64,000 bases of DNA from Eubacteriales bacterium (GTDB taxonomy: Bacteria > Bacillota > Clostridia > Lachnospirales > Lachnospiraceae), in the NCBI GenBank assembly GCA_030524455.1, contig JAUNGT010000011.1:5052-69051 (forward strand). The letters run 5' to 3'. The notes beneath the pieces are model-generated. The model had not been told where the DNA came from, did not search any database, and was given only the letters and a program-made list of their open reading frames with translations. Numbering within the stretch: the first letter of the stretch is position 1; the number at the start of each line of letters is the position of its first letter. The translations under genes and the position numbers were made by a program. This document shows positions 1 to 64,000 of the stretch, piece by piece.

Positions 1-371
1 TCCTCCACCGTAAGCTGCCGCTGAGAGGAATCCGTCCCTCCCGACTGTCCCGGTGCAGAAGAGCTGCCCATATTCATCTGGGGAAAAGCGTCCCCTGACT
101 GCCAGGAAAAGGAGGAATCCCCGGTAAACTCCGACAAATCCAGCTCAAACACCTGGCTCTTTGTTCCCACCGAGATGCTGCCCTCCTCCGTCACAACGGA
201 CGTCTGCCCCTGCGCCGTCGCTACCTCCGGCGCAGCCTCCCTGCTATCCTCCCGTTCCTGTCCTCTTTTGGTCAGATACCACGCCGTCACCCCGGCGGCC
301 AGCGCCAGGACAAGCACGACCGCAAGGAAAACCGCAGGGATTTTTTTCTGTTTTTTCTGATCCGCCTTCAT
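1..371 (-). CDS. HlyD/efflux RND-type periplasmic adaptor (MFP) paralog 3, 5' part only (runs off window)
   Basis: Not in ORF track. ATG at 371 after GAGGAGGAG gives MKADQKKQKKIPAVFLAVVLVLALAAGVTAWYL (N-terminal anchor)...VVTEEGSISVG...LTVEE, matching VTESGSIAL and LQIQE/LYVEE of the two upstream paralogs; open to window edge. Confidence 0.8.
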   Translation of the reverse strand, partial: MKADQKKQKKIPAVFLAVVLVLALAAGVTAWYLTKRGQEREDSREAAPEVATAQGQTSVVTEEGSISVGTKSQVFELDLSEFTGDSSFSWQSGDAFPQMNMGSSSAPGQSGGTDSSQRQLTVE

Positions 372-387
372 CTGCCTTCTCTCCTCC

Positions 388-1998
388 TCACCCGGCGCTG
401 CTTCTGATATAAATTACATCGCCCTCTGAAAGTCCCTCCGTGATTTCCACGGACGTACTGTTTTCCATTCCGGTCTGAACCTCCTGCAGCTGTTTTTCCT
501 CCCCGTCTCCCACATAGACATAGGTTTTCCCGTTCTGCTCCACCACGGCCTTGCGGGACACATACAGAACATCCGGCACTTCCTCCTCCACAAAGGTAAT
601 CTCCGCCGTCATGCCCCCGTAAAGCTTTTGCGTATCGCCCTCCACGCGCACCGCCACCGGATAGCTGACGGTTTTTGCGTAGGAGGAGGTTTTTGTCGTG
701 GTGACGGAAAGGACCGTCCCGCTGTATTCCTCCTCCAGATAAGCCTCAAAGGACACCCGGACGCTGTCTCCGATGGAAATGTCTGCGATATCCTCCTCGG
801 ACACGTCCACCGAAACCGTGTAATCCGCCGTTTTGACATAGGTAAGCATGGTTCCCGTCTGCGTCAGCCGGTCCCCCGCCTCATAAACCACCTCCGTCAC
901 CATGCCCTCTCCGTCCGCATAGACCACGCAGTCTTCCCTCACAAAATCATTCAGCTCCTCCAGCGTTTCCCGCGCCTCGTCCACATCCGCCTGAGCCTCG
1001 TCCACGCTGCTCTGCAGCGATTCCTTCGTGTAGGCGTAAATATCCGCCGCCAGCTCCCCGCCGGAAATGCTCAGCTCATAGGTGTTTTGGGCGTCGGACT
1101 GCTTCGCCTCCAGGATTCCCTGTTTTTCCAGAATCGTCTCCTGATTGGCAAGGATTGTCTCCTGATTGTCCGCCACCGTTTCCTCCCAGCCCTCCTGCTG
1201 GGAAAGCAAATTCTCATACTGTGTCTTTGCGCTGGTATAATCCGCATAATTGGCCGAATAGGCGGCCGGACTGGACAGATCCGTCTCCTCATAGGTCTCC
1301 TTCGCCTTCTCATAGGCGGTCAGAGCCTCCTCCAGGGAATCCTTAAAGTCCTCATCCGTCAGCTTTTCCAGGCACCGGTCGATTTCCTCCTGCAGGACGG
1401 CGGTCTGGGCCAGCAGTCCGTTGATTTCCTCCGTCAGCTGCGTCTGCGTGGCGTCAAGCTGCTCTGCCGCCGTGTTGGCCGTCAGCATACTGGTATCGTA
1501 GGTGCTCCTGGCGGACAGCACCGAGGTATTATATTCCGACTGGGCCTGCGCCAGCGCAATCTCCTTCTCCGTCAGCGCAGCCTCCAGCTTGCGCACCACT
1601 GCCTGATAGCTCTCCTGCGTGATGGAAAACAGGGGATCTCCCTCCGCGATCCGCTGTCCGCTGACCGCGTAAACCTCCTGGATCTGCAGATAGCCCGGTT
1701 CCTCGTCCTCGCTGTCCTCATCCTCGCTGTCCTCGTCGTCCTCGTCCTCCTCCGTGTTCACCTCCACATCGAAGGTGATGTAGGATTCCTCCAGCGCGAT
1801 GCTTCCGCTCTCCGTCACGCCCCGCACCAGATCGCCCCGCTGCACCGTTTCCTCCTTATAGACCGTTTCGTTTTCCTCCGCTCCCTGCGCCAGCAGCGTA
1901 TAGGCGGCGGCTCCCGCCGTCAAAAGCACTGCCGCCAGAAAAAGGCACAGACCGAGCAGTCTCTTCGGATTTCGGGTGATCCATTTTCTGATTTTCAT
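388..1998 (-). CDS. HlyD/efflux RND-type periplasmic adaptor (MFP) paralog 2
   Basis: N-terminal TM, VQRGDLVRGVTESGSI, barrel-sandwich halves (EVYAVSGQRIAEGDPLF; ADGEGMVTEVVYEAGD), long coiled coil, beta-barrel (VSVDVSEEDIADISIGD), C-terminal VQTGMENSTSVEITEGLSEGD. Confidence 0.88.
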   Translation of the reverse strand: MKIRKWITRNPKRLLGLCLFLAAVLLTAGAAAYTLLAQGAEENETVYKEETVQRGDLVRGVTESGSIALEESYITFDVEVNTEEDEDDEDSEDEDSEDEEPGYLQIQEVYAVSGQRIAEGDPLFSITQESYQAVVRKLEAALTEKEIALAQAQSEYNTSVLSARSTYDTSMLTANTAAEQLDATQTQLTEEINGLLAQTAVLQEEIDRCLEKLTDEDFKDSLEEALTAYEKAKETYEETDLSSPAAYSANYADYTSAKTQYENLLSQQEGWEETVADNQETILANQETILEKQGILEAKQSDAQNTYELSISGGELAADIYAYTKESLQSSVDEAQADVDEARETLEELNDFVREDCVVYADGEGMVTEVVYEAGDRLTQTGTMLTYVKTADYTVSVDVSEEDIADISIGDSVRVSFEAYLEEEYSGTVLSVTTTKTSSYAKTVSYPVAVRVEGDTQKLYGGMTAEITFVEEEVPDVLYVSRKAVVEQNGKTYVYVGDGEEKQLQEVQTGMENSTSVEITEGLSEGDVIYIRSSAG

Positions 1999-3947
1999 TC
2001 CGCATCTCCTTCCCCGGTTCCCGGCGCTCCTGCTCCGAAGGCTCCGCCCCCCTCAGGCATATTCATGCCCTCCGGCATGCCCTCGCCCTCCGGCATGCCC
2101 TGGAAATCTTCAGGGGCTTCCATCCCCTCCGGCAGCTCCTGCACTTCATTGCCGGATACCTGTCCGCCCGTGTTTGCGGCAGTCAAAGCTTCCTTTTCCT
2201 CCTCCGTCAGTCCAAAATAGACGTAGGCGGTCAGATTTGCCTCCAATTCGGAAACGTCTCCCTCCAGTTCCACATTGACTGTGTAAGTCACCGATGCGCT
2301 GCCCGCCGTCTCCGAAACCGGATTGAAGCTGGTTACCTTTCCCTCGAATACGCCGTAGCCGCTGATCACAGCCACCGCCTCATCCCCGATTTCGATCTTT
2401 GCGATATCCGACTGATCCACATCCGCCGACACCGATACGGTGTCCGGACTGGTATAAGCCAGGACCATACTGTCCTCCGTCAGCCAGCTTCCCGCGCGCA
2501 CGCTCGTCATCATCACCGTTCCGGCTTCCGAGGTATAGAAAACCCCGTCCCCGATCACTTCCCTGAAATCCTCCAGATTCTGCGACGCCGTTTCCTCCTC
2601 GTCCTTCAGCGTCTGATATTCCTCCTCCAGCTGCTTTACCGTGGTTTCATATACCGTCTGGGCGCTCTCGTTTTCCGCCGCCGCAATCTCATAGGTTTCC
2701 CTGGCGGCAATGACTGCCTCCTCATAGGCAATCTTTTGTTCGGCCAGCTGGGCCTGCAGCACCTTCAGCTCGCTTTTGGCCTTTTCAATCCCTGCTGCGG
2801 CAGCGTCTCTTGCCTCCTCGTAGCTTTCCAGCGCCTCCTCGTAGGCAGCCTCCTGTTCCTCGGCTTCCTCCTCCATCGCCAGATAAATATTGTAGCGGAT
2901 CTCGTCGGAGCCTACCTGGACGGTCGGGATTCTCCCCTCCAGATCCATTCCCTCGGACATTTCCATGCCCTCCGGCATTTCCGGCATACCGCCCGCCCCG
3001 GGATCCGGGGGCGTCGTACCGCCTCCGGAGCCGTCGCCTTCTTCTCCGGAGCCGTCGCCTTCTCCGGAGTCGCCTCCCGTATCTTCTTCCTCCGGGCTTT
3101 CCTCCGTTGTTTTCACGGTTTCCGTACTGTAATAGGCCGCGGGAATCTCCTGCACATCACTCTCCTGCGCGGCAGCATTCCCGGCTGCCTGTGCCGAGGA
3201 TATGCCGCCGGAGGTCCCCGCCGCGGCATTGTTCGTCACATAGCCAATTCCGTTTTTGCCGCCTGAGCCGCCAAACACCGATTCCAGGCTTTCCACGTCC
3301 CATTCGTTGTACAGCTCCATCAAAAAGGCCGCGTAGTCCTTCCAGGTTGCCTCCAGCTCGCCCACCTCGTAATAGGTATAGTAATAGTCCTCCTCGATGG
3401 AGGCCGTATATTCATCCACCTTTTCCTGCGCCTCGTCCACCTTCTCCTGGACGCTGTCCAGCTGCTCCTGGGCCTGTGCCACCGCATCGTCATATACCGC
3501 CTGGGCATATTCCGCTTCCGCGGCGGACAGCTTTTTCTGGATTTCCGCCTCCGCCAGGCCGGTCTGATAGTCGATCTCCCCCTGCCTGCGGTTGAGCTCT
3601 GCCTCCGTGGCTGCCCGCTCCAGCTCCTTCTCCGCGTCCTCCAGGCTGTCCTGCGAAACCTTAAAAACCGGCGTGTCCGCCTCCACCTGATCGCCCATAT
3701 TCAGGTAGGTTTCCTCCACATACAGCCCTTCCTCCAAAAATCCCAGCTCCCAGCTCTCCTCCCGCATTCCCACTCCCGTCAGTCCGGAGGCGGACACGGC
3801 GTTCTCCGAAAGGCTCATCCCTTCGGGAAGCGTCGGCATCTGCTCCTGACCGGCAGGCTGCGTATACAAATAAAAACAGGTCGCCGCGGCTCCTCCCGCC
3901 ACGACCATCACCGAAAGGCCGATCACTGCCAGTTTTTTCCTTTTCAC
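1995..3947 (-). CDS. HlyD/efflux RND-type periplasmic adaptor (MFP) paralog 1 with Gly/Met/Pro/Glu-rich inserts
   Basis: Start refined to GTG 3947 (or adjacent TTG 3950) after GGGAGG. N-terminal TM, ETYLNMGDQVEADTPVF, coiled coil, VSADVDQSDIAKIEIGD; 4-bp overlap with next gene. Confidence 0.85.
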   Translation of the reverse strand: MKRKKLAVIGLSVMVVAGGAAATCFYLYTQPAGQEQMPTLPEGMSLSENAVSASGLTGVGMREESWELGFLEEGLYVEETYLNMGDQVEADTPVFKVSQDSLEDAEKELERAATEAELNRRQGEIDYQTGLAEAEIQKKLSAAEAEYAQAVYDDAVAQAQEQLDSVQEKVDEAQEKVDEYTASIEEDYYYTYYEVGELEATWKDYAAFLMELYNEWDVESLESVFGGSGGKNGIGYVTNNAAAGTSGGISSAQAAGNAAAQESDVQEIPAAYYSTETVKTTEESPEEEDTGGDSGEGDGSGEEGDGSGGGTTPPDPGAGGMPEMPEGMEMSEGMDLEGRIPTVQVGSDEIRYNIYLAMEEEAEEQEAAYEEALESYEEARDAAAAGIEKAKSELKVLQAQLAEQKIAYEEAVIAARETYEIAAAENESAQTVYETTVKQLEEEYQTLKDEEETASQNLEDFREVIGDGVFYTSEAGTVMMTSVRAGSWLTEDSMVLAYTSPDTVSVSADVDQSDIAKIEIGDEAVAVISGYGVFEGKVTSFNPVSETAGSASVTYTVNVELEGDVSELEANLTAYVYFGLTEEEKEALTAANTGGQVSGNEVQELPEGMEAPEDFQGMPEGEGMPEGMNMPEGGGAFGAGAPGTGEGDAE

Positions 3948-3992
3948 CAAAAACCTCCCGTCCGCGCGGATCAACGCGCAGCATATTTCATG

Positions 3993-4191
3993 CAAACAGT
4001 TCAGCCAGCCGGGAGCGAACGGACAAAATCGTGCTTGCACGAATTTTGGCCGGTTGCTCCTGGCTGAGGGAGCGCCCGATGATGAGCAAAGTTAGCCGCG
4101 CAGCGGCGGAAAGCGCGTTATGCGCGAAAGACGAACAAGTTCGAAAGACGAACAAGTTCGTCTGCCCGAATGGCGCGGGCTGAACGGTTAC
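3993..4191. mobile_element. MITE-like non-autonomous element, copy 1
   Basis: Ends caaacagttcagcc / ggctgaacggttac (imperfect 14-bp inverted repeat). Reverse complement aligns with 61705-61868 (8 mismatches over the shared 126-nt part). Long internal palindrome. Confidence 0.8.
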
Positions 4192-4202
4192 AACTGTCCT
4201 CC

Positions 4203-4234
4203 ATTGTATCGGCCTTTTCTTAAAACAACCTTGA
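4203..4234 (-). promoter_or_regulatory. Putative response-regulator-activated promoter of the MFP operon
   Basis: Minus strand TCAAG-N6-TTAAG-N10-TACAAT: 11-bp-period direct repeat replacing the -35, typical of OmpR-family targets. Confidence 0.6.
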
Positions 4235-4336
4235 AAAAAAGTGAGAATTGTGTGAAATGAGTTTCTTCCTGTACGCATTTGTGGTATCTTATGAAAAACA
4301 GAGGCGTGAGAACGTGTTTTTGGAAAGGATATTCCC

Positions 4337-5005
4337 ATGCGAATTTTGATTGTGGAGGATGAGGCCGCGCTGGCGGAAGCCTTGTCCGAGATTCTGCGGC
4401 AGAACGGCTATCTCTCCGATACCGCCGCAAACGGCACGGACGGGCTGGAGTTTGCCCGTATCGGCATTTATGACCTGATCCTTCTGGATATCATGCTGCC
4501 CGGCATGGACGGTCTTTCCGTCCTGAAGGCCCTGCGCCGCGAAAAAATCCATACGCCCGTCATCCTGCTCACCGCCCGCTCGGAGGTCTCGGACATCATC
4601 GCCGGCCTGGACGCGGGCAGCGACGATTATCTTCCCAAGCCCTTTTCCACCGCGGAGCTGCTGGCGCGCATCCGCGCCATTTCCCGGCGCGGCGGGCGGT
4701 ATCTGGAGGATAGCTGCTGCTTTGAGGACCTGTCCCTGCAAAAGGGCTCCATGGAGCTTTCCTGCGGCAGCCGCACGATCCGTCTGGGCTTAAAGGAGTT
4801 TCAGCTGATGGAGCTTTTTCTGCGCAATCCCCACCAGGTGCTGCCCAAGGATCTGATTATCGGAAAAATCTGGGGCCTGGACACTGCCGCCGACTACAAC
4901 AACGTGGAGGTCTATGTCTCCTTCCTGCGCCAGAAGCTGCAGGCGCTGGGCTCCCGGGCTTCCATCCGCACCAACCGCGGCGTAGGCTACAGCCTGGAGG
5001 CATGA
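4337..5005 (+). CDS. OmpR-family response regulator
   Basis: MRILIVEDE, LLDIMLPGMDG, DDYLPKPF, winged-helix end TNRGVGYSL. Confidence 0.95.
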   Translation: MRILIVEDEAALAEALSEILRQNGYLSDTAANGTDGLEFARIGIYDLILLDIMLPGMDGLSVLKALRREKIHTPVILLTARSEVSDIIAGLDAGSDDYLPKPFSTAELLARIRAISRRGGRYLEDSCCFEDLSLQKGSMELSCGSRTIRLGLKEFQLMELFLRNPHQVLPKDLIIGKIWGLDTAADYNNVEVYVSFLRQKLQALGSRASIRTNRGVGYSLEA

Positions 5006-5006
5006 C

Positions 5007-6260
5007 ATGATCCGAAAGCTTCGCTTCAAATTTATTGCGGTCACGATGACCTCCATCGGCTGCCTGCTGCTGCTGATTCTGCTTGTCATCAACATCTTTA
5101 TGAATGTGTCCAGCCGCAGCCAGGGCTACCGGATGCTGGAAGGCTTTTCCCGCGATTTCGGACAGACAGACGACGCAGAGCCGGAATTTTCCGCACATCC
5201 GCAGCCGCCCCGGGATCCCGCCTATCAGGACGCCTTCCGGATATTCAGCGTCTCCTGCGACGCCGACGGCAATCCCCTGCAGGTCAGCTATCTGCCGGAC
5301 TCGGAGCTTGAGCGGGAGGATATTCTGGCCATCTTCCGGAAAGCCGTAAAGGATTGGCCCAAAAGCCGTCCGGAAAGAGGCATTGTGCAGAGCCGCTATC
5401 TGTATCTTGTCAGCAAACAGGATGGCTTCTGGCAGATTTATTTTCTGGACTACTCGGTGGAGCGCTCCATGGTATACCGGCTTTTTTTCCTCTGCCTGCT
5501 GGCCGGAAGCTTCGGCATCGCAGTTCTTTTTGCCGCGGTCTTTCTCCTGTCCGGCTGGATGGTGCGCCCGGTGGAGGCGGCCTTTGAAAAGCAAAAGCAG
5601 TTCATTGCGGACGCCTCCCATGAGCTCAAAACGCCGCTGACCATCCTCTCCGCAAACGCCGAGGTGCTCTCTGCCTCTCTCGGTCCCAACCGCTGGCTGA
5701 CACACATCCTGGAACAGACGCAGCGGATGAACACGCTGATCCGGGAGCTTCTGGACCTGGCCCGGTTGGACAGCGGCACACAGAAGGCGGATTTTGTCCC
5801 CTTCGACTTAAGCCGCTGCTGCTTAAACGCCGCCCTGTCCTTCGAGAGCGTGGCCTTCGAGTCCTGCATCAGCCTCCGGACAGAGATTACAGAGGGAATC
5901 TCCCTCACCGGCAGCGAAAATATGCTGCGCCAGCTGGTCACCATCCTGCTGGACAATGCCTTCAAATACGCGGACGAGGGCGGCATGGTAAAGCTGTCCC
6001 TGCGCCAGAAGGGCGAAAAACGGCTTCTCTCCGTGTACAATACCGGCAAGGGGATCCCGCAGGAGGAACAGGCGCACATTTTCGAGCGTTTTTACAGAAG
6101 CGACAGCTCCCGCAGCCGGGAATCCGGCGGCTATGGCCTGGGACTCGCCATCGCCTCCTCCATCACCGCAGCGCACGGCGGGCAGATCAGCGTCTCAAGC
6201 GACGGCAAAAGCTTTACGAAAATTACGGTGACGCTGCCTCCCAATGCCCCCAGCAAATAA
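5007..6260 (+). CDS. Sensor histidine kinase
   Basis: Two TMs, H-box FIADASHELKTPL, N-box LLDNAFKY, G1 NTGKGI, G2 GYGLGLAIA. Confidence 0.95.
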   Translation: MIRKLRFKFIAVTMTSIGCLLLLILLVINIFMNVSSRSQGYRMLEGFSRDFGQTDDAEPEFSAHPQPPRDPAYQDAFRIFSVSCDADGNPLQVSYLPDSELEREDILAIFRKAVKDWPKSRPERGIVQSRYLYLVSKQDGFWQIYFLDYSVERSMVYRLFFLCLLAGSFGIAVLFAAVFLLSGWMVRPVEAAFEKQKQFIADASHELKTPLTILSANAEVLSASLGPNRWLTHILEQTQRMNTLIRELLDLARLDSGTQKADFVPFDLSRCCLNAALSFESVAFESCISLRTEITEGISLTGSENMLRQLVTILLDNAFKYADEGGMVKLSLRQKGEKRLLSVYNTGKGIPQEEQAHIFERFYRSDSSRSRESGGYGLGLAIASSITAAHGGQISVSSDGKSFTKITVTLPPNAPSK

Positions 6261-6267
6261 CGGCCGT

Positions 6268-7113
6268 TCACCTGCCGGCGTCTGAAATGGCCTTTGACGG
6301 GCAGATTTTTTTGCAGCGCCCGCAGCGAATACATTCGCCGGAGTTGACCTCCTTTACCGGATCGATCCCCATACCGCAAACCTGCCTGCAGGCCCCGCAG
6401 CCCGTACACTTTTGGGGATCTGCCCGGTACCGGTAAACCGAGATGCGGTTAAAAAAGGAATAGATGGCGCCCAGCGGACAAATATATTTGCAGAACGGGC
6501 GGTATATTATGACGGACGCCAAAACCGTAACCGCCAACAGGACGGTTTTCCAGGCATACAGCCAGCCCAGTGCGCTGCGCAGCCCTGCATTCAGCAAAAC
6601 ATTCGGAATACCGCCCTCCAGGGTACCGACCGGGCAGAGCAGCTTGCAGAAATATGGTGCGCCCTGCCCCAAAACGTCCGTCAAAAGCATCGGGAGCAAA
6701 ATCACAAACACAAGAAGAATGATATATTTCAATCTGCGCAGCAGCCGGTCGCCGCGAAAGGACGCAATTTTTACAGGAAACGGAAGCTTATTTAACAGCT
6801 CCTGAAGCAGTCCGAACGGACACAGCCAGCCGCAGGCCAATCGCCCGGTCAGTGCGCCGACAAAAAAGAGAAAACCGGCGACGTAGAGAGGGAGCTTAAA
6901 GCTCCGGCTGCCCAAAACCGCCTGCAGCGCCCCGATCGGGCAGGACATCAGCGCGCCGGGGCAGGAATAGCAGTTCATCCCCGGCACACACAGATTTTTC
7001 AGTCTGCCCTGATAGATTTTCCCCTGAAGGAAGCCCACCATATAGCTGTTGCTCAATAACGCCCAAATTGCCTGTACGGCATGTCTTTTTTTATCCGGAT
7101 TTCTTTTACCCAA
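6268..7113 (-). CDS. Membrane 4Fe-4S binding protein (NapH/YccM-like polyferredoxin)
   Basis: Start refined to TTG 7113, overlapping the upstream small gene. Motifs NCYSCP...CP, CGWLCP, CKLLCP, CKYICP and two CxxCxxCxxxC ferredoxin motifs; several TMs. Confidence 0.88.
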   Translation of the reverse strand: MGKRNPDKKRHAVQAIWALLSNSYMVGFLQGKIYQGRLKNLCVPGMNCYSCPGALMSCPIGALQAVLGSRSFKLPLYVAGFLFFVGALTGRLACGWLCPFGLLQELLNKLPFPVKIASFRGDRLLRRLKYIILLVFVILLPMLLTDVLGQGAPYFCKLLCPVGTLEGGIPNVLLNAGLRSALGWLYAWKTVLLAVTVLASVIIYRPFCKYICPLGAIYSFFNRISVYRYRADPQKCTGCGACRQVCGMGIDPVKEVNSGECIRCGRCKKICPSKAISDAGR

Positions 7114-7255
7114 TTCCGATACACTCCAAACATATGCGTGTTGCCTTTGCCAGCACCACCGCCATTTCGCCGCGGGCAATGCCGCAGGCCATAAGCACCG
7201 CGCCCACCAGGGCCAGGGCGGCGCCGGCAAAATATCGTCTGAACCGATTGTGCAT
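7106..7255 (-). CDS. 49-aa membrane protein with C-terminal CxxC (CD1871A-like family)
   Basis: Not in ORF track. GGAGG RBS then MHNRFRRYFAGAALALVGAVLMACGIARGEMAVVLAKATRICLECIGIG*; packed between the tlpA-like gene and the 4Fe-4S gene. Confidence 0.88.
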   Translation of the reverse strand: MHNRFRRYFAGAALALVGAVLMACGIARGEMAVVLAKATRICLECIGIG

Positions 7256-7258
7256 TTC

Positions 7259-7831
7259 TTAATCCTCCAGCTTCTCTAACTGCTCCCGCGCCAGATCGGC
7301 CCATTCCCCGGCGGTATACGCGCCGGAAAACGCATCCCCCACAATCGTTCCGGTTTCATCCACAAAAAAGCTTGTGGGAAACGCCGTAACCGAATTCAGC
7401 TTTCCGCCCAGCAGGGTTTCGTCCGGGACCAGCAGGGGAAACTGAACTTCCGTGCGCTCTGCCAGCGTCTTTGCGCTGTCCAGGGCGTCCGCATCGACGG
7501 AGTCCTCCCCGCGGGTATCCGTCACAAACGCCACCACTCCAACCCCTTCCTCCTCAAGCTCCCGGCGCAGCTGCTCCAGGGCGGGAAATTCCTCCACGCA
7601 GGGAGTACACCAGGTCGCCATGACATTCACCAGCGTCAGCCGGCGCCCGGCAAAAATACTCTGGTCAACATCGTTGCCCGAGATGTCCTGTGTCGTAAAA
7701 TCCCCCAGCTTCGTTCCTTCGGTAAATTCTCCGGCATCGTCCGGCTGATCTTTGGCACCGGCACAGGCAGCCAGGGAAAACGCAAGCGCGATGGACAGGA
7801 AAAGTGCAGCAAATCTTTTTAATTTTTTCAT
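7259..7831 (-). CDS. TlpA-family thiol-disulfide oxidoreductase lipoprotein
   Basis: Start refined to ATG 7831 (GAGGAGG RBS); lipobox LAAC; LVNVMATWCTPCVEEFP; FPTSFFVD. Confidence 0.92.
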   Translation of the reverse strand: MKKLKRFAALFLSIALAFSLAACAGAKDQPDDAGEFTEGTKLGDFTTQDISGNDVDQSIFAGRRLTLVNVMATWCTPCVEEFPALEQLRRELEEEGVGVVAFVTDTRGEDSVDADALDSAKTLAERTEVQFPLLVPDETLLGGKLNSVTAFPTSFFVDETGTIVGDAFSGAYTAGEWADLAREQLEKLED

Positions 7832-7882
7832 GGAAAGCCTCCTCGTTCTCATTTGCAGGGATGTGTCATCCCCGATAAACAG

Positions 7883-7915
7883 GATGATAGCATAAGGCGT
7901 ATAAAATCTCTGTTA
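7883..7915 (-). promoter_or_regulatory. Putative response-regulator-dependent promoter of the tlpA module
   Basis: Minus strand TTAAC-N6-TTTAT-N11-TATCAT with TG extension; same architecture as 4203-4234 but more degenerate. Confidence 0.4.
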
Positions 7916-7993
7916 AGCTGTCATGCTCTTTTTCTGGAAGGGGATAATAAAGTGTGCTATGATGAAACAAAAAACAATTCGACGGGGCAAGGT

Positions 7994-8674
7994 ATGAGAT
8001 TATTGATCATAGAGGATGAATACGAGCTGAGACAAATGCTGGAAAAGGGACTTCGCATGGCCGGCTATGAAACGGACTCCTGCGGAAACGGCGCGGAGGG
8101 TCTGGAGCTGGCGCTTTGCGAAGCTTACGATCTGATTCTTCTGGATCTGAATCTGCCGGGTCTGGACGGCATGGAGCTTTTGCGCGCGCTGCGCCGGGAA
8201 AACGAGGAGGTCCGCGTGCTCATCCTTTCCGCCCGGGATTCCCTGTCCGATAAAATCAGCGGACTGGACAGCGGCGCCAACGATTTCCTGACCAAGCCGT
8301 TTCATTTTGAGGAGCTGGAAGCCCGCATCCGAAGCCTTACCCGGCGGCGCTTTCTTCAGCAAAACGTCAACCTGATCTACGGGGAGCTGCATTTTGACAC
8401 ACTCACCCGCATAGCCAGCGTCAACGGTTCGCCGCTGCCGCTGACCAGGAAGGAGACGGGAATCCTGGAATATCTGCTGCTCAACCGTCACCGGATCATC
8501 AGTCAGGAGGAATTGATGGAGCACATCTGGGACGGAAGCGTCAATGAATTCAGCAATTCCACGCGGGTACACATTTCCTCCCTGCGCAAAAAGCTCCGGG
8601 CAGCGCTGGGATATGACCCTGTGGTCAACCGGATCGGCCAGGGATATCATTTGAAGGAGGATTCCAATGCGTAA
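7994..8674 (+). CDS. OmpR-family response regulator
   Basis: Start refined to ATG 7994: MRLLIIEDE, LLDLNLPGLDG, DFLTKPF, RIGQGY. Confidence 0.94.
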   Translation: MRLLIIEDEYELRQMLEKGLRMAGYETDSCGNGAEGLELALCEAYDLILLDLNLPGLDGMELLRALRRENEEVRVLILSARDSLSDKISGLDSGANDFLTKPFHFEELEARIRSLTRRRFLQQNVNLIYGELHFDTLTRIASVNGSPLPLTRKETGILEYLLLNRHRIISQEELMEHIWDGSVNEFSNSTRVHISSLRKKLRAALGYDPVVNRIGQGYHLKEDSNA

Positions 8675-9848
8675 GCTGTCTCTGCGGTGGCGCCTGACGC
8701 TCGCCATGACGCTGCTCTCCGCCTGTGCCTGCCTCACGATGGCGGTTGTCTCCAATCACTATGCACAGGTCCAGATGACGGATCTGGCAGACTTCTCCAT
8801 TGAGGCTGCCGATATCATGCAAAACGGAGAGCTTGAAATCGAGATCGATCCCGGGCTTGAGGATGCGCTGAATTCCCGCGTCCATGCTCAGCTGCGGAGC
8901 CTGAACCGCTGGATCTATCTAAGCTCCCTCCTTGTCATCTGCGCCACGGCAGCTGGCACCTATGTACTGGCCGGACGAATCCTGTCACCTCTGCGCCGTT
9001 TTATCCTCCAAATGGACCAAGTGCAGGCGCAGAACCTGTCGGAGCCGCTGCAAATCCCCGTAAGCCAGGACGAGATCGCACAGCTGACGCATACCTTCAA
9101 CCGGATGCAGCAGCGGTTGAAGGCCTCCTTTGATTCCCAAAAACAATTTGCCTCCAATGCCGCTCATGAGCTGCGGACACCGCTGGCTGTCCTGCAGACC
9201 GGCCTGGAGCTTCTGTTAAAAGAGCCTAACGCGCCGCGGGAAGAGCTGCTGCGCAAAATCACGGACGCCCACGCCCAGACGGAGCGGCTTTCTCATCTGG
9301 TGAGCGAGCTGCTGGAGATGACCCGCCTGGATACCATCGAGCGAAAGGAGCTTATCCCGCTGCACGCGATGCTGGAGGAGCTTTGCTGCGATCTGTACTG
9401 TACCGCCGAAGAGCATCAGGTTTCCCTCCGGCTGACGGGCGGCGACGCGGTTGTCTCTGCCAATGACACCCTGCTGTACCGGGCTTTCTCCAATCTCATT
9501 GAAAATGCGATAAAATACAACCGGCCGGGAGGAAGCGTTACGGTTGACATTGCGCCTGCGGAACAATCCGTCTCCGTCACCGTCACGGACACCGGCGTGG
9601 GGATCCCTCCGGAATCCGCTGTTCTGGTCTTTGAGCCGTTTTACCGCGTCGATCCCTCGCACAGCCGTCCCGGCTCCGGGCTCGGGCTGGCTCTGACGAA
9701 AAAAATACTAACGCTCCACAATGGGACCGTAGAAATTTCCAAAAGCACGCCCGCCGGAACCACGGTGACGGTCACGCTCCGTGCTCCAGCATCGTTTCCA
9801 CAAAAATCCCGTATCCTCTTGTCGAATCGTGGACAAACACATGGGTGA
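8667..9848 (+). CDS. Sensor histidine kinase (HAMP-HisKA-HATPase)
   Basis: Two TMs, HAMP, FASNAAHELRTPL, LIENAIKY, DTGVGI, GSGLGLAL. 3' end overlaps spoIVB on the opposite strand. Confidence 0.93.
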   Translation: MRKLSLRWRLTLAMTLLSACACLTMAVVSNHYAQVQMTDLADFSIEAADIMQNGELEIEIDPGLEDALNSRVHAQLRSLNRWIYLSSLLVICATAAGTYVLAGRILSPLRRFILQMDQVQAQNLSEPLQIPVSQDEIAQLTHTFNRMQQRLKASFDSQKQFASNAAHELRTPLAVLQTGLELLLKEPNAPREELLRKITDAHAQTERLSHLVSELLEMTRLDTIERKELIPLHAMLEELCCDLYCTAEEHQVSLRLTGGDAVVSANDTLLYRAFSNLIENAIKYNRPGGSVTVDIAPAEQSVSVTVTDTGVGIPPESAVLVFEPFYRVDPSHSRPGSGLGLALTKKILTLHNGTVEISKSTPAGTTVTVTLRAPASFPQKSRILLSNRGQTHG

Positions 9849-11121
9849 CCGCCCCCACCAGCTTCCCGTCCTGCAAAATCGGGCTGCCGCTCATCCCCTG
9901 GACGATGCCGCCCGTCTGCCGGATGAGGCGCTCGTCCGTCACCTGCAGTTCGATGCCGCGGTTTACATTGTCATGATTCAGATGAACCGCCCGGATCTGG
10001 ACGGTATAGAGCTGAGGAGCCGTCTGTCCGTCCACGCTGCAGAGAATCTGCGCCTCGCCCAGATGGACGTCCTGCTTTAAGCCGACCGGCATGGCGGCCG
10101 TTTGAATGCTGTCCGCCTTCTCCCGGCTCAGTGTCCCGAAGATTCCCTCCACGGAATTGATCTCAATCGTGCCGATACGGTTTTCCAGATTATAATCGAT
10201 CACTCCGGTCAGCTCGCCGGGCGTTCCGTCCTGTCCCTTTTTGACGGCGATGATCTCCGTCCTGTAAAGACTGCCGCTTTCGACCTCCATCAAAGCCGCG
10301 GTGTCCGCGTCATTGATTCCGTGTCCCAGCGCGCCGAAGGAGGCGTCGGACTTTAAATAGGTCATAGTCCCCACGCCCTGGGCGTTGTCCCGAATCCAGA
10401 TCCCCAGCTTGTAGGCCCCGTCGCGGTCCTGCTCCGGCCTGACCTTCACGTCAAACACCTGTCCGTCCCGCCGGATGGTGAGCACAAGTTCCCGGCCGTT
10501 TGCCTCCGACACCAGCCGGGTGAAGGCCGCCTTGCTTTCCACCTTCTCCCCGTCCGCCTGCAGAATATAGTCTCCGGCCTGCAGAAGGTGCCGGGCCGGT
10601 TCCCGCGTCACATTTCCCAATCCCTCAAATTCCCCCTGGCCGATCACCAAAATCCCGTCCGTCCGGACATAAATTCCGATCGGCACGCCCGCCGGGATCA
10701 GCGACTGGTCCGGAATCACCTGGACGCTCACCCGTTTAAAGGGAATGACGCCAAACAGCTTCACATCCATCGTGTATTCCTGCGTATGGCTGGCCGTGAC
10801 GGTGACCGGGCGGCTCAAATTGACCGGAATCACCTGCGCTTGGGCAGCCAGCCCCGCCGACGATCCTGCCGCCAGTCCTGCCGACGGTTCCGCCGACGTC
10901 CCCAGCGCCGGAAGCGCCTCCTCAAGCCTGTCCTTTTCCAGATAAATTTCCCCTGTGACCGGCGCGTTCAGCGTCAGCTCCTGTTCGATTCCGGCCTTGA
11001 TCCGGATGGAGTCAGGAATTTTTTCCCATGTATGATACAGCCAACCGGCAGCTGCCCCAATCCCGGCGGCCGAAAGAAGCACGGCCAGCGACGCCTTCCA
11101 AAAAGCTTTCCTTCTTCTCAC
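9772..11121 (-). CDS. spoIVB: SpoIVB serine peptidase (S55)
   Basis: PDZ region, LGIWIRD, FGALGHGI, GGIVQGMSGSPILQDGKLVGAVTHVF; directly downstream of recN. Confidence 0.96.
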   Translation of the reverse strand: MRRRKAFWKASLAVLLSAAGIGAAAGWLYHTWEKIPDSIRIKAGIEQELTLNAPVTGEIYLEKDRLEEALPALGTSAEPSAGLAAGSSAGLAAQAQVIPVNLSRPVTVTASHTQEYTMDVKLFGVIPFKRVSVQVIPDQSLIPAGVPIGIYVRTDGILVIGQGEFEGLGNVTREPARHLLQAGDYILQADGEKVESKAAFTRLVSEANGRELVLTIRRDGQVFDVKVRPEQDRDGAYKLGIWIRDNAQGVGTMTYLKSDASFGALGHGINDADTAALMEVESGSLYRTEIIAVKKGQDGTPGELTGVIDYNLENRIGTIEINSVEGIFGTLSREKADSIQTAAMPVGLKQDVHLGEAQILCSVDGQTAPQLYTVQIRAVHLNHDNVNRGIELQVTDERLIRQTGGIVQGMSGSPILQDGKLVGAVTHVFVHDSTRGYGIFVETMLEHGA

Positions 11122-11205
11122 ATCCGTCCCTTCCTTTCCACAGAATGCTTTGCTTCAAAACAAAAAAGAGAACGTCCTGAAACGTCCTCCTTAGTATGTT
11201 CGCTT

Positions 11206-12879
11206 CTATTTATTTTTCTCTGCCAATTCTTTCATCTGACGGGCATTTTCCAGCGCGCCCGGCGTAAGCTGCGCCGCTCCGGACAGTCTTGCCAATTCCT
11301 GTAAGCTCTCCTCGCCGTTCAGCTCGTTGATCGTCGTCGCCGTGGAATCGCCCACCGCATTTTTTTCAATATAAAAATGATGATCGGCCATGGCAGCGAT
11401 CTGCGGAAGATGGGTGATACAGATAATCTGGTGGGTTTTTGCCAGAATCCCCAGCTTATGGGCCACCTTCCAGGCGGTCCTGCCGCTGATGCCCGCATCG
11501 ATTTCGTCAAAAATAAAGGTTCCGATGGTCTCCTGTCTGGCGGTGATCGTCTTGAGCGCCAGCATAATGCGGGACAGCTCGCCCCCGCTGGCGATGGAAG
11601 CCAGAGGCTTTACCGGTTCTCCGGGATTTGTGGAGATCATAAACACCGCATCGTCCGCCCCGTCCGATCCAAAGCTCCCCTTCGGAGTCAGAGAAACCGC
11701 AAATTCCACATGAAGGAAATTCATATCCTGCAGGGCTGCCTGCATGTCCCGGCAAAAATCTGCGGCCGCCTTCCTGCGCAGAGCCGACAGCTCACCCGCC
11801 TTTTTTTCCAGCTGCTTTCGGGCGGCTGCGAGCTCCCCGCGCTTTTTTTCCAGCCACTCGTCCTGGTGCAGCAGCCGCTCCAGCTCCTCCTGCCTGTGCT
11901 CCGCGTAGGCAAGCACGTCCGCAATCGTCCTGCCATACTTGTCCTTGAGCCTGTTGATATAGTTTAACCGTTCTTCCGTATTTTTAAACGTTTCCCCGTC
12001 AAATTCCAAATCGGAAAGATAATCGGAAACCGCACGGTTGAAATCGTTGAGCAGGCCGTCCACCTCGGAGAGCTGGCGGTAAAATTCCTCCAGCCCTTCA
12101 TCACATGAAACCACGCTGCCCAGCTCCCGCAGCGCCCTTCCGATCGCCTCGCCCGCCCCGTCTCCGCTCTCATAGCCGGTCAGCCCATGCACGGCTCCAA
12201 GCGCCTCCGCAATCCGCCGTCCGTTGACCATGCGGCGGTAATCCCGCTCCAGCTGTTCGTCCTCCCCTGCTGTCAGGGCCGCCTCTGCGATCTCGTCCAG
12301 CTCAAACTGCGCCAGGGAAAGCTCCCGCTTGCGCGCCGCCTCATCCAGCCCGTTTTCCCGGAGCTGCCTTTCCAGCTCTCCGCACCTTCTCCAGCATTCC
12401 TGATAGGAGGCCCGGACTGTGGGCAGCTCTCCGCCCGCATAGCCGTCCAGGATCTCCAGGTGTCGCTTTGTCTGCAGCAGAATCTGGCTGTCATGCTGTC
12501 CGTGGATATCGATGAGCAGGCCGGCAAGCTCCCTCAGGGCGCGCACGTTCACCGTCTCTCCGTTGACGCGGCAAATACTTCTGGAGGGCATCACCCGGCG
12601 CTGCAGGATCACCTGATTGTCCTCCATGGGAATCTCCATCGCCTCCAGGGCACAGCGCACCGGCTCCGTCACCTCGAAGGTGAGCTCGATCAGCGCATAA
12701 TCCGCCCCGGTCCGAATCATATCCTTCTCCGCCTTGCCGCCCAGGGCCAGCGCCACGGAGCCCAAAATCACGGACTTTCCGGCGCCGGTTTCTCCGGTCA
12801 GGATATTTAAGCCCTCCCCGAAAAGCACCTCCGTCTCCTGAATCAGCGCCAGATTTTTTACATGTAAGCTTACTAACAC
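11206..12879 (-). CDS. recN: DNA repair protein RecN
   Basis: LTGETGAGKS, ASGGELSRIMLALK, IFDEIDAGISG, CITHLPQIA. Confidence 0.98.
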   Translation of the reverse strand: MLVSLHVKNLALIQETEVLFGEGLNILTGETGAGKSVILGSVALALGGKAEKDMIRTGADYALIELTFEVTEPVRCALEAMEIPMEDNQVILQRRVMPSRSICRVNGETVNVRALRELAGLLIDIHGQHDSQILLQTKRHLEILDGYAGGELPTVRASYQECWRRCGELERQLRENGLDEAARKRELSLAQFELDEIAEAALTAGEDEQLERDYRRMVNGRRIAEALGAVHGLTGYESGDGAGEAIGRALRELGSVVSCDEGLEEFYRQLSEVDGLLNDFNRAVSDYLSDLEFDGETFKNTEERLNYINRLKDKYGRTIADVLAYAEHRQEELERLLHQDEWLEKKRGELAAARKQLEKKAGELSALRRKAAADFCRDMQAALQDMNFLHVEFAVSLTPKGSFGSDGADDAVFMISTNPGEPVKPLASIASGGELSRIMLALKTITARQETIGTFIFDEIDAGISGRTAWKVAHKLGILAKTHQIICITHLPQIAAMADHHFYIEKNAVGDSTATTINELNGEESLQELARLSGAAQLTPGALENARQMKELAEKNK

Positions 12880-12883
12880 CCTT

Positions 12884-13354
12884 TTACTCCTTTGTCCCCT
12901 TATGGATCAGCTCCCTGATTTTTCCCATCAGGATCTTTGTATCCTCTACGGAACGCACCGCCACCATGATGGTGTCGTCCCCCGCGATACAGCCCACCAC
13001 CTCGTCGAAGCGCAGGGCGTCCAGCGCCATGGCAACCGCCATAGCCATGCCCGAGACCGTCCGCAGCACCAGGATATTCTGCGCCATATCCATGGACGCA
13101 AACCCATCCCGCAGCACCCGGATATATTTGTCGGACATTTCCTTCTTTTCGTCCTCCTGCTTCAGGATCACATATTTCTGCCTGCCATTGCCCGCCGGGA
13201 GCTTGGAAAGCTTCATCTGCCGGATATCCCGTGAAATCGTGGCCTGGGTGACGGCAAAGCCCGCTTCCTTGAGCCGCTCCGCCAGCTCCTCCTGGGTCTC
13301 GATCTCGTATTTGGATACCAGCTCTGCAATTTTCTGATGTCTGTTCTGTTTCAT
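12884..13354 (-). CDS. argR: Arginine repressor
   Basis: IETQEEL, VTQATISRDI, GCIAGDDTI. Confidence 0.97.
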   Translation of the reverse strand: MKQNRHQKIAELVSKYEIETQEELAERLKEAGFAVTQATISRDIRQMKLSKLPAGNGRQKYVILKQEDEKKEMSDKYIRVLRDGFASMDMAQNILVLRTVSGMAMAVAMALDALRFDEVVGCIAGDDTIMVAVRSVEDTKILMGKIRELIHKGTKE

Positions 13355-13381
13355 ACTCGCTCCGTGTCTGCCTCTGCTGCC

Positions 13382-14233
13382 CTATTCGCTCATTTTTCGG
13401 TGCAGCACATTCAAAAAACTGTCCTCTCCAAGCTTGATAATGGAGGTGGCGCGGTCGCTCCTTGTGACGCGCACCTCATCCCCCGGCGCCAGCTCCAGGT
13501 TCCTGCCCCCGTCGAAGCAGGCCTCAATCCCGGTCTCCTCCCTGTCCTCCTTGCCGGTGATGCGGATGACAATCTCATCCTCCGCGCTCAGGATTACGCT
13601 TCTGGTCTGCAGCGTGTGAGGACAGACCGGGGTCAGCACGATCAGCCTGGCTCCCGGCTCCACAATGGGCCCGCCCGCCGACATGTTATAGCCCGTGGAG
13701 CCTGTCGGCGTGGCCACAATGATGCCGTCCGCATGGTACTCCTTCAGCAGCCTCCCGTTGACCAGAATCTGAAAGTAGAGCATCCGCAGGTGTCCGCACC
13801 GGGTGATGGTAATGTCATTCAGGGAACAGGCCTCTTCCCGCACCCGTCCCTGGCGCACCACCTGTCCGGCCAGCATCATCCGTTCCTCCACCTGGTAGTC
13901 TCCCCGCAAAAGCCTCTCCAACGCCTGCTCTATGCCGGCCGTCTCCACCTCCGCCAGAAAGCCCAGCGTTCCGAGATTGACGCCCAGAAGGGGGATCGCG
14001 CTGTCCGCGGTATCCCTGGCCGCCCGCAGCAGCGTCCCGTCGCCGCCCAGTACCAGGATCCCGTCGGTTTGCTCCCCCTCACGCTTTAAAATCTGCCTCC
14101 AGTGCTCCGTCTCCAGCTCGTCTGCGTAGACGCTGCAGGAGGCGCCGTTTTTTTCCAGGAAAGCCCTCACGCGTCCCGTGACGGAAAGCTCCGGGTCCTT
14201 GGGCCTGTTGGTGATTATGATATAATGTTTCAT
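13382..14233 (-). CDS. nadK: NAD kinase
   Basis: Start refined to ATG 14233; LGGDGTLL, GVNLGTLGFL, LND, ATPTGSTGYNMSAGGP. Confidence 0.96.
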   Translation of the reverse strand: MKHYIIITNRPKDPELSVTGRVRAFLEKNGASCSVYADELETEHWRQILKREGEQTDGILVLGGDGTLLRAARDTADSAIPLLGVNLGTLGFLAEVETAGIEQALERLLRGDYQVEERMMLAGQVVRQGRVREEACSLNDITITRCGHLRMLYFQILVNGRLLKEYHADGIIVATPTGSTGYNMSAGGPIVEPGARLIVLTPVCPHTLQTRSVILSAEDEIVIRITGKEDREETGIEACFDGGRNLELAPGDEVRVTRSDRATSIIKLGEDSFLNVLHRKMSE

Positions 14234-14250
14234 CTCTTCCTCTTTGGGCC

Positions 14251-15135
14251 TCATGGCTTGTGGAGCTCCTGATGGGCTCCCACCACCGTCCCGGCAATCA
14301 GCTCTGCCCTGTCCCGGGAAGCGCCGATTCCCGCCTTCTCCGTCTCCTCAAGCTGCCGCAGGGCCTTCTGCTCGTCGGAGGGCAGGCTCTCCTCCTGCGC
14401 CGCTTTTTTTTCCAGAAAAATCAGATACTCGATATTGCCCTCCGGCCCCCGGATGGGCGACCAGGTCAGGCCCAGGATCTCAAACTGCAAAAGCCCTGCA
14501 AAATCCATCACCCGACCGATCACCTCCCGGTGCACCGCCGGCTCCCTGACTACGCCCTTCTTGCCCACCTTCTCCCGTCCGGCCTCGAACTGAGGCTTGA
14601 TCAGGCAGACCATCCGGCCGCCGTCCTTCAACAGCCTTCTGGCCGGCAGCAAAATCCGGGTCAGGGAGATGAAGGAGACGTCCACGGAAGCAAAATCCAG
14701 ATCGTCCGCAATGTCCTCCCGCACCATATAGCGGAAATTGGTCTTCTCCATACAGACGACCCGCTCATCCTGCCGCAGCTTCCAGGCCAGCTGCCCCTGC
14801 CCCACATCCACGGAATAGACCTTCCGCGCGCCGTTCTGCAGCATACAGTCGGTAAAGCCGCCGGTGGATGCGCCGATATCCATGCACACCGTTCCCTCCA
14901 GGCAGATGGGAAAGCTCGCCATGGCCTTCTCCAGCTTGAGACCGCCCCGGCTCACATACCGGAGCGCAGCGCCCTTGACCTCGATGAGGGCCTTGTCCGG
15001 GTCAAACATGGCTCCTGCCTTGTCCTCCCGCTGTCCCCGGACGAACACCTGTCCCGCCATAATCACCGCCTTGGCCTTCTCCCTGGATTCCGCCAGCCCC
15101 CGCTGCACCAGCAGCACATCCAAACGCTCCTTCAT
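14251..15135 (-). CDS. tlyA: TlyA-family rRNA methyltransferase
   Basis: KERLDVLL, YVSRGGLKL, DIGASTGGFTD, LIKPQFEAG, GPEGNIEY. Confidence 0.96.
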   Translation of the reverse strand: MKERLDVLLVQRGLAESREKAKAVIMAGQVFVRGQREDKAGAMFDPDKALIEVKGAALRYVSRGGLKLEKAMASFPICLEGTVCMDIGASTGGFTDCMLQNGARKVYSVDVGQGQLAWKLRQDERVVCMEKTNFRYMVREDIADDLDFASVDVSFISLTRILLPARRLLKDGGRMVCLIKPQFEAGREKVGKKGVVREPAVHREVIGRVMDFAGLLQFEILGLTWSPIRGPEGNIEYLIFLEKKAAQEESLPSDEQKALRQLEETEKAGIGASRDRAELIAGTVVGAHQELHKP

Positions 15136-16994
15136 CCCTGCAAAAGCTCCCTTTCTATCTTTTCAAAGATCGCATCCGCACTGATTCCGATCTCCTGCTT
15201 TAAAATATCCACGTTTCCGTGCTCCACATATTCGTCCGGAATCGCCACCGGAAGTACCCGCGCCGGAAGCTTCTCCCGGTACACAAGCTCCTCCACCTTC
15301 TCCCCGAAGGCTCCGCTGGCCACGTTCTCCTCCATCGGAACCAGCAGGTCATGCGTCTGCGCTGCGCTGCGCACCGCCTCCTCGTCAATGGGCTTGACAA
15401 ACCGGGCATTGATCAGGCTGCAGGCATATCCGGCGGCCTTTAACCGTTCCCGGACCTCCAGCGCGGTCTTTACCATGCTTCCCACCGCGAAAAGGGCAAT
15501 GCCGCTCTCCTCAAAAATGATCTCGCTCTTTCCCAGCTGGACGGGCTGACGGTATTGCGCCAGCCCGTCGAAGGCTTCTCCCCTGGGATAACGGATCGCG
15601 ATCGGTCCCTGAAAGCCGTAGGCAAACTTCATCATATCGGAAAGCTCCCACTTGTTTTTGGGCGCCATGATGTGCATATTCGGGATGGACGAGAGGAAGG
15701 ACAGGTCAAATATTCCCTGGTGCGTCTCCCCGTCGCTTCCCACCAGACCGGCCCGGTCAATGGCAAAAATCACCGGCAGGTTCTGCAGACAGACATCGTG
15801 CAGAATCTGATCGTAGGCTCTCTGCAGAAAGGAGGAGTAGATTGCCACCACCGGGTGCAGTCCGCCCACGGCCAGTCCCGCCGCAAAGGTCACCGCATGC
15901 TCCTCCGCAATCCCGACGTCGAAAAAGCGCTCCGGATAGACGCTTCGAAACCGCTTCAGGCCCGTGCCGTCCGGCATGGCCGCCGTGATCGCCACCACAT
16001 CATCATGCCGGGCCGCCAGCTTCAGCATCACCGTGGAAAAAATATCCGTATAGTTCGCCTTCGTCTTTTTTTTCAGAGGGATCCCAGTCTCCACATCGAA
16101 GGGCTCCGCCCCGTGGAAGCGGGCCGGATGCTTCTCCGCCGGGCCATAGCCTTTGCCCTTCTGGGTCATCACATGGATCAGCACGCAGTTTTTGCGGCGC
16201 TTGGCCTCCCGGATCACGCGCACCAGGCCGTTCACGTCATGGCCGTCCACCGGCCCCAGATAGGTGATGCCGATATCCTCAAACCACATGCCCGGGATTA
16301 CGAGCTGCTTTAAGCTGTTCTTGACGCGGCGCACGCCGGTGACCACACCGTCCCCGTAGCGGGTGTTGCGAATCGCGTCATAAATATTGTCCTTGATATC
16401 CAGATAAGCGTTGGAGGTGCGGATATTGTTCAGATACTTGGACACGCCGCCCACATTTTCCGAGATGGACATGTTGTTGTCATTTAAAATAATAATGAAG
16501 TTTGTCTCCATCCGGGCCGCATTGTTTAACGCCTCGTAGGCCATGCCTCCGGTCAGCGCCCCGTCCCCGATCACGGAGACCACGGTGTTGTCCTTCCCCC
16601 GGATATCCCTGGCTCTCACAAGGCCCAGGCCTGCGGAGATCGAGGTGGAGGAATGTCCCGTATCAAAGCTGTCGCAGTCGCTCTCCTTGCGCTTGGGAAA
16701 ACCGCTCATGCCGCCATATTTGCGGAGCTGGTCAAAGCCCTCCCTCCGTCCGGTCAGAAGCTTATGCGTATAGGACTGGTGCCCCACATCCCACACGATC
16801 TTGTCCTCCGGCAGATTCAGTGCGATGTGCAGGGCCATGGTCAGCTCCACCGCTCCCAGGTTGGAGCCCAGGTGGCCGCCGGTGACGCTGATCTTCCCGA
16901 TCAGAAAACGCCGGATCTCCTCCGCCAGCTGGGGATAGTCCTTCGGATTTATTTTTTTGATATCATTTGTCTGCTGTATCTGTTCCAGAAGCAT
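15132..16994 (-). CDS. dxs: 1-deoxy-D-xylulose-5-phosphate synthase
   Basis: GGHLGSNLG, WDVGHQSY, GDGALTGGMAYEALNN, DVGIAEEHA, DRAGLVG. Confidence 0.98.
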   Translation of the reverse strand: MLLEQIQQTNDIKKINPKDYPQLAEEIRRFLIGKISVTGGHLGSNLGAVELTMALHIALNLPEDKIVWDVGHQSYTHKLLTGRREGFDQLRKYGGMSGFPKRKESDCDSFDTGHSSTSISAGLGLVRARDIRGKDNTVVSVIGDGALTGGMAYEALNNAARMETNFIIILNDNNMSISENVGGVSKYLNNIRTSNAYLDIKDNIYDAIRNTRYGDGVVTGVRRVKNSLKQLVIPGMWFEDIGITYLGPVDGHDVNGLVRVIREAKRRKNCVLIHVMTQKGKGYGPAEKHPARFHGAEPFDVETGIPLKKKTKANYTDIFSTVMLKLAARHDDVVAITAAMPDGTGLKRFRSVYPERFFDVGIAEEHAVTFAAGLAVGGLHPVVAIYSSFLQRAYDQILHDVCLQNLPVIFAIDRAGLVGSDGETHQGIFDLSFLSSIPNMHIMAPKNKWELSDMMKFAYGFQGPIAIRYPRGEAFDGLAQYRQPVQLGKSEIIFEESGIALFAVGSMVKTALEVRERLKAAGYACSLINARFVKPIDEEAVRSAAQTHDLLVPMEENVASGAFGEKVEELVYREKLPARVLPVAIPDEYVEHGNVDILKQEIGISADAIFEKIERELLQG

Positions 16995-17007
16995 GAGAAG
17001 CCTCCTT

Positions 17008-17913
17008 TTATTTTTCGCGGGTAATCAGACCGGTCACCAGCTCCTCCAAAAACAGGTTCCGCTGCGGGAAGGAGGTCAGGATCAAAAGAGCCTCCCGGGA
17101 CAGGCGCTGTACGTCCTCCCTGGATTTCTCCAAACCATTCAGGCTCACATAGGTGACCTTATGATTCTTCTCATCGCTTCCCACCGGCTTTCCGAGTACC
17201 TCCAAAGAGCCGGTCACATCCAGAATGTCATCCTGAATCTGGAAGGCGATACCGATGTTTTCTGCCGCCTGCTCCAGACGCTTCACTGTCTCCCCGGGCG
17301 CGCCGGCCAGCACCGCTCCGATCATGAAAGCCGCCTCAATCAGGGCAGCCGTCTTGTTCTTATGAATATACCAGAGCAGCTGTCCCGTCACCTGCTCCGC
17401 CGGATATTCCTCCGCGCAGATGTCTGCGCACTGTCCGCCCACCATCCCGTAAATTCCGGCCTTTTGGGCCAGAATCTGCAGGGAACGGGCCGCCGCCCGG
17501 TAAGCCTCCGGGCTGTCCGCCAGATCAAAGGCCCTGCCCGCCGTCTCGAAGGCATAATTTAACAGCGCATCGCCGGCCAGCACCGCCATCCCCTCGCCGT
17601 ACACATTCCAGGTCGTCTTCCTGCCCCGGCGGTACTCGTCGTTGTCCATGGCGGGAAGATCGTCGTGCACCAGGGAATAATTGTGAATCATCTCCAGCGC
17701 CGCCATAAAGGGCTCCGCCAGCTTTCCCGTACCGCCGCAGAGCCGGAAGCTCTCCGCAAGGAGCACCGGGCGCAGCCTCTTGCCCCCGGCAAGCACGCTG
17801 TAATTCATCGCCTCCAGCACCCTTCTCTGATAGCCCTCCTCCCGGGGCAGATACTGCTTCAGCACCTGCTCCGCCTCCTGCGTCCGCTGCCTTAACTGCT
17901 CCTCAAAACTCAT
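17008..17913 (-). CDS. ispA: Farnesyl/geranyl diphosphate synthase
   Basis: [37 protein letters not shown]. Confidence 0.95.
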
Positions 17914-18118
17914 CCAGCTTTCCCTCCCCGTTCAGCACAAGCACCTTCTTCTCCACCTTGTCGATGCTCTCATTACAGTATTTTAAAAGCTCCATGCCCT
18001 TCTGATAGACGCGGAAGGAATCCTCCAGGGACAGCTTCTCGTCCTCCAGTGATCTTGTCACTTCCTCCAGCTGGGCAAACGCCTCCTCCAGCGTCAGCTT
18101 CCTATCGGCTGCTTCCAT
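17903..18118 (-). CDS. xseB: Exodeoxyribonuclease VII small subunit
   Basis: Start refined to ATG 18118: LEEAFAQLEEV...LSLEDSFRVYQKGMELL; lies between xseA and ispA. Confidence 0.93.
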   Translation of the reverse strand: MEAADRKLTLEEAFAQLEEVTRSLEDEKLSLEDSFRVYQKGMELLKYCNESIDKVEKKVLVLNGEGKLDEF

Positions 18119-19311
18119 TCTTCCTTCTCCTTCACCTGAGCCGTGATCCGCCCGTTCTTTACATGGATCGTCAAAAGCTCTCCAAGCTGCACCCGGTTCA
18201 CATCCGTCACCGTCCTGCCCTCCGGGTCCGCCACATGGGAAAAGCCCTGATTGAGCTTGTCTAACGGGGACAGTCCCTTTAGCTTTTCCACATACAGGGA
18301 AAGCCGGTGACGACTGTCCACGATCCGCTTCTGCATCCGGTCCTCCAGCCGCTCCTCCAGCTGGGCCAGGTAGGTCCGTTTCTCCCGGATCTGCCCGGCC
18401 GGACTCAGATACTGCAGACGGATCCGCCCGTTTTTCAGGCGCATCCTGTCCCTCTCGATCCGCAGCTTCATCCGCCGCGTCAGGCCAACACTGCACTCGT
18501 CCAGCTGCGCCTGCAGAAGGCTGTAGTCATAGACCGCCAGCTCCGCCCCCGCCGAGGGCGTAGGCGCCCGCAGATCCGCCACATAGTCTGCGATGGTCGT
18601 GTCTGTCTCATGACCTACCGCCGAGATAATGGGCACGCTGCAGTCAAAAATCGCCTGGGCCACAAGTTCCTCATTGAAGGCCCACAAATCCTCGATGGAG
18701 CCGCCGCCCCGCCCCACAATCATCACGTCCACTCCCTGCCGTTCCAGGGCACGGATGCCGTTTGCGATGCTGGCCGGAGCCTGGTCCCCCTGCACAATGG
18801 CCGGATACAGGATAATCTGCACATAGGGATTGCGCCTCCGCGCAATATTGATGATATCCCTCACCGCCGCTCCCGTGGGGGCCGTCACCACGCCCAGACG
18901 GCTGATGTATTTCGGGACAGGTCTCTTATACTCGGGCGCAAAGAGCCCCCGCTCGGCCAGCTCTCTCTTTAACTGCTCAAACCGCTCGTAAAGCTGGCCT
19001 GCCCCGTCCAGAAAAATCTCCCTGGCGTACAGCTGATAACGGCCGTCCCTCTCGTAGACGTCCACCGTCCCGGCCACAACGACCTGGTGGCCCTCCTGCA
19101 TATGAAATTTCAGTCCGCCCCGGTTTCCGGCAAACATCACACAGGCAATCGCGCCCTTCCCATCCTTCAGCGTAAAATAGAGATGGCCGGAGGAGTGGTA
19201 CTTGCAATTGCTCACTTCGCCTTTCACCAGGATGGACTGGAGCAAAAAGTCCTGGGTAAACATGTTCTTAATATAAGAGTTTACCTGGGCTACCGTATAC
19301 ACATTTTTCAT
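18094..19311 (-). CDS. xseA: Exodeoxyribonuclease VII large subunit
   Basis: Start refined to ATG 19311; GHLYFTLKD, TGAAVRDI, RGGGSIEDLWAFN, AVGHETD, TPSAGAE. Confidence 0.97.
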   Translation of the reverse strand: MKNVYTVAQVNSYIKNMFTQDFLLQSILVKGEVSNCKYHSSGHLYFTLKDGKGAIACVMFAGNRGGLKFHMQEGHQVVVAGTVDVYERDGRYQLYAREIFLDGAGQLYERFEQLKRELAERGLFAPEYKRPVPKYISRLGVVTAPTGAAVRDIINIARRRNPYVQIILYPAIVQGDQAPASIANGIRALERQGVDVMIVGRGGGSIEDLWAFNEELVAQAIFDCSVPIISAVGHETDTTIADYVADLRAPTPSAGAELAVYDYSLLQAQLDECSVGLTRRMKLRIERDRMRLKNGRIRLQYLSPAGQIREKRTYLAQLEERLEDRMQKRIVDSRHRLSLYVEKLKGLSPLDKLNQGFSHVADPEGRTVTDVNRVQLGELLTIHVKNGRITAQVKEKEEWKQPIGS

Positions 19312-19327
19312 GCTGTATTCTTCCGGC

Positions 19328-19726
19328 TCACGCAAATCTTGCCAAAATCCCGTTGACAAACCCGGCGGAGCCTTCCTGGCCGAATTTCTTGGCCAGCTCC
19401 ACCGCCTCGTTGATGGCCACGCCGGTGGGGACGCTCTCGTCAAACCGGATCTCATAGACCGCAAGCCGAATGATCGTCAGATCCACCTTTCCCATCCGCT
19501 CCGTGCTCCAGCCCCTGACCGTCTCGTTGATCATCCGGTCAATCTCGGGCAGCCGCTCGGCAATCTTCTCGTATTTGGAACAGATATGCTTCTGATCCTT
19601 CTCCGATACGGGCGTGTCGCTCTCCTCAAAAAAGAGTCTGCACTGCTCCTCCATGTCCTTTTTCTGATTAAATTCCACACGAAACAGCAGTAAAAAAATC
19701 TGTTCCCGCAATTCTCTTCTGTTCAT
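19328..19726 (-). CDS. nusB: Transcription antitermination factor NusB
   Basis: Start refined to ATG 19726; RRELRE, IIRLAVYEI, VAINEAVELAKKF, FVNGIL. Confidence 0.96.
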   Translation of the reverse strand: MNRRELREQIFLLLFRVEFNQKKDMEEQCRLFFEESDTPVSEKDQKHICSKYEKIAERLPEIDRMINETVRGWSTERMGKVDLTIIRLAVYEIRFDESVPTGVAINEAVELAKKFGQEGSAGFVNGILARFA

Positions 19727-19754
19727 CTGCTCTGCTCTCCTGCCCGTCCCAGGA

Positions 19755-20144
19755 TTAATGCTTTCCTGCATTCATATTGACGCCCGCAATGCGGATATTC
19801 ACGTCCGTCACCGTCAGCCCGGTCATATTCTCGATGGCATTCTTCACGCGCTCCTGCACCTTCTGGCTTGTGCCGGGGATATTGTAGCCGTACTCCATCT
19901 GTACCGCCAGCTCCACCCGCACATTGGAGCCGATCACTTCCACCTTCACGCCCCTGGTCAGACCCTTGACACCGACCTTGCTCATCAGCTCATTGGTGAT
20001 GGTCCCCGCCATAGAAGAGACGCCCTCCACCTCCGTAGCCGCCAGGGAAGCGATAATCGCAACCACCTCGTCCGCGATCTGGACGGTTCCGATATTCTCA
20101 TCATCCTGCAGAACATAGGTATTTTTACTGGTTTCCTTCTCCAT
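19755..20144 (-). CDS. Asp23/Gls24-family (YqhY-like) protein
   Basis: GTVQIADEVVAIIA, GVKVE, VQERVKNAIENMTGLTVTDVNIRI; canonical position upstream of nusB. Confidence 0.93.
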   Translation of the reverse strand: MEKETSKNTYVLQDDENIGTVQIADEVVAIIASLAATEVEGVSSMAGTITNELMSKVGVKGLTRGVKVEVIGSNVRVELAVQMEYGYNIPGTSQKVQERVKNAIENMTGLTVTDVNIRIAGVNMNAGKH

Positions 20145-20189
20145 GATAAACGCCTCCTTATACCTCTTGAAAACTTTACAATTTGCTCC

Positions 20190-20218
20190 ATTATACCAAA
20201 AAAAGCCCCGCTTGCCTA
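20190..20218 (-). promoter_or_regulatory. Putative sigma-A promoter of the asp23-nusB operon
   Basis: TAGGCA-N17-TATAAT with TG extension (TTGGTATAAT). Confidence 0.55.
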
Positions 20219-20260
20219 GAGCGTGTTTGAAAAATGCTTTCTGCCGGGCTGAACTGTTAC
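20216..20260. repeat. Solo MITE terminal repeat within a short remnant
   Basis: Exact ggctgaactgttac at 20247-20260, identical to the right end of the 61705-61868 element; no partner end nearby. Confidence 0.6.
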
Positions 20261-20265
20261 GCCGC

Positions 20266-21501
20266 TCAGCTGGCCGGTTCCCCCAGCCAGAAGCAGAATG
20301 TCAGCCGCTCCGGGGAATCGCTGTAGGCCACCGTGGTATCCTCCCCCGGCAGACAATCAAACACACGCTGCCGGACGATCAGGAGCTCCTCCACCTCCCG
20401 GTACACCTCCTCCCGGGCGCACTGGAAGGTGACGGCTGTTTCTCCCCTTTCGGCTGCGCGCCCGAATATCCCGGCGATCTGCTCAAAATCCGCCGTCTCC
20501 AGATAAAGCCCCTCCCGGCGGTAATAGTTGTCCGTAACCGCCGTGCAGTCCGGCAGCCGCTGTCCCTCCCCGATCCGGTGGGTGCGGGAAATCTGCTCCT
20601 GCGTCACGCCGAAGTAATCATAGCTCACAGCCGGCAAAGGGCCGTCCTGTTCTGTGCTGCCTTCCCGGACATAGGAGGCGTCTCCCCAGGTGGGATCCGT
20701 ATGATACCAGTCCCCGTCCATATAAATCAAATCCCAGGCGTGCCCCTCCCCTTCCATCGTGCCCGTCACCAAAAGGGCCGGGATCCCCGACAGCTGGCAC
20801 AGATACTGCAGGGTCTTTGCATAGCCCTGACATACGGAGCTGCCGTTTAACAGTACGGAGCAGATATTCTGGCTGTCGGCGCTGCCGGGCACATAGTCCG
20901 TGCGCGCAATCAGCGTATCGTACAGGTATTTCACCTTGCCGTAATCATCCGTCTCCTCCGGCAGGCCCTGCAGCCACTCTGCCGCAGCCTGCTTCAGCTG
21001 CGCTTCCCGCTCCCGCACCTGCTCCCGGTCCATCGTCCAGGTCCCGGTGAAGGTGAGGCGGCGGATCTCCTCTCCCAGCCGGTAGGTCGTCAGCTGATAG
21101 CCGTCCGCATAGAAAATCTCCGGATGATCCGCCATCACACTCCGAAACACGGACTCCACCAGGGCGTCGTCCGTGACGGACAGCTCTGCCTCCGCGCGAA
21201 GCTCCAAAAGGGCTGTCAGGATCTCCCGGTACAGCTGCCGCTCTGTCCCGTCAAGGGTTTCATACCCATAGTACAGGAACGCTTTCTCTTGCCCGTCCTG
21301 TTTTCCGTCCTCTTGCCCGTCCCGCTCTGTCTCCGGCTCTGCGGTCTGAGCCGCTTCCCGCTCCGTCTCCTGATGCGGTGTAAGGGCCGGCGCGGCAGGC
21401 GCTGCGCAGCCTGTCCCAAGCACAGGGCTGACCGCCAGCGCAAGGCACAGACACAAGCCTCCGGAAAACGCTCTGAAACACAAATACGGCTTTCTCTTCA
21501 T
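20266..21501 (-). CDS. Exported transglutaminase-like (Cys-His-Asp) protein
   Basis: Likely start ATG 21501; hydrophobic N-terminus, possible lipobox GTGC; VCQGYAK, HAWDLI, YHTDPTW triad motifs. Confidence 0.85.
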   Translation of the reverse strand: MKRKPYLCFRAFSGGLCLCLALAVSPVLGTGCAAPAAPALTPHQETEREAAQTAEPETERDGQEDGKQDGQEKAFLYYGYETLDGTERQLYREILTALLELRAEAELSVTDDALVESVFRSVMADHPEIFYADGYQLTTYRLGEEIRRLTFTGTWTMDREQVREREAQLKQAAAEWLQGLPEETDDYGKVKYLYDTLIARTDYVPGSADSQNICSVLLNGSSVCQGYAKTLQYLCQLSGIPALLVTGTMEGEGHAWDLIYMDGDWYHTDPTWGDASYVREGSTEQDGPLPAVSYDYFGVTQEQISRTHRIGEGQRLPDCTAVTDNYYRREGLYLETADFEQIAGIFGRAAERGETAVTFQCAREEVYREVEELLIVRQRVFDCLPGEDTTVAYSDSPERLTFCFWLGEPAS

Positions 21502-21572
21502 ACACTTCTCACCCTGTCCGTCCCGCAGCGGGTTCCTGTTCACAGGAACCGCGCCGGCTCCAAAGCCCCTTC

Positions 21573-23168
21573 TTAATTCTTGCCAAATTCGGAAAGCTCC
21601 AGCCCCTTGTTGCGGTCCAAAACCATGCCCACGCTCCAGGCATTGACAAACAACAGCAGCGGGTTGCCCTTGAGATCCTTGATCTTCTTCATGTCGGAGG
21701 TGCCCGTCAGCTTGCCCAGATCGATCTCGTCCTTGTTCACAATCCAGCGGATATGCTCATAGGGCAGAGGCTCCAGCTTGATCTCCACATTGTACTCGCT
21801 CTCCAGGCGGAATTTGAGCACGTCGAACTGCAGCACGCCCACCACGCCGACAATGATCTCCTCCATGCCGGTATTGAACTCCTGGAAAATCTGGATCGCG
21901 CCCTCCTGGGCAATCTGGGTGATCCCCTTGACAAACTGCTTCCGCTTCATGGTATCCACCTGACGCACCCGCGCAAAATGCTCCGGCGCAAAGGTCGGGA
22001 TCCCCTCGTAGGCAAACTGTTCCCTGGGCATACACAGCGTATCCCCGATGGAAAACAGACCGGGGTCAAAAACGCCGATAATATCCCCCGCATAGGCCTC
22101 CGTCAGAATCTTGCGGTCGTTCGCCATGATCTGCTGCGGCTGAGAAAGCCGCATTACCCGCTGGCTCTGCACATGCTTCACATCCATATCCGCCTCAAAC
22201 TTGCCCGAACAGATTCGCATGAAGGCGATCCTGTCCCGGTGGGCCTTGTTCATATTGGCCTGGATCTTAAATACAAAGGCGCTGAAGGAATGCTCCACCG
22301 GATCGATCAGGCCGATATCCGCCCGGCGCGGCAGCGGCGGAGTCGTCATTTTCAAAAAGTGCTGCAGGAAATCCTCCACGCCAAAGTTGGTGAGCGCGGA
22401 GCCGAAAAATACCGGTGTGAGCTCTCCGGCCTGCACCAGCTCCAGATCAAATTCCGCGCTTGCGCCGTCCAAAAGCTCGATCTCCTCGGTCAGCTTTTCC
22501 TTCAGATCCTCACCCACAAAGCCGGTCAGCCTGTCCATCTCCTCCACGGGGATCTCTGTGGCCTCGCCCTCCTTCGTGCCCTTCTCCGTGTCGGAGTAGG
22601 TGATCACGCAGCGCTTCTCCCGGTCGTAAACGCCCTTGAAGCTCTTGCCGGAGCCGATGGGCCAGTTCATGGGACAGGTGGCGATCCCCAGCTCCTTCTC
22701 GATGTCGTCCAGCAGATCAAAGGTGTCGTTGGCATCCCGGTCCATCTTATTGATAAACGTAAAAATCGGGATCTTGCGCATCACGCAGACCTTGAACAGC
22801 TTCCTCGTCTGGGCCTCCACGCCCTTGCTGGCGTCGATCACCATGACCGCAGAGTCGGCGGCCATCAGCGTCCGGTAAGTATCCTCCGAGAAATCCTGGT
22901 GGCCCGGCGTATCCAGAATATTGATGCAGTACCCGTCATACTCAAACTGCAGGACGGACGAGGTGACGGAGATACCTCTCTGTTTCTCGATCTCCATCCA
23001 GTCCGAAACCGCGTGGCGCGCGGTGGCCTTGCCCTTGACGGAGCCCGCCAGATTGATGGCGCCTCCGTAGAGCAGAAACTTCTCCGTCAGCGTTGTCTTG
23101 CCCGCGTCCGGGTGGGATATAATTGCAAATGTACGTCTTCTGTTAATTTCTTCCTTCAAATTACTCAA
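21573..23168 (-). CDS. prfC: Peptide chain release factor 3
   Basis: Start refined to TTG 23168 (AGGAG RBS); RRTFAIISHPDAGKTT, DTPGHQDFSEDTYR, FINKMDR, GVLQFDV. Confidence 0.97.
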   Translation of the reverse strand: MSNLKEEINRRRTFAIISHPDAGKTTLTEKFLLYGGAINLAGSVKGKATARHAVSDWMEIEKQRGISVTSSVLQFEYDGYCINILDTPGHQDFSEDTYRTLMAADSAVMVIDASKGVEAQTRKLFKVCVMRKIPIFTFINKMDRDANDTFDLLDDIEKELGIATCPMNWPIGSGKSFKGVYDREKRCVITYSDTEKGTKEGEATEIPVEEMDRLTGFVGEDLKEKLTEEIELLDGASAEFDLELVQAGELTPVFFGSALTNFGVEDFLQHFLKMTTPPLPRRADIGLIDPVEHSFSAFVFKIQANMNKAHRDRIAFMRICSGKFEADMDVKHVQSQRVMRLSQPQQIMANDRKILTEAYAGDIIGVFDPGLFSIGDTLCMPREQFAYEGIPTFAPEHFARVRQVDTMKRKQFVKGITQIAQEGAIQIFQEFNTGMEEIIVGVVGVLQFDVLKFRLESEYNVEIKLEPLPYEHIRWIVNKDEIDLGKLTGTSDMKKIKDLKGNPLLLFVNAWSVGMVLDRNKGLELSEFGKN

Positions 23169-23226
23169 AATAGTTCTCCTTTGGTAGCTTTCTGTTCCTG
23201 TTTGCGGCCGCTGTCTGCACCTGCCG

Positions 23227-24378
23227 TCAGAGCATGGATTTTCCCGCGAAGGCCGGCCGGATCCCGAACCAGTCCAGCACAGTGGCGCCGATATCCGCAA
23301 AGGTTTCTCGGGTTCCGAGATTGGCCGGCTCGACACCGGGTCCCGTCATGAGAAAGGGCGTATACTCCCTGGTGTGGTCCGTCGTCTTCAGGTAAGAGGG
23401 ATCGCAGCCGTGATCCGCCGTGATCATCAGGGCATCCTCCGGCCCCAGTAAAGCGAGCATCTCCGGCAGCCTCCGGTCAAAGTCCGTCAGCGCCCTCGCA
23501 TAGCCGTCCACGTCCCTGCGGTGCCCGTAAAGCATATCATAATCCACCAGGTTGACAAAGCACAACCCCTCAAAATCCTTCTTCAGATAGCCGATCGTCT
23601 TCTCAATGCCGTCCTCATTGCCGTTTGTCGTCACAGATTCCGTAAGGCCCTTTCCCGCAAAGATATCCCGGATCTTGCCCACGCCGATCACTGCCTTTCC
23701 CGCCTCTTTGAGCTGGTCAAGCATGTCCACGGAAGGGGGAAGCAGCGAATAATCGTGCCGCCCGGCGGTCCGGTAATAGTGGCCGCTCTCCCCCGCAAAG
23801 GGCCGGGCGATCACTCTGCCCACGCCGTGCTCTCCCTGCAGCTGCGCCCGGGCAATCTCGCAGCAGCGGTACAGCTCACTGGCCGGAACCACCGCCTCAT
23901 GAGCCGCAATCTGAAACACACTGTCCGCAGAGGTGTATACAATCAGGTTCCCCGTACGCACATGCTCGTCCCCGTAGTCCCGGATCACATCCGTGCCGGA
24001 GTAGGGTCGGTTGCACAGGACGCCTCTCCCCACCGCCTCCGAAAATCTCCGGATCACCTCCTCCGGAAAGCCCTCCGGATAGGTGGGCATCGGCCTGGCC
24101 GAGTAAATCCCCGCAATCTCCCAGTGTCCCGTAGTAGTATCCTTCCCCCGCGAAGCTTCCTTCATCCGGGCGATCCTGCCCTCTGCTCTGCCGCTTCCCG
24201 GGTGCCAGTCCATCCCGTCCAGATGAAACAGGCCGAGCCTGGCCAGGTTCGGCACATCAAAATAAGGGCTCCCGGAAACCGCCTTTATCGTATTGGTCCC
24301 GGCGTCGCCGTAGGCGGCCGCATCCGGCATGGCCCCCACCCCGACGCTGTCCAGCACAATCAAAAATATTCTCTTCAT
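23227..24378 (-). CDS. deoB: Phosphopentomutase
   Basis: RIFLIVLDSVGVG, GKDTTTGHWE, VYTSADSVFQIAAHE, GHRRD, ITADHGCDP, DHTRE. Confidence 0.97.
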   Translation of the reverse strand: MKRIFLIVLDSVGVGAMPDAAAYGDAGTNTIKAVSGSPYFDVPNLARLGLFHLDGMDWHPGSGRAEGRIARMKEASRGKDTTTGHWEIAGIYSARPMPTYPEGFPEEVIRRFSEAVGRGVLCNRPYSGTDVIRDYGDEHVRTGNLIVYTSADSVFQIAAHEAVVPASELYRCCEIARAQLQGEHGVGRVIARPFAGESGHYYRTAGRHDYSLLPPSVDMLDQLKEAGKAVIGVGKIRDIFAGKGLTESVTTNGNEDGIEKTIGYLKKDFEGLCFVNLVDYDMLYGHRRDVDGYARALTDFDRRLPEMLALLGPEDALMITADHGCDPSYLKTTDHTREYTPFLMTGPGVEPANLGTRETFADIGATVLDWFGIRPAFAGKSML

Positions 24379-24441
24379 CCCTGCAACTCCTTTCCTGGCG
24401 CAATAAGAATAGCATCCTTTATGACCTTTGGCCCTCGTATC

Positions 24442-24470
24442 ATTTTATAATGTTATACCGCTTACGTCAA
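24442..24470 (-). promoter_or_regulatory. Putative sigma-A promoter of deoB
   Basis: TTGACG-N17-TAAAAT on the minus strand. Confidence 0.65.
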
Positions 24471-24552
24471 CCATCCGGAAAGGACAGCGCTGTGCGGGCT
24501 CCATTCAAAGTTTGCTTCGCAACAAGAGCCCGCTCACGCCAAAATCACGTCC

Positions 24553-25302
24553 TCACTGTCCGGAAAGCGGATTGATCACGATGTTCTCCGCCGCAACGCC
24601 GGTTTTTCTCGAAACTATGTCCTCGATCTGGGCGCACTGTGCGTCCGTCAGCGTGGAAATCCCCACCACCACGTCGGCGGAGTCCTCCGTCAGCGTCACC
24701 ACCGCGTCCGCAAAGCCCTTGGTCTCCAGCAGGATCTCCGCCGCCGTCTCACGCTCGGCAATGTCGGTCAGCTCGATCATGCTGTCCACCGCCTCCTGCT
24801 TCTGGCTCTCCGCAATGTTGGCGTTGTTGATGATCTCCAGCAGCGTCTCCTTGTTCCTGGCCCTGGTCTGCTCCTTCAGCAGGCGCGCGCCGGACAGGCT
24901 GTTGATGCCGCCGGAGTTGGTATAGACCGCCTCGCCGGGAATCTCCCCGTCAGGCACCTCGGCCTCCCCGGCGGAAACACTGCCCGCCTCCGCCTGCCCC
25001 TCGTCCACATAATCCGTCACGATGGAGACGTCGGCGCTGTCCGCCGCCTGCATATCCTGATCCAGGTAATTCCCGGCAGCCTGCCCCTCCGTATCCGAAT
25101 CAAGGCTCGGGATATCGGCGGCCAGATCCTCCTCCGACAGATCCAGAAGCGCCTCCATATCCTCCCCGCCGCTGCCGGCATCCGCGCTCACCAGCTCCTC
25201 CTCCCCGATCTTCGTGCCCGCAAAATTCAGATACCCTGCCACCGCTATCATTATAGCAAGCGCCGTTATCATGACCTGGTTGCGTTTGAACATGTTTTTC
25301 AA
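24553..25302 (-). CDS. spoIIIAH: Stage III sporulation protein AH
   Basis: KRNQVMITALAIMIAVAGYLN; ETAAEILLETKGFADAVV; last gene of the spoIIIA block. Confidence 0.92.
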   Translation of the reverse strand: MKNMFKRNQVMITALAIMIAVAGYLNFAGTKIGEEELVSADAGSGGEDMEALLDLSEEDLAADIPSLDSDTEGQAAGNYLDQDMQAADSADVSIVTDYVDEGQAEAGSVSAGEAEVPDGEIPGEAVYTNSGGINSLSGARLLKEQTRARNKETLLEIINNANIAESQKQEAVDSMIELTDIAERETAAEILLETKGFADAVVTLTEDSADVVVGISTLTDAQCAQIEDIVSRKTGVAAENIVINPLSGQ

Positions 25303-25325
25303 TTTCTGCTCCCTTCCTTTACTGG

Positions 25326-25985
25326 TCAGTTTTGCCCCGCACCCTGCGCTCCTTGCCCGGATGCCAGCTTTGCTACTTTAATTTTATGAGCCTCGATGCC
25401 AAATAATGCCTCGATCATGTCCGTGATCTCCTTCTGCACCGCCCGGGAACCGCCGCCCTGGGCAAGCACAGTGACCCCCTCCACCCGGGCCGCCAGCGTC
25501 TTGGTCACATAGGGCGTCTGACCGCCCTCCCGGTCCGTGGCATATACCGTGCTCTCCCGGCGCTCCCGGGAGGAAATGCTGCGGCTTCCGCCTGCGCTGT
25601 CATTCTCGCTGGTCTGGGAGACGGAATCCGCCGGAGCGTCCTTCTCCACGATCCGCTCCTCGGAGGCAGCGTAGGTAAGCATCACCCGCACCTGTCCCGC
25701 CCCCTCCAGCCCGGACAGAAACTCCTCCAGCCTCCCCTCCAGACTGTCCTGTCCGGTCCCTGCAGCCTCCCGCCCGGCGCCGGTTCCCACCGCAGCGCCA
25801 TCCGCTTTCTCTGAGTCCATCATAGCACCGTAGGTGTCCCATTGACCGGACTCGGTCTGCTCCTCCGACTCTTTTTTTCCACCGGCGGGCAGGGCGATCA
25901 CCATCAGCAAAACACCGCAAAGCGCCAGCACGATCATATTTTCCTTCGTCATCCTTGCCCTGCACCAGTCCCGCAGCTTATTCAA
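25326..25985 (-). CDS. spoIIIAG: Stage III sporulation protein AG
   Basis: LEGRLEEFLSGLEGAGQVRVM, TPYVTK, VEGVTVLAQGGG, LFGIEAHKIKV. Confidence 0.92.
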   Translation of the reverse strand: MNKLRDWCRARMTKENMIVLALCGVLLMVIALPAGGKKESEEQTESGQWDTYGAMMDSEKADGAAVGTGAGREAAGTGQDSLEGRLEEFLSGLEGAGQVRVMLTYAASEERIVEKDAPADSVSQTSENDSAGGSRSISSRERRESTVYATDREGGQTPYVTKTLAARVEGVTVLAQGGGSRAVQKEITDMIEALFGIEAHKIKVAKLASGQGAQGAGQN

Positions 25986-26574
25986 CCTCCATCACCTCCA
26001 CCTGCGCCTCCTCCATTCCGAGCGCCTCCGCAAAGGCGGCCCGCAGATCCGCCCGCAGACTCCCCCGCAGGGCGCTGCCGTCTGCGGCCACCGCGTCCGG
26101 CTCCGATACGTCGATTTCCACCGGCTCCACCGGACGCGCTGCGCCTGCCGGTCCTGCGCCCGCTGCAGCCTTCGCCGTCCGCCGGCGCACCTCGATCACC
26201 ACCACTCCGTCCTCCCGCAGCCGCACGTTTTCCACCTCCACCCCGGCCTTTGACGCCGGACGCTCCACCTGCTCCTCCACGGACTGCACAAGGCTGCTTT
26301 GCGCCACCTGCTCCTCCGTCCCGTAAAGTCCCTCAAGCTTTTGCGAAAACATTTCGTTTTGCGCCTCCAGGGCGGACACATTTTCCCGAAATTCCTGCAG
26401 CGCATCCTCCCTGCCAAACTGAAGCACCGGCAGGGCGAGCTGCGCCAGAAGCGCCACCGCCACGATCAGCTTCCCATATTTTTCGTATTTTTTTCCGGGC
26501 AGAAAATGCAGCAGCATCTGAGCCGCCAGCAGAAAAACCGCCGTCTCCCGGATCGCTTTGAGCAGTCCTTCCAT
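25978..26574 (-). CDS. spoIIIAF: Stage III sporulation protein AF
   Basis: Start refined to ATG 26574; HFLPGKKYEKYGKLIV; position between AE and AG. Confidence 0.85.
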   Translation of the reverse strand: MEGLLKAIRETAVFLLAAQMLLHFLPGKKYEKYGKLIVAVALLAQLALPVLQFGREDALQEFRENVSALEAQNEMFSQKLEGLYGTEEQVAQSSLVQSVEEQVERPASKAGVEVENVRLREDGVVVIEVRRRTAKAAAGAGPAGAARPVEPVEIDVSEPDAVAADGSALRGSLRADLRAAFAEALGMEEAQVEVMEVE

Positions 26575-26585
26575 CCTCCCTCCTC

Positions 26586-27635
26586 TCAGCCGTTCCCCAC
26601 CAGACAGGTCACCACCGCCGTCAGCACCAGAAAACAGGCCGCCCCCGTCCCCGCCAGGTACAGCGTCAAAAACACGATATCCGCCGTGCGCCCGATACAC
26701 CCGGCCAGCTGTTTTGCGGCCACAATCCCGGTCAGGGCCTCCGCCAGCTTCAGCAGCGCGCCGTAGGCCAGCAGCTGCAAAAAAGGCCCCGCCACAAGCC
26801 CCGCCAGCAAAAGCAGGGCAAACAGCCCCAGGCTGTTTTTTACCAGCACCGCTGAGCCGATCAGCAGCTCGGCGGTGCTCTCTGCCAGATTTCCCAGCGC
26901 CGGGATGGCCGACACCGCTTTCTGGGCGGCGGAACGCTTCAGGCTATCCAGGGCCGGGGAGACCATGGACTGCAGAAAGCCCAGTCCGGTCACCGCCGCC
27001 AGCGCGCATTTTGCCGCCGCCTTCAGCCCCTTCTCCAACAGCCCCGTCAGAGCGGAAAGCCTTCCCTCCTCCCAGACCCCGTTGACCGTCAAAAGCAGCA
27101 TCAGCACCGGAAGAAGGGGCAGGCACAAATGCAGAAGAAAGCTTTCCACTAAAAAGATCAGCACCAGGGCAAGCTGGTAATAGCCCGCCGCCGTGACGCT
27201 CCCCGCCGCCGGGCCCAAAGACAGGCAGAGAGCGGGCAGCACCAGCCGCGAAAACTGAACCATGGCGGAAAGCGTCTCCTGGGCCAGAGCATAGCAGGCG
27301 GAAAAAATTTTCAGCAGCACCGCCATCAGAAGCAGGAAAAAAATGTACTGCGCGATCTGCGCAATCTGATGGTTCTCAAAGCTTGTCAGAAAGCCCAGGA
27401 CCAGCGCGGACAAAATCCCCAGCAAAAGAAGGGTCACCAAAATTCCCCGGAAGCCCTCCAGCTCCTGCCGGATCCCGGCAAGCACGCCCTGCCCCAAAAG
27501 CGAGAGCGCTCCCTGAAAATTTCCCGAAAGAAGCTGCTCAAACAGCTCCGGCAAATCCCATGAAAATTTCTGAAAATAGCCGTCCAGCTCCTCCATCAGC
27601 TCCGACAGGTTCAGCTGCTCCAGGTAATGCTCCAT
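26586..27635 (-). CDS. spoIIIAE: Stage III sporulation protein AE
   Basis: Multi-TM; AVSAIPALGN, LVKNSLG; operon position. Confidence 0.88.
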   Translation of the reverse strand: MEHYLEQLNLSELMEELDGYFQKFSWDLPELFEQLLSGNFQGALSLLGQGVLAGIRQELEGFRGILVTLLLLGILSALVLGFLTSFENHQIAQIAQYIFFLLLMAVLLKIFSACYALAQETLSAMVQFSRLVLPALCLSLGPAAGSVTAAGYYQLALVLIFLVESFLLHLCLPLLPVLMLLLTVNGVWEEGRLSALTGLLEKGLKAAAKCALAAVTGLGFLQSMVSPALDSLKRSAAQKAVSAIPALGNLAESTAELLIGSAVLVKNSLGLFALLLLAGLVAGPFLQLLAYGALLKLAEALTGIVAAKQLAGCIGRTADIVFLTLYLAGTGAACFLVLTAVVTCLVGNG

Positions 27636-27644
27636 ATTCTCCCC

Positions 27645-28031
27645 CTATCCGGCAAAGTCAGCGATCGTCTCCGCCAGCGCCAGAAACACCGGCATTCCGG
27701 CAAACAAAATGGCGATCTTCCCGACCAGCTCCACCTGGGCCGCTACCGCCGAAAACCCGCTGTCCCGGCAAATCCCCGCCACGAACTCACAAATCCAGGT
27801 GATGCCCACCACCTTAAACAAAAGCGCAAAATACCGGCTCCCGGAGGAAAGCTGTCTCCACAAAACGGCAAGCTGCTGCTCTGCCTGCCCCATATAGGCG
27901 ACGGTGCAGGCAAAAATCAGCAGGCAGATCACCACCCCCAGATACGTCCCGTATTCCTGCTTCGTCCCCTTAAACTGAACCGCAATCAGCACCCCCAAAA
28001 GCGCCACCGCGCCCACCCGCACAAACTCCAT
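27645..28031 (-). CDS. spoIIIAD: Stage III sporulation protein AD
   Basis: LFKVVGITWICEF, ICRDSG, QVELVGKIAIL. Confidence 0.92.
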   Translation of the reverse strand: MEFVRVGAVALLGVLIAVQFKGTKQEYGTYLGVVICLLIFACTVAYMGQAEQQLAVLWRQLSSGSRYFALLFKVVGITWICEFVAGICRDSGFSAVAAQVELVGKIAILFAGMPVFLALAETIADFAG

Positions 28032-28048
28032 GCCCGTCCACCTTTTTC

Positions 28049-28243
28049 CTACAGGGAAAACAGCGTCTGGATGGTGGAAAAAAGATCGTAAATATAAGGC
28101 ACGATCCAGCTCAGCACCAGAATCAGCGCGGCCAGTGAGAGCAAAAAGGCGTGCTCCTCCCGGCCGCTGTGCTTGAGTACCTGGCTGAGAATTGTCACCA
28201 GAATCCCCACCGCCGCAATTTTAAAGATCAGCCCTACTTCCAT
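28049..28243 (-). CDS. spoIIIAC: Stage III sporulation protein AC
   Basis: LIFKIAAVGILVTILSQVLKHSGREEHAFL. Confidence 0.96.
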   Translation of the reverse strand: MEVGLIFKIAAVGILVTILSQVLKHSGREEHAFLLSLAALILVLSWIVPYIYDLFSTIQTLFSL

Positions 28244-28279
28244 CCGCTTCCCGTGCCCTTTCTTTCTTTATTCTGATTC

Positions 28280-28813
28280 CTAAAACAACAGAACCACCGT
28301 CAAAAGCCCGCAGGCTGCGCTCACCGCCAGAATCGCCCGCGACTCCCGTTCCGAGCGCTGACGCAGCTCCTCCCCCGCCCGGCAAAAGCGCTGCGCCAGC
28401 CGTTCCACGCTCTCCTGCTGCCGCCCTCCGTCCGGATATCCCAGAAGATCCGGAAAGCGAAGCAGCCAACGCCTTTTCTCCGGAGAAAGCCTGCCGCTTT
28501 CCAAGAAACGCCCCATCTCTTCCTCCCAGATCTCCTCCAGGCACTGGCCCCGCTCCTCCTCCATCCGCCCGCTCACCCGCAAAAGCGCCTCCCCCAGCGT
28601 TATCCCCGAGGGGGTCTCCAAAAGCCGCCTCCCACTGCTTTGCAAAAGCTCCGGCAGACAGGCCCGGCTGTAGCCGATTTCCCCGGCCAGCTCCTCAAAC
28701 AGGCTGCCCAGCAAAAAAAGCTGCTCCGTCTGCCCCCGCATCTGCCGGCACACGCAAAATCCTGCGCCGACGCTCCCCAGCACGAGCAGGGCCGCGCCGG
28801 CCAGCCTCAGCAA
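28280..28813 (-). CDS. spoIIIAB: Stage III sporulation protein AB
   Basis: TTG start overlapping the AA stop; N-terminal TM, EIGY...LPE, LGYPD...Q; C-terminal TM. Confidence 0.87.
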   Translation of the reverse strand: MLRLAGAALLVLGSVGAGFCVCRQMRGQTEQLFLLGSLFEELAGEIGYSRACLPELLQSSGRRLLETPSGITLGEALLRVSGRMEEERGQCLEEIWEEEMGRFLESGRLSPEKRRWLLRFPDLLGYPDGGRQQESVERLAQRFCRAGEELRQRSERESRAILAVSAACGLLTVVLLF

Positions 28814-29787
28814 GGGATCCCGGCGGCCAGACAGCTTCCGCCGGCGTCAATGACCTGCTCCACCCAAAAGCGCCCCTCCCGCCGTCCAAGCACCAGATAC
28901 CGTCCAAAGGCCCCCGCCAAAAACAACGGCTCCAAAAAACGCTTTTTTCTTATTTCCTCAAAGCCGGAGCCATGGACCGTGGCCAGCACGCTGCAGCCGC
29001 ATTTGAGCACCTGCTCCAGCGCTACCACGTCCCCGGGCCCTCCCAGCTCGTCTGCCGCGATCACCTCCGGCCCCATGGAACGCAAAAGCATCAGCATTCC
29101 CGGCCCTTTGGGACAGCCGTCCAGCACATCCGTCCTGAGTCCCAGATCGTGCGCCGGAATCCCCTGCACGCAGGCCGCCAGCTCCGAGCGCTCATCCACC
29201 ACCCCCACCGTTTTGCCCGGCCACTTCCCCGACCCGTCGGACACCAGACGGATCAGATCCCGCAAAAGGGTGGTCTTTCCACAGCCCGGCGGCGAAATCA
29301 GAAGCGTGCTGCAGAGCGTTTTTCCTTCATATAAAAAAGGGAGCACCTCCGTCCCGGCTCCCCGGGCCTGATGGGCGATCCGGATGTTCAGGCTGGAAAT
29401 ATGACGGATATTTTTGACCATGCCGTCCGGCCCAAGGACCGCTTCCCCTGTCACCCCCACCCGAAAGCCTCCCGAAACACTCAGAAACCCCTGTCCCAGC
29501 TCCTCCTCGTAGGCATAAAGGGAATAGCGGCACAAATGCCGGACAATCCGGGAAAGCTCCTGCGCCGTCAGCACATAGGCCCGCTCTGCCTGCTCCGTCA
29601 GTCCGCCGTCCCTTTTTACAAAGGACTCCCCCCTTCCGGTCAGCATAAGCACCGGCCTTTCGGCCCGCAGCCGGATTTCCCGGAGCCCCTCCTCCCGGGA
29701 AAAGGCTGCGGCCACAGCCTTCTCCCAGCGTTCCCGCAGCTGCTCCGGAAACAGCAGCAGCACCTGTCTCTGCGTCTGTCCGTTCAT
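28807..29787 (-). CDS. spoIIIAA: Stage III sporulation protein AA (secretion ATPase-like)
   Basis: Start refined to ATG 29787; EIRLRA, GFRVGVTG, LNIRIA, SPPGCGKTTLLRD, VDERSE, DVLDGCPK, ATVHG. Confidence 0.95.
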   Translation of the reverse strand: MNGQTQRQVLLLFPEQLRERWEKAVAAAFSREEGLREIRLRAERPVLMLTGRGESFVKRDGGLTEQAERAYVLTAQELSRIVRHLCRYSLYAYEEELGQGFLSVSGGFRVGVTGEAVLGPDGMVKNIRHISSLNIRIAHQARGAGTEVLPFLYEGKTLCSTLLISPPGCGKTTLLRDLIRLVSDGSGKWPGKTVGVVDERSELAACVQGIPAHDLGLRTDVLDGCPKGPGMLMLLRSMGPEVIAADELGGPGDVVALEQVLKCGCSVLATVHGSGFEEIRKKRFLEPLFLAGAFGRYLVLGRREGRFWVEQVIDAGGSCLAAGIPC

Positions 29788-32537
29788 GCGGATTTCCCCC
29801 TTTCTTCCCCGGCGTCCCACCCGGCGTCCCGATTTTGTTCAGTATATGACTTTGTCCCGCCGGATATGTCCGGTTCCGGCTCCCGCCTCCCAGGTCCCCC
29901 AAACAGCGCCAACAGCTCATGGGCCAGAAGCGGGAAAGCCGCCAGTCCGGCCAGATAAAGCCATTCCGCCAAAGACAGACGCGCCGTGGAAAACATTTTG
30001 ACCAGAAAAGGGACCTCCGTCACCGCCACCTGAAGAACAAGCCCGGCCGCACAGGCGACAATCATGAGACGGTTCTCCAGATGGTTCATCCGAAAGACGG
30101 AACGCCGCACGTCCCGCATCCCCACCGCATGGAACAGCTGGGACATGCCCAGCACCGTAAAGGCGTAGGTCTGCGCCCGCGTCAGAATCCGCCCATCCTC
30201 CAGCAGCGCCCGGATCCGCTCCGGCAAAAAGGGGATTCCCTCCCGTTCCAGAAGCACCCAGGGCAGGGTGAAATAGGCGGTCAGGCTCACCCCCGCAATC
30301 AGCGCCCCGAAAAATGCCGTCACCGCCAGACCGCCCTCCGCAAACAAGCTCTCCCCGGCCTTCCTGGGCGGCCGCCTCATCAGGCTCTCGCCGTCGTTTT
30401 TGTCCACCCCCAGCGCCAGGGCCGGCAGGGAGTCCGTGATCAGATTGATCCAGAGGATATGGCTGGATTTTAAGGGGGAGGAAAGCCCCAGAAGCACCGC
30501 CGCAAACATGGTCATAATCTCCCCCAGATTTGAGGACAGCAAAAAAATGACCGATTTTTTGATATTTTCATAAACGCTGCGGCCCTCCCGGACCGCCTTT
30601 TGGATCGTGGCAAAGTTATCGTCCGTCAAAATCAGGTCCGCGGCCTGCCGGGCCACGTCGGTGCCGCCCTTTCCCATGGCGACGCCCACATCCGCGGCCT
30701 TTAGGGAGGGAGCGTCGTTGATCCCGTCCCCGGTCATGGCCACGATTTTCCCCTGCTCCTGGAAGGCCCGGACAATCTTTACCTTGTCGGCGGGGGACAC
30801 CCGGGCAAACACTCTCACCCGCAAAAGCCGCTCTGCCAGCTTCTGCCCGGAAAGCCCCTCCAGCTCCTGTCCCGTCATGCACTGCTCCCTGCAGGCGGCG
30901 ATCCCCAGCTGTTTTCCGACGGCAAGGGCCGTATCCGCATGATCCCCGGTGATCATCACCGCAGCGATGCCTGCCCGCTCAAAATCCTCCACCGCGCGGG
31001 CCGCCTCGGGCCGCACCGGATCCCGCATCCCCACCAGCCCCAGAAACGTCAGCTCCCGTTCTGCCCCGGACGTCCCCGTTTTGCGGGCCACCGCCAGGGT
31101 GCGCAGCGCCTGCCCGGAAAACTCTGCCAGCGCTTTTTCGATGCCGGTTCTGTGTTCTGCCGTCATCTCTGTCTCCCGTCCCCGGTACAAAATCCGGGTG
31201 CAGCGTCCCAGCACCCGGTCCGGCGCGCCCTTGGTATAGGCCACGGGCCCGGAAGGCCCCCGGTGCAGGGTGGTCATCATCTTGCGGTCGGAATCAAAGG
31301 CAAGCTCCCCGATGCGGGGCCTGCTTTCCTCCAGCTTTTCCCGGCAAAGCCCGTAGCGGGCCGCCAAATCCAGCAGGGCAAGCTCCGTGGGATCCCCGAT
31401 CCGCTCCCCCAGAAGGCTTGCGTCACAGCACAGGGCCATGGCCCGAAGAAACTCTGCCTGCTCCTCCCGGTCCAGCTCCCCGGGTCCCATTTTTTTCCGG
31501 TCCGCAAAGCAGGCCTGGACCGTCATCCGGTTCTGGGTCAGCGTGCCCGTTTTATCCGAGCAGACCACACTGACAGCCCCCAGCGTTTCCACACTGGGCA
31601 GGCGGCGGACGATCGTGTTGACCTTCACCATACGGGTCACGCTCAGCGCCAGGCACAAAGTCACCACCGCAGGCAGCCCCTCCGGCACTGCCGCCACCGC
31701 CAGCGAAATCGCCGTCAGCAGCATTTCAAACACGTCCCTCTGCTGCCAGACAGCGAGCAAAAAAAGCGCCGCGCAGATGCCCAGAGACAGAAGGCTCAGC
31801 ACCTTCCCCAGCTCTCCAAGACGCTTCTGCAGCGGCGTCATTTCCTCCTTTGTCCCGCTCATCATGGCGGCGATCCGCCCGATCTGGGTATCCATCCCCA
31901 CCGCCGTCACAAGCCCCTTTCCCCTTCCTGCGGTGACGATCGTGGACATAAAAGCCATATTTTGACGGTCCCCCAGCGGGATTTTCCTTTTTCCGGCCCC
32001 CTCCGGAATGGCCGTTGCCTTGACCGCCGGGACCGCCTCGCCGGTCAGGGCCGATTCCTCGATCCGCAGCTGCTCTGCCTCCGTCAGACGAAGATCGGCG
32101 GGAACCTGACCGCCCGCCCGCAAAACCACAAGATCCCCGCGCACAAGAGCGGATGCCGAAATTTCCTGCTCCCGCCCGTCCCGGATGACAAAGGCCCGGG
32201 GTCGGGTCAGCTCCTTTAAGGAATCCAGCGCCCGCTGCGCCTTGCCCTCCTGCAAAAGGCCGACCAGAGCGTTTAAGCCCACCACAAACAGGATAATCCC
32301 CGCGTCGCTGTACTCCCGCAGCAGCACGGAAACCGCCGCAGCCGCAAACAGCACATAGATCAGCGGATCCGCCAGCTGCTCCAAAAAGGCCTGCAGGACA
32401 GTACGCCTTTTGGCCAAAGCCAGCTCGTTTCGCCCGTCCTGTTCAAGCCGCTCCGCCGCTTCCCGGGCGGACAGTCCCCTTCTGTCGTCTGTTCGCAGAA
32501 GCGCTGCGGTCTCCCGGACCGTCTTTTTCTCAAACAT
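29784..32537 (-). CDS. P-type ATPase, P2A (Ca2+-transporting-like)
   Basis: DKTGTLT, VPEGLP, TGEA (TGES variant), KGAP, MITGD, TGDGINDAP, LLSSNLGE, WINLITD. Confidence 0.92.
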   Translation of the reverse strand: MFEKKTVRETAALLRTDDRRGLSAREAAERLEQDGRNELALAKRRTVLQAFLEQLADPLIYVLFAAAAVSVLLREYSDAGIILFVVGLNALVGLLQEGKAQRALDSLKELTRPRAFVIRDGREQEISASALVRGDLVVLRAGGQVPADLRLTEAEQLRIEESALTGEAVPAVKATAIPEGAGKRKIPLGDRQNMAFMSTIVTAGRGKGLVTAVGMDTQIGRIAAMMSGTKEEMTPLQKRLGELGKVLSLLSLGICAALFLLAVWQQRDVFEMLLTAISLAVAAVPEGLPAVVTLCLALSVTRMVKVNTIVRRLPSVETLGAVSVVCSDKTGTLTQNRMTVQACFADRKKMGPGELDREEQAEFLRAMALCCDASLLGERIGDPTELALLDLAARYGLCREKLEESRPRIGELAFDSDRKMMTTLHRGPSGPVAYTKGAPDRVLGRCTRILYRGRETEMTAEHRTGIEKALAEFSGQALRTLAVARKTGTSGAERELTFLGLVGMRDPVRPEAARAVEDFERAGIAAVMITGDHADTALAVGKQLGIAACREQCMTGQELEGLSGQKLAERLLRVRVFARVSPADKVKIVRAFQEQGKIVAMTGDGINDAPSLKAADVGVAMGKGGTDVARQAADLILTDDNFATIQKAVREGRSVYENIKKSVIFLLSSNLGEIMTMFAAVLLGLSSPLKSSHILWINLITDSLPALALGVDKNDGESLMRRPPRKAGESLFAEGGLAVTAFFGALIAGVSLTAYFTLPWVLLEREGIPFLPERIRALLEDGRILTRAQTYAFTVLGMSQLFHAVGMRDVRRSVFRMNHLENRLMIVACAAGLVLQVAVTEVPFLVKMFSTARLSLAEWLYLAGLAAFPLLAHELLALFGGPGRREPEPDISGGTKSYTEQNRDAGWDAGEERGKSA
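29841..29869 (-). promoter_or_regulatory. Sigma-E-like promoter for spoIIIAA inside the ATPase 3' end
   Basis: ACATATC-N14-CATATACT versus the B. subtilis sigma-E consensus (T/G)(A/C)ATA(A/T)(A/T)-N14-CATACA(A/C)T. Confidence 0.7.
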
Positions 32538-32571
32538 CCTCCCACTCCTTGTCCTGATTTCTTATAGGAAC

Positions 32572-32600
32572 AACGTATGCAGGAGGCGGACAGGTTATGA
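32572..32600 (-). promoter_or_regulatory. Sigma-E-like promoter upstream of the P-type ATPase
   Basis: TCATAAC-N14-CATACGTT in the 73-bp intergenic gap, 34 nt before the ATG. Confidence 0.7.
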
Positions 32601-32610
32601 GCAGGTTTTG

Positions 32611-33984
32611 CTATCGCTGCCCGATCAGGCGGATCAGCAGCCGCTTCCAGCCGGTAAAGGGCTGATAGCGGGCCGTTATGTCCAGCCGCACCGATTTTTC
32701 CAGAATACTCTTCTCATGGCTGAAGGTCTTAAAACCGGCCTTTCCGTGATAAGCGCCCATCCCGCTCTCCCCAACGCCCCCGAAAGGAAGGCCGGGTACG
32801 GTCAGATGCATCACCGTGTCGTTTACGCAGCCCCCGCCAAAGGAGGTTTCCCGCACGAACATCCGCTTGGTCCGGCTGCTTCGCGTAAACACATAGCAGG
32901 CAAGAGGACGGGGCCTTTTTCGCACAAAGCGCCGGGCCTCCTCCATGGAGTCCACCACCAGCACCGGCAACACCGGCCCGAAAATCTCCTCCCGCATGAC
33001 CGCGTCCTCCCCGGAAACCGGGTAAAGAAGGGTAGGCTCAATCTGCAGCGTCTTTTCTCTCGACCGGCCGCCGTATATCACCTTTCCCTCATCCATCAGC
33101 CCTCTGATCCGGTCAAAATGCTTCCGGTTCACGATCCGCCCATAATCCGGATTCGCCAAAGCGTCCTCCCCGTACATCCGCCGGATCCAGTACGCAAGCT
33201 CCCGCACAAGCGCTTCGGCCACGCACCTTTCCACCAGCACATAATCCGGCGCAACGCAGGTCTGCCCGCAGTTTAACAGCTTTCCAAAGACGATCCGCCG
33301 GGCCGCCAGGGACAGCTTTGCCGTCCGATCCACGATGCAGGGGCTTTTGCCGCCAAGCTCCAGGGAAACCGGCGTCAGATGGGCCGCCGCCTTTTCCATC
33401 ACCAGCTTTCCCACGGATACGCTTCCGGTGAAAAAAATATAATCGAAGCGCTGCTCCAAAAGCGCCCGGTTCTCCTCCCTTCCTCCTTCCACCACCGCCA
33501 CATAGCGTTCCGGAAAAATCCCGGCAAGCAGCTCTGCAATCAGCCGGGAGGTGGCGGGCGCGTAGGCCGAGGGCTTGACGACGCAGCAGTTGCCCGCCGC
33601 GATGGCCCCGGCCAGCGGCTCGATCGCCAGCATAAAGGGATAGTTCCACGGAGACATCACCAGCGTCACCCCATAGGGCTCCTGCACCAGGTAGCCTCTG
33701 GAGGGAAAATTGGCCAGCGTCGAAACGACCCGCCGCGCCCGGCTGTTTCTTCGCAGCTGCCGCCTCTGCTCCCGCAGCTCTGCCAAAACCAGCCCCACCT
33801 CGCACATGTACCCTTCTGTCTCCGATTTTCCAAGATCCTCCTTCAGGGCGCGGCAAATCTGTCCCTCCATGCCCCTGACCGCCCGCTCCAGCCTCCTGAG
33901 GGCTGCCATCCGGAATCCGATGTCCAGTGTTTTTCCCGTCTCAAAAAAACGTCTCTGCCGTTTTATGATGTTCTCAATCTCCAT
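32611..33984 (-). CDS. NAD(P)-dependent aldehyde dehydrogenase (ALDH3-like)
   Basis: Start refined to ATG 33984 (GGGAGGAG RBS); SPWNYP, FFTGS, LELGGKSP, NCGQTCVAPDY, EEIFGP, PFGGVGESGMGAYHG. Confidence 0.95.
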   Translation of the reverse strand: MEIENIIKRQRRFFETGKTLDIGFRMAALRRLERAVRGMEGQICRALKEDLGKSETEGYMCEVGLVLAELREQRRQLRRNSRARRVVSTLANFPSRGYLVQEPYGVTLVMSPWNYPFMLAIEPLAGAIAAGNCCVVKPSAYAPATSRLIAELLAGIFPERYVAVVEGGREENRALLEQRFDYIFFTGSVSVGKLVMEKAAAHLTPVSLELGGKSPCIVDRTAKLSLAARRIVFGKLLNCGQTCVAPDYVLVERCVAEALVRELAYWIRRMYGEDALANPDYGRIVNRKHFDRIRGLMDEGKVIYGGRSREKTLQIEPTLLYPVSGEDAVMREEIFGPVLPVLVVDSMEEARRFVRKRPRPLACYVFTRSSRTKRMFVRETSFGGGCVNDTVMHLTVPGLPFGGVGESGMGAYHGKAGFKTFSHEKSILEKSVRLDITARYQPFTGWKRLLIRLIGQR

Positions 33985-34072
33985 TTTGCTCCTCCCGTCC
34001 CTTCCGACACCGATACCGATACTGTTCCCTTTATTTTCACACACTATCCCCTCCCTTTCAAGTGCTTTTCCA

Positions 34073-34102
34073 TGATTGATTTTGACCGTTTGTGAATGTT
34101 TT
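34073..34102. promoter_or_regulatory. FruR-type operator array 1 (three 10-bp direct repeats)
   Basis: TGATTGATTT TGACCGTTTG TGAATGTTTT, matching the TGAWWGWTTT-type FruR repeat of Firmicutes. Confidence 0.7.
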
Positions 34103-34125
34103 ACAATTTTATCCTCCATATTTTG

Positions 34126-34167
34126 TGAAGTATATTGATTGATTTTGGCTGATTATGGTGTTATACT
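34126..34167 (+). promoter_or_regulatory. fru operon sigma-A promoter overlapped by FruR operator array 2
   Basis: TTGATT-N17-TATACT (34139-34167) with 10-bp repeats TGAAGTATAT TGATTGATTT TGGCTGATTA. Confidence 0.72.
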
Positions 34168-34221
34168 GAGACCAACAAAAGACGGAACGAGCCGCCCCAG
34201 GACGGCAGAAACGAGGCAGAC

Positions 34222-35148
34222 ATGATTTATACCGTAACCTTTAATCCTTCCCTGGATTATATCATCACCCTGGACGCCTTCGAGTTTGGGCGCACCAACC
34301 GCACCACCTCGGAGCTCATGCTCCCCGGCGGCAAGGGCGTCAACGTCTCCGTGGTATTGAAAAACCTCGGAATTGACAGCGTGGCACTGGGCTTTGACGC
34401 GGGCTTTGTGGGAGACGAGATCCGGCGTCGCATCCGCGAGCTTGGGATCGTGAGCGAATTTATCCGGATCCCGGAGGGCGTCTCCCGGATCAACGTAAAG
34501 CTCAGGGATTTCGACGGCACCGAGCTAAACGGTATGGGCCCGGCCGTTGCCGCACAGGAGCTGGAGCAGCTCCTTATGCGGATCTCTCTGCTGGGAGAGG
34601 GCGACACCCTGGTGCTGGCGGGCTCCATCCCCAGCCGGATGCCGGAAAGCCTTTACCGGGACATCCTGGCCCGCCTGGAGGGCAGAGGCGTGCAGACCGT
34701 GGTGGACGCCACCGGACAGCTCCTGCTTCAGACCCTTCCCTTCCGCCCCTTCCTGATCAAGCCCAACAATCATGAGCTGGGCGAGCTGTTTGGCGCAGCC
34801 CTCACCGACCGCAGTCAGATTGCCCCCTACGCCCGGAAGCTGCAGGAGCGGGGAGCCCGCAACGTGCTGGTTTCCATGGGAGGCCAGGGAGCGGTGCTTG
34901 TGGCGGAGGACGGCTCCGTCCACCAGGCCCCCGCCCCCCGCGGGACGCTCGTAAACGCCGTGGGCGCGGGCGATTCCATGGTGGCCGGTTTCCTGGCCGG
35001 CTGGGCGAAGCGACAGGATTACCGGCACGCCTTTTCCATGGCCGTCGCCGCGGGAAGCGCCAGCGCTTTCTCGGAGCTTTTGGCCACCCGCCCCGAGGTG
35101 GAAGCCGTGTATAACCGGTTGGAGGTTTCCGCCGGAGAAGCCATATAA
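34222..35148 (+). CDS. fruK: 1-phosphofructokinase
   Basis: YTVTFNPSLD, GGKGVNVS, LIKPNNHEL, NAVGAGDSMVAGF. Confidence 0.95.
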   Translation: MIYTVTFNPSLDYIITLDAFEFGRTNRTTSELMLPGGKGVNVSVVLKNLGIDSVALGFDAGFVGDEIRRRIRELGIVSEFIRIPEGVSRINVKLRDFDGTELNGMGPAVAAQELEQLLMRISLLGEGDTLVLAGSIPSRMPESLYRDILARLEGRGVQTVVDATGQLLLQTLPFRPFLIKPNNHELGELFGAALTDRSQIAPYARKLQERGARNVLVSMGGQGAVLVAEDGSVHQAPAPRGTLVNAVGAGDSMVAGFLAGWAKRQDYRHAFSMAVAAGSASAFSELLATRPEVEAVYNRLEVSAGEAI

Positions 35149-35171
35149 TAAAGAATGAGGAGGATCTCGCA

Positions 35172-37094
35172 ATGAGGATCACAGAGCTTTTGGATGCCAG
35201 GAGCATCCGGTTGGACGGCAATCCGGCCTCCAAGAAGGAAGCGCTCGACCAGATGGTGGAGCTGATGTGCCAAAGCGGCAAAATCAACGACAGGGAGGCC
35301 TACCGCGCCCAGGTGTATGCCCGGGAGGAGGAAGGAACCACCGGCATCGGGGAGGGGATTGCCATTCCCCACGGCAAGGGCGCCATGGTGGACCGGCCCG
35401 GTCTGGCAGCCATGGTCATCCCCGGCGGCGTGGACTTTGATTCCCTGGACGGCGAGCCGGTGCACCTGATTTTTCTGATCGCCGCCCCCAACACGAAGGA
35501 CAACGTTCACCTGGATGTGCTCAGCAAGCTGTCCATGCTGCTGATGGACGAGACCTTCGTCGCCTCTCTCCGGAACGCCTCCAGCGTGGAGCAGTTCCTC
35601 TCCCTTGTGGATGCGGCCGATGAAGAAAAGCCCGATCTGGACGACATGGTGGCAAAGAGCGGCAATGAGACGCCCGCAGAGGGCAAGGCCTATCTTCTGG
35701 CCGTCACCGCCTGCCCCACCGGCATCGCCCACACCTACATGGCGGCGGAGGGGCTGGAGAAGGCTGCCCGCGCAAAAGACTGCTACATCAAGGTGGAGAC
35801 CAGAGGCTCCGGCGGCGCCAAAAACGTGCTCACCGACGAGGAAATCGCCCGCGCAGACTGCATCATCATCGCGGCGGACACCCAGGTTCCCATGGACCGC
35901 TTCCATGGCAAAAAGCTGATCGAATGCCAGGTTTCCGACGGCATCAGCAAGGCGGACCAGCTGGTGGACCGCGCGATCGCCGGGGATGCTCCGGTTTACC
36001 GGTCCCAAAACGGCCCCTCTGCCTCCTCCCAAAAGTCCGGCGGCTCTGCGGGACACCGGGTTTATATGCAGCTTATGAACGGCGTGTCCCACATGCTTCC
36101 CTTCGTGGTAGGCGGAGGCATCCTGATCGCCCTGGCCTTCCTGATCGACGGCTTTTCCGTGGATATGTCCTCGCTCTCTGCGGAGATGCGCTCCAGCTTC
36201 GGAAGCATCACCCCCGCCGCCGCTGCCCTCAAAAGCATCGGCAACGCGGCCTTTGGCCTGATGCTTCCGGTTCTGGCCGGCTTTATCGCCATGAGCATCG
36301 CCGACCGTCCCGGACTGGCCGTGGGCTTCGTGGGCGGCATCCTGGCGGCCAACGGCAAATCCGGCTTTCTGGGCGCGCTGGCGGCGGGCTTTCTGGCAGG
36401 CTACCTGATCCTCCTGCTGAAAAAAGTCTTTGAGAAGCTTCCCCGCTCCATCGAGAAGATCGCTCCCGTCCTTCTGTACCCGCTGTTCGGCATCCTGCTG
36501 ATGGGCCTGATCATGATGTATGTGATCGAACCTCCCGTGGGCGCGCTGAACACCGCTCTGAATACCGGACTGAGCAATATGGGCGGCAGCAGTAAGATCC
36601 TGCTGGGTATCATCCTCGGCGGCATGATGGCCATCGACATGGGCGGCCCCTTCAACAAAGCGGCTTATGTCTTCGGCACCGCCTCCATCGCGGCCGGCAA
36701 CTACGACATCATGGCGGCGGTCATGATCGGCGGCATGGTCCCTCCCTGCGCCATCGCCCTGGCGACCCTGCTTTTCAAAAACAAGTTCAGCAAGGAGGAA
36801 AAGGATTCCGGCGTCACCAACTTTATCATGGGCCTGGCCTTCATCACCGAGGGCGCAATCCCCTTCGCTGCGGCGGACCCGATCCATGTGCTGCCCGCCT
36901 GCATCGTCGGCTCCGGCCTCGCCGGCGCGCTCTCCATGGCCTTTGGCTGTACGCTGATGGCTCCCCACGGCGGTATCTTCGTCTTTCCCGTGGTGGGCAA
37001 CGCGCTGCTCTACCTGGTGGCCCTTGTCGCCGGCACCATCGTCGGCGCGCTTCTCCTGGGCGTCCTGAAAAAAGACGTTGCACAGGCCGGCTAA
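35172..37094 (+). CDS. fruA: PTS fructose EIIABC
   Basis: EIIA TTGIGEGIAIPHG; EIIB VTACPTGIAHTYMAAE; EIIC LMNGVSHMLP, DMGGPFNKAAY, FITEGAIPFA. Confidence 0.96.
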   Translation: MRITELLDARSIRLDGNPASKKEALDQMVELMCQSGKINDREAYRAQVYAREEEGTTGIGEGIAIPHGKGAMVDRPGLAAMVIPGGVDFDSLDGEPVHLIFLIAAPNTKDNVHLDVLSKLSMLLMDETFVASLRNASSVEQFLSLVDAADEEKPDLDDMVAKSGNETPAEGKAYLLAVTACPTGIAHTYMAAEGLEKAARAKDCYIKVETRGSGGAKNVLTDEEIARADCIIIAADTQVPMDRFHGKKLIECQVSDGISKADQLVDRAIAGDAPVYRSQNGPSASSQKSGGSAGHRVYMQLMNGVSHMLPFVVGGGILIALAFLIDGFSVDMSSLSAEMRSSFGSITPAAAALKSIGNAAFGLMLPVLAGFIAMSIADRPGLAVGFVGGILAANGKSGFLGALAAGFLAGYLILLLKKVFEKLPRSIEKIAPVLLYPLFGILLMGLIMMYVIEPPVGALNTALNTGLSNMGGSSKILLGIILGGMMAIDMGGPFNKAAYVFGTASIAAGNYDIMAAVMIGGMVPPCAIALATLLFKNKFSKEEKDSGVTNFIMGLAFITEGAIPFAAADPIHVLPACIVGSGLAGALSMAFGCTLMAPHGGIFVFPVVGNALLYLVALVAGTIVGALLLGVLKKDVAQAG

Positions 37095-37105
37095 ACGTCC
37101 TATAG

Positions 37106-37137
37106 TAAAGGGAGATGCCCGAAGGCATCTCCCTTTA
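37106..37137 (+). terminator. Perfect 14-bp stem-loop between fruA and fruR
   Basis: TAAAGGGAGATGCC-cgaa-GGCATCTCCCTTTA; only a short U run follows. Confidence 0.6.
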
Positions 37138-37164
37138 TCGATTCTACCCGAAGGAGTCTTTACC

Positions 37165-37914
37165 ATGCTGACAGAAAAACGCCAGGCGGAAATCCTCCGC
37201 CTTCTCAAAGAGCAGGGAAGTATCACCCTGCAGGAATTAAAGGAAACCCTGGGAGCCTCCGAATCCACGATCCGGCGCGACTTAAACGCCCTCGATCAGG
37301 AGGGGAAGCTGTGCAAGGTGTTCGGCGGCGCCGTCCGCACGGACGGCGATGAAAAAATCGTCAGCACCGAGGACAGCGTTTCGGCCCGCGAGGTGCGAAA
37401 CCGTTCGGAAAAGGAGGCGGTCGCCCGTTATGCCGTCTCCCTGATCCATCCTGACGACTATATCTATCTGGATGCGGGCACCACCACCGGCTGCCTGATC
37501 CCGCTGCTGCCTCCCATCCGGGCCACCTTTGTGACCAACGCCATCGCCCACGCCCGGGCGCTGGCCGCCAGAGGCTTTCAGGTGATCCTGCCCGGCGGAG
37601 AGGTCAAGGCCTCCACCGAGGCGCTGGTGGGCCACAGCGCCTGTCAGTTTCTGCAGCGCTATCATTTTTCGGTAGGCTTCTTTGGCACAAACGGCGTCCA
37701 CCAGAAGGCGGGCTTCACCACCCCCGACCAGCTGGAGGCCGAGATCAAGCGGACGGCGCTGTCAAACTGCCACCGCCGCTATGTGCTCTGCGATCACGAA
37801 AAATTCAACGTGGTCACGCCGGTCTCCTTCGCAGCCTTCCCGGATGCCACGGTGATCACGTCCGGCCCCCTGCCGGGGGGGTATACCGAATGCCGGAATG
37901 TGATTACGGTGTGA
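37165..37914 (+). CDS. fruR: DeoR/GlpR-family repressor FruR
   Basis: Start refined to ATG 37165; ASESTIRRDL, YLDAGTTT, VTN, FFGTNGV, LCDHEKF. Confidence 0.92.
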   Translation: MLTEKRQAEILRLLKEQGSITLQELKETLGASESTIRRDLNALDQEGKLCKVFGGAVRTDGDEKIVSTEDSVSAREVRNRSEKEAVARYAVSLIHPDDYIYLDAGTTTGCLIPLLPPIRATFVTNAIAHARALAARGFQVILPGGEVKASTEALVGHSACQFLQRYHFSVGFFGTNGVHQKAGFTTPDQLEAEIKRTALSNCHRRYVLCDHEKFNVVTPVSFAAFPDATVITSGPLPGGYTECRNVITV

Positions 37915-40267
37915 TTTTTTCCACCGTTATAACGGTCATCGAATGTTCCGCAAATTCCCACTCCAGTTCATTGCCCCTCACGACAGTCTGCCTCGTGTGG
38001 GGCACAACGGTATCCGGATATTCAAAAGTATTTTCCGCCGTCAACGCATTTTCCTTCAATTCCGTCACCTCTGCCCTCCGCACTTCCACCGTCTTATGCG
38101 TGGCATTCTTTTGTTTCTGTTCCTCAAACCGTATCATTACCTTTTTGGCTTCTCCGGTCAGATTGACTGCCTTCAGGATCGTTTTCTCCCCATCCCGGCT
38201 TGCGGCCAGATATAACTCCTCCAGCTCCGGCATCCGGTATGTGGCGTCGTTGTAAAGCTCGCCGTTTATGTAGGTACGGATCCGTCTTCCGCGCACCTCC
38301 AGGCGCAGGCGATAGTCACGATCCTCCACCCGGAAAATCCGATGGGAAATTGTGGAGGCGCGCCCGTTGCAAACACTGGAAAGATTACAGTCCCAGTTGT
38401 CCCATCCGCCAAACTCCCACTCCACAAAGTTTCCTTCTCCCTTTTTCCCGAAGAAAATCTTTAACCCCTTTCGCCCGGCCGTCCTGCAAAAATCAAATTC
38501 CAGATCAAAGCCCTCCGCATCACTGTCCGCCAGCCGAATTTCACAATTATCCTCCGACACATCGAAATCTGCGATCTCCAGTTTTTTATCCGGACCGTAT
38601 GAAACAAAAGCTACGTTCCGAATCCGTCCTGCAATATCATTTCCCCGCAAAGAAACACTTCCGTCAAGCCTGTCCTTTTCCGATAACCGAATGATTTTAT
38701 CCAAACCGGAGGTGGTAAACTCCAGTTCCTGTGTACCCTGATAAATCATAAACAGCTTTTGTACATAGTAGTTGGGTGTTTTCAAAATGCGATGGTTGTC
38801 AAACCACAGCATATCCGGCTTCCAATTTACATAGTCCACATTGCAGAGCATGGGAGCATAGCAGGCAAGCCCCACTGCCTTGGCCCTTTCCAGATGGGTC
38901 ATATAGGCGGCCTCCACCAATGCGTTGTAATAGGTATTTCCCCAGGAAGCATATTCCCCCAAAAATACCTTCGGGCCTTTCTCGTCATAATCATCATAGT
39001 GATGCATATTTGCCAAAAACCATTCCGGCGAACAATAATAATGCTCGTCAATCAGATCAGAGCCGTATTTTTTTGCACTGGACCAACCCGCTTCATACCC
39101 CTCCCCCACAGAAAACGGACCGGCAGAATTGATCAGCTTAATCTGAGGATATTTCTCCCGGACAGCCCGATGGAAATAAGGATAACGCTCAAAAAATCCC
39201 GCTCCGATCTCCTCGTTGCCGATTGCCAGATATTCCAGCCCAAACGGTTTCTCGTGTCCCATCCGCGCCCGCAGGCCGCCCCACTTTGTATCGGTACCGC
39301 CATTGGCAAACTCGATTAAATCCAATGCCTCCTGTACCCATTTCCCGATTTCCTCCAAAGGCGCGCCTTCCCCCGTATGCGGGTTGAAGCCGCCGGGCAG
39401 CACCGGAAGCGGCTTTGCGCCGATATCCTCACAGAACAGGAAATACTCATAATATCCCAGTCCCATGGACTGATTGTATCCCCAACTGTTGCGCCTGGAA
39501 GGTCTCTCCTCCACCGGCCCAAGTGTATTTTCCCAGCGATACATCGAATCGTGAGCATTCTCGTCCAGACTGCCTGCGTGGGTCAGGCAGCCGCCGGGAA
39601 ACCGCAGAAATTTCGGCTTCATCTCGCACAACGCCTGAGCGATATCCTGCCGCAGTCCGTTTTTCCGTCCCCGGAAGGTGTCCTCAGGGAACAAAGAAAC
39701 CATATCCAGACACAATGCTCCTCCCTCAGGAAACGTAAGGCGCAGTCGTCCCTGCGCAGTCGTCTGATCTGCAGTCAATCTAAGCTCATATTTTTTCCAT
39801 TCCTGACCCTCGGCGCAAAGCCGCCCCTCAGCGCAGTGCTCCCCGAAATCAGCGCTTCCTTCCTGTTCCTTTCTCTCTATGCTGACCAATATGGGACAGC
39901 TGATCTCCCTTACCTTTGCATAGAAAGAAAGCCTGTACACCTTCCCTTTTTCCACATAGATGCCGGTGTTGTAGCCGCTGTTTTCAACAAAGCTGTCCGG
40001 CTGTGCCTGAATGCTAAGATAATGCGGATTTTTTTCGTTTAGCGGAGCTGCACTGCCGATCTCCCACTCCAACTGCCCGCTCTTTTCCCAGGCAGTTAAA
40101 CCGTGATAGCCCTCCCGGTCCATCGCGCAGAATTCAAAGGAACGGTTTCGTACCAGCTCTGCGTATAAACCGCCGTCCGCCGCATGATTCAGATCTTCAA
40201 AAAATAAACCGTATAAATCTCCCAGCTCTCGTCTGACCTGATCCTCGTAAATTGTAATAGTCTTCAT
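37904..40267 (-). CDS. GH51 alpha-L-arabinofuranosidase with an extra inserted domain
   Basis: GLFFEDLNHAADGGLYAELVRNRSFE, FLRFPGGC, AIGNEE, DEHYY, FLGEYA, ACYAPML, PNYYVQKLF. Confidence 0.92.
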   Translation of the reverse strand: MKTITIYEDQVRRELGDLYGLFFEDLNHAADGGLYAELVRNRSFEFCAMDREGYHGLTAWEKSGQLEWEIGSAAPLNEKNPHYLSIQAQPDSFVENSGYNTGIYVEKGKVYRLSFYAKVREISCPILVSIERKEQEGSADFGEHCAEGRLCAEGQEWKKYELRLTADQTTAQGRLRLTFPEGGALCLDMVSLFPEDTFRGRKNGLRQDIAQALCEMKPKFLRFPGGCLTHAGSLDENAHDSMYRWENTLGPVEERPSRRNSWGYNQSMGLGYYEYFLFCEDIGAKPLPVLPGGFNPHTGEGAPLEEIGKWVQEALDLIEFANGGTDTKWGGLRARMGHEKPFGLEYLAIGNEEIGAGFFERYPYFHRAVREKYPQIKLINSAGPFSVGEGYEAGWSSAKKYGSDLIDEHYYCSPEWFLANMHHYDDYDEKGPKVFLGEYASWGNTYYNALVEAAYMTHLERAKAVGLACYAPMLCNVDYVNWKPDMLWFDNHRILKTPNYYVQKLFMIYQGTQELEFTTSGLDKIIRLSEKDRLDGSVSLRGNDIAGRIRNVAFVSYGPDKKLEIADFDVSEDNCEIRLADSDAEGFDLEFDFCRTAGRKGLKIFFGKKGEGNFVEWEFGGWDNWDCNLSSVCNGRASTISHRIFRVEDRDYRLRLEVRGRRIRTYINGELYNDATYRMPELEELYLAASRDGEKTILKAVNLTGEAKKVMIRFEEQKQKNATHKTVEVRRAEVTELKENALTAENTFEYPDTVVPHTRQTVVRGNELEWEFAEHSMTVITVEKITP

Positions 40268-40270
40268 TTT

Positions 40271-41188
40271 TCATCCTTTCACGGAGCCTACCATCACGCC
40301 CTTCTCAAAAAACTTCTGTGCAAAGGGATACATGATAATCAGCGGGATCGCCGACAGTATCATGCAGGCCAGCTCGATTGTTTTATAATTGGAGGCCGCC
40401 TCCGACATGGCGGATAAAATTGACGACATAGAACTTCCGTTTAAGCTGCTGCTTAAATTGGCTGCTGCCTCGCTGGATTTCATCAACGACAGTGTATAAT
40501 AGGACAGCGTTTGCAGTCCCTCGGATTTTGTATAGTAAAGCGTCTGCGTGTAATCGTTCCACATGCCCACTGCCGTAAAAATACCCAACGCACTTAATAC
40601 AGGCTTGGACAGGGGCAACACGATCCGGAAGAAAATCACCGGCTCCGACGCGCCATCCATCTTGGCGGATTCAAACAAAGACTCCGGAATCGCCTTGAAA
40701 TTTGCATTGAAAATAATTACATTGTAAAACCCTCCAAAGAGAGAAGGAATGATATACACCCAGAACGTATCATACAGGTTCAGCGCATTGAACAGGATAA
40801 AATAGGCGATCACGCCACCGTTCAGGTACATACACAAAAATCCCAGAGCCGCATAAAATTTTTTCCCGGTCAGATTCGGCCTGGAAAAACCATAGGCAAA
40901 CATCGACGTGATCAGTGTCTGCAAAACAGTGACGATCAGCGTTCTGGAGAAGGTGGTAAAAAGGGCCTTCAAAATCTCCGGGTCATTCAGGACTGTTTTC
41001 CAGCTCTCCCAGGTAAAATCCCGGATCCACAAAAGCGCATATCCATTTTTTGAAATATCCGCAGCGCTGTTTAAGGAGTTGATCAGAGAGTACCATACCG
41101 GATAGACCGTGATCAGCATGATAAGCACCATCACTCCAGTAAGTACCACATTAAAAATCCGCTGATTTTTGGAATTCAGTTTATTCAT
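40271..41188 (-). CDS. Carbohydrate ABC transporter permease
   Basis: EAA motif IPESLFESAKMDGAS, IVLPLSKP, multi-TM. Confidence 0.93.
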   Translation of the reverse strand: MNKLNSKNQRIFNVVLTGVMVLIMLITVYPVWYSLINSLNSAADISKNGYALLWIRDFTWESWKTVLNDPEILKALFTTFSRTLIVTVLQTLITSMFAYGFSRPNLTGKKFYAALGFLCMYLNGGVIAYFILFNALNLYDTFWVYIIPSLFGGFYNVIIFNANFKAIPESLFESAKMDGASEPVIFFRIVLPLSKPVLSALGIFTAVGMWNDYTQTLYYTKSEGLQTLSYYTLSLMKSSEAAANLSSSLNGSSMSSILSAMSEAASNYKTIELACMILSAIPLIIMYPFAQKFFEKGVMVGSVKG

Positions 41189-41198
41189 CGCAACCTCC

Positions 41199-42149
41199 TC
41201 AGAACAATCCGCTGTCGGTCAGCTTATTGGAAACCTTGTTTGCGCCCACCAGCAAAATCAAAGCCAGCACGGATTTGAAAATATTGATCGCCGCCGCCAT
41301 TCCAAACTGCAGCTGCTGTAATCCCACCTTATAAATATAGGTATCAATCACCTCGCTTCGCTCCAAATTGAAAGCGTTCTGCAGTACATAAAGCTGATCA
41401 AAATTGTTATTCAAAATACCGGCCACCGCGAAAATCATCATAATAACCACTGTCCCTTTGATACAGGGCAGCGTCACATACCACATCTTCCGATAACGGC
41501 CCGCGCCGTCCAATACGGCCGCCTCGTAGAGTTCCTGATCCACGCCCGCAATCGCCGCCGTATACAAAATCGTGCCCCATCCAATTTCCTTGACCAGATT
41601 TGAAACGATGGAAATGGCCCAGAAATATTTCGGCTCCGCCATAAACACAACCGGAGTGTCAAGTATTCCAAGCCGCAGAAGCAAAGCGTTGACCATGCCG
41701 CCGTCCGCGCTCAAAAGCTCAATCACAATACCGCCGAACACCACCCAGGAAATAAAGTGCGGCATATAGGTGACCGTCTGAACACAGCTTTTGAATCTGG
41801 GCTTGGCAATCTCGTTGATAAAAAGCGCAAACAGGATCGTCAGCGGCAGTGCCACAAGCTGACCGATCAGATTCAGGCCCAGGGTATTGACCAGCATCCT
41901 TGAGAAATCGTGATTGGAAAAAATAATTTTAAAATTCTGAAGCCCGTAAAAGGGACTGGTGAAAATCCCCAGAATCCCCTCTGTTACCTTGTAATTTTTA
42001 AAGGCCAGTATCAGGCCGAACAAGGGAATTACATTGAACAAAATCATCAGCACCGTGCCCGGCAGCATCATGCCGTGAAGCTGGCACTGTGTCCCCTTAT
42101 CGTATCCAAGCCTGTAGTTTGAAGCTTTTGATTTTTTTGTACTTTTCAT
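41199..42149 (-). CDS. Carbohydrate ABC transporter permease (LplB/YteP-like)
   Basis: Start refined to ATG 42149; YMPHFISWVV, AGVDQELYEAAVLDGAGR, EVIDTYIY. Confidence 0.93.
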   Translation of the reverse strand: MKSTKKSKASNYRLGYDKGTQCQLHGMMLPGTVLMILFNVIPLFGLILAFKNYKVTEGILGIFTSPFYGLQNFKIIFSNHDFSRMLVNTLGLNLIGQLVALPLTILFALFINEIAKPRFKSCVQTVTYMPHFISWVVFGGIVIELLSADGGMVNALLLRLGILDTPVVFMAEPKYFWAISIVSNLVKEIGWGTILYTAAIAGVDQELYEAAVLDGAGRYRKMWYVTLPCIKGTVVIMMIFAVAGILNNNFDQLYVLQNAFNLERSEVIDTYIYKVGLQQLQFGMAAAINIFKSVLALILLVGANKVSNKLTDSGLF

Positions 42150-42157
42150 GATGTCCT

Positions 42158-42199
42158 CCAAAAAAGCGGGCGCCTGGGAATTTTCTCTCCCCGACGCCC
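42158..42199 (-). terminator. Stem-loop plus U-tract downstream of the binding-protein gene
   Basis: Minus strand GGGCGTCGGGGA-N8-TCCCAGGCGCCC-GCTTTTTT; typical partial terminator/stabiliser after sugar SBP genes. Confidence 0.55.
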
Positions 42200-42222
42200 C
42201 TTCTGTCTTTGGCCGCGCCTGC

Positions 42223-43920
42223 CTACTTGTAAAGCGCTGCGTTTACATCCTCTATTTTTTCACCCAGCCGCTGACAGCTCTCCTGCAAATACTTGTCATA
42301 TTCCGCATCGATCTCTTCGATGGAGTAACTGTTCAAAGTGTCAATCATATTCTGATATTCCGTCTCAAAAGCCTCGTCCGTGGAAGCCGACACAATCTTT
42401 GCCTTCTGGGACTCCAGATAATTGTCCACCTGGGAAAGCTTGATACCCAGATCGCTGGAGGGCTCGATCACATTGCCGCTGGTAAAGGAGATCAAATCGG
42501 AATTATAAATATAGGTATCCTCATATTTTCCCATTGCCGTGCTGACCTGATTGAAGGCTGCCGCATCCGTTCCCTCCTCGGGAGCCGCCTGTGTGGACCA
42601 CGCATAATCCGTATTGGCAAATGGCCACAGCGTAATATTCTTGGCATAATCGTCCTCGTATCTCTTCTGTCCCTCCTCGGTGCGAACCGCAACGCCATTT
42701 TCGTCAAAATTAAAATCTACACCCTCCACACCGTATTCATTTAGCGTAAGTCCTTCTCTGCTTGTCGCAAAGCTGAGCATCTTGGCGATCTGTTCCGGAT
42801 TCTCACAATCCTTGGAGATAAAGGTCTGAATCCATCCGGAGCCTGCGGAAAGATTGATACCGGCCACAGGCTTCGCACCGTTGGAGGCCAGGATCGGTCC
42901 ATAAGAGACGAAAGGAATCTGCTCCTTTTTGCTGCTCTGTGCAGGGTTTCCGATCCAACAAAATACCCGTCCGCCCTCCACATAGGTTTTTAACGCCGCC
43001 TCGTCCAATGTCAGCACGTTTACATCCAAATATCCGTCCTGAATCAGATTGTTCACAAACTTCAGCGCATTCTTATAGCCGGGAGCCATCTCGAGATGCC
43101 GGTAAGCGCCCTCCTCGTCCACCGGTGCCACGCCGAAGGTCTCACGGATGATGCCGTCCAGAGAGGAATTAATCCAGAGGTTCGCGTGAAGTACCACGGG
43201 AAGCACAGGCTGTCCGTCCACTGTGTAGCCGGAATTTTTAACCTTCTCGCAGGCGGCATAAAAGCCTTCCTCCGTCTGCACATCCTCCTGCGTAATCCCA
43301 AGCGCATCCATAATCGTCTTGTTGAACATGATGGAGGAGTTATGTCCCTTCGTCACATTATCCAGATAAGCCTGCTGGGTCAGCGGGTACACCTGGCGCA
43401 TATCCTCCGACTCCAGATGACTGGGAAGGGAATACCAGCCGCCGTACTTATAGACCACCGCCTCCTTGATATCCTCCGGAAAATCCGTCAGCAAATGAGA
43501 CTCCGGATCATAGGTCTGCAAAAATTCCTCTATCTGCCATACCTTTCCGGACTGAATCAGCTGCTTGATCGTATCCGCATCCGTCAGGGAAATCATGTCC
43601 GGCAGATCTCCGGAAGCGATCATCAATCCAACCTTTGTGTCCGCATCTGTGGGCGGCTGCTCCAGTTTCAGGGCCAGCCCCGTCTTTTCCGTAATCGCAT
43701 CCATCAGCGGGGAAGTCTCCACACCGCTTGTCCAGCCTGAAGGTCCCCACCCTGTCACATCGGAAAACCATTCCACCTCTGCCACAGAGTTTCCTGCATC
43801 CGCGCTTTGCGACGATGCGGTTTGATCCGCTGCAGCGCTGCCTCCGCAGGCTGCAAGCCCTGCGGTCATCGCGCCTGCCAGCGCCAGAATGCTCGCTTTT
43901 TTTACAATCTGTCTTTTCAT
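42223..43920 (-). CDS. Carbohydrate ABC substrate-binding lipoprotein
   Basis: Lipobox GLAAC; LMIASGDLPDMI; upstream of two permeases. Confidence 0.92.
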   Translation of the reverse strand: MKRQIVKKASILALAGAMTAGLAACGGSAAADQTASSQSADAGNSVAEVEWFSDVTGWGPSGWTSGVETSPLMDAITEKTGLALKLEQPPTDADTKVGLMIASGDLPDMISLTDADTIKQLIQSGKVWQIEEFLQTYDPESHLLTDFPEDIKEAVVYKYGGWYSLPSHLESEDMRQVYPLTQQAYLDNVTKGHNSSIMFNKTIMDALGITQEDVQTEEGFYAACEKVKNSGYTVDGQPVLPVVLHANLWINSSLDGIIRETFGVAPVDEEGAYRHLEMAPGYKNALKFVNNLIQDGYLDVNVLTLDEAALKTYVEGGRVFCWIGNPAQSSKKEQIPFVSYGPILASNGAKPVAGINLSAGSGWIQTFISKDCENPEQIAKMLSFATSREGLTLNEYGVEGVDFNFDENGVAVRTEEGQKRYEDDYAKNITLWPFANTDYAWSTQAAPEEGTDAAAFNQVSTAMGKYEDTYIYNSDLISFTSGNVIEPSSDLGIKLSQVDNYLESQKAKIVSASTDEAFETEYQNMIDTLNSYSIEEIDAEYDKYLQESCQRLGEKIEDVNAALYK

Positions 43921-44033
43921 TGCATCTCCTCCTCGTCATTTTTTATGCTTTTGTTTTCTCAACTGTTAATTTATTATAAAAAACGCTACATTGAATTGGT
44001 ATGTGTGAATTTCAGAATTTTGGTCAAAATTTT

Positions 44034-44060
44034 AAAAAAAGAAGCCCTCACAGGCTTCTT
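44034..44060 (-). terminator. Intrinsic terminator overlapping the response regulator stop
   Basis: AAGAAGCC-N6-GGCTTCTT followed by a T run on the minus strand. Confidence 0.65.
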
Positions 44061-44800
44061 CTGTAGGCGCTGGGGCTAATACCCGTAGCCTTTTTAAACA
44101 CTTTCATAAAGTAAAAGTAATCACCGTAGCCAACCTGCTCCGCAATCTCCTCGATGCTCCTGTCCGTGTCCTTCAGCAGCTGCTGGGCTTTTTGGATACG
44201 GGCCTCCAGCAAATGGTCGCTGTAGCTTTTCCCCGTATTTTTCTTGATAATCTGACTGACCGCACTGACACTCATGCCAAAGTTCTCCGCCAAAAGCTGC
44301 TGCGTTACAGTAGCATAATGTTTCCGCAGATAGACAAGCATCTCCTGCGCCGTTTTCCCTTCCGATTGCCAGGGCCGCTCCCCTTCCGTCTCCGTCCCTC
44401 CATCCCCCTCCTCATTCAGGCGGCGCCGGTTCAGCCTTTTCTCCACCTTTTTCAGACAGGATAACAACTCCTCCTCGTACACCGGCTTTAACAGATAGTC
44501 AGCGCAGCCGTACTGCAACCCCGCTCTGGCATACTCAAATTCCGAATAACCGCTGATAATCACCACCTCTGCGTCCAGCTTTGCCTCCCGTACTCTGCTG
44601 ATCAATTCGATTCCATCCAGGCCCGGCATCTGAATGTCTGAGATAATCAAATCCGGCTTCGTGTTGCAGATCCGCTCCCAGGCCTTCACGCCATCTGTCG
44701 CCTCCCCGCAGATCACAAAACCGCTTTCTCTCCAATCAATCAGATTTTGCAGTCCCAGAAGCACCCATGGTTCATCATCCGCTAAAAATACTCGATACAT
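44048..44800 (-). CDS. YesN-like response regulator (REC plus AraC HTH)
   Basis: Start refined to ATG 44800; VFLADDE, ISDIQMPGLDG, DYLLKP, VGYGDYFYFMKVFKK. Confidence 0.94.
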   Translation of the reverse strand: MYRVFLADDEPWVLLGLQNLIDWRESGFVICGEATDGVKAWERICNTKPDLIISDIQMPGLDGIELISRVREAKLDAEVVIISGYSEFEYARAGLQYGCADYLLKPVYEEELLSCLKKVEKRLNRRRLNEEGDGGTETEGERPWQSEGKTAQEMLVYLRKHYATVTQQLLAENFGMSVSAVSQIIKKNTGKSYSDHLLEARIQKAQQLLKDTDRSIEEIAEQVGYGDYFYFMKVFKKATGISPSAYRRSL

Positions 44801-46556
44801 CCGCACTTTCCTCCCTTTCCGGCCTGCCCGACGGCATTTCCATTGTCACACAGGTTCCTTCACCCTCGCAGCTTTCCATAGACATACCACAGCTCTCCCC
44901 GTAAAAAAGCTTCATTCTGCGGGCCACATTCTGAAGGCCAATTCCCTGTACCCTGAAATTTTCATCCTCAAAGGTAAATTCCCCGCCCAGCTTCCTTCTC
45001 TGTTTTTCCAGCATTTCCCTGTTCATCCCCCGTCCATCATCGCATACCTGTATCTGCATACGGCTCCCCGAAAGCTTCCTCACAGACACGCTTACCCTTC
45101 CCTTCTCCAGCTTCGGCTCCACACCGTGACGCACCGCATTTTCCACAATAGGCTGCACCAGCATCTTTGGAAGTTTCCAGGACAGCGTCTCCTCCTCAAC
45201 AGAAAACTCCAGACGGATCTTTCCCATAAACCGATACTCTATAATGACCGCATATTCCCTCAGATTCTGCAGCATCTCCTGCACGGTCACCCACTCGTCT
45301 CCCTTAACATTATAGCGAAACAGCCTGGACATGGCTCCCGTCAGTTTTGCAATTTCTTTTTCTCCCCGATACAACGCCATGCCCCGGATACACTCCAACG
45401 CATTATACATAAAATGCGGGTTAATCTGATTTTTGTATGCAATCATTTCCGTCTGTTTCTTGGCGTATTCCAGCTTCAGATAACGCTTTTCCCCTTCCAC
45501 GATCCTGCCATTTAACTCTTCAATACCGTCCAGCATCTCATTGATTTCCTTCTCCAGTTCCCCAAATTCGTTTTTATCGGAAACCTCCAGCCGCTGACTG
45601 GTATCCTGGGTAAATCCCACCACAAAAGCCAGCTGCCGTCGAATCGGACGGATCACCTTACAGTAGATCATGTAGCACATCCATCCAAATGCAGCCAATG
45701 TCACCAGATACGTCAGTACGTTGATCGCCTGCACCTGATTCATATAGGACATATAAGAAAGCCGCGGAACAATGTAGCGAATGGACCAGCCGGACATCGG
45801 CAGCTTTTTTTCAAAATTCAAATAGTTGTTTCCCTCATTCCCGCTGTCAAGAAAATCCCCCCATATTTCCTGATTCCCGGAAAATGTCAGCACCTCACCC
45901 GACTGATCCAAAATCACGGCATAGCTTTCTTTCTCCTGATAGGCCGATGACATTAGCTTTAAAATATCGGACAGCTGGGCAGTTCCAACAAGCAGCACTA
46001 CTCTGCCCGACTCTCTCCAGCTTCCGTTTTCCGCTTTTTCATAGATCGGATTTGTCACCTGAAAATACGGCTCCGAGCCCCCGTACACCTGCACAACTCC
46101 TGAAAATGAAACTCCCGCCGGATTTTCCGTCAAATCGTCCGCCGGGGCAAACAGTGTTCCCTGGCTGCCGATCACCCGTCCGTCCCTGTCGTAGGCGCTG
46201 ACCGCGGCAATGCTATCGTTTAACTTCATCAGGCTGGCCGCCAGTTGGGCAAACGCCTCTCTTTTGTCCCAACGCTCCGCAAATCCGGAAGCACCCGTGT
46301 ATCCGGCCGCCAGTGCATTATAGGTAGTGCTTGCGGAAAGTTCCGCCAGATTCACCTCAAACTTCTCCACCTTTTCCGCCGCCTCATTAAAAAAATCCTC
46401 CCTCACAGCGATGGACTCGCGCTGATAGGAACGGTTGATCACCACATAATTGCTCAAAAACGCAGCGATAATAACCGCACCAATTCCCAGAAGGATACGG
46501 ATACTGTTTTTCATCAACCCGCTCTGCATGACCATCTTTTTCATGTGATTTTTCAT
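44775..46556 (-). CDS. YesM-like sensor histidine kinase
   Basis: Start refined to ATG 46556; QINPHFMYNALE, VQPIVENAVRHG, DDGRGM, GIGLQNV. Confidence 0.94.
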   Translation of the reverse strand: MKNHMKKMVMQSGLMKNSIRILLGIGAVIIAAFLSNYVVINRSYQRESIAVREDFFNEAAEKVEKFEVNLAELSASTTYNALAAGYTGASGFAERWDKREAFAQLAASLMKLNDSIAAVSAYDRDGRVIGSQGTLFAPADDLTENPAGVSFSGVVQVYGGSEPYFQVTNPIYEKAENGSWRESGRVVLLVGTAQLSDILKLMSSAYQEKESYAVILDQSGEVLTFSGNQEIWGDFLDSGNEGNNYLNFEKKLPMSGWSIRYIVPRLSYMSYMNQVQAINVLTYLVTLAAFGWMCYMIYCKVIRPIRRQLAFVVGFTQDTSQRLEVSDKNEFGELEKEINEMLDGIEELNGRIVEGEKRYLKLEYAKKQTEMIAYKNQINPHFMYNALECIRGMALYRGEKEIAKLTGAMSRLFRYNVKGDEWVTVQEMLQNLREYAVIIEYRFMGKIRLEFSVEEETLSWKLPKMLVQPIVENAVRHGVEPKLEKGRVSVSVRKLSGSRMQIQVCDDGRGMNREMLEKQRRKLGGEFTFEDENFRVQGIGLQNVARRMKLFYGESCGMSMESCEGEGTCVTMEMPSGRPEREESADVSSIFSG

Positions 46557-46685
46557 CCTTCGTCCAATATTCCGGCAGCATTTGAACTGCATCCTAAAAA
46601 AAGCACGTTTGCCCCCTCTGCCGGCCCTGCAAAAGTCTCAAAGACTCTACAACCCGGAAAAGCAACGCGCAAACGTGCCGATTTT

Positions 46686-47978
46686 TTATCTCTCCATCCT
46701 TCTCATCACAAAATCAATCGCCTCAAGATACCCGTTCAGCCCGTGTCCGTAAATCTGCCGGTCGCAGGCCGGAGCCGTCACGGACACCCGGCGGAAGGGC
46801 TCGCGCCGCATGATATTGGAGATATGCACCTCCACCTTCGGCATGGGCACGCTCGCCAGCGCGTCCCGGATCGCATAGCTGTAATGCGTGTAAGCGCCGG
46901 GGTTGATGATAATCGCTTCGGTATGATCGAAGTAAGCCTGCTGGATCCGGTCGATGATCTCGCCCTCGTGATTGGACTGGAACACGGTGATGGCTGCCCG
47001 GCTCTCGAGCCCCTTCTGCGCGATCAGGTTCAGCAGGTAATTGTAGTCCTGCGTGCCGTAAACGCCCTTCTCGCGGATCCCCAAAAAGTTCAGATTGGGG
47101 CCGTTGATCACCAGCAGCTTACGCAGCGGGCGGACGGGACTGTCCGGCAGCCGGTTTTCCGCCGTCCGGCCGCTGTCCAAAGCTTCCGGTACCTGTCCTG
47201 CGGCCGCTGCGGTCACGCTGCTTTCCTGCGGCACACGATTTTCCTGCGGCACGCCATCTCCCTGCGGCACATAATTTCCCTGCATCATGCCGTTTTCCTG
47301 CGGCACGATATTCCCCTGCGCCGCGCCGCTCTCCCGTGTCAGGCCGGTTTCCCGCTGCAGCTCCCCGGTTGTCCGCTCAAACCGCCGAAAGCCGTTTGCG
47401 CCGAAGGGTCTGCTGTGCTGGAAGCCGGGCCGAAGGCCGTCCTCCCGGTTCTCTGCCGTGCGGTAGGGAGGGCGCAGGCCTCTCTCGATCTCAAAGAGCA
47501 TCTGTCCGAAGGGCTTGTTGTCCACATCCACGATCAGATCCGCAGCCGCCTCGTAGGCTTCCTTCCTCTGCTCCAGCATTGTGCAGATGCGTCCGAGCAG
47601 ATCCTCGTTGCCCAAAAGCAGGGGACGCGTATCATCCTCCTTGAGCCGGTCGTAAAGCGTCTCCGGCTTTGCGCGCAGGTAAACCACCTTGCCGATCTGC
47701 TTTAAGAGAGCTCTGTTTTCCTCCTGCAGGGGCGTCCCGCCGCCTGCGGAAATCACCTGGTTCTTCGCCGTCTCCTTCAGCTCCCTCAAAACCTCCGTCT
47801 CCATCCGTCTGAATGCCTCTTCCCCGTCCTGCTCAAAAATCTCCCGGATGGACTTGCCCTGCTTTTTCTCGATCAGCTTATCCGTATCTGTCATCTGCCG
47901 TTTGAGGCGATAGGACAGCTTCACCGCCACGCTGCTTTTTCCGCATCCCATAAATCCGATCAGTACCACATTTCCCAC
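46686..47978 (-). CDS. Shikimate kinase - type II 3-dehydroquinate dehydratase fusion (AroK-linker-AroQ)
   Basis: Likely GTG start 47978. N-terminal LIGFMGCGKS, GEEAFR, SAGGG, RPLL; C-terminal VINGPNLN, SNHEGEIID, NPGAYTHYS, EVHISN; one uninterrupted frame. Confidence 0.92.
   Translation of the reverse strand: MGNVVLIGFMGCGKSSVAVKLSYRLKRQMTDTDKLIEKKQGKSIREIFEQDGEEAFRRMETEVLRELKETAKNQVISAGGGTPLQEENRALLKQIGKVVYLRAKPETLYDRLKEDDTRPLLLGNEDLLGRICTMLEQRKEAYEAAADLIVDVDNKPFGQMLFEIERGLRPPYRTAENREDGLRPGFQHSRPFGANGFRRFERTTGELQRETGLTRESGAAQGNIVPQENGMMQGNYVPQGDGVPQENRVPQESSVTAAAAGQVPEALDSGRTAENRLPDSPVRPLRKLLVINGPNLNFLGIREKGVYGTQDYNYLLNLIAQKGLESRAAITVFQSNHEGEIIDRIQQAYFDHTEAIIINPGAYTHYSYAIRDALASVPMPKVEVHISNIMRREPFRRVSVTAPACDRQIYGHGLNGYLEAIDFVMRRMER
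47223..47330. repeat. Six imperfect 18-bp tandem repeats in the AroK-AroQ linker
   Basis: Core (t/c)cctgcggcac plus 6 variable nt, six units; encodes VPQ(E/G)xx-type hexapeptides. Confidence 0.85.
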
Positions 47979-47988
47979 GATCCGTTCC

Positions 47989-48882
47989 TCACTTTCCGAA
48001 TTCACTTTCCAAATTCCCTTTTAAGATCTCATACAGCTCTCCGGCCTGCTGCTGGTTGATCTGCACCCCATTCCACAGCTCAAAGGCCTCGACGCCCTGA
48101 TACAGCAGCATTTTCAATCCGTTAAACGCCTGTCCGCCCTGCTCCTGCACCAGACGCATAAATTTGGTCCTCTCCGGCCGGTAGATCAGGTCGTAGCCGG
48201 TATGGATCTTTTCATAGAAGGCCGTCTCCTCCACCGCCGCCCGCCCGCAGTCCGGATATAGCCCCACGCTGGTGGCCTGAATGGCAAGATAGCGCTTCTC
48301 CGGCAGGCTGCCCGCTTCCGAAAGAGGACGCGCATACACCCTCCGGTGTCCCGTTTTGTCCCGGATCTCCTCTGCCAGGGCCTGCGCCTTTTCCGGGCTG
48401 CGGTTCAGGATCGTCAGGCTGGCCGCTCCCCGGGCCGCGCACAGATAGGCCACCGCCCGGCCCACGCCGCCGGCTCCCAGAAGCGCCACATGCTCCTCCT
48501 CGATCCGCGCGCCGTCCTCCCGCATGGCCCTGTAAAGTCCGCTCATGTCCGTATTGTAGCCGCGATAGCCGCCCGGCACACGCACCAGCGTATTGACCGA
48601 CTCCACATCCTCCGCCGCCTTGTCGATGCTTTGCAGAAAAGGGATCACCGCCTGCTTGTAGGGCACCGTCACATTCAGCCCCAGGACGTTTAAGGCATAA
48701 GCGCCCCGCACCGCCTCGCCCACCCGCTCTTTTTCCACCAAAAAGGGCAGATAAGCCAGATCGCAGCCACAGGCGGCTGCCAGCGTATTATGGATCAGCG
48801 GGGAGAGTGTGTGCTCCACCGGATTGCCGATCAGTCCGCACAGCCGGGTGCTCCCGCCGATTCTTTCCTCCGCCTGCATCAT
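47989..48882 (-). CDS. aroE: Shikimate dehydrogenase
   Basis: GLIGNPVEHTLSP, NVTVPYK, SVNTL, GYNTD, LLGAGGVGRA, NGLKMLLYQG. Confidence 0.96.
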   Translation of the reverse strand: MMQAEERIGGSTRLCGLIGNPVEHTLSPLIHNTLAAACGCDLAYLPFLVEKERVGEAVRGAYALNVLGLNVTVPYKQAVIPFLQSIDKAAEDVESVNTLVRVPGGYRGYNTDMSGLYRAMREDGARIEEEHVALLGAGGVGRAVAYLCAARGAASLTILNRSPEKAQALAEEIRDKTGHRRVYARPLSEAGSLPEKRYLAIQATSVGLYPDCGRAAVEETAFYEKIHTGYDLIYRPERTKFMRLVQEQGGQAFNGLKMLLYQGVEAFELWNGVQINQQQAGELYEILKGNLESEFGK

Positions 48883-49409
48883 TTTGCCCTCCTGCCGTCA
48901 GCGCTTTTTTGTCTCTGCTGCCGATAATAAAAATATAACACAATTTTCTCCAATTGTCTCTTCAAAATAATCTGAATTTCCTCCTTCGGATGGATCGGAG
49001 GCACCAAAATACTGTGGATTTTCGCCCTTTTTGCTCCCCATACGTCGGTAAAGAGCTGATCGCCGATAAAAACCGTATTGTCCGGATTTGTCCCCATTTG
49101 CTCCATGGCGGCCTGATAGCCCCGCACCGAGGGCTTGCCCGCCTTGAAAATATATCCCGTATGTCCTACGTCCTGCGCAAAGCTTTTCACCCGCGGCTCC
49201 TTGTTGTTCGACAGAAGCGTCACGGAAAAGCCGATCCGGCCAAGCCTGGAAAACAGCTTTTTGGCGCGCCGGTCGGCCGGGGCCCCGTGAGGCACCAGGG
49301 TGTTGTCCACGTCGTAGATCAGCCCCCGGCAGCCCAAACGGTACAGTTTTTCATAGTCGATGTCATAGGCGTTTTTCGCCGTCTCATCCGGATAAAAGCT
49401 CTTAAGCAT
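48879..49409 (-). CDS. YqeG-family HAD IIIA phosphatase
   Basis: Start refined to ATG 49409; IYDVDNTL, LSNN, AGKP, IGDQLFTDVWGA. Confidence 0.93.
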   Translation of the reverse strand: MLKSFYPDETAKNAYDIDYEKLYRLGCRGLIYDVDNTLVPHGAPADRRAKKLFSRLGRIGFSVTLLSNNKEPRVKSFAQDVGHTGYIFKAGKPSVRGYQAAMEQMGTNPDNTVFIGDQLFTDVWGAKRAKIHSILVPPIHPKEEIQIILKRQLEKIVLYFYYRQQRQKSADGRRAK

Positions 49410-50160
49410 CCAATTCCTCCCCGATCCCGGCCGCCTCAAGCAGCTGCCTGGTATATTCGTGCTGCGGCGCAAAATAAATCCGGTCCGTGTCCCCGCTCTC
49501 CACAATGCGGCCTCCCTGCATGATCATCACGCGGTCGCTGATCTGGTAGACCACCCGCATGTCATGGGAGATAAACAGGATCGACAGTCCCATTTCCTCC
49601 TTGAGCCTCTGCAAAAGCTCCAGAATCTGGGCCTGTATCGTCACGTCCAGGGCGGACACCGCCTCGTCCGCCACCAAAAAGCCGGGATCGCACATCAGGG
49701 CCGCCGCGATGCACACCCTCTGACGCTGTCCTCCGGAAAGCTCGCTGGGATAACGCTCCGCCAGCTTTTCCTCCAGGCCCACCCGCCGGAGCATGGCCAG
49801 GGCCCGTTCCCGTCTCTCCTTCCCGGGAATACCGCCCCGCACCCGCAGGGGCTCCTCCAGGATCCAGCCGATTTTCTTGGCCGGATTTAAGGAGCCGTAG
49901 GGATCCTGGAATACCATCTGGGGCCGGTTGCCGCTGTGGGTCACCGTTCCCCGGTCAGGCTTTAACAGGCCCAGAATCACCTTGGCCAGAGTGGTTTTGC
50001 CGCAGCCGGACTCGCCCACCAGCCCCAGCACCTGTCCCTTTTCCATGGAAAAGGAAATGTCCCGGAGCACCTCGTTTCTCTGCCGCTTCTCCCAAAGTCG
50101 GCGCCGCTTCCGGGAAAAGCCGATGCTCACATGCTCTACTCTCAGAATTTCCTCCGCCAT
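49402..50160 (-). CDS. Peptide/nickel ABC ATP-binding subunit (OppF-like)
   Basis: GESGCGKTT, LSGGQRQR, ADEAVSALD, ISHD, PQHEYT. Confidence 0.94.
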   Translation of the reverse strand: MAEEILRVEHVSIGFSRKRRRLWEKRQRNEVLRDISFSMEKGQVLGLVGESGCGKTTLAKVILGLLKPDRGTVTHSGNRPQMVFQDPYGSLNPAKKIGWILEEPLRVRGGIPGKERRERALAMLRRVGLEEKLAERYPSELSGGQRQRVCIAAALMCDPGFLVADEAVSALDVTIQAQILELLQRLKEEMGLSILFISHDMRVVYQISDRVMIMQGGRIVESGDTDRIYFAPQHEYTRQLLEAAGIGEELDA

Positions 50161-50957
50161 GTCGGCCCTCCTTTCTTCCGCACCACCGGGATCGCCGCGA
50201 TCAGCCGCCGGGTGTATGGCTGGGCGGGATGCTCAAAAACGTCCTCCATTGGGCCGCTCTCCACGATATTCCCGCCCTGCATCACCACCACCCTGCTGCA
50301 GAAACGCCGCACCAGGCTTAAATCGTGAGAGATAAACAGGATCGCCGTATGCTTTTCTTTGTTGATCCGCTGCAAAAGCTTTACGATCTGCGCCTGCACC
50401 GTCACATCCAGGGCCGTGGTGGGCTCGTCCGCGATCAAAAGCTCCGGTTCGCAGATCATGGCCGCCGCGATCATTACCCGCTGCCGCTGCCCGCCGGAAA
50501 TCTGATGGGGATAGGAGCGGTAAATCCGCTCCGGATCGGACAGCTCCACCTCCTCCAGAAGGCGCATGGCCCGCGCTCTTCTCTCCTTTGCGTCCAGCTC
50601 CGGGTGATGGATGCGCAGCGGCTCCTCCACCTGCCAGCCGATCCGGTACACCGGGTTTAAGGAGGTCATGGGCTCCTGAAAGATCATGGAGATCCGGTTG
50701 CCCTGAAGCCTGCGCAAAAGCGCTCTGTCACAGCTTAACAGATCCGTTCCCTCAAAGAGGATTTTCCCCGTTTTTTTCATGTCGTGCCGGGACAAAAGCC
50801 CCGCCACCGCCAGGGCCGTCATGGATTTGCCGGAGCCGGACTCTCCCACCAGCCCCACGATCTCCCCGGGATCCATATGCAGGTTAAAATGACGCACCAC
50901 CGTCTCCGGCATCAGGTGGTCATGAAATTCAATATTCAGATCGATGATATCCAGCAT
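50142..50957 (-). CDS. Peptide/nickel ABC ATP-binding subunit (OppD-like)
   Basis: [44 protein letters not shown]. Confidence 0.94.
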
Positions 50958-50960
50958 ACG

Positions 50961-51764
50961 CTATCGCCTCCCCATGTCCTTTACGCCCTCGCCCAGCAGG
51001 GAAAAGCCCAGCACCAGAAGGATCAGGAAAATCCCCGGGAACAGGGCAAAGCCCGGCGCGGAAAACAGGTAGGTCTGGGCCTCCGAGAGCATCCGCCCGA
51101 GACTGGCCTGGGGCGGCTGCACGCCGATTCCCAGATAGCTCATTCCCGCCTCCGCCAGCACCGCGTTGTTAAAGCCGATCAGGATCGCGGACAAAAGGAC
51201 CGGCAGGGTATTCGGCAGGATGTGTACGAACATGATCCGCAGATGGCCGACCCCGGCCAGACGGGCGCTTTTTACATAATCCATGTTTTTACAGCGGATA
51301 AACTCCCCCCGCACGATGCGGGCAAAGCTGGGGATAAAGGCAATCCCCAGGGCAATGATCACGTTCCAGGTACCGCTGCCGATGAGGGTGACGAACACCA
51401 GCGCCAGAAGAATGCTCGGAAAAGCGAAAAGCACGTCGTTTGCGCGCATCAAAAGCTCGTCCAAAACGCCGCCAAAATACCCGGTAAAGGCACCCAGCAC
51501 AACGCCGCAGGCCGCGCCGATCCCCACCGTGCCCAGCGCCACCAAAAGGGTGGTCCCGCCGCCCTTTAGCACCCGGCTGAAAATATCCCGCCCGAAATTG
51601 TCGCAGCCCATCAAATGAGAAAGGGAGACGCCGGACAATTTTGCGGTACTGTCCATCGTCTCCGGATCATAGGGCGTCCAGAAAAAGCCCACCAGGATCA
51701 GGGCGAGCATGATCCCGGTCAGCCATGCGCCGATCATCAAATTTTTACTGTGTTTTTTCTTCAT
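50961..51764 (-). CDS. Peptide/nickel ABC permease (OppC-like)
   Basis: HLMGCDNFGRDIFSR, EAA motif YVKSARLAG, LAEAGMSYLGIG. Confidence 0.93.
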   Translation of the reverse strand: MKKKHSKNLMIGAWLTGIMLALILVGFFWTPYDPETMDSTAKLSGVSLSHLMGCDNFGRDIFSRVLKGGGTTLLVALGTVGIGAACGVVLGAFTGYFGGVLDELLMRANDVLFAFPSILLALVFVTLIGSGTWNVIIALGIAFIPSFARIVRGEFIRCKNMDYVKSARLAGVGHLRIMFVHILPNTLPVLLSAILIGFNNAVLAEAGMSYLGIGVQPPQASLGRMLSEAQTYLFSAPGFALFPGIFLILLVLGFSLLGEGVKDMGRR

Positions 51765-51770
51765 AGTCGT

Positions 51771-52712
51771 CTAGTCCAGCGTGATCCTGGGATCCATCCT
51801 CTGATAAATCAGATCCACCAGGAAATTGGTAAAAATAACGAGAAACGCGATGAATACGATAATCGCCTGCACCACCGGATAATCCCGGTTGGAGATGGAG
51901 GTCAGAAGAATCCGCCCCAGGCCCGGGATGTTAAACACCTGCTCGATCACGATACTGCCCGCCACCATATCCGCCAGCGCCATCCCCAGAAAGGTGACCA
52001 CCGGAATCATGGCGTTTTTGAGCACATGACGGTACAAAACCGCCTTCGTCCGGTTGCCCCGGCTGTAGGCCGTCCGCACATAGTCAAGCTTCATCTCCGA
52101 CAGTACCGAGGTGCGCAGAAGCTTCACCGCCATAGCCGCCTTCGGCAGCGCGATGGCGACGGAGGGAAACACCAGATATCCCACAAAGCCCAGCGGGCTT
52201 ACCGTATAGGACACATAGCCGCCGGGAGTGAACAGGTGAAGCACAAGCCCGAACAGCAGCGTGATCAGGATTCCCGAAAAAAAAGGCGGCACCGACATGA
52301 TCACCTGATCGATGACCAGCACGGTCCGGTCCGCCCGCCCGCCTGCATGGTGTCCGCAGAAAATCCCCAGCGGAATGGAAACCGCCGTCATCATCAGAAA
52401 GGACAATACCGTCAGGGTAAGGGTCACCGGGATTTTCTCCGCGATCATATCCCGCACCGGCATACTGTAGCGGTAGGAGGTTCCGAAATCCCCCTGCACG
52501 AAACGGACCGCCCAGCTGCCAAACCGCAAAAGCAGCGGCTCGTTTAAGCCCATCTGCTCCCGCAGGGCCTCCACGCTCTCCGGCGTCGCCTCCGTCCCCA
52601 GCATGGCTGTGGCCGGATCCCCCGGTATCACGGCAAACGCCGCGAATACCAGGAAGGACACCACAAGCAGGGTAATCAGCATACCGGCAAGCTTCTTTGC
52701 CACATACTTCAT
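51771..52712 (-). CDS. Peptide/nickel ABC permease (OppB-like)
   Basis: PGDPA, GDFGTS, DYVRTAYSRG, IEQVFNIPGLG, RDYPVVQ. Confidence 0.93.
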   Translation of the reverse strand: MKYVAKKLAGMLITLLVVSFLVFAAFAVIPGDPATAMLGTEATPESVEALREQMGLNEPLLLRFGSWAVRFVQGDFGTSYRYSMPVRDMIAEKIPVTLTLTVLSFLMMTAVSIPLGIFCGHHAGGRADRTVLVIDQVIMSVPPFFSGILITLLFGLVLHLFTPGGYVSYTVSPLGFVGYLVFPSVAIALPKAAMAVKLLRTSVLSEMKLDYVRTAYSRGNRTKAVLYRHVLKNAMIPVVTFLGMALADMVAGSIVIEQVFNIPGLGRILLTSISNRDYPVVQAIIVFIAFLVIFTNFLVDLIYQRMDPRITLD

Positions 52713-52727
52713 ATAAAAATCTCCCGC

Positions 52728-54254
52728 TTATTGATTTGCCTGCTCATCCACCAGATAAAGCTTCGCAAAATCCTGCACATACAGCGGATAGAACTCATAG
52801 CCGCCGTATTTTTTGTTCAGCGCCACAAAGGAGGGCAGATCCTGAATATAAACGTTGGCCGCGTCCTCGGCCAGGATCGTCTCGCACTCCTTATAATGCG
52901 CGGTCTTCTCCGCGTCATCCGTGCTCTCCTGCGCCGCCGCAAAGGCCTCGTCGTAGGCCGGATCCTTAAAGTTGATAAAGTTGTTGGGCGCATCCGAGGT
53001 GAATCGGCGAAGCAGCGCCGCCGCCGTCAGGCTGGAAGCATCCACTCCTACCACCGTGGCCTCATAGTTCCGGTCCGTATATACGTCGGACAGCCAGCTC
53101 TCCCACTCGACCAGCTGAATGTCGGCGGTCACGCCGATCTGCTTTAGCTGCTCGGCAATCACCTGCGCCGTATCCACATGCTGCTGATAATTGGAGGGAA
53201 CCGTCAGGGTGAAACGAAAACCGTCCGGATAGCCCGCCTCCGCCAAAAGCTGTTTTGCCTTCTCAATGTCGGTGGGATACAGATCATTTAATTCCGGCAT
53301 GTAATATTTGCCGAAGGCCGGGAACATGCTGCTGCCGATCTGCGTCCCCTTGCCGTCGGAAATCATATCCATGATCCCCTGGGGATCCACCGCATAGCAG
53401 AGCGCCTGCCGCACCTTCTCATTGTCGAAGGGGGCTTTCGCGTTATTCAGATACATGGCCTGCACCAGGTTCATGGTGCCCTCCAGCACGTCGAACTGGT
53501 CGGAAAGCTGATCCGCCTGCGCCTGGGTGATCCGCGCGAACATATCGACGCCGCCGCCGTTTAAGCTGGTCACAATCGTGTCCGCATTGGCGATAATCTG
53601 CAGCTTCACCGTCTCGATGTTGGCCGGCGTGCCCCAGTAATCGTCGAATTTCTGCAGCACAATGCTCTCCTGGGGCGTCCTGGACACAAACTTATAAGGG
53701 CCCGTGCCGATGGGATTGCCCTCCGGATCCTGATTGCTCTCCGGGATAATCGCCACCGTCAGATAGGGAAGAAAATCCGTATCCCCCTCCTTTAACACGA
53801 TCTCCACGGTTTTATCGTCCACGACATTGATGCTGTCGATCGCCGAAAAAGCCGATACCAGCGGCGCACCGCTGCCGGCATCGGCACATCTGTCCAGGGA
53901 ATATTTGACATCCTGTGCTGTAACAGCTGTGCCGTCATGAAACTTCACGCCCTCCCGGAGCGTAAAAGTGTACACTTTCCCGTCCTCTGAAATGGTATGG
54001 CTCTCTGCTACAGCGTCGTTTAAATTACCTTCGCTGTCGGGCTTTACCAGCCCCTCAAACACATTGAAAAGCACCTCGTCCGTTCCTGCCGCCACCGCCT
54101 TGTGGGGGTCAAGACTGTCCACATCCTGAGGGATTCCAATGGTGATCTGAGAAGACGCCTCGTCTGCCTTACCGCCTGAGCAAGCGCTCAGTGCAATCGT
54201 CAGCGCAGCGCACACCAAAGTCAAAAGAACCTTTTTTCCTGCTTTTGTCTTCAT
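52728..54254 (-). CDS. Peptide/nickel ABC substrate-binding lipoprotein (family 5)
   Basis: Start refined to ATG 54254; lipobox LSAC; SLDPH, VFEGLV, YTFTLREGVKFHDG, PIGTGPY. Confidence 0.94.
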   Translation of the reverse strand: MKTKAGKKVLLTLVCAALTIALSACSGGKADEASSQITIGIPQDVDSLDPHKAVAAGTDEVLFNVFEGLVKPDSEGNLNDAVAESHTISEDGKVYTFTLREGVKFHDGTAVTAQDVKYSLDRCADAGSGAPLVSAFSAIDSINVVDDKTVEIVLKEGDTDFLPYLTVAIIPESNQDPEGNPIGTGPYKFVSRTPQESIVLQKFDDYWGTPANIETVKLQIIANADTIVTSLNGGGVDMFARITQAQADQLSDQFDVLEGTMNLVQAMYLNNAKAPFDNEKVRQALCYAVDPQGIMDMISDGKGTQIGSSMFPAFGKYYMPELNDLYPTDIEKAKQLLAEAGYPDGFRFTLTVPSNYQQHVDTAQVIAEQLKQIGVTADIQLVEWESWLSDVYTDRNYEATVVGVDASSLTAAALLRRFTSDAPNNFINFKDPAYDEAFAAAQESTDDAEKTAHYKECETILAEDAANVYIQDLPSFVALNKKYGGYEFYPLYVQDFAKLYLVDEQANQ

Positions 54255-54361
54255 GTGACTCTCCTTCTTTCCTAAAATATATTCAGTTGTCTGCCTGCCG
54301 TTGCGGCGTATCCGTCCACACGGCAAACAGCGGCACAGAGTGTTGCTGTGCCCAGTTCCCT

Positions 54362-54389
54362 ATTATATACGCGATTCCCGAAAATGCAA
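54362..54389 (-). promoter_or_regulatory. Putative sigma-A promoter of the peptide ABC-aro operon
   Basis: TTGCAT-N16-TATAAT directly after the nrdR stop. Confidence 0.6.
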
Positions 54390-54392
54390 CTG

Positions 54393-54848
54393 TTACTTTT
54401 TTTCCATCATCTTTTTCAGCTCATCCAGAAAGGTATTGACATCCTTAAACTCCCGGTATACCGAGGCAAAGCGCACATAGGCCACCGCCTCCAGATCCTT
54501 TAGCTTGTCCATCACCAGCTCGCCGATCACGGCGCTGGGGATCTCCTTCTCCTCCCGGGAAAACAGCTCCGTCTCCACCTCGTCCACCAGCCGGTCGATC
54601 TCGTTGACGCTCACGGGCCTTTTGTGGCAGGCGCGCAGCACTCCGGCCTCGATCTTGGAGCGGTCGTAGGGCTCCCGGTTATCGTCCTTTTTGATGACGA
54701 TCAGCGGGATCGTCTCAATCTTTTCATAGGTGGTAAAACGCTTCCCGCATTCATCGCAGGCGCGCCGCCGACGGATGGAATTGTTCTCGTCGGAGGGGCG
54801 GGAATCGATCACTCTGGTATTATCATGGCCGCAAAACGGGCATTTCAT
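54393..54848 (-). CDS. nrdR: Transcriptional repressor NrdR
   Basis: MKCPFC, VIDSR, IRRRRAC..C..RFTTYE, ATP cone, VAYVRFASVYREF. Confidence 0.98.
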   Translation of the reverse strand: MKCPFCGHDNTRVIDSRPSDENNSIRRRRACDECGKRFTTYEKIETIPLIVIKKDDNREPYDRSKIEAGVLRACHKRPVSVNEIDRLVDEVETELFSREEKEIPSAVIGELVMDKLKDLEAVAYVRFASVYREFKDVNTFLDELKKMMEKK

Positions 54849-54869
54849 AGGCTTCTCCTTTCCCTGGTA

Positions 54870-55685
54870 TCATATCATTCTGTCGCCAAAATTCCGGAAG
54901 TTTCCCGGTGTCACGCCGGTGGCCTCCTTAAAGCAGCTGTGGAAATAATTTTCATCCGTGTAGGACAGCCGCGCCGCAATCTCCTGAATGGACATGCCGG
55001 AATAGAGAAGGTAGCGCTTGGCCGCCTCGATCTTCTGCTCCCGCAGATACTGATAGGGCGTGATCCCGTAACGGTTGCGGAACTGGTTGATCAGGTGGTT
55101 CCTGGAATAGTGGAGCTCCTCGCAGAGCTGCTCCAGACGGACGTTTTCCTCCACATGCAGGTCGATCCATTCCTTGATCTGCTCCGGCAGCGTCCGGGTA
55201 TGGCTGCGGCCCTGGCTGTGGAGCTTCTGCAAAATTTCCAGCACCGCCACCGCCGTCTCGTCGGCGGTCTGCTCGTACTCTCCCGCAAAGGCCTCCAGCT
55301 TCGCCAGCAGCGCCTCCATCTGGGCCGAGATATCGCAGTCCCGCATCAGGTAGACGTTGCGCTCCAGATAGGCCGAAAACATGGCCTCCGCCATCAGGCC
55401 GTTGAAGCAGACCCAGATTTTTGTCCAGGGCTCACCCTCGTCCGACCAGTAGCAGTGCGGAACCCCTCTTTTCAAAAAGTACACGTCTCCGGCCCGGGGC
55501 TCCAGCCGCTGTCCGTCGATCACCAGCGTCCCACGCCCGCTGTAGATGTATTCAAAGGAATACAAATTCTCCGGCTTTCTCTCGATCCGGTAGGTGCCGT
55601 CGCAGTAGGACACGCCGGCCATCAGCACGTTGAAGGGCCTGTCCTTTCTCTCGTAATTCCAAAAGCTGCATATTTTTTCCTGCAT
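54870..55685 (-). CDS. AraC-family transcriptional regulator
   Basis: Cupin N-terminus, C-terminal double HTH (FRNRYGITP, LSYTDENYFHSCFKEATGVTP); start overlaps the upstream stop (TGATG). Confidence 0.92.
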   Translation of the reverse strand: MQEKICSFWNYERKDRPFNVLMAGVSYCDGTYRIERKPENLYSFEYIYSGRGTLVIDGQRLEPRAGDVYFLKRGVPHCYWSDEGEPWTKIWVCFNGLMAEAMFSAYLERNVYLMRDCDISAQMEALLAKLEAFAGEYEQTADETAVAVLEILQKLHSQGRSHTRTLPEQIKEWIDLHVEENVRLEQLCEELHYSRNHLINQFRNRYGITPYQYLREQKIEAAKRYLLYSGMSIQEIAARLSYTDENYFHSCFKEATGVTPGNFRNFGDRMI

Positions 55686-56833
55686 CAAAGCTGCCTCCCC
55701 GCCTCCACGATCCGATGCGGCACCAGGACGGTGCGGATCTCCCGGCTGCCCCGGACCGCTTCCGCCAAAGTCCGCACGCCCAGACGGCCAATCTGTTCCT
55801 CATCCTGCCTGACATGCGTAAACAGGGCCCTCCTCATGATATTGTCCGTGCCGTCAAAGCAGACCACCGGACATTTCTGCTCCAACCCAAGCTGCTCCAG
55901 ACAGCTGTAAATAATCCACGCCAGGCTGTATTCCACCGCAAAATAGGCCTCGATCTGCGGATGCTCCCGGATAAAGGCCATCACCTTCTCCCGGTCCCGC
56001 GCCAGCTGCTCCTCCCCGTGACTGGCCGGAAGCGTGGCCTTTAAATCGGTAATCCACAGACTCTCGTCCGCCACAAGCCCCAGCTCGCTGTAAGCCATCC
56101 GAAAGCCCGTGATCCGGTCCTGTATGGTGGAGGTTTCCGCCGCATAAGGCTTCACAAAGCAAATCCTCCGGAGATTTTGATCCAAAAGCCTTTTCGCAAG
56201 CTGTCTGGCGGCCTGTATGTTATCCGTCCCCACAAAGGAGAGCGGAATCCCCTTCAGCTGACGGTCCAGCGTCACCACCGGATAATGCTCCACCACCAGC
56301 TGAAGAATGCTGGCATTATAGTTTTCATCGTGCACACACATAATCAGAATCCCCTGGGCTCCCAGGCTGCGCATCCTCCCGATGGCCCGGGTCTCCTCCT
56401 CCACCTGCCCGCAGGAGCAATGCAGGCACATGGAAAAGCCCTGCTGCCGGCATTCCTCCTCGATGCTGCCAAGCAGCCGGCAGCCAAAATCCGGGCCGAA
56501 CCCGTCCAATATCACGCCGAGCAGAGGCGGCGTATTTTGCTGCTGTCCCGACAGCTGTCCCGACAACAGCGCCCCCGGCAGCTGCCCTCCCGGAGAGGAT
56601 TCCCGGCGCTCTGCCGCCCCCTCCGACACAAAGGTTCCCCTGCCCGGCATCCGCACCGCCAGGCCGGCCTCCGCCAAAAGCTCCAGCGCCTTCTTGCTGG
56701 TGATCCGGCTGACATGGTACTGCTCCGAAAGCTCCTTCTCCGACGGAAGCCGCTCCCCTGCCTGGTAGGTCTGATCCTGTATTTTTCCCAGTATTTCACG
56801 ATAAATCTGCTCATACAGCGGCGCCTGTTTCAT
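55685..56833 (-). CDS. GntR-HTH / LacI-type sugar-binding regulator (AraR-like architecture)
   Basis: Start refined to ATG 56833; LPSEKEL...VSRITSKKAL...RGTFV, then a periplasmic-binding-fold domain (VTLDR, VGTDN). Confidence 0.92.
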   Translation of the reverse strand: MKQAPLYEQIYREILGKIQDQTYQAGERLPSEKELSEQYHVSRITSKKALELLAEAGLAVRMPGRGTFVSEGAAERRESSPGGQLPGALLSGQLSGQQQNTPPLLGVILDGFGPDFGCRLLGSIEEECRQQGFSMCLHCSCGQVEEETRAIGRMRSLGAQGILIMCVHDENYNASILQLVVEHYPVVTLDRQLKGIPLSFVGTDNIQAARQLAKRLLDQNLRRICFVKPYAAETSTIQDRITGFRMAYSELGLVADESLWITDLKATLPASHGEEQLARDREKVMAFIREHPQIEAYFAVEYSLAWIIYSCLEQLGLEQKCPVVCFDGTDNIMRRALFTHVRQDEEQIGRLGVRTLAEAVRGSREIRTVLVPHRIVEAGRQL

Positions 56834-56896
56834 CGCTTCCTCCAAATTGATATGTCATTTAATTCATTTTAGCATACCGGTTTCTTCAAAACAAGT

Positions 56897-56938
56897 AAAA
56901 AAAAGCGGTACGACCATAACATTGCTGGCCATACCGCT
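56897..56938 (-). terminator. Intrinsic terminator after the GH38 gene
   Basis: Minus strand 13-bp stem AGCGGTATGGCCA/TGGTCGTACCGCT (two G:U pairs) followed by a T run. Confidence 0.8.
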
Positions 56939-56956
56939 CCATTTCAAAACGTATGA

Positions 56957-59422
56957 TTATTCCAAAATATCCGTCTCTGAAATCGTGCCCTCCGCCGCGT
57001 CAAAGCGCAGCGTTTTGATCTCGAAGGGCTTTAATTTTGCCTCGTACTCCATATTTGCCCAGGGCAGGCGCAGGCGCGCGCTGTTTTCCCGTCCCGCGCT
57101 CTCAAACAGGCGCAGTACATAGTTCTCGCCCTCCCCGGCCTTTTTCACCGCGGACAAAAGCACCTGCTCATTGTCGAGCAATACCGCCGGTCCCTTTTTC
57201 CCGCCGTCCCCGGAAGGGTTGAACGCAAAGGCATAGGGCTCCTCGTTATACACAAGAGCGTCGCGGTCAAGCGTCTCCAAAAGGGCAGCCTCCCCGGCCT
57301 CCAGCTGAAAGCAGAACAGCCGCTCTCCCTGTTCCATTCTGGCGGTGTGACGAATTTCGTGCAGCGTCTTTTCAAAATTTCCGTCCGCCGCGGAGTACCC
57401 TGCAGAGTGCAGCAGCGTCAGTCCAATGACGCCTTCGTCCACGCTGCTTGCGTGACTGCCCCGGTTTAAAACGGCCAGCGCATGCCTGCCGTCCGTCAGC
57501 GCGTTCCACTTCTGAGCAACCGTCTCCTGACCGCCCTGCCTAAGCTTCTCCCGTCCAAACATCACCTGTCCGTAATAATCCGCATGTTCCAGTGCGGTAG
57601 GCATTTCCAGCTTCAGCACCATATCGTTTTCATTCCAGTACACGCCCAGCTCCAGCTCCATGGAAGTCCCCTTCTTCGGAAGGATATAGCGCTGATAAAG
57701 CCTGCTGTTATGCCAGCCAAAAAGCGCCTCCACCACGGTGCGCACCGGCCCGTCCTCGATGACGCGCACAGACGGGGCCACCTGATCGGAAAGCCCGGAA
57801 AACTCGCTTCCCTCATGCGCCGTCAACAGGGAAAACCTTCTCTGCATCCCGGCATTTTTGCCGTTCCACAGCCCCCAGGAATTGTAGGTACCGTCATAAG
57901 CCACCGGGCAGAAGCTCCCTTTTTTCAGGAATTCCTTTCCGTCCACCCGCCAGGAATCCACAAGCCCCGTCCGGGTATTCACCGTCACCTGCATCCGCCC
58001 GTTATCAAACACCCACTCCCTGTACCCGTCTATGGGCGCGAAAACCGGTCTTTTTTCTATCGGTTTAAAAAACACGTCAATCCGGTTATTGCCGGGCAGA
58101 AGCTCTGCCTCGATCACAACCTTCTTTCGCCAGTCAATGCAGAAATGGCTGCTCTCCATCTCCGACTGAGTGGGAACCGGCCGGCCATTGCAGAAGGCGT
58201 CCGGATAGTAAAAGCAGGGATCCCAATTCTGCGTGGGCAGCCCCACCTCAAAGGCAAACTGCCCCTTTACCGGATAGGGATGTGGATTGTAGAAAAAGGC
58301 GCAGGAGCTTCCCTTCTTCAAAGGCTCCTCCCCTGCGGTGAGCGCAATCGCCGCCTTCAGCTTTTCCCGGCTCATCAGCTCCAGCCCGTGATCCAAAAGG
58401 CGCAGCGTGTCCTCCTCCACCAGCTGGGTTCCGGAGCCGGGCAGTGCGTCGTGAAATTCCGAAAACAGCAGCGCCTTAACCGCTTCCGCAAACGTCTCTT
58501 TCGGATATTCCTTTTCCAAAAGCCAGGCGGCCGCGGAGGCCATTTTTTCGGCAGAGTAAATCTCATTTTCCAAAAGCCGGTGCTTTTGCTTGATCCTGAT
58601 CTGAGAGGTATAGCAGCCCTCCGCCACCGGATTTAAGCTCCGCTCCACCACCGGATACGCTTCCTCCTTCTGCCGGCGCTCCGCAAAATACGCTTCCGTT
58701 CCCGAATGGAAAATATGATACTCCTCCGCCTTTTTTGCGATCAGCTCCGTCAGATCCTGCAGATCCTTCCGGGAAGGACCGCCGCCGTGATCTCCCACGC
58801 CCCACAAAAACAGGGACACCGGTTCATCCTGCGTCTCGTCAAGAAACTTTTCCAGCTCCTTTGCGGCATGTCCGTATACGGAATTATAGTTTTCATCGGA
58901 ACGGTGCACCAAAACCTCCGAGCCGCACAGTCCCTTCCAGCGATAATCCTGCTCCTTAAAATCAAAGTTATCCTTTGCCGGACGGCAGACCACATAGGAA
59001 TCGTATCCCGCCCGGTTTAAAATCTGTACCAGCCCTATCGAATGACCAAACGAGTCAAAATTGATGGCAGTCGTAGGCCTGACGCCGAATTCCTTCTCAA
59101 AAAAGCGCCTTCCCTCGGAGATATTACGGATGATCGACTCCCCCGAGGGCATGTTGCAGTCCGGCTGCAGATACCAGCCGCCCATAATCTTCCATTTCCC
59201 CTCCCGGACCTTCCTCTGAATCCGTTCAAACAGCGCAGGCTCGTTCTCCTTCACCCACTGATACAAAATCGCTTCGTTGTGATTGAACACAAACCCCGGA
59301 AATTCGTCCGTCAGCTTCTCCGCTGTGCGGAAGGTGGACAATGCCTCCGTGCAGCCCTCCTGCCAGCGCCACAGCCACACCGGGTCCAGGTGGGCATTGC
59401 AGATCAAATGTATGTTTTTCAC
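56957..59422 (-). CDS. GH38 alpha-mannosidase-like glycoside hydrolase
   Basis: Start refined to GTG 59422 (GTGA overlap with the GH127 stop); NAHLDPVWLW, FDSFGHS, GDHGGG, FHDALPG. Confidence 0.9.
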   Translation of the reverse strand: MKNIHLICNAHLDPVWLWRWQEGCTEALSTFRTAEKLTDEFPGFVFNHNEAILYQWVKENEPALFERIQRKVREGKWKIMGGWYLQPDCNMPSGESIIRNISEGRRFFEKEFGVRPTTAINFDSFGHSIGLVQILNRAGYDSYVVCRPAKDNFDFKEQDYRWKGLCGSEVLVHRSDENYNSVYGHAAKELEKFLDETQDEPVSLFLWGVGDHGGGPSRKDLQDLTELIAKKAEEYHIFHSGTEAYFAERRQKEEAYPVVERSLNPVAEGCYTSQIRIKQKHRLLENEIYSAEKMASAAAWLLEKEYPKETFAEAVKALLFSEFHDALPGSGTQLVEEDTLRLLDHGLELMSREKLKAAIALTAGEEPLKKGSSCAFFYNPHPYPVKGQFAFEVGLPTQNWDPCFYYPDAFCNGRPVPTQSEMESSHFCIDWRKKVVIEAELLPGNNRIDVFFKPIEKRPVFAPIDGYREWVFDNGRMQVTVNTRTGLVDSWRVDGKEFLKKGSFCPVAYDGTYNSWGLWNGKNAGMQRRFSLLTAHEGSEFSGLSDQVAPSVRVIEDGPVRTVVEALFGWHNSRLYQRYILPKKGTSMELELGVYWNENDMVLKLEMPTALEHADYYGQVMFGREKLRQGGQETVAQKWNALTDGRHALAVLNRGSHASSVDEGVIGLTLLHSAGYSAADGNFEKTLHEIRHTARMEQGERLFCFQLEAGEAALLETLDRDALVYNEEPYAFAFNPSGDGGKKGPAVLLDNEQVLLSAVKKAGEGENYVLRLFESAGRENSARLRLPWANMEYEAKLKPFEIKTLRFDAAEGTISETDILE

Positions 59423-61311
59423 TTTTTTTCTCCTTCCACCACCGGCAGCGCCCCCATCCGCAGCGTCGTGCAGCCGTACGGATACAGCTTCCGCTTCACC
59501 GCCTTCCCCACAGGCTCCAGGGAACGGGGCGCTGCAGCGCAGATCCCGCCCCGGTCCTCCCAGTCCAGAGGGACAAGGCTTGCCTCCAGCGTCACCGGAG
59601 GACAATCCCGGTCAAAGGGCATCCCGGGCAGGGGCCCTGTTTCCAGCGCAAGGCTGCGGCCCGCAAACCCGAAGGCCCAGTCGGAGTTCGGAGAAATGTT
59701 ATAGTCGCAGTAAGGATACCTGCGTTCCACGCCGTCCTTTACATACTCCACACGCTCATACTCCGCCCCGATGGGCAGCGCAAAAAACAGAGGCCCCCGG
59801 CGCACCGTCTCCAGGCCGTCCGGCGAGCGCACAAAGGAGGGCTCAAATTCCAGAAAAAGCTCGATTTGCTCCGTTCCCTCCCACTCCTTTTTCAACCGCC
59901 AGAACGTTCCGGGATGCGCCTGTTCTTCTTCCCCGCCGTTGATCCTGACCCGGGCGGCCTTCGCAAAGCCGGGAATCCGCACCGCCAGCTCAAATTCCGT
60001 CCGTTTCTCCACGGATATCCCGATCCGCAGGCTGTCCCGGAAGGGATATTGCGTATCCACCGAAAGCTCTGCGCAGGCTTCCCCCACCTGCGTGCGCACC
60101 GACATCGGGACGAGGGCGCACACGGCCAGACCCTCCGCGCTTTTCATCACCGCCGAAAGGGCAAGCTTGGGCCAGCCCTGGTTAAAATTGGCGGTACAGC
60201 AGCCAAAGTGGGGTTCCAGACCGAACCGGTGAGCATCCCCGTTGTTTGAGTTAAACGGATTTGCCTCCTCCGAAAGCCGGGTACACTGAATCTGATTTGT
60301 CATCTGCACATACTGATGGCTCCACATATCCGCGCTCACCGTGGCGGCCAGAGCGTTGAAGGCCGTCTGCTCCAGCAAATCGCCCCATCGGGGATTCCCT
60401 CCGATGGAGAGAAGCTCCTCGTAGGAATACATGGCCTCCACCACGCTGCAGCACTCGCTGCCCTGCACCGGAGAGGTTCCCGACAGGCATTCGTCCCCCG
60501 TAAAGTGACCGATCGGCATCCCGTGCTCCCGGATCAGCTTTTCGTAAAAAAATTGTGCGAACCCGTCCGCATCCTCCCCGGTCAGGCGGCTCATCTCCGC
60601 CCGGGATTTGAGCGCCATCGCCACGTTCACCACATGATTTAAAAAGGTCCAGTAATGCTTCTGTCCGGGCCGCTCAAAGGACAGGCTGTGATAGAGCTTT
60701 TCGTAATCGATGCCGCAGCCGTCCAGCACATGGGCGAGCTCAAGCATCCAGGGCTCCGGCCTGCGCTCATACAGCCAGAACAGCGGAATCAGGCACTCAA
60801 ACCATCTCGCCGCCCCCCAGCCAAAGAGCGTATGGCTGCTGATATGGGACAAAAGCTGGCGCAGCGCCCGGTACACCGCCTCCTCCACCCGCTCCTCCCT
60901 ACTGCACTGCTCGTAAACGACCAGCACCTTACAGATCAGAAAGGCCGCCCACACGTCGTACTGATCCCGTTCCTCCCCGCTGCAGGGGCAGATCCAGCCG
61001 TCCTCCTGCTGCCGGTCCAGAATCGCATCGACATAGCGCTTTGCCCGCGCCTTCAACGCTTCATCCTCCAAAAGCCAGGCAAGCGGGATGAAGCCGTCCA
61101 GCCAGTAGGGCACCCGCTCCCAGCCCTCCCGGTCGCCGCCAATCCACTTGCTGTCCCGGATATCCGGCCAGATCAGATCCAGATGCCCGGACAGCCCCTC
61201 CGCCTGCAAAAGAAGCTGTTTTTTCAGCCACCCCTCCGGCCGAAGCTCCTTTGCCCCAAGCTGTGTAAACACCCTTTTTCGCAGCCCTTTTGTTTTTTCC
61301 GTCATTTCCAT
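59419..61311 (-). CDS. GH127/146-like (beta-L-arabinofuranosidase family) glycoside hydrolase
   Basis: LRPEGWLKKQL, WERVPYWLDG, HVVN, ExC (SECCSVVE) and CCxxN (FGCCTANFNQGWPK) Zn/Cys motifs, TQYPF. Confidence 0.87.
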   Translation of the reverse strand: MEMTEKTKGLRKRVFTQLGAKELRPEGWLKKQLLLQAEGLSGHLDLIWPDIRDSKWIGGDREGWERVPYWLDGFIPLAWLLEDEALKARAKRYVDAILDRQQEDGWICPCSGEERDQYDVWAAFLICKVLVVYEQCSREERVEEAVYRALRQLLSHISSHTLFGWGAARWFECLIPLFWLYERRPEPWMLELAHVLDGCGIDYEKLYHSLSFERPGQKHYWTFLNHVVNVAMALKSRAEMSRLTGEDADGFAQFFYEKLIREHGMPIGHFTGDECLSGTSPVQGSECCSVVEAMYSYEELLSIGGNPRWGDLLEQTAFNALAATVSADMWSHQYVQMTNQIQCTRLSEEANPFNSNNGDAHRFGLEPHFGCCTANFNQGWPKLALSAVMKSAEGLAVCALVPMSVRTQVGEACAELSVDTQYPFRDSLRIGISVEKRTEFELAVRIPGFAKAARVRINGGEEEQAHPGTFWRLKKEWEGTEQIELFLEFEPSFVRSPDGLETVRRGPLFFALPIGAEYERVEYVKDGVERRYPYCDYNISPNSDWAFGFAGRSLALETGPLPGMPFDRDCPPVTLEASLVPLDWEDRGGICAAAPRSLEPVGKAVKRKLYPYGCTTLRMGALPVVEGEKK

Positions 61312-61428
61312 CGATAAACCCCTTCCTGCTTTTTCTTTTTATTGTAAAAGGCTGCGCCGTCCGGGACAATGAAAAAAATCCCACAGCTCTCCATCCGCCA
61401 TGGGATTTTTTACGGTTCTCTTCCGGCC

Positions 61429-61665
61429 TCACGGTACATCCACCATGATAATATCCGGCCCGATCTGCTTGATGTCCTTATAAAAGATCGCGTATTCCGT
61501 GTCGCAGCCAAACAGACACTTCCAGTTTTTGCCGCCCACCCCCGGCACGATAATCTTCCGGATCGTCCCGGTGCATTCGTCGAACTCAAAATCCGTCACA
61601 TGCCCCATTTTTCTGCAATCCCGAAGATTCACGACCTCTTTGCTTTTCAGTTCGGAAAAAAGCAT
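61429..61665 (-). CDS. ylmC: YlmC/YmxH-family PRC-barrel sporulation protein
   Basis: Start refined to ATG 61665; FSELKSKEVVNLRDCRKMG, IKQIGPDIIMV. Confidence 0.9.
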   Translation of the reverse strand: MLFSELKSKEVVNLRDCRKMGHVTDFEFDECTGTIRKIIVPGVGGKNWKCLFGCDTEYAIFYKDIKQIGPDIIMVDVP

Positions 61666-61704
61666 GCCTGCACCCTCCCCAGACAAAAATGTTACATTTA
61701 TATC

Positions 61705-61868
61705 GTAACAATTCAGCCCGCGCCATTCGCAAAGCCGCGCTAACGCGCTTCCCGCCGCTTCGCGGCTACCTTTGCTCATAATCAGGCGCTCCCTCAGCCA
61801 GGAGCAACCAGCCAAAATTCGTGCAAGCACGATTTTGGCCGTTCACTCCCGGCTGGCTGAACTGTTAC
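61705..61868. mobile_element. MITE-like element, copy 2, with a probable 8-bp target-site duplication
   Basis: Ends gtaacaattcagcc / ggctgaactgttac (13/14 inverted match); flanks tttatatc / tttatagc (7/8). Confidence 0.85.
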
Positions 61869-61875
61869 TTTATAG

Positions 61876-62913
61876 CTATGCAGCCCGGCGGCGGTTGGTG
61901 CGTTTCCGGAGAAGCGTTCCCTTCCAGCAAAACAGCGGGGACAAAAGCCGCACGAGAGGCGCCCAGGACAGGAGCAGAACAAGCAGCGCGCTGAGCAGCA
62001 CCGCCGCCCGGATATCATTTTCAATAAAGGAAAAAAGCCTGATTTTGCTGAACAGCTTCACCAAGAAACCGTGCAGCAGATAGACCGGCATCGTGTTGGC
62101 CCCGATCCGGGATACCAGAGGAAGCCGGCTGCCGGGCATCCACAGGAGAAAAAAGCCAAGCCACACGAGAGCCGCCAGCACGCCCGCCGCCCGGATTCCC
62201 AGGCTGTAATCCCCTTTCTCGTAGGAAACAGAGCCGTAGAGCCAGACCGATTTGATCTCCTCCGCGTAACCGGCCACCAGACATACCACAAAAACCGTAG
62301 CGGCCAGCGCCAAAAGACGGGCCGCCCGCCGCCCGGACAGGGAACGCCGGCGCCGCAGGCCGGCCGCCTGCCGGTAGTAAACTCCCATCAGAAAATACGG
62401 GAAAAATTCCACAATCCGGGATACGGACAGATAATAGCCCGCCTTATCGTCAAAGCCGATCAAAAGCCCCGCGCCAAAGGACGCTGCCAGAAAGAAAAGC
62501 TTTTTCTTCCAGCTCATTTCCTCCCCCGACACCAGAGGCAGTACCAGGTTCCACACAATCAGCGCAAACAGATACCACAAAAGCCAGTAGGGCGTCGTAT
62601 ACTGCACATCCGCATCCTTTTCCAGGACAAGGTTGGCAAACAAAAGATACAGCGTCTGGAACACCAGATAGGGATAAATCATGTGGCTGCGGATCCGCTC
62701 CGGCCTGTAACGCGCAAACACGCCGGTCACGAACGCAAACAGCGGCATATGCAGGGAATAAATGATCAGATACAATGTCCGGCCGCCCGGATTTTTGCCC
62801 ATGCACAGCTCCAGCATATGTCCCAGCACCACCGAAAAAATCAGCAGGCACTTCAAATTATCCATCCGGTAATCCCGGCCGCCCTCCGGCTTTTTCTCAC
62901 AGAGAACTTCCAT
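61876..62913 (-). CDS. Acyltransferase family 3 (membrane O-acetyltransferase, YcfT/OafA-like)
   Basis: RDYRMDNLKCLLIFSVVLGH, IYSLHMPLF, WYL, FFPYFLMG, IGANTMPVYLLH; about 10 TMs. Confidence 0.92.
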   Translation of the reverse strand: MEVLCEKKPEGGRDYRMDNLKCLLIFSVVLGHMLELCMGKNPGGRTLYLIIYSLHMPLFAFVTGVFARYRPERIRSHMIYPYLVFQTLYLLFANLVLEKDADVQYTTPYWLLWYLFALIVWNLVLPLVSGEEMSWKKKLFFLAASFGAGLLIGFDDKAGYYLSVSRIVEFFPYFLMGVYYRQAAGLRRRRSLSGRRAARLLALAATVFVVCLVAGYAEEIKSVWLYGSVSYEKGDYSLGIRAAGVLAALVWLGFFLLWMPGSRLPLVSRIGANTMPVYLLHGFLVKLFSKIRLFSFIENDIRAAVLLSALLVLLLSWAPLVRLLSPLFCWKGTLLRKRTNRRRAA

Positions 62914-63060
62914 TCAGACAAACTCCTCTAACATATTTTTCTCCACTGATGCTACCTCTCTTTTGCGCGCTTGTCCACAAAATATTTTCTTAAAATGGAA
63001 TAAAAGCTCTCCTCCATGCCGATGCTTTCTTCAGGCACAGATGACAGGAGGCTTTTCACC

Positions 63061-63840
63061 ATGGCATTAAACAAGGTAGAAATCTGCGGCGTCAACACTT
63101 CCAGACTGCCGGTGCTTACCAATGAGGAAAAAGATGCGCTTTTTGTCCGCATCCGGCAGGGGGATGCTGCAGCCAGGGAGCTTTTCATTCAGGGGAATCT
63201 GCGGCTGGTGCTCAGCGTGATCCGCCGTTTTTCCTCCTCCGCCGAAAATGTGGATGATCTGTTCCAGATCGGCTGTATCGGGCTGATCAAGGCCATCGAT
63301 AATTTCAACACCGAGCTGGGCGTGCGCTTTTCCACCTACGCGGTGCCCATGATCATCGGCGAGATCCGTCGCTTTCTGCGGGACAACAACGCCATCCGCG
63401 TCAGCCGTTCCCTGCGGGACACCGCCTACAAGGCCATCTACGCCAAGGAAACGCTGATGAAGAAAAATCAGAAGGAGCCCACCATCAGCGAGGTGGCCGC
63501 GGAGGTCGGCATCTCCCGGGAGGATATCGTTTACGCCCTGGATGCCATCCAGAATCCCATGAGCCTCTACGAGCCCGTCTACACCGACGGCGGCGACACC
63601 CTCTATGTGATGGACCAGATCCGCGACAAGAAAAACCGGGAGGAAAACTGGATCGAACGGCTCTCCCTCTCCGACGCCCTGAAACGTCTGGGAGAACGGG
63701 AGCACGAGATCATCCTGCTGCGTTTCTTCGAGGGAAAGACGCAGATGGAGGTGGCCGATATGATCGGCATCTCCCAGGCCCAGGTATCCCGCCTGGAAAA
63801 AGGCGCCCTCCGCGCCATGCGCGCCTACCTGGGACCGTAA
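63061..63840 (+). CDS. sigG: RNA polymerase sporulation sigma factor G
   Basis: Start refined to ATG 63061 (AGGAGG RBS); MALNKVEICGVNTSRLP, GNLRLVLS, DDLFQIGCIGL, FSTYAVPMIIGEIRR, GISQAQVSRLEK. Confidence 0.97.
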   Translation: MALNKVEICGVNTSRLPVLTNEEKDALFVRIRQGDAAARELFIQGNLRLVLSVIRRFSSSAENVDDLFQIGCIGLIKAIDNFNTELGVRFSTYAVPMIIGEIRRFLRDNNAIRVSRSLRDTAYKAIYAKETLMKKNQKEPTISEVAAEVGISREDIVYALDAIQNPMSLYEPVYTDGGDTLYVMDQIRDKKNREENWIERLSLSDALKRLGEREHEIILLRFFEGKTQMEVADMIGISQAQVSRLEKGALRAMRAYLGP

Positions 63841-63912
63841 AGCCGCAGGCAGCCGTAAAGACGCGAAAACAGGCGCGAAGACAGGCCGGGTCACACAGCA
63901 GCACAGCAGCCC

Positions 63913-64000
63913 TCAGACACGCTCCAGCTCCTTTTTGAGCCGCTTCATGATCTTTTTTTCCAGGCGGGAAATGTAGGACTGGGAGATTCCCAGATAGCCC
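63913..64000 (-). CDS. sigE: 3' end of a sporulation sigma factor, probably SigE (partial)
   Basis: Not in ORF track. Minus frame reads GYLGISQSYISRLEKKIMKRLKKELERV*, the region-4 signature of SigE; only 29 codons are visible. Confidence 0.75.
   Translation of the reverse strand, partial: GYLGISQSYISRLEKKIMKRLKKELERV

Follow-up and report, generated by a model that had tools for sequence, protein, structure and literature searches.

Why would an exporter of the MacB type, a kind of pump known to have one adaptor, be encoded together with three distinct ones? The question arises at the left end of the window, the 64,000-nucleotide stretch of a contig from a gut Lachnospiraceae bacterium analyzed here, where a first-pass annotation had reported three co-oriented, tightly packed HlyD-type adaptor genes (MFP1 to MFP3). 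MFP1 (1995..3947, minus strand) was taken from the ORF list and an HlyD-type profile match; its ORF spans 1995-4040 (minus strand), and the GTG at 3947, located 5 nt after GGGAGG, is the likeliest start, giving 650 aa plus a stop, or 651 codons. MFP2 (388..1998, minus strand; 536 aa) was identified from the ORF list, a profile match, and an AF2 model. The first 123 codons of MFP3 lie in the window (1..371, minus strand), in an ORF at 3-371 that is open at the window edge, and the full gene of 487 aa extends to the left of that edge (contig C28:3959-5422, identically numbered in L003). MFP1 and MFP2 overlap by 4 bp, and MFP2 and MFP3 are separated by 16 bp, in agreement with the spacing originally described.

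The first-pass annotation had also advised a search to the left of the window for a partner, and one was found there. Directly downstream of MFP3, outside the window, is the gene for a MacB-type permease of 452 aa (L003 2593-3951; MacB_PCD+FtsX), and downstream of it that for an ABC ATPase of 228 aa (L003 1903-2589; ABC_tran), giving the five-gene operon order MFP1-MFP2-MFP3-MacB permease-ABC ATPase with the OmpR/histidine kinase pair divergent. The permease matched PF12704 (E value of 2.5e-25) and PF02687 (E value of 5.6e-20), corresponding to the MacB extracellular core domain and a C-terminal FtsX-type four-helix module. Its best NCBIfam match was MacB (PRK10535, 152 bits), below the equivalog cutoff, since the ATPase is encoded by a gene of its own. 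The ATPase matched PF00005 (E value of 1.2e-34), with the MacB ATPase half, DarD, and LolD as top matches, and its Walker A, signature, Walker B, and H-loop motifs (GPSGSGKT, LSGGQKQR, LLLADEPT, and ITHD) were intact in the sequence. A permease, an ATPase with catalytically intact motifs, and one full-domain adaptor (MFP2), as expected of a MacB-type ABC pump, are all present, and the operon is probably translationally coupled and codes for a MacAB-like envelope pump (type VII ABC) in a monoderm member of the Lachnospiraceae.

All three adaptors matched HlyD_D23/HlyD_3 or RND_mfp models, MFP3 when read full length from the contig (Biotin_lipoyl_2, HlyD_D23, and HlyD_3). Pairwise identities among them were 26-29%, with E values of 1e-12 to 5e-26, and they are therefore real, old paralogues. 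Their description as very acidic was borne out, with a pI of about 4.05, a D+E content of 21%, a net charge of -69 to -108, and the 2nd, 3rd, and 5th ranks in net acidity among the 1,935 long ORFs of the genome. Alignment likewise confirmed the reported paralogue-specific low-complexity inserts at one site: immediately ahead of the L-x-(I/V)-(Q/E)-E strand, MFP1 has 2 residues, MFP2 carries NTEEDEDDEDSEDEDSEDEEPGY, and in MFP3 there are 38 aa rich in Ser and Gly. Throughout the family, this shared site holds a poly-Asp/Glu loop in MFP2 and a Gly/Ser/Met loop in MFP3, and the MacB extracellular domain has a Gly/Met-rich loop; Met accounts for 8-9% of the Gly/Met-rich loops of MacB and MFP3 across the family.

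MFP2 is the only complete MacA-like adaptor at the locus, comprising a TM anchor, lipoyl domain, hairpin, beta-barrel, and membrane-proximal (MP) domain in addition to the poly-Asp/Glu loop, which spans about residues 80-103. It reaches the TIGR01730 cutoff, its best PDB sequence matches are MacA, and its AF2 model (pLDDT of 86.6; hairpin helices 128-238 and 244-353) had MacA in MacAB-TolC as the top fold matches. MFP3 has a TM anchor, lipoyl domain, and beta-barrel, together with the Gly/Ser/Met-rich loop and a hairpin of about 227 aa. MFP1 has a TM anchor, a long hairpin, a beta-barrel, and a disordered Met/Pro/Glu/Gly tail, without an MP domain; its AF2 model placed helices at 99-225 and 347-465 and disorder at 228-346 and 597-650, the former being an insert of about 119 aa at the hairpin tip, where a conserved aromatic-rich element is also found. 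The tail and the large tip insert are not supported as core features of MFP1, being lineage-variable and ranging from 2 to 230 aa. Matches to the MP-domain HMM were obtained for 62 of 63 MFP2 proteins, 59 of 63 MFP3 proteins, and none of 63 MFP1 proteins, the domain being missing from MFP3 of this clade only. In almost all of 62 loci the hairpin spans were 127+119 aa in MFP1, 224-226 aa in MFP2, and 227-229 aa in MFP3, and these lengths held despite identities of 30-45%. In the AF2 models a kink followed 87 helical residues in MFP1 and MFP2 alike. Helices of about 110 residues would build a chimney of roughly 16 nm, which, together with the lipoyl and barrel rings, would reach far into, or across, the cell wall.

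To find out whether the three paralogues are kept together in relatives, species-representative genomes were searched for relatives of the permease, giving 164 relatives, and the gene order was read in the best 80 loci. Among them, 62 of the 68 untruncated Lachnospiraceae loci held the order MFP1-MFP2-MFP3-MacB, with a 4-bp overlap as the commonest junction between genes. The adaptors formed three separate orthologue clades in the tree, with SH-aLRT values of 100 for MFP1 and for MFP2, MFP3 lying on one side of a branch with weak support (55). The paralogues are thus strictly co-conserved in order. The same seven- or five-gene module was also present in genomes of the same genus and of other genera, and only about 5% of the sampled Lachnospiraceae genera carried the module; Kineothrix alysoides is a cultured carrier. 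None of the best 80 loci showed two adaptors fused into one protein ("Rosetta stone"), no co-conserved neighbor besides the sensor pair was seen in the 62 loci, and no biosynthetic, immunity, copper, or silver genes were found near the module. A literature search found no published triple-adaptor exporter, in keeping with the suggestion that the layout had not been described.

The divergent pair consists of an OmpR/PhoB-type response regulator (4337..5005, plus strand; 222 aa), in which the Response_reg and Trans_reg_C domains were found, and a sensor histidine kinase (5007..6260, plus strand; 417 aa) with HisKA and HATPase_c domains, as first reported. The regulator did not reach equivalog level, its best match being the heavy-metal response regulator subfamily, below the cutoff of that subfamily. 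The kinase has two hydrophobic segments around a loop of about 130 aa which matches no family. Upstream of MFP1, a direct-repeat box, TTTCAAG-GTTG-TTTTAAG (4219..4236, minus strand), was recognized by its conservation among the loci with a divergent two-component system (TCS). It has an 11-bp period, is oriented towards MFP1, and was kept in 11 of the 13 divergent-TCS loci that were aligned; it lies upstream of MFP1 in every divergent-TCS locus, matching at 14-15 of 15 positions. TTTCAAG-N4-TTTTAAG has exactly one match in the 3.27-Mb genome, and relatives carry a second copy, in the same orientation, before the regulator gene. The adjacent OmpR-type regulator is the candidate to bind this box, and the domains of the pair together with direct repeats of a 10-11-bp period at the target promoter, where binding is predicted, are typical of the OmpR/PhoB type. 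A candidate -10 hexamer of the MFP operon promoter, TACAAT (4203..4208, minus strand), was read from the sequence 10 nt downstream of the box. No complete sigma-70 match came out of a consensus scan, which would be expected were the box to stand in for the -35 element. The proposal of a dedicated two-component control is supported by the conserved box, single in the genome, but only about one locus in three has an adjacent pair. Because the pair is missing from about two thirds, and a second group of loci has a different, co-directional sensor pair with a different box, two-component regulation is not a fixed part of the module.

We compared the locus with characterized systems. MacAB-TolC of Escherichia coli (PDB 5NIK and 9QGY) similarly combines a permease of the MacB type, with its extracellular core domain and FtsX module, with an adaptor that has a TM anchor, lipoyl, beta-barrel, and MP domains, and a hairpin, MacA being the best sequence and fold match of MFP2. 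Its MacB dimer pairs with a MacA hexamer (PMC5985334), and the same ratio of two permeases to six adaptors is expected here. The differences are three adaptors instead of one, an ATPase encoded by a separate gene, extreme acidity and low-complexity loops in the adaptors, hairpin helices of about 110 residues (roughly 16 nm) instead of a 7-nm MacA stem (PMC5985334), and the lack of a detectable TolC partner. A PF02321 (TolC family) search of the genome gave only two marginal half-domain matches, of 29.7 and 22.3 bits, one inside another HlyD-like gene and the other in an unlinked 687-aa protein beside a contractile-injection-like locus; the 687-aa protein was absent from all nine module carriers tested (19 genomes searched). 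Since a TolC-family outer membrane factor was not found, a tripartite pump in the MacAB-TolC sense was rejected.

Spr0693-0694-0695 of Streptococcus pneumoniae (PDB 5XU0/5XU1) is also a monoderm MacAB-like pump with a separate ATPase. Its Spr0693 adaptor hexamer, with a resolved barrel of 56 Å and a total height of 154 Å, was proposed to be a nanotube from the membrane to the wall zone, and the pump confers resistance to LL-37, an antimicrobial peptide (PMC5768738). In contrast to our locus it has a single adaptor with a short barrel and without paralogue-specific loops, and an adjacent sensor pair is unmentioned in PMC5768738. YknWXYZ of Bacillus subtilis and B. amyloliquefaciens, another adaptor-dependent MacB-type monoderm system, protects against the membrane-active peptide SDP, and YknX has a hairpin and MP domain (PMC4338810, PMC4446572), but its only adaptor is encoded alongside the Yip1-like membrane protein YknW. 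Our operon contains no further ORF of at least 100 aa, and no co-conserved neighbor besides the sensor pair was found in the 62 loci; a YknWXYZ-type four-component system was therefore rejected, as a YknW-like gene is not in the operon. A BceAB-BceRS-type module was rejected as well, as the permease is a 452-aa single MacB_PCD+FtsX unit rather than a ten-helix BceB with its large extracellular domain, and the loop of about 130 aa between the two hydrophobic segments of the kinase is at odds with a BceRS-type intramembrane-sensing kinase, which has no sensor loop.

Heteromeric adaptors have precedents in TriAB and the fused DSY0927 (PMC4338810, PMC4446572). TriABC-OpmH of Pseudomonas aeruginosa (PDB 6VEJ, also a sequence match of the MFP2 profile) is the one well-studied pump in which more than one adaptor kind is needed, and our locus likewise has different adaptor genes, three of them, co-conserved with a single transporter in one operon; TriA and TriB are 36% identical, both required, and thought to hold non-equivalent positions (PMC4338810). 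It is, however, a diderm system with an outer membrane channel, and its two adaptors serve an RND trimer (two positions per protomer), compared with three and an ABC dimer here. The TriABC type in full was rejected, as the transporter is a MacB-type ABC permease, not RND, and a TolC partner was not found. DSY0927 of Desulfitobacterium hafniense, known here from its literature description, is a fused double adaptor of an ABC-type transporter and is taken there as evidence that Firmicutes ABC-pump adaptors can act as pairs of different modules (PMC4338810, PMC4446572). DSY0927 differs in joining its two modules in a single polypeptide, and one of them, by that description, lacks a coiled coil.

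Taken as a whole, the locus seems reasonably likely to encode a sensor-linked, inducible MacAB-like monoderm pump with a (MFP1·MFP2·MFP3)x2 adaptor ring. Homology to MacA and Spr0693 would place an adaptor hexamer on a permease dimer, and symmetry, co-conservation, and matched lengths point to a mixed 2:2:2 ring. The kinase would detect an envelope-active compound and the regulator would turn on the operon by binding the box, which would substitute for a -35 element. The three adaptors would then be made in equal amounts and stand side by side in one hexamer, in which the two-fold MacB dimer within a six-membered ring would create three non-equivalent adaptor positions, one per paralogue. The MP domain of MFP2 may dock on the MacB extracellular domain, MFP1 may supply barrel and decorated tip, and ATP-driven MacB "bellows" would drive substrates from the outer membrane face through the chimney. 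The likeliest substrates would be membrane-active toxic molecules such as antimicrobial peptides, the weakest point of the proposal; the large substrate envisaged in the first-pass annotation is not supported, as nothing in the data points to one. More tentatively, and with appreciable doubt, the adaptors may be non-redundant, with MFP2 as a dedicated docking and activating subunit, MFP3 as a second contact subunit with its Gly/Met-rich loop, and MFP1, without a docking domain, as a barrel and tip subunit. This would be the first natural case in which every one of the three symmetry-non-equivalent adaptor positions on a MacB dimer has a dedicated protein. A strongly anionic chimney of fixed length, roughly 16 nm, would span the whole monoderm wall, and disordered loops of MacB, MFP3, and MFP2, of the Gly/Met/Phe and poly-acidic kinds, would serve inside the entry chamber as a flexible selectivity or one-way filter.

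A heteromeric assembly had been suggested from the start, and co-conservation and matched hairpins make it the best reading of the data. The paralogues might instead be alternative adaptors, forming separate homo-hexamers which compete for one MacB dimer and serve three substrate ranges or conditions of use. MacA and Spr0693 as a rule form homo-hexamers, and 26-29% identity with different loops at one site could mean different specificities. However, MFP1 (0/63) and the local MFP3 are without the MP domain, and such rings alone would miss the usual docking surface. Separate rings also need no matched, invariant hairpin lengths, and 62 of 68 loci keep all three genes in a fixed order with 4-bp overlaps, whereas alternative components are usually gained and lost individually. 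We consider this explanation unlikely. The tiered conduit that had also been put forward, with adaptor rings stacked end to end across a thick wall, could draw on three long coiled-coil proteins totaling about 50 nm and on an MFP1 without an MP domain, but it is highly improbable: an N-terminal transmembrane helix beside the barrel/lipoyl domains tethers all three at membrane level, equal-length hairpins with a kink at the same position fit a side-by-side barrel, and we know of no tip-to-base interface for the adaptor fold. Given the N-terminal anchors and matched hairpin lengths, the adaptors should therefore sit side by side at one level.

Two further explanations concern function. The MacB fold includes non-transporting members (PMC5985334), and adaptor function in monoderms is an acknowledged gap (PMC4338810), so that the complex could be a mechanotransducer, FtsEX- or LolCDE-like, whose ATP-driven movements would work on the coiled-coil scaffold and thereby on a wall enzyme, surface-protein release, or kinase signaling. 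This seems quite unlikely, as the permease is nearest to MacB itself (152 bits to PRK10535) and not to FtsX or LolCE, the adaptors have all the domains by which MacA forms a tube, and no hydrolase or lipoprotein gene is co-conserved in the 62 loci. We regard as very unlikely a pump that clears the wall zone of soft metal ions (Cu+/Ag+) or other cations, with the Met-rich and poly-acidic loops as relays. Metal-pump adaptors do bind their own substrate (PMC4338810), the Gly/Met-rich loops of the MacB extracellular domain and MFP3 reach 8-9% Met, MFP1 of this clade has MPEGM-type repeats, and the best regulator and kinase matches include the heavy-metal CztR/SilR/CopR and CztS/SilS/CopS subfamilies. 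Those scores, however, were far under the subfamily cutoffs and similar to those of other OmpR-type families, His/Cys metal motifs are absent, the loops are mostly Gly/Ser/Phe, the MPEGM tail is lineage-specific, and copper or silver genes were not found nearby.

A copy of an abundant, MITE-like dispersed repeat (3993..4191, strand not assigned), recognized by sequence matches on most contigs, is inserted downstream of the predicted promoter and ahead of the ribosome-binding site of MFP1, and thus lies in the 5' leader of the operon. It has imperfect terminal inverted repeats (arms at 3995-4009 and 4175-4189) and an internal 17-bp tandem duplication (4125-4158). The orthologous intergenic regions are mostly 26-209 bp long.

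The first-pass annotation had described three adaptor genes in a row, joined by a 4-bp overlap and a 16-bp gap, and the ORF coordinates confirmed this layout. All three are on the minus strand: MFP1 (window 1995-4040), MFP2 (388-1998) and MFP3 (3-371), the last being cut by the window edge and 487 aa in its complete form. The most likely start of MFP1 is the GTG at 3947, five bases past GGGAGG, giving a protein of 650 aa. The same annotation had suggested looking left of the window for an ABC partner, and the 5 kb in that direction were read from the source contig, of which the window covers positions 5052-69051 (assembly of 3.27 Mb in 88 contigs). A permease of 452 aa with MacB_PCD and FtsX domains was found 3' of MFP3, followed by an ABC ATPase of 228 aa; with the adaptors, these complete a five-gene operon. 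The locus ends at a convergent, unrelated PF09818 gene. This "ABC_ATPase" gene encodes 627 aa with ABC_N and MRB1590_C domains too, and since its 3' end overlaps that of the operon's ATPase gene by 14 bp (positions 1903-1916 of the home locus, L003), there is no space for a terminator between them. Divergent from the adaptors, domain matches identified an OmpR-type regulator (window 4337-5005) and a HisKA/HATPase_c kinase (5007-6260).

Within the genus, the full module of kinase, regulator, three adaptors, permease and ATPase was present in some genomes and absent from most, and it was also present in another genus of the same family. Relatives were sought with the permease alignment in species-representative genomes. 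The scan gave 164 relatives, the best 80 of which were almost all labelled Lachnospiraceae and included Eisenbergiella, Kineothrix, Acetatifactor, Roseburia, Butyrivibrio and Parablautia, as well as strains A4 and COE1. Among these 80, the order MFP1-MFP2-MFP3-MacB was observed in 62 of the 68 loci unbroken by a contig end, and at each of the three boundaries the most frequent junction was a 4-bp overlap. A tree of 100 adaptors contained one group per paralogue (SH-aLRT of 100 for MFP1, 100 for MFP2 and 55 for MFP3), indicating that the triplication is old. Exceptions to the three-adaptor arrangement were L063 (Lachnotalea sp. AF33-28), which has two adaptors, and L057, L075, L010 and L026; in two loci from MAGs only one adaptor fragment remains, and two loci, that of Parablautia intestinalis among them, have one adaptor broken into two ORFs (frameshift or assembly error). 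Of the 201 Lachnospiraceae genera sampled, about 10 had the permease orthologue, and no paired adaptor matches less than 3 kb apart were detected in 149 other Clostridia genomes, with at most nine candidates scored per genome. The module is accessory in the Lachnospiraceae of gut and rumen, and so may bear on the tolerance of these commensals to antimicrobials from the host or competitors. Full-text literature searches and reviews yielded no published account of a MacB pump with three adaptors, the only multi-adaptor cases found there being TriABC, the fused DSY0927 and the MFP remnant VarB in the Vibrio cholerae var operon. The three-adaptor MacB pump is judged a genuine, widespread form of a known pump type, one not described so far.

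The three adaptors are matched by HlyD/RND_mfp models and share 26 to 29% pairwise identity. Each has a pI of about 4.05 and 21% Asp+Glu, and by net acidity they take places 2, 3 and 5 among the genome's 1,935 long ORFs; two further HlyD-like proteins encoded there are less extreme. AlphaFold2 monomer models of MFP1 and MFP2 were built from 63-sequence alignments. The MFP2 model (mean pLDDT 86.6) combines a TM helix, strands of the barrel and lipoyl domains, a hairpin (helices 128-238 and 244-353) and, at the C-terminus, a membrane-proximal domain; the nearest match of both the MFP2 profile and this model was MacA, including MacA within MacAB-TolC. The MFP1 model (mean pLDDT 76.0; helices 99-225 and 347-465) has about 119 disordered residues at the hairpin tip and a tail that is likewise disordered, and it lacks the membrane-proximal domain. 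A kink follows 87 helical residues in both models. At 1.5 Å per residue, helices of about 110 residues would give a stem roughly 16 nm long, an estimate that compares with 7 nm for MacA (PMC5985334) and with the 5.6 nm resolved for the Spr0693 barrel (PMC5768738).

Across the 62 loci, at 30 to 45% identity, the hairpin spans were almost invariant: 127+119 aa in MFP1, 224 to 226 aa in MFP2 and 227 to 229 aa in MFP3. When covariation of hairpin length was used as a test of co-assembly, the MFP2-MFP3 pair (rho 0.62) was the sole informative correlation because the lengths hardly vary. The paralogues differ consistently in other respects. Directly before the first lipoyl strand, MFP2 carries a poly-Asp/Glu loop of 23 aa (11 to 31 aa and 64% Asp+Glu family-wide) and MFP3 a Ser/Gly-rich loop of 38 aa (25 to 77 aa and Gly/Ser/Met-rich family-wide), while MFP1 has two residues there, as it always does in the family. 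The extracellular domain of MacB also contains a loop, of 40 to 96 aa, composed of 37% Gly, then Ser, Met, Phe and Pro. The membrane-proximal domain HMM matched none of 63 MFP1, 62 of 63 MFP2 and 59 of 63 MFP3 sequences. The four MFP3 proteins without this domain are those of the present genome and its closest relatives, and MFP3 from another genus (locus L007 of genome G022, region 6105-9567) retains it, so its loss is recent and confined to the clade of the window. The MFP2 of L007 has an additional Asn/Gly/Met/Pro-rich tail. Two features of MFP1 were discarded as parts of the core design: the large tip insert, which ranges from 2 to 230 aa despite the near-constant hairpin, and the MPEGM tail, the composition of which shifts between lineages.

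The adaptors had been proposed to form a heteromeric or tiered conduit for a large substrate. Stacked adaptor rings, and hence the tiered form, were rejected on account of the N-terminal membrane anchors, which place all three adaptors at the same starting level, together with their matched hairpins; the large substrate likewise found no support. The heteromeric form is favored by co-conservation, the shared anchoring level, the matched hairpins with their common kink, the paralogue-specific domain sets and loops, and symmetry. A MacB dimer sits within a six-membered adaptor ring (PMC5985334), and a ring around such a dimer is two-fold symmetric and therefore offers three non-equivalent adaptor positions, which three equimolar paralogues would match exactly. 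We therefore infer, on grounds of symmetry and conservation, that the three adaptors may share one heteromeric ring with one paralogue per non-equivalent position. A precedent is TriAB, where two adaptors serve two positions on an RND trimer (PMC4338810, PMC4446572). Such a ring would bear on how a six-fold adaptor assembly serves the two-fold MacB dimer, evolution having split the three positions into three genes with differing domain sets and loops. With one gene per position, each could be separately deleted, tagged or mutated, and the constant hairpin length provides a measurable prediction for a wall-spanning duct. The role of adaptors in bacteria without an outer membrane has been called "a significant gap in knowledge" (PMC4338810), and the idea is testable at the bench since cultured strains carry the module (Kineothrix alysoides KNHs209, Parablautia intestinalis D8-82 and Lachnospiraceae bacteria A4 and COE1).

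From its homology, the pump should work like the monoderm MacAB-like pumps YknXYZ and Spr0693-0695, which protect against membrane-active peptides (PMC4338810, PMC5768738, PMC5985334). A role in defence fits both its scattered distribution and its inducible control. Export of a metal, which the Met-rich loops and weak matches of the regulator to heavy-metal types would favor, has low odds: regulator and kinase reached no curated equivalog for their subtype, the heavy-metal subfamily match being below its cut-off. Beyond the sensor pair, no conserved neighbor that would name a substrate was found in the 62 loci.

A sensor pair adjoins about 22 to 24 of the 62 loci, with about 14 divergent and 9 co-directional pairs. 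In the divergent-pair loci, MFP1 is preceded by a direct repeat with an 11-bp period, TTTCAAG-N4-TTTTAAG. The regulator gene has an upstream copy of its own in the same relative orientation, with a good -10 about 10 nt beyond it. In the window, the MFP1-side copy (TTTCAAGGTTGTTTTAAG, 4236-4219, reading towards MFP1) is the single occurrence in the genome and a candidate regulator target; it is followed by TACAAT at 4208-4203, and the regulator-side copy is degenerate. A scan of this intergenic region for the sigma-70 consensus gave no full match. The distribution of the box supports, short of proof, control of the adaptor operon by the neighboring sensor pair. The co-directional-pair loci have a different direct repeat, TTTTAAG-N4-TTTTA(A/G)G (TTTTAAGTACATTTTA(A/G)G), located 100 to 350 bp upstream of MFP1 (L017, L035, L038, L039, L052, L060, L070, L072 and L088), and their regulator is only about 48% identical to that of the window. 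The same pump module seems to be wired to two different sensor pairs.

Between the predicted promoter and the MFP1 start, and therefore within the operon leader, a 199-bp dispersed-repeat element occupies window 3993-4191; its terminal inverted repeats are imperfect, and it contains a tandem duplication of 17 bp. By blastn, complete or partial copies (mostly 130 to 200 bp, 73 to 94% identical) occur on most contigs, so the element belongs to a very abundant dispersed family and not to a two-copy one. Most orthologous intergenic regions measure only 26 to 209 bp.

No true TolC was found in the genome, in which OEP matches were marginal only. One of these (24 to 30 bits) was to a secreted 687-aa protein with a TolC-like N-terminus on another contig (C29:22232-24295; L089 5233-7296). 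It was rejected as a TolC partner, being unlinked and absent from all nine module carriers tested; these were among 19 related genomes searched, none of which yielded the protein. Its gene stands in a row with those for a MORN-repeat protein, a very acidic 1,047-aa protein, a Pvc16_N protein and a phage-tail-sheath protein, an arrangement that resembles a contractile-injection system, here in a monoderm.

Follow-up and report, generated by a model that had tools for sequence, protein, structure and literature searches.

The window analysed here, a stretch of 64,000 nt corresponding to C28:5052-69051 of a 3.27-Mb, 88-contig genome with 55% G+C (G000), contains two copies of a short element bounded by terminal inverted repeats (Table 1). 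Copy 1 is flanked by two divergently transcribed genes, an efflux/HlyD-like gene on the minus strand and, on the plus strand, a response-regulator gene (4337-5005), and occupies the intergenic region that separates them. The top strand of copy 2 is the minus strand of the window and reads GTAACAGTTCAGCC...GGCTGAATTGTTAC; two minus-strand genes, both in the same sense as the element, border this copy: an acyltransferase gene (61876-62913), which faces it with its stop, and ylmC/ymxH (61429-61665), which faces it with its start. Copy 2 almost fills the gap, with 8 bp remaining from the stop and 39 bp to the ylmC start. An earlier note, made from the sequence alone, had described 3993-4191 and 61705-61868 as inverted homologues with 8 mismatches. 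A repeat search of the window fits that description: the arms at 3995-4120 and 61741-61866 form an inverted pair of 126 nt with 94% complementarity, the sole strong long-range inverted pair reported. The repeat search also returned an 18-bp periodic direct repeat at 47213-47327 (five units, 65-77% alike) that is probably a coding repeat.

Ends of the GTAACAGTTCAGCC type were present on both copies, in agreement with the inverted-repeat boundaries assigned to them previously. With up to one mismatch allowed, the end 12-mer AACAGTTCAGCC has five occurrences in the window, compared to 0.28 expected; these correspond to the four element ends plus a solo end (20247-20258). In copy 1, which reads cAAACAGTTCAGCC...GGCTGAACGGTTAC, the outermost two bases (the first two of cAAACAGTTCAGCC) are degenerate. 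The long palindrome, for which a stem of roughly 30 bp had been proposed, is real; in both copies its arms pair over ∼27 bp, and the resulting hairpin is capped by GTGCTTGCAC, with the loop GUGCUUGCAC. The 17-bp tandem units of copy 1 are housed in the extra hairpin module of the 182- and 207-bp variants. The RNA of the whole element has a minimum free energy of -90.6 kcal/mol (z = -7.5). Scanning for promoters and terminators around copy 2 revealed no promoter-like site, and the one trivial hairpin detected is the tip of P2. The flanks of copy 2, TTTATATC and TTTATAGC, match at 7 of 8 positions, consistent with the near-perfect 8-bp flanking duplication that the note had reported for this copy. 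No recognizable target duplication was found in the flanks of copy 1.

Table 1 Coordinates of the two element copies, their parts and related loci. Positions are those of the window unless a contig is named.
Feature	Position	Strand	Sequence or remark
MITE copy 1	3993..4191	+	199 bp: 182-bp variant plus 17-bp tandem duplication; from sequence reading and repeat search
Copy 1, left terminal inverted repeat	3993..4006	+	cAAACAGTTCAGCC
Copy 1, right terminal inverted repeat	4178..4191	+	GGCTGAACGGTTAC
Copy 1, long hairpin P2	4007..4065	+	loop GTGCTTGCAC
Copy 1, two tandem 17-bp units	4126-4142, 4143-4159	+	GAAAGACGAACAAGTTC; read from sequence
MITE copy 2	61705..61868	-	164 bp, commonest class; from sequence reading and model R1 (190.7 bits)
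Copy 2, left terminal inverted repeat	61855..61868	-	GTAACAGTTCAGCC; doubles as 5' strand of helix P1
Copy 2, right terminal inverted repeat	61705..61718	-	GGCTGAATTGTTAC on minus strand; doubles as 3' strand of P1
Copy 2, target-site duplication, first half	61697..61704	.	TTTATATC; register confirmed genome-wide
Copy 2, target-site duplication, second half	61869..61876	.	TTTATAGC; overlaps acyltransferase stop codon
Solo end	20245..20260	-	GTAACAGTTCAGCCCG; 16 nt identical to right-end type; no element body attached
Canonical Clostridiales-1 copies, G000	C83:39218-39389, C71:34864-35035, C39:16148-16319, C58:15804-15961		RF01699 match
Mini-derivatives, G000	C36:17373-17402, C33:6966-6995, C69:1252, C53:17620, C44:205128-205175		
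Copies with adjoining partial left end	G000 C4:40873-41063, C61:21909-22095, C38:38107-38294, C38:42509-42695; G230 L110 3057-3100		

When the 3.27-Mb genome was searched with blastn, about 110 loci were detected, as anticipated from the earlier suggestion of many copies genome-wide. The terminal inverted repeats GTAACAGTTCAGCC and GGCTGAACTGTTAC stand at element spacing in 59 end pairs, and a further 74 ends are solo or truncated. By size, the copies fall into classes of 164 (the most frequent), 182, 189 and 207 bp; these lengths are below the ∼300 bp taken as the upper limit for MITEs, and there is no transposase gene inside. Several copies coincide with contig ends and the contigs of a second assembly of this organism are interrupted within both window copies, behavior that is typical of a dispersed repeat. 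One pair of ends 3.1 kb apart (C44:126773-129895) was considered as an autonomous element and rejected, as housekeeping genes lie between its ends. The genome also possesses mini-derivatives of 30-50 nt that are hardly more than two ends (e.g., GTAACCGTTCAGCCAGCCAGGAGTGAACGGTTAC). In several full copies, as well as in a complete insertion sequence (IS) of genome G230 described below, the 8-bp duplication is directly followed by a partial left end of another element, which suggests that insertion is preferred directly beside a resident end; mirror-image cases were not noticed among these copies.

For the 53 complete copies of this genome, the left and right flanks exhibited 48% identity compared to 30% in permuted pairs (z = 8.3), the permutation control removing composition effects, and the agreement was confined to the 8-bp duplication register. 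At least five of the eight flank positions match in 24 of the 53 copies, whereas 3.8 were expected; the distribution is bimodal and only one duplication is perfect, so the duplications are real but old in the window's genome. Those that are still recognizable differ at 25% of positions. Genome G173 (Bariatricus sp. SGI.154, another genus) has exact duplications at all nine of its near-identical copies, seven of 8 bp and two of 9-10 bp, all at AT-rich sites, and perfect duplications were also observed at three of four copies in G145 and at least two of seven in G022. With regard to the proposed comparison with empty sites in related strains, exact-protein look-ups and inspection of the congener loci yielded no true empty-site allele: the one other assembly of the organism has both insertions, with contigs that break inside both; the proteins flanking the two insertions are singletons in the protein collection; and none of the 19 congeners has an element upstream of ylmC, but the synteny there differs.

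No IS66-family transposase is encoded in the window's contig, in line with the previously noted lack of a transposase in the window, and no intact homologue was found in the window's own genome. The sole PF03050 match of that genome (C83:12517-12789) covers only a C-terminal fragment, lies in a low-GC island and is not accompanied by matching ends; it was set aside as unrelated. The partner postulated in the note, a DDE transposase with the same ends and 8-bp duplications, was identified in other genera and belongs to the IS66 family, single-ORF type; elements with these ends are present in G173, G230 and G133, and none is intact in the window's genome. A 1729-bp contig of G173 (C75), which terminates precisely with GGCTGAACTGTTAC, codes for a protein of 487 aa. 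This protein has matches to PF03050 (DDE_Tnp_IS66; 73.4 bits) and to DUF6444; its score of 149.5 bits against the NCBIfam IS66 transposase model NF033517 is below the cut-off of 180, and it is therefore a divergent IS66 member. The contig has no left end, probably because of an assembly break, and a second G173 locus has an identical end ∼390 bp upstream of a truncated paralogue. The nearest homologue, with 62% identity and one in-frame TAG, is found in G230 (G230:C5), where it is part of the complete IS of 1617 bp, with ends GTTACAGTTCAGCC and GGCTGAACTGTAAC and a perfect 8-bp duplication (AAGAAAGG), and G133 (G133:C18) has a 626-bp internally deleted derivative with the duplication CATGCGTT. 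The left ends of full IS copies carry a local hairpin, CAGTTCAGCC-loop-GGCTGAACTG, that resembles the 30-50-nt mini-derivatives. Elsewhere in G173 (C1:199110-199922; L104), an ORF joins the DUF6444 N-terminal part of an IS66 transposase in frame to a Cas1 domain (PF01867, 210 bits); an IS remnant probably adjoins a cas1 gene here or interrupts it.

The similarity between the small element and the IS is limited to the 14-nt ends; their interiors are not alike. The consensus ends begin GTAAC and thus possess the IS66-type GTAA start; IS66-family inverted repeats begin GTAA and are accompanied by 8-bp direct repeats (PMC11946415). For ISDge4, from the single-ORF ISBst12 group, the published ends are GTAACTGCTCAGCA and the repeat is 8 bp long (PMC12898284); GTAACAGTTCAGCC matches this end at 11 of 14 positions. 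The element resembles the ISBst12 group in its GTAA ends and 8-bp direct repeats, and its full-length relatives with identical ends encode a PF03050 transposase as IS66 elements do; it differs in having no transposase, in its length of only 164-207 bp and in its unrelated interior. From the shared ends and duplications we infer that the element would have been mobilized in trans by an IS66-family DDE transposase.

The window gave no match in an Rfam scan at gathering thresholds. In E-value mode, copy 2 aligned over its full length and on its top strand with RF01699, the Clostridiales-1 RNA, at 35.8 bits (E 1.5e-6; gathering cut-off 48), and copy 1 scored 28.7 bits at window positions 4000-4170 (C28:9051-9221). 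Genome-wide, RF01699 provided 70 matches, of which four are canonical copies at 105-137 bits and the rest are the IS66-ended element at 24-49 bits; one of the ∼66 IS66-ended copies reaches the 48-bit threshold (48.8 bits), and both window copies are below it. The alignment of copy 2 retains P1, the GUGCUUGCAC-capped long hairpin and the AUGAGCA/UGCGAAU internal-loop helix, and it misses a 34-nt hairpin. A tandem G-A (kink-turn-like) arrangement is possible for the AUGAGCA/UGCGAAU loop. The element shares with RF01699 a multi-stem architecture, the closing helix P1, the GUGCUUGCAC-capped hairpin, the internal loop, the strand and the taxa (gut Lachnospiraceae), with four canonical copies in the same genome. 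It is unlike RF01699 in that its P1 is built from IS66-type ends, in that the 34-nt 3'-proximal hairpin, the fourth stem of the model's four-stem architecture, is missing, and in its 8-bp duplications, compared to 6-8 bp with different 20-nt ends for the canonical copies. Judged by sequence and alignment, the core of the element appears to be a diverged form of the Clostridiales-1 RNA motif, a sub-threshold relative. The designation as an unnamed MITE family is thus correct with regard to the MITE and needs amendment with regard to the name, as the core has this relative in Rfam. A match to an ncRNA family, which the earlier note had set against its own reading, was indeed found (RF01699, 35.8 bits) and complements the MITE reading without displacing it. 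Overall, that reading is supported: every testable part of it held, and the family looks immobile in this genome. The motif was described by Weinberg et al. 2010 with no function given and mobility unmentioned (PMC2864571), and full-text searches of one paper library gave no article in which Clostridiales-1 is linked to a mobile element.

Canonical Clostridiales-1 copies were examined in the same manner. RF01699 is matched at E ≤1e-12 in 82 of 201 genera, often up to the maximum number of candidates scored for a genome, and the gene neighborhoods of the four canonical G000 copies have no shared neighbor. For near-identical canonical copies in three genomes (G170, G096 and G080; L302-L321; 105-154 bits when taken together with G000), the unit extends ∼25-30 nt past the Rfam model, and this extension is a right-hand inverted repeat, outside the model, that matches the first 20 nt. 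The canonical end types TGATRCCAGGGTCAAAAGG and TGGTTACAGTGTCAAAAC are imperfect 20-nt inverted repeats with 13-16 of 20 positions matching, and exact 6-8-bp direct repeats flank canonical units of 185-196 bp in 16 of 19 copies. The canonical copies are therefore apparently MITE-like as well, with different ends. The same structured core is therefore found between two kinds of end, the IS66-type ends and the canonical 20-nt ends. A canonical-type solo end (e.g., ATGATACGAGGGCCAAAGGTCATAAAGG) is present in the window at about 24412-24443 (minus strand), just upstream of a gene starting MKRIFLIVLDSVG that, by eye, we take to be phosphopentomutase-like, and other solo ends of this type lie just upstream of genes at C11:58310-58330 and C21:11479-11503 of G000. 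At G022:C15:64165-64629 (L087), an IS66-type copy interrupts a canonical Clostridiales-1 element within its first bases; the TGATA start of the canonical element is part of the duplication TGTTGATA, and one family is therefore nested in the other.

A covariance model (R1) built from 28 copies of the window's genome found matches in 46 of 301 genera of Lachnospiraceae (one genome per genus), with scores that often exceeded 100 bits; for many of the genomes, the number of scored candidates was at its cap. The exact 26-mer GCGAATGGCGCGGGCTGAACTGTTAC is present in at least 115 stretches of named genomes; among the matches listed, the named genera are mostly Lachnospiraceae, and those listed are Mediterraneibacter, Dorea, Roseburia, Agathobacter, Acetatifactor, Bariatricus, Lachnospira and Lachnoclostridium. 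The occurrence of the element within the window's own genus is patchy. A head-to-tail array of four ∼160-bp elements was observed at G033:C3:77376-78020 (L039/L055), with overlapping inverted repeats (GGGCTGAACTGTTAACAGTTCGCC) and neither spacer nor duplication between units.

The six-helix fold covaries across genera. In an alignment of 27 sequences that represent about 25 genera, double-sided compensatory changes affect 46 of the 57 pairs, and all six helices covary, including P1, the inverted-repeat pair, with the single-stranded motifs staying fixed. Paired cells amounted to 94.2% in these sequences, compared to 71% when shuffled and 31-43% with partners slid, where fitting of the cross-genus alignment to the model inflates the pairing and the slid controls share the bias. 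Within the window's genome, 13 of the 57 predicted pairs are compensated, 11 of them in the long stem. The two strands are not equivalent: stem mismatches in the genome copies are G-U in 59 cases and A-C in 11 (51 and 14 across genera), and in 54 of 57 copies it is the top strand that gives the more stable fold. Where the two neighboring genes are co-directional, the copy has their sense in 24 cases and the opposite one in 7 (p = 0.003), and 14 copies lie in divergent and 2 in convergent intergenic regions, all according to crude ORF calls. Divergence from the consensus reaches 16-20% in the outermost six bases per end and 11-12% in the long P2 stem; the inner P1 (1-1.5%), the hairpin tip (2.6%) and the core (3.4%) have changed far less. 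Decay has thus affected the parts needed for transposition and spared those by which the fold is defined.

These properties bear on the view that the element is a purely selfish IS66-type MITE whose fold has no host or RNA function. According to this proposal, the conserved core would stem from recent bursts of a few master copies and from gene conversion, and the hairpins would act only at the DNA level, e.g., in binding of transposase or a host factor. Near-identical bursts do occur, as seen in G173, and MITE cores frequently look structured. Moreover, gene conversion spares the center of a repeat more than its edges and would mimic the decay gradient, so that the slow decay of the core could reflect gene conversion rather than selection. 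A cruciform or a protein-binding site would be strand-symmetric, however, and neither the excess of G-U mismatches nor the greater stability of the top strand is expected from a strand-symmetric explanation at the DNA level. The compensation of pairs across genera around fixed single-stranded motifs, the preference for sense orientation and the identical core between two different end kinds also speak against the proposal, and we regard it as unlikely, though worth serious consideration.

Far less probable as the whole explanation is a non-mobile, multi-copy Clostridiales-1 sRNA gene, for which the inverted repeats would be only P1 and the likeness of the flanks would arise from chance or target composition. 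The full-length, same-strand alignment with RF01699, the covariation of P1 as an RNA helix and the typing of the family as an sRNA gene in Rfam (PMC2864571) agree with such a gene, but the exact direct repeats around nine of nine G173 copies do not, and composition effects are excluded by the permutation control. The same 14-nt ends also bound IS66-family transposase genes with 8-bp duplications, solo ends and deletion derivatives are found among the ∼110 loci, and copy 2 has no promoter-like site around it. We give almost no credence to a REP/BIME-like or IS200/IS605-type element moved by a tyrosine HUH transposase (RAYT/TnpA) via single-stranded hairpins, which would fit a strongly hairpinned, strand-asymmetric, intergenic repeat of high copy number, but insertion by such systems leaves no target duplication, and their hairpins are subterminal, in place of terminal inverted repeats, whereas 8-bp duplications and ends equal to those of DDE IS66-family elements are found here.

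The explanation that we favor, and hold to be quite probable as a whole, is that of an IS66-type MITE, a non-autonomous DNA transposon of ∼164 bp, with a Clostridiales-1-like core that is a fossil in this genome and is presumably kept as an RNA module. A single-ORF IS66-family (ISBst12-like) transposase acting in trans would bind the two 14-bp GTAACAGTTCAGCC-type ends and insert the element at AT-rich sites by an 8-bp staggered cut, which would account for the 8-bp duplication; the anatomy of the copies bears these steps out. The ∼136-nt module between the ends, not derived from the IS interior, folds together with the P1 repeats into six helices and appears to represent a diverged Clostridiales-1 RNA structure. 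With no intact transposase and with decayed outermost end bases and duplications, the ∼110 loci would be fossils, and mobility in the window's genome thus appears to be historical. The long stem changes by compensatory substitutions, and the inner P1, the hairpin tip and the core remain near-invariant. Most copies are located just upstream of host genes and in the same sense. Co-transcription, which the G-U excess and the sense bias support indirectly, and selection on the transcribed fold as a cis-acting RNA module are most likely; the selectively kept structured RNA might serve, e.g., as a stabilizer, a processing site or a protein-binding site.

A broader and more tentative version of this explanation, which we consider possible but somewhat doubtful, is that Clostridiales-1 is a mobile functional RNA module carried as a passenger in at least two transposition systems (one with IS66-type ends and 8-bp duplications, the other with ∼20-nt TGATRCCAGGGTCAAAAGG ends and 6-8-bp duplications) and that, when transcribed with host genes, it alters the fate of their mRNAs or is bound by a global RNA-binding protein. 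Each of the tens or hundreds of copies that a genome may contain, in many Lachnospiraceae genera, would then be kept by selection. Correia elements of Neisseria, ERIC/IRU of enterobacteria, RUP and BOX of pneumococcus and bcr1 of the Bacillus cereus group are structured MITEs and intergenic repeats that function as RNA upon co-transcription. The element described here is likewise small, high-copy, intergenic, bounded by inverted repeats and predicted to fold stably in transcripts; its ends, duplications (TA for Correia) and transposases differ, it has no sequence relation to these repeats, and the covariation across about 25 genera sets it apart from them. By analogy, the comparison suggests what the role of the element may be.

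Clostridiales-1 has been on record since 2010 as a common, well-covarying RNA of gut bacteria with unknown function. The MITE nature of the variant, and apparently of the canonical copies too, would give this RNA an origin and explain its lack of a fixed gene neighborhood. These results suggest that the unexplained Clostridiales-1 RNA is mobile-element cargo. In practical terms, Rfam annotation at the curated threshold would miss the element, which also breaks short-read assemblies of Lachnospiraceae and can produce false N-terminal extensions of genes such as ylmC. An internal ORF of the element (SD-like GAGGGAG plus ATG, in frame with ylmC in copy 2) was considered as coding and rejected because the G018 copy has a stop and the tandem G033 copies differ by indels and frame shifts, i.e., the ORF is not conserved. 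N-terminal extensions of ylmC homologues in other species showed no relation to the element. In the window, the internal ATG (61429-61830, minus strand) leads a naive ORF call to assign 133 rather than 78 aa to ylmC, and this in-frame start probably gives rise to erroneous N-terminal extensions in annotations.

Follow-up and report, generated by a model that had tools for sequence, protein, structure and literature searches.

A three-gene module of gut Clostridia with a TlpA-like lipoprotein, a 49-residue CxxC protein and a NapH-like Fe-S membrane protein: a probable outward thiol-reducing relay

The window, by which we mean the whole 64,000-nucleotide stretch of contig JAUNGT010000011.1 that was analysed (Eubacteriales bacterium, Lachnospiraceae), carries a minus-strand unit of three genes and, divergent from it across an intergenic region of 162 bp, a response regulator and histidine kinase pair. 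An earlier sequence-only reading had described the three genes as one unit with tight junctions, and all of its elements are in place:

6268..7113, minus strand: NapH-like membrane Fe-S protein, 281 aa, TTG start (Fer4_5 twice, AF2 model)
7106..7255, minus strand: CD1871A-family membrane protein, 49 aa (NF040920 at 58.2 bits, coding selection, hydropathy)
7259..7831, minus strand: TlpA/ResA-like thioredoxin-fold lipoprotein (Redoxin and AhpC-TSA above cut-off, WCTPC, lipobox LAAC)
7884..7892, minus strand: putative extended -10 element TGCTATCAT, 6 nt after the box
7899..7917, minus strand: direct-repeat box CTTAACAGAGATTTTATAC, conserved at the module promoter in 15 further loci
7994..8674, plus strand: OmpR/PhoB-family response regulator (domain matches; orthologues adjoin the module elsewhere)
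8667..9848, plus strand: sensor histidine kinase (2 TM, HAMP, HisKA and HATPase domains)

A gap of 3 nt separates the tlpA stop from the ATG of the small gene, whose own stop overlaps the TTG of the NapH-like gene by 8 nt (TTGGGTAA). The observation of the three-gene module as a whole is confirmed, and the module is one copy of a gene set that is very common in gut Clostridia. Its first interpretation, a CcdA-independent relay from a ferredoxin domain through membrane Cys motifs and the small protein to TlpA, is partly supported.

The tlpA-like open reading frame was listed as 7259..7852, with an alternative ATG at 7852. The ATG at 7831, which lies 6 nt after GAGGAGG, is the likelier start and would give a protein of 190 aa. 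As first read, this protein is a lipoprotein with WCTPC: it has the lipoprotein signal MKKLKRFAALFLSIALAFSLAAC and the lipobox LAAC. It exceeds the Pfam cut-offs for Redoxin (49 bits) and AhpC-TSA (52 bits), and is also matched by the glutathione-peroxidase model. The closest solved structures are Bradyrhizobium japonicum TlpA (1JFU; E=2.6e-10), ResA and Streptococcus pneumoniae Etrx. The thioredoxin fold, the CxxC motif and the export and anchoring signals place it in the TlpA/ResA class. Given that its scores lie below the equivalog cut-offs for both ResA (PRK03147, 62.8 versus 170 bits) and TlpA (NF047696, 62.5 versus 230), we regard it as a family relative that is an orthologue of neither.

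The 49-aa gene, missed by the ORF track, is a genuine coding gene under purifying selection. It is preceded by GGAGGA 7 nt upstream and ends in ICLECIGIG; codon-position entropy across 110 loci is 1.04/0.67/1.65 overall and 0.63/0.27/1.38 over the last 16 codons, with a median dN/dS of ~0.3. The suspected resemblance to the CD1871A family is clear (NCBIfam NF040920, CD1871A_fam; 58.2 bits, E=5.5e-16, cut-off 32). When the genome was searched with this profile the small protein was the only match, at 57.3 bits, and 14 control genomes gave none. After a basic N-terminus the protein has a single TM helix (residues 9-27) and an RGE turn; its tail is hydrophobic and leads to C42-LE-C45-IGIG. Both Cys are kept in 110/110 loci, and all five named residues of the C-x-E-C-x-G-x-G ending that follows the membrane helix show no variation among 55 aligned members. 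The family comprises 3428 sequence clusters, and in nearly all of the best 150 the match runs to the C-terminus. A survey for Sec-for-Cys variants, as the sequence-only reading had suggested, was productive: in two SelB-bearing genomes (G044 and G490; SelB at 360 and 385 bits) TGA takes the place of the Cys that opens the CxxC, with a hairpin after it. Judging from these genes, selenocysteine can stand in for that Cys; SelB is absent from the genome of the window. Because the tail is hydrophobic and predicted to run back from the outer turn as a helix, the CxxC may be buried in the membrane, at a level between the large protein's inner and outer Cys motifs.

The gene for that large protein most likely starts with the TTG at 7113, given that homologues conserve the N-terminus ...KRHxxQAxWALLxNSY. 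Its product has 18 Cys (C42, C48-x2-C51-P, C58-P, C94-x3-C98-P, C156-x3-C160-P, C208-x3-C212-P and two CxxCxxCxxxC). The CxxxCP motifs first reported are correct in three cases, whereas the first motif is CxxCP; the two 4Fe-4S motifs are indeed there, in a C-terminal 2x[4Fe-4S] domain. Pfam matches are Fer4_5 twice and Fer4 twice. The layout is of the NapH type, with 4 TM helices, two CX3CP after TM2 and TM4, and two C-terminal [4Fe-4S], and the scores are below the NapH/MauN cut-offs (TIGR02163, 79.9 versus 213.05 bits; NapH NF007013, 62.5 versus 234). In the AF2 model (pLDDT 79.5) the helices span residues 7-30, 75-96, 122-143 and 176-202. TM1 is only weakly hydrophobic, and loop 1 has five Lys/Arg and no acidic residue. 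We infer that loop 1 lies outside the membrane; AF2 models it with low confidence, whether the large protein is taken by itself or joined to the small one in a read-through pseudo-fusion.

The co-conservation expected of a functional unit is evident across the loci and genomes surveyed. The small gene adjoins the large one in 31/31 Lachnospiraceae loci and in ~77/80 loci across Clostridia and Treponema, and all 73 of 73 Clostridia genomes with an above-cut-off CD1871A match carry the large gene beside the small one. A TlpA-like gene adjoins in 27/31 and ~63/80 loci respectively, in three different gene orders, and is not adjacent in ~20% of module loci. Beyond these genes, no neighbour recurs in more than 12 of the 80 loci, among which we found no conserved substrate, reductase or metal gene. 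In three genomes the large protein is naturally fused, via one extra TM helix, to a TlpA domain (WCGPC or MCTSC), and the gene upstream of the fusion encodes a 3- or 5-TM protein ending in KAINICTECIGLG. This arrangement fixes the ferredoxin domain on the inside and the thioredoxin on the outside. The module occurs in ~37% of Lachnospiraceae genera and in 19% of the sampled Clostridia genomes, mainly in oxygen-sensitive gut anaerobes.

This distribution, the lack of a conserved substrate gene nearby, and the AhpC-TSA and glutathione-peroxidase matches would suit a role in oxidant detoxification instead of protein-disulfide repair, in which the lipoprotein would be a surface thiol peroxidase recharged across the membrane by the Fe-S module and guarding a strict anaerobe against O2 or H2O2. 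We consider this unlikely, as TlpA-family proteins routinely match such Pfam models without being peroxidases and the CxxC spacing is of the thioredoxin type rather than the TxxC/resolving-Cys layout of peroxiredoxins. It is also conceivable, though highly improbable, that the large protein is an ordinary NapH/NosR-type quinol dehydrogenase serving another extracytoplasmic reductase, with the thioredoxin and the small protein as assembly factors only. The 4-TM, Cys-Pro and 2x[4Fe-4S] layout is common to NapH and NosR (PMC5928378), but the best score (79.9 bits) is below the NapH cut-off of 213, and the genome, which is 98% complete, has no menaquinone prenyltransferase (MenA). Moreover, no nap or mau partner gene occurs at the locus or is conserved in the 80 related loci, no reductase gene is conserved beside the module, and the natural fusion partner is the thioredoxin itself.

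The sequence-only reading had also given the module a divergent sensor pair of its own. Such a pair recurs beside the module, together with a conserved box at the promoter, but most module loci have no such pair. In at least 15 other genera, orthologues of the regulator (270-319 bits) lie next to the module. A direct-repeat box with the consensus CTTAACA-N4-TTTTAYAC and an 11-bp period occupies the -35 position of the module promoter, and in all 15 further loci with an orthologous regulator the box and then a -10 element (variants TTGTATAAT or TGTTATAAT at equal spacing) precede the first module gene. Loci that have a different regulator, or no regulator, lack the box, and this genome contains a single exact copy of it. 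It is predicted to be the binding site of the adjacent regulator, which with its receiver and winged helix, its HAMP-HisKA-HATPase partner and a putative direct-repeat operator of ~11-bp period belongs to the OmpR/PhoB-type class. Envelope thiol or metal stress had first been proposed as the inducer, and may be no more than a candidate: the kinase has 2 TM helices and an acidic-rich sensor loop of ~55 aa, in which no Cys, His or Met is conserved.

The best NCBIfam subfamily of the kinase is cztS/silS/copS, at 202 bits and thus under the cut-off of 292. It is a heavy-metal sensor group, and the regulator matches include CopR/CztR, all under cut-off. The module could thus serve mainly in metal handling, the NapH-like protein being a CcoG-like reductase of cupric or other metal ions and the TlpA-like protein keeping metal-binding Cys reduced, with metal stress inducing it along with the neighboring Met-rich efflux-adaptor cassette. 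That cassette encodes HlyD-type adaptors with MPEGM repeats, a weak CcoG family match (E=1e-3) exists, and the copper-stress genes ScsBCD of Salmonella include a TlpA-like protein. Nevertheless, no metal gene is conserved beside the module in 80 loci, the sensor pair is missing from most of them, its sensor loop lacks conserved Cys, His or Met and no metal-system family cut-off is reached, and this role seems distinctly unlikely.

The textbook route for exporting reducing power to the bacterial envelope is DsbD/CcdA. The claim that no CcdA/DsbD is present holds within the window and fails genome-wide, given that a CcdA (69 bits) is encoded on another contig, C45, directly followed by its own ResA-like thioredoxin in a classical ccdA-resA pair. 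The pairing mirrors that of the module with its own TlpA. This CcdA is the only DsbD_TM (PF02683) or DsbD_2 (PF13386) match in the genome; none of the three module proteins matches either family. Because the genome has CcdA, the module is dispensable in principle for reducing this TlpA. Both families are missing from 57 of the 74 module-bearing Lachnospiraceae genera. Among Lachnospiraceae genera the association of the module with CcdA-type genes is negative, both for DsbD_TM (OR 0.35, p=0.002) and for either family (OR 0.43, p=0.013), in comparisons that ignore kinship.

On these observations the module is probably a thiol-reducing relay driven by Fe-S chemistry, which would carry reducing equivalents out of the cytoplasm to a thioredoxin-fold lipoprotein on the membrane's outer face, and in which the three proteins would form one membrane redox machine doing the job usually done by CcdA/DsbD. 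Reduced ferredoxin would probably be the electron donor to the cytoplasmic 2x[4Fe-4S] domain; a quinol donor is argued against by the lack of the menaquinone prenyltransferase. The electrons would then reach the inner Cys-Pro motifs (C94/C98 and C208/C212) and be handed across the membrane to the Cys in loops 1 and 3 (C42, C48, C51, C58, C156 and C160). The Cys-Pro motifs could be either Fe-S cluster carriers or redox-active disulfides, and the CxxC of the small subunit may take part in the crossing, either halfway through the membrane or as the final arm on the outward side. The WCTPC of the lipoprotein would thereby be reduced, and would in turn reduce envelope disulfides or oxidants. The divergent regulator and kinase may turn the operon on via the direct-repeat box.

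We infer the direction of electron flow only from the WCxPC motif, homology to reductants, and thermodynamics. The architecture is formally reversible, and in reverse it would be a disulfide-forming DsbA/DsbB analogue for a quinone-free anaerobe, where the lipoprotein would oxidize exported cysteines and the Fe-S protein would bring electrons to the cytoplasm. In favour of this, a DsbB/VKOR-type oxidase would have no usable quinone in this host, since it lacks MenA. The reverse direction is quite improbable, because WCxPC and the nearest relatives (TlpA, ResA and Etrx) are those of reductants and the negative association is with CcdA, a reducing pathway. In addition, moving electrons from a dithiol onto low-potential [4Fe-4S] clusters of the ferredoxin type is energetically uphill.

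A further proposal, to which we give an even chance, is that the small and NapH-like proteins together make up another class of transmembrane disulfide reductase, with a mechanism of its own: ferredoxin-type Fe-S clusters, and not cytoplasmic thioredoxin, would power it, with Cys-Pro motifs on both membrane faces and the 49-residue (seleno)cysteine subunit as the relay. In gut Clostridia that lack CcdA it would be the main route by which surface thioredoxins stay reduced, and here it would be an inducible system whose regulon is a single operon.

Full-text literature searches returned no experiments on this module family and no published function. Already known are the NCBIfam name of the small-protein family and the three-gene operon of a 2025 preprint (bioRxiv 10.1101/2025.11.06.686285), which describes from gut Clostridia a 'novel three-protein operon' of a 4Fe-4S protein, a TlpA-family reductase and a CxxC protein. 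Gene set, gene order and organism type are identical to those of the module. The preprint treats the operon only as a metagenomic marker of immune-related (immunotherapy) side effects. It proposes no mechanism or topology, does not survey the distribution, and covers neither fusions nor selenocysteine forms nor regulation.

Approximately three quarters of the Lachnospiraceae genera with the module lack any DsbD/CcdA-type gene but nonetheless have genes for exported TlpA-like thioredoxins. The relay, if real, would explain the upkeep of surface thiols in abundant gut anaerobes, provide the function behind the operon that the preprint tied to immunotherapy side effects, and suggest a testable role for the CX3CP motifs found throughout the NapH/NosR/RdhC superfamily, which have long gone unexplained. 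The copy in the window, with its clean, dedicated regulatory switch, offers a handle for finding the inducing signal.

Several known systems share parts of this design. In ferredoxin:thioredoxin reductase and heterodisulfide reductase, an Fe-S cluster by a Cys pair allows one-electron donors to carry out two-electron disulfide reduction. Such chemistry would be needed where the ferredoxin domain of the module meets its Cys motifs, but those enzymes are soluble and of unrelated fold, and we found no sequence relationship. Salmonella ScsABCD, under CpxRA, is an envelope thiol-reducing set with a TlpA-like protein that is induced by a two-component system. It resembles the module in both respects, but ScsB belongs to the DsbD family.

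NapH/MauN, NosR/NirI and RdhC/PceC likewise have four TM helices, two inner CX3CP motifs and electron delivery to an enzyme outside the membrane, and NapH and NosR also share the C-terminal 2x[4Fe-4S] domain. The role of CX3CP is unresolved in those proteins too (PMC5928378). The large protein of the module differs from them in that loops 1 and 3 carry six additional invariant Cys, its partners are a thioredoxin and a CxxC mini-protein, it has no FMN domain, no nap, nos or rdh genes lie nearby, and the host has no quinone synthesis (no MenA).

The likeness to CcdA, DsbD and ScsB with their TlpA, ResA, CcmG and Etrx clients (for S. pneumoniae CcdA-Etrx-MsrAB2, see PMC3914529) is that a membrane protein is encoded beside an exported CxxC thioredoxin-fold lipoprotein, with a presumed shared task of supplying reductant to the envelope. 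In contrast to those systems, the membrane part of the module consists of a NapH-like Fe-S protein and a 49-aa CxxC subunit without DsbD_TM or DsbD_2, its likely donor is ferredoxin rather than cytoplasmic thioredoxin, and it is found mostly in genomes that lack CcdA.

The three-gene module in the window is genuine and looks like an ordinary copy of a widespread, uncharacterised module. It comprises genes for a TlpA-like lipoprotein, a small protein of the CD1871A family and a large NapH-like Fe-S protein, which lie with near-zero spacing on the minus strand and diverge from a regulator and kinase pair:

7259-7831, minus strand: TlpA-like gene; ATG 6 nt after GAGGAGG, with an alternative upstream ATG at 7852
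7106-7255, minus strand: small gene; begins 3 nt past the tlpA stop, with GGAGGA ahead of its start
6268-7113, minus strand: large gene; likeliest start a TTG, with an 8-nt overlap with the small gene's stop
7994-8674: OmpR-type response regulator (RR), divergent from the module across 162 bp
8667-9848: sensor kinase (HK), divergent from the module and paired with the regulator

The TTG was preferred because the N-terminus of the homologues is conserved from there. The sequence-only reading had described this three-gene unit and its sensor pair correctly except for one motif: among the CxxxCP motifs ascribed to the large protein, the later ones stand, but the first is CxxCP. The 3' end of the kinase gene overlaps a convergent spoIVB by 77 nt (9772-9848).

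The TlpA-like gene encodes a lipoprotein of 190 aa (lipobox LAAC, motif WCTPC). It scores over the cut-offs of Pfam Redoxin and AhpC-TSA and under the equivalog cut-offs of the ResA and TlpA models. Among solved structures it is closest to TlpA (1JFU), ResA and the pneumococcal Etrx lipoproteins. In the large protein (281 aa, 18 Cys), Fer4_5 units and [4Fe-4S] motifs each occur twice, and its close homologues, over 8,000 in number, carry only the label "4Fe-4S binding protein".

The 49-aa product of the small gene, MHNRFRRYFAGAALALVGAVLMACGIARGEMAVVLAKATRICLECIGIG, had been thought to resemble the CD1871A CxxC family, and it does score 58.2 bits against NCBIfam NF040920 (cut-off 32), an entry that names the family and assigns no function. 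This profile has one match in the window's genome and none in 14 control genomes. Across 110 related loci both Cys are always kept, and codon entropy is much higher at the third position than at the second, both over all codons (1.65 versus 0.67) and over the last 16 (1.38 versus 0.27); median dN/dS is about 0.3. The signs of selection and the match to the family HMM rule out a chance ORF. A 55-member profile searched against 1.84 billion representative proteins matched 3428 clusters, 688 of them at E<=1e-10, and among the best 150 of the 3428 the match almost always reaches the C-terminus.

The small family is present in 74 of 201 Lachnospiraceae genera. The large gene follows or overlaps the small gene in all 31 fetched loci, 27 of which also have an adjacent TlpA-like gene. 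Of 80 loci from named genomes, with Lachnospiraceae, Oscillospiraceae, Acutalibacteraceae, Christensenellaceae, Peptostreptococcaceae, Clostridiaceae and Treponema among the sources, about 77 have an adjacent small gene and about 63 an adjacent TlpA. Around one-fifth of loci, mainly in Acutalibacteraceae and Oscillospiraceae, have the small and large pair without an adjacent TlpA. The sequence-only reading had called for a co-occurrence survey that would include selenocysteine variants. Among 400 sampled genomes of the class, the small protein was above cut-off in 73, and in every one of these the large protein lies next to it; two weak, partial matches were the sole "large-only" cases. The genes occur in three orders, tlpA-small-large (as in the window), small-large-tlpA and large-small-X-tlpA. 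When about 1,000 neighbour genes from the 80 loci were clustered, TlpA was the only conserved partner to emerge, and apart from the module's own genes no neighbour is common to more than 12 of the loci, so the module is self-contained and comes without a substrate gene.

Several loci carry variant forms. Many module-linked TlpA lipoproteins are extended at the N-terminus by a domain of some 200 aa that contains the motif ...YEYPFLGL... and has no Pfam match; the window's TlpA is a short form compared with the long forms of 357-425 aa (L125 in genome G039, L034, L045, L058, L066 and L079). At one locus (L114, G474:C74) a 498-aa ORF encodes a NapH-like protein whose cytoplasmic C-terminus is fused to a P-loop (GPSGSGKST) adenylate-kinase-like domain. 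In C. difficile 630 the gene beside the namesake CD1871A, CD18710, is tabulated among conjugative-transposon DNA (PMC12772354), and the large protein retains 70-73% identity between distant genera; together these hint at horizontal movement of the module.

The selenocysteine variants were found in two genomes of different families, where an in-frame TGA stands at the first Cys of the CxxC:

G044, contig C2 (locus L113, 3130-3300), minus strand: Sec-type small gene, ...KATKI-TGA-LECIGIG
G490, contig C17 (locus L132, 1606-1737), plus strand: Sec-type small gene, ...KAVRV-TGA-LECIGIG

In both a hairpin starts about 12-14 nt past the TGA and SelB is above cut-off (360 bits in G044 and 385 in G490); SelB was not found in the window's genome. 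These genes probably encode selenoprotein members of the CD1871A family, a family that a 2026 review does not name in its table of prokaryotic selenoproteins. Replacement of the same Cys by Sec twice independently argues that this residue is a redox-active nucleophile. In G044, a gene for a CPBP (CAAX-type) intramembrane protease (L113, 2245-3111) separates the Sec-type small gene from the TlpA gene.

Natural fusions bear on how the proteins are arranged. In three genomes (G419, G343 and G569) a single chain joins the large protein, a linker, an extra hydrophobic helix and a TlpA-like domain with WCGPC or MCTSC, and the gene upstream encodes a 3- or 5-TM protein ending KAINICTECIGLG. The extra helix is what a ferredoxin domain inside and a thioredoxin outside would require. 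The upstream partners have an odd number of helices and inner loops that are strongly basic, and the 49-aa form has a basic N-terminus, so the CxxC tail should begin on the outer face. The AF2 model of the large protein (pLDDT 79.5, pTM 0.78) has long helices at 7-30, 75-96, 122-143 and 176-202; hydropathy is strong for three helices and weak for the first. Because the C-terminal Fe-S domain is inside and the N-terminus is basic, we place loops 1 and 3, with six invariant Cys, outside, and the two canonical CX3CP motifs inside. NapH likewise has its two canonical CX3CP motifs on the inner side. Loop 1, with its five basic residues, is poorly modelled. In a Foldseek search of this model against the PDB the membrane part was unmatched; only the 60-residue ferredoxin domain matched, at E>0.3.

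We also modelled a pseudo-fusion, a natural read-through (stop read as Gly) at a Blautia locus that has the small and large genes in one frame. Its small part forms a TM helix, a turn and a second helix (pLDDT 84-95 at residues 11-40), with the tail as a helix that doubles back at the RGE turn; confidence in loop 1 of the large part is again low. The tail is also hydrophobic (KD 1.49), so the CxxC may lie within the membrane rather than at its surface. The earlier order of electron transfer, from ferredoxin domain to membrane Cys motifs to small CxxC protein to TlpA, is thus not fixed. MAFFT aligns the tail (G..RGE..V..KA.NIC.EC.GIG; window 7106-7180) with loop 1 of the large protein (GKIY.GKLKN.CVPG.NCYSCPGA.G; 6940-7020), which may be the trace of a distant repeat or an artefact of the alignment.

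The absence of CcdA/DsbD asserted from sequence holds within the window but not for the genome, so the idea that the organism lacks CcdA was rejected:

G000 (the window's genome), contig C45, 28808-30139 (locus L112, 4309-5640): ccdA and ResA-like pair, with a 220-aa CcdA (69 bits)

A ResA-like lipoprotein gene (WCGPC) begins 9 nt after ccdA, and this is the genome's second, conventional envelope-reducing pair. In a survey of one genome per genus (201 genera, counted without phylogenetic correction), 14 genera had both the module and DsbD_TM, 60 the module only, 51 the CcdA-type only and 76 neither (odds ratio 0.35, p 0.002, phylogeny uncorrected). When DsbD_2 was also accepted, the counts were 17, 57, 52 and 75 (odds ratio 0.43, p 0.013, again uncorrected); 77% of module-bearing genera are without a known membrane reductant carrier for exported thioredoxin.

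We suspect that the module is an Fe-S-driven, CcdA-independent relay, which would move reducing power outward through the membrane to thiols. This is the best-supported mechanism, and we consider it reasonably probable; operation in the reverse, oxidising direction seems quite improbable, and a peroxidase as the end use rather unlikely. MenA was not found in the window's genome, where controls were positive, and its absence speaks against a quinol donor of the NapH kind and in favour of electron entry via the cytoplasmic ferredoxin domain. A plain NapH-like quinol dehydrogenase is therefore very improbable: the large protein does match the NapH/MauN model, but at 79.9 bits, well under the cut-off of 213. 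NapH proper was rejected on that score and because the host makes no quinone.

The module may be controlled by its own switch. Orthologues of the regulator (270-319 bits) adjoin the module in at least 15 other genera, usually divergent from small-large-tlpA, and in G039 regulator, kinase and module are arranged exactly as in the window; the sensor pair is absent from most module loci. Wherever the orthologous regulator is present, the direct repeat CTTAACA-N4-TTTTAYAC, followed after 6 nt by TGnTATAAT or TTGTATAAT, precedes the first module gene:

7899-7917: box, the predicted regulator site
7884-7892: -10 element

Beyond the window this box occurs at 15 further loci (L002, L003, L010, L013, L015, L016, L018, L020, L024, L025, L027-L030, L125 and L061), and it was not found in loci with unrelated regulators or none. 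The half-sites are 11 bp apart and stand in place of a -35 element, as do the repeat half-sites of PhoB/OmpR-activated promoters. The exact box occurs once in the 3.27-Mb genome, where no second good copy was found, so the regulon is probably the module operon alone.

A metal-specific role is unlikely. Directly beside the module (window 1-6260), two to three HlyD-type adaptor paralogues with Met-rich MPEGM repeats stand in tandem, together with their own divergent RR/HK pair; the Met-rich tracts suggest Cu/Ag handling, and this cassette is the sole hint that metal stress is the signal. Against it, all metal-sensor family matches of the module's sensor pair are below cut-off, and the kinase's sensor loop (about 55 aa, acidic-rich, poorly conserved) has no conserved Cys, His or Met in the orthologue alignment.

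The name CD1871A was not found in the full-text literature, where CD1871 appears only in the CD18710 conjugative-transposon listing and in a mention under another gene numbering. The same gene set has been reported from gut Clostridia as a "novel three-protein operon" and a marker of immunotherapy side effects, with no mechanism (2025 preprint, bioRxiv 10.1101/2025.11.06.686285), and the role of CX3CP in NapH, NosR and RdhC is still undecided (PMC5928378). What the window adds is a dedicated two-component switch with a conserved predicted regulator box, and a genome in which the module stands alongside a classical ccdA-resA pair.
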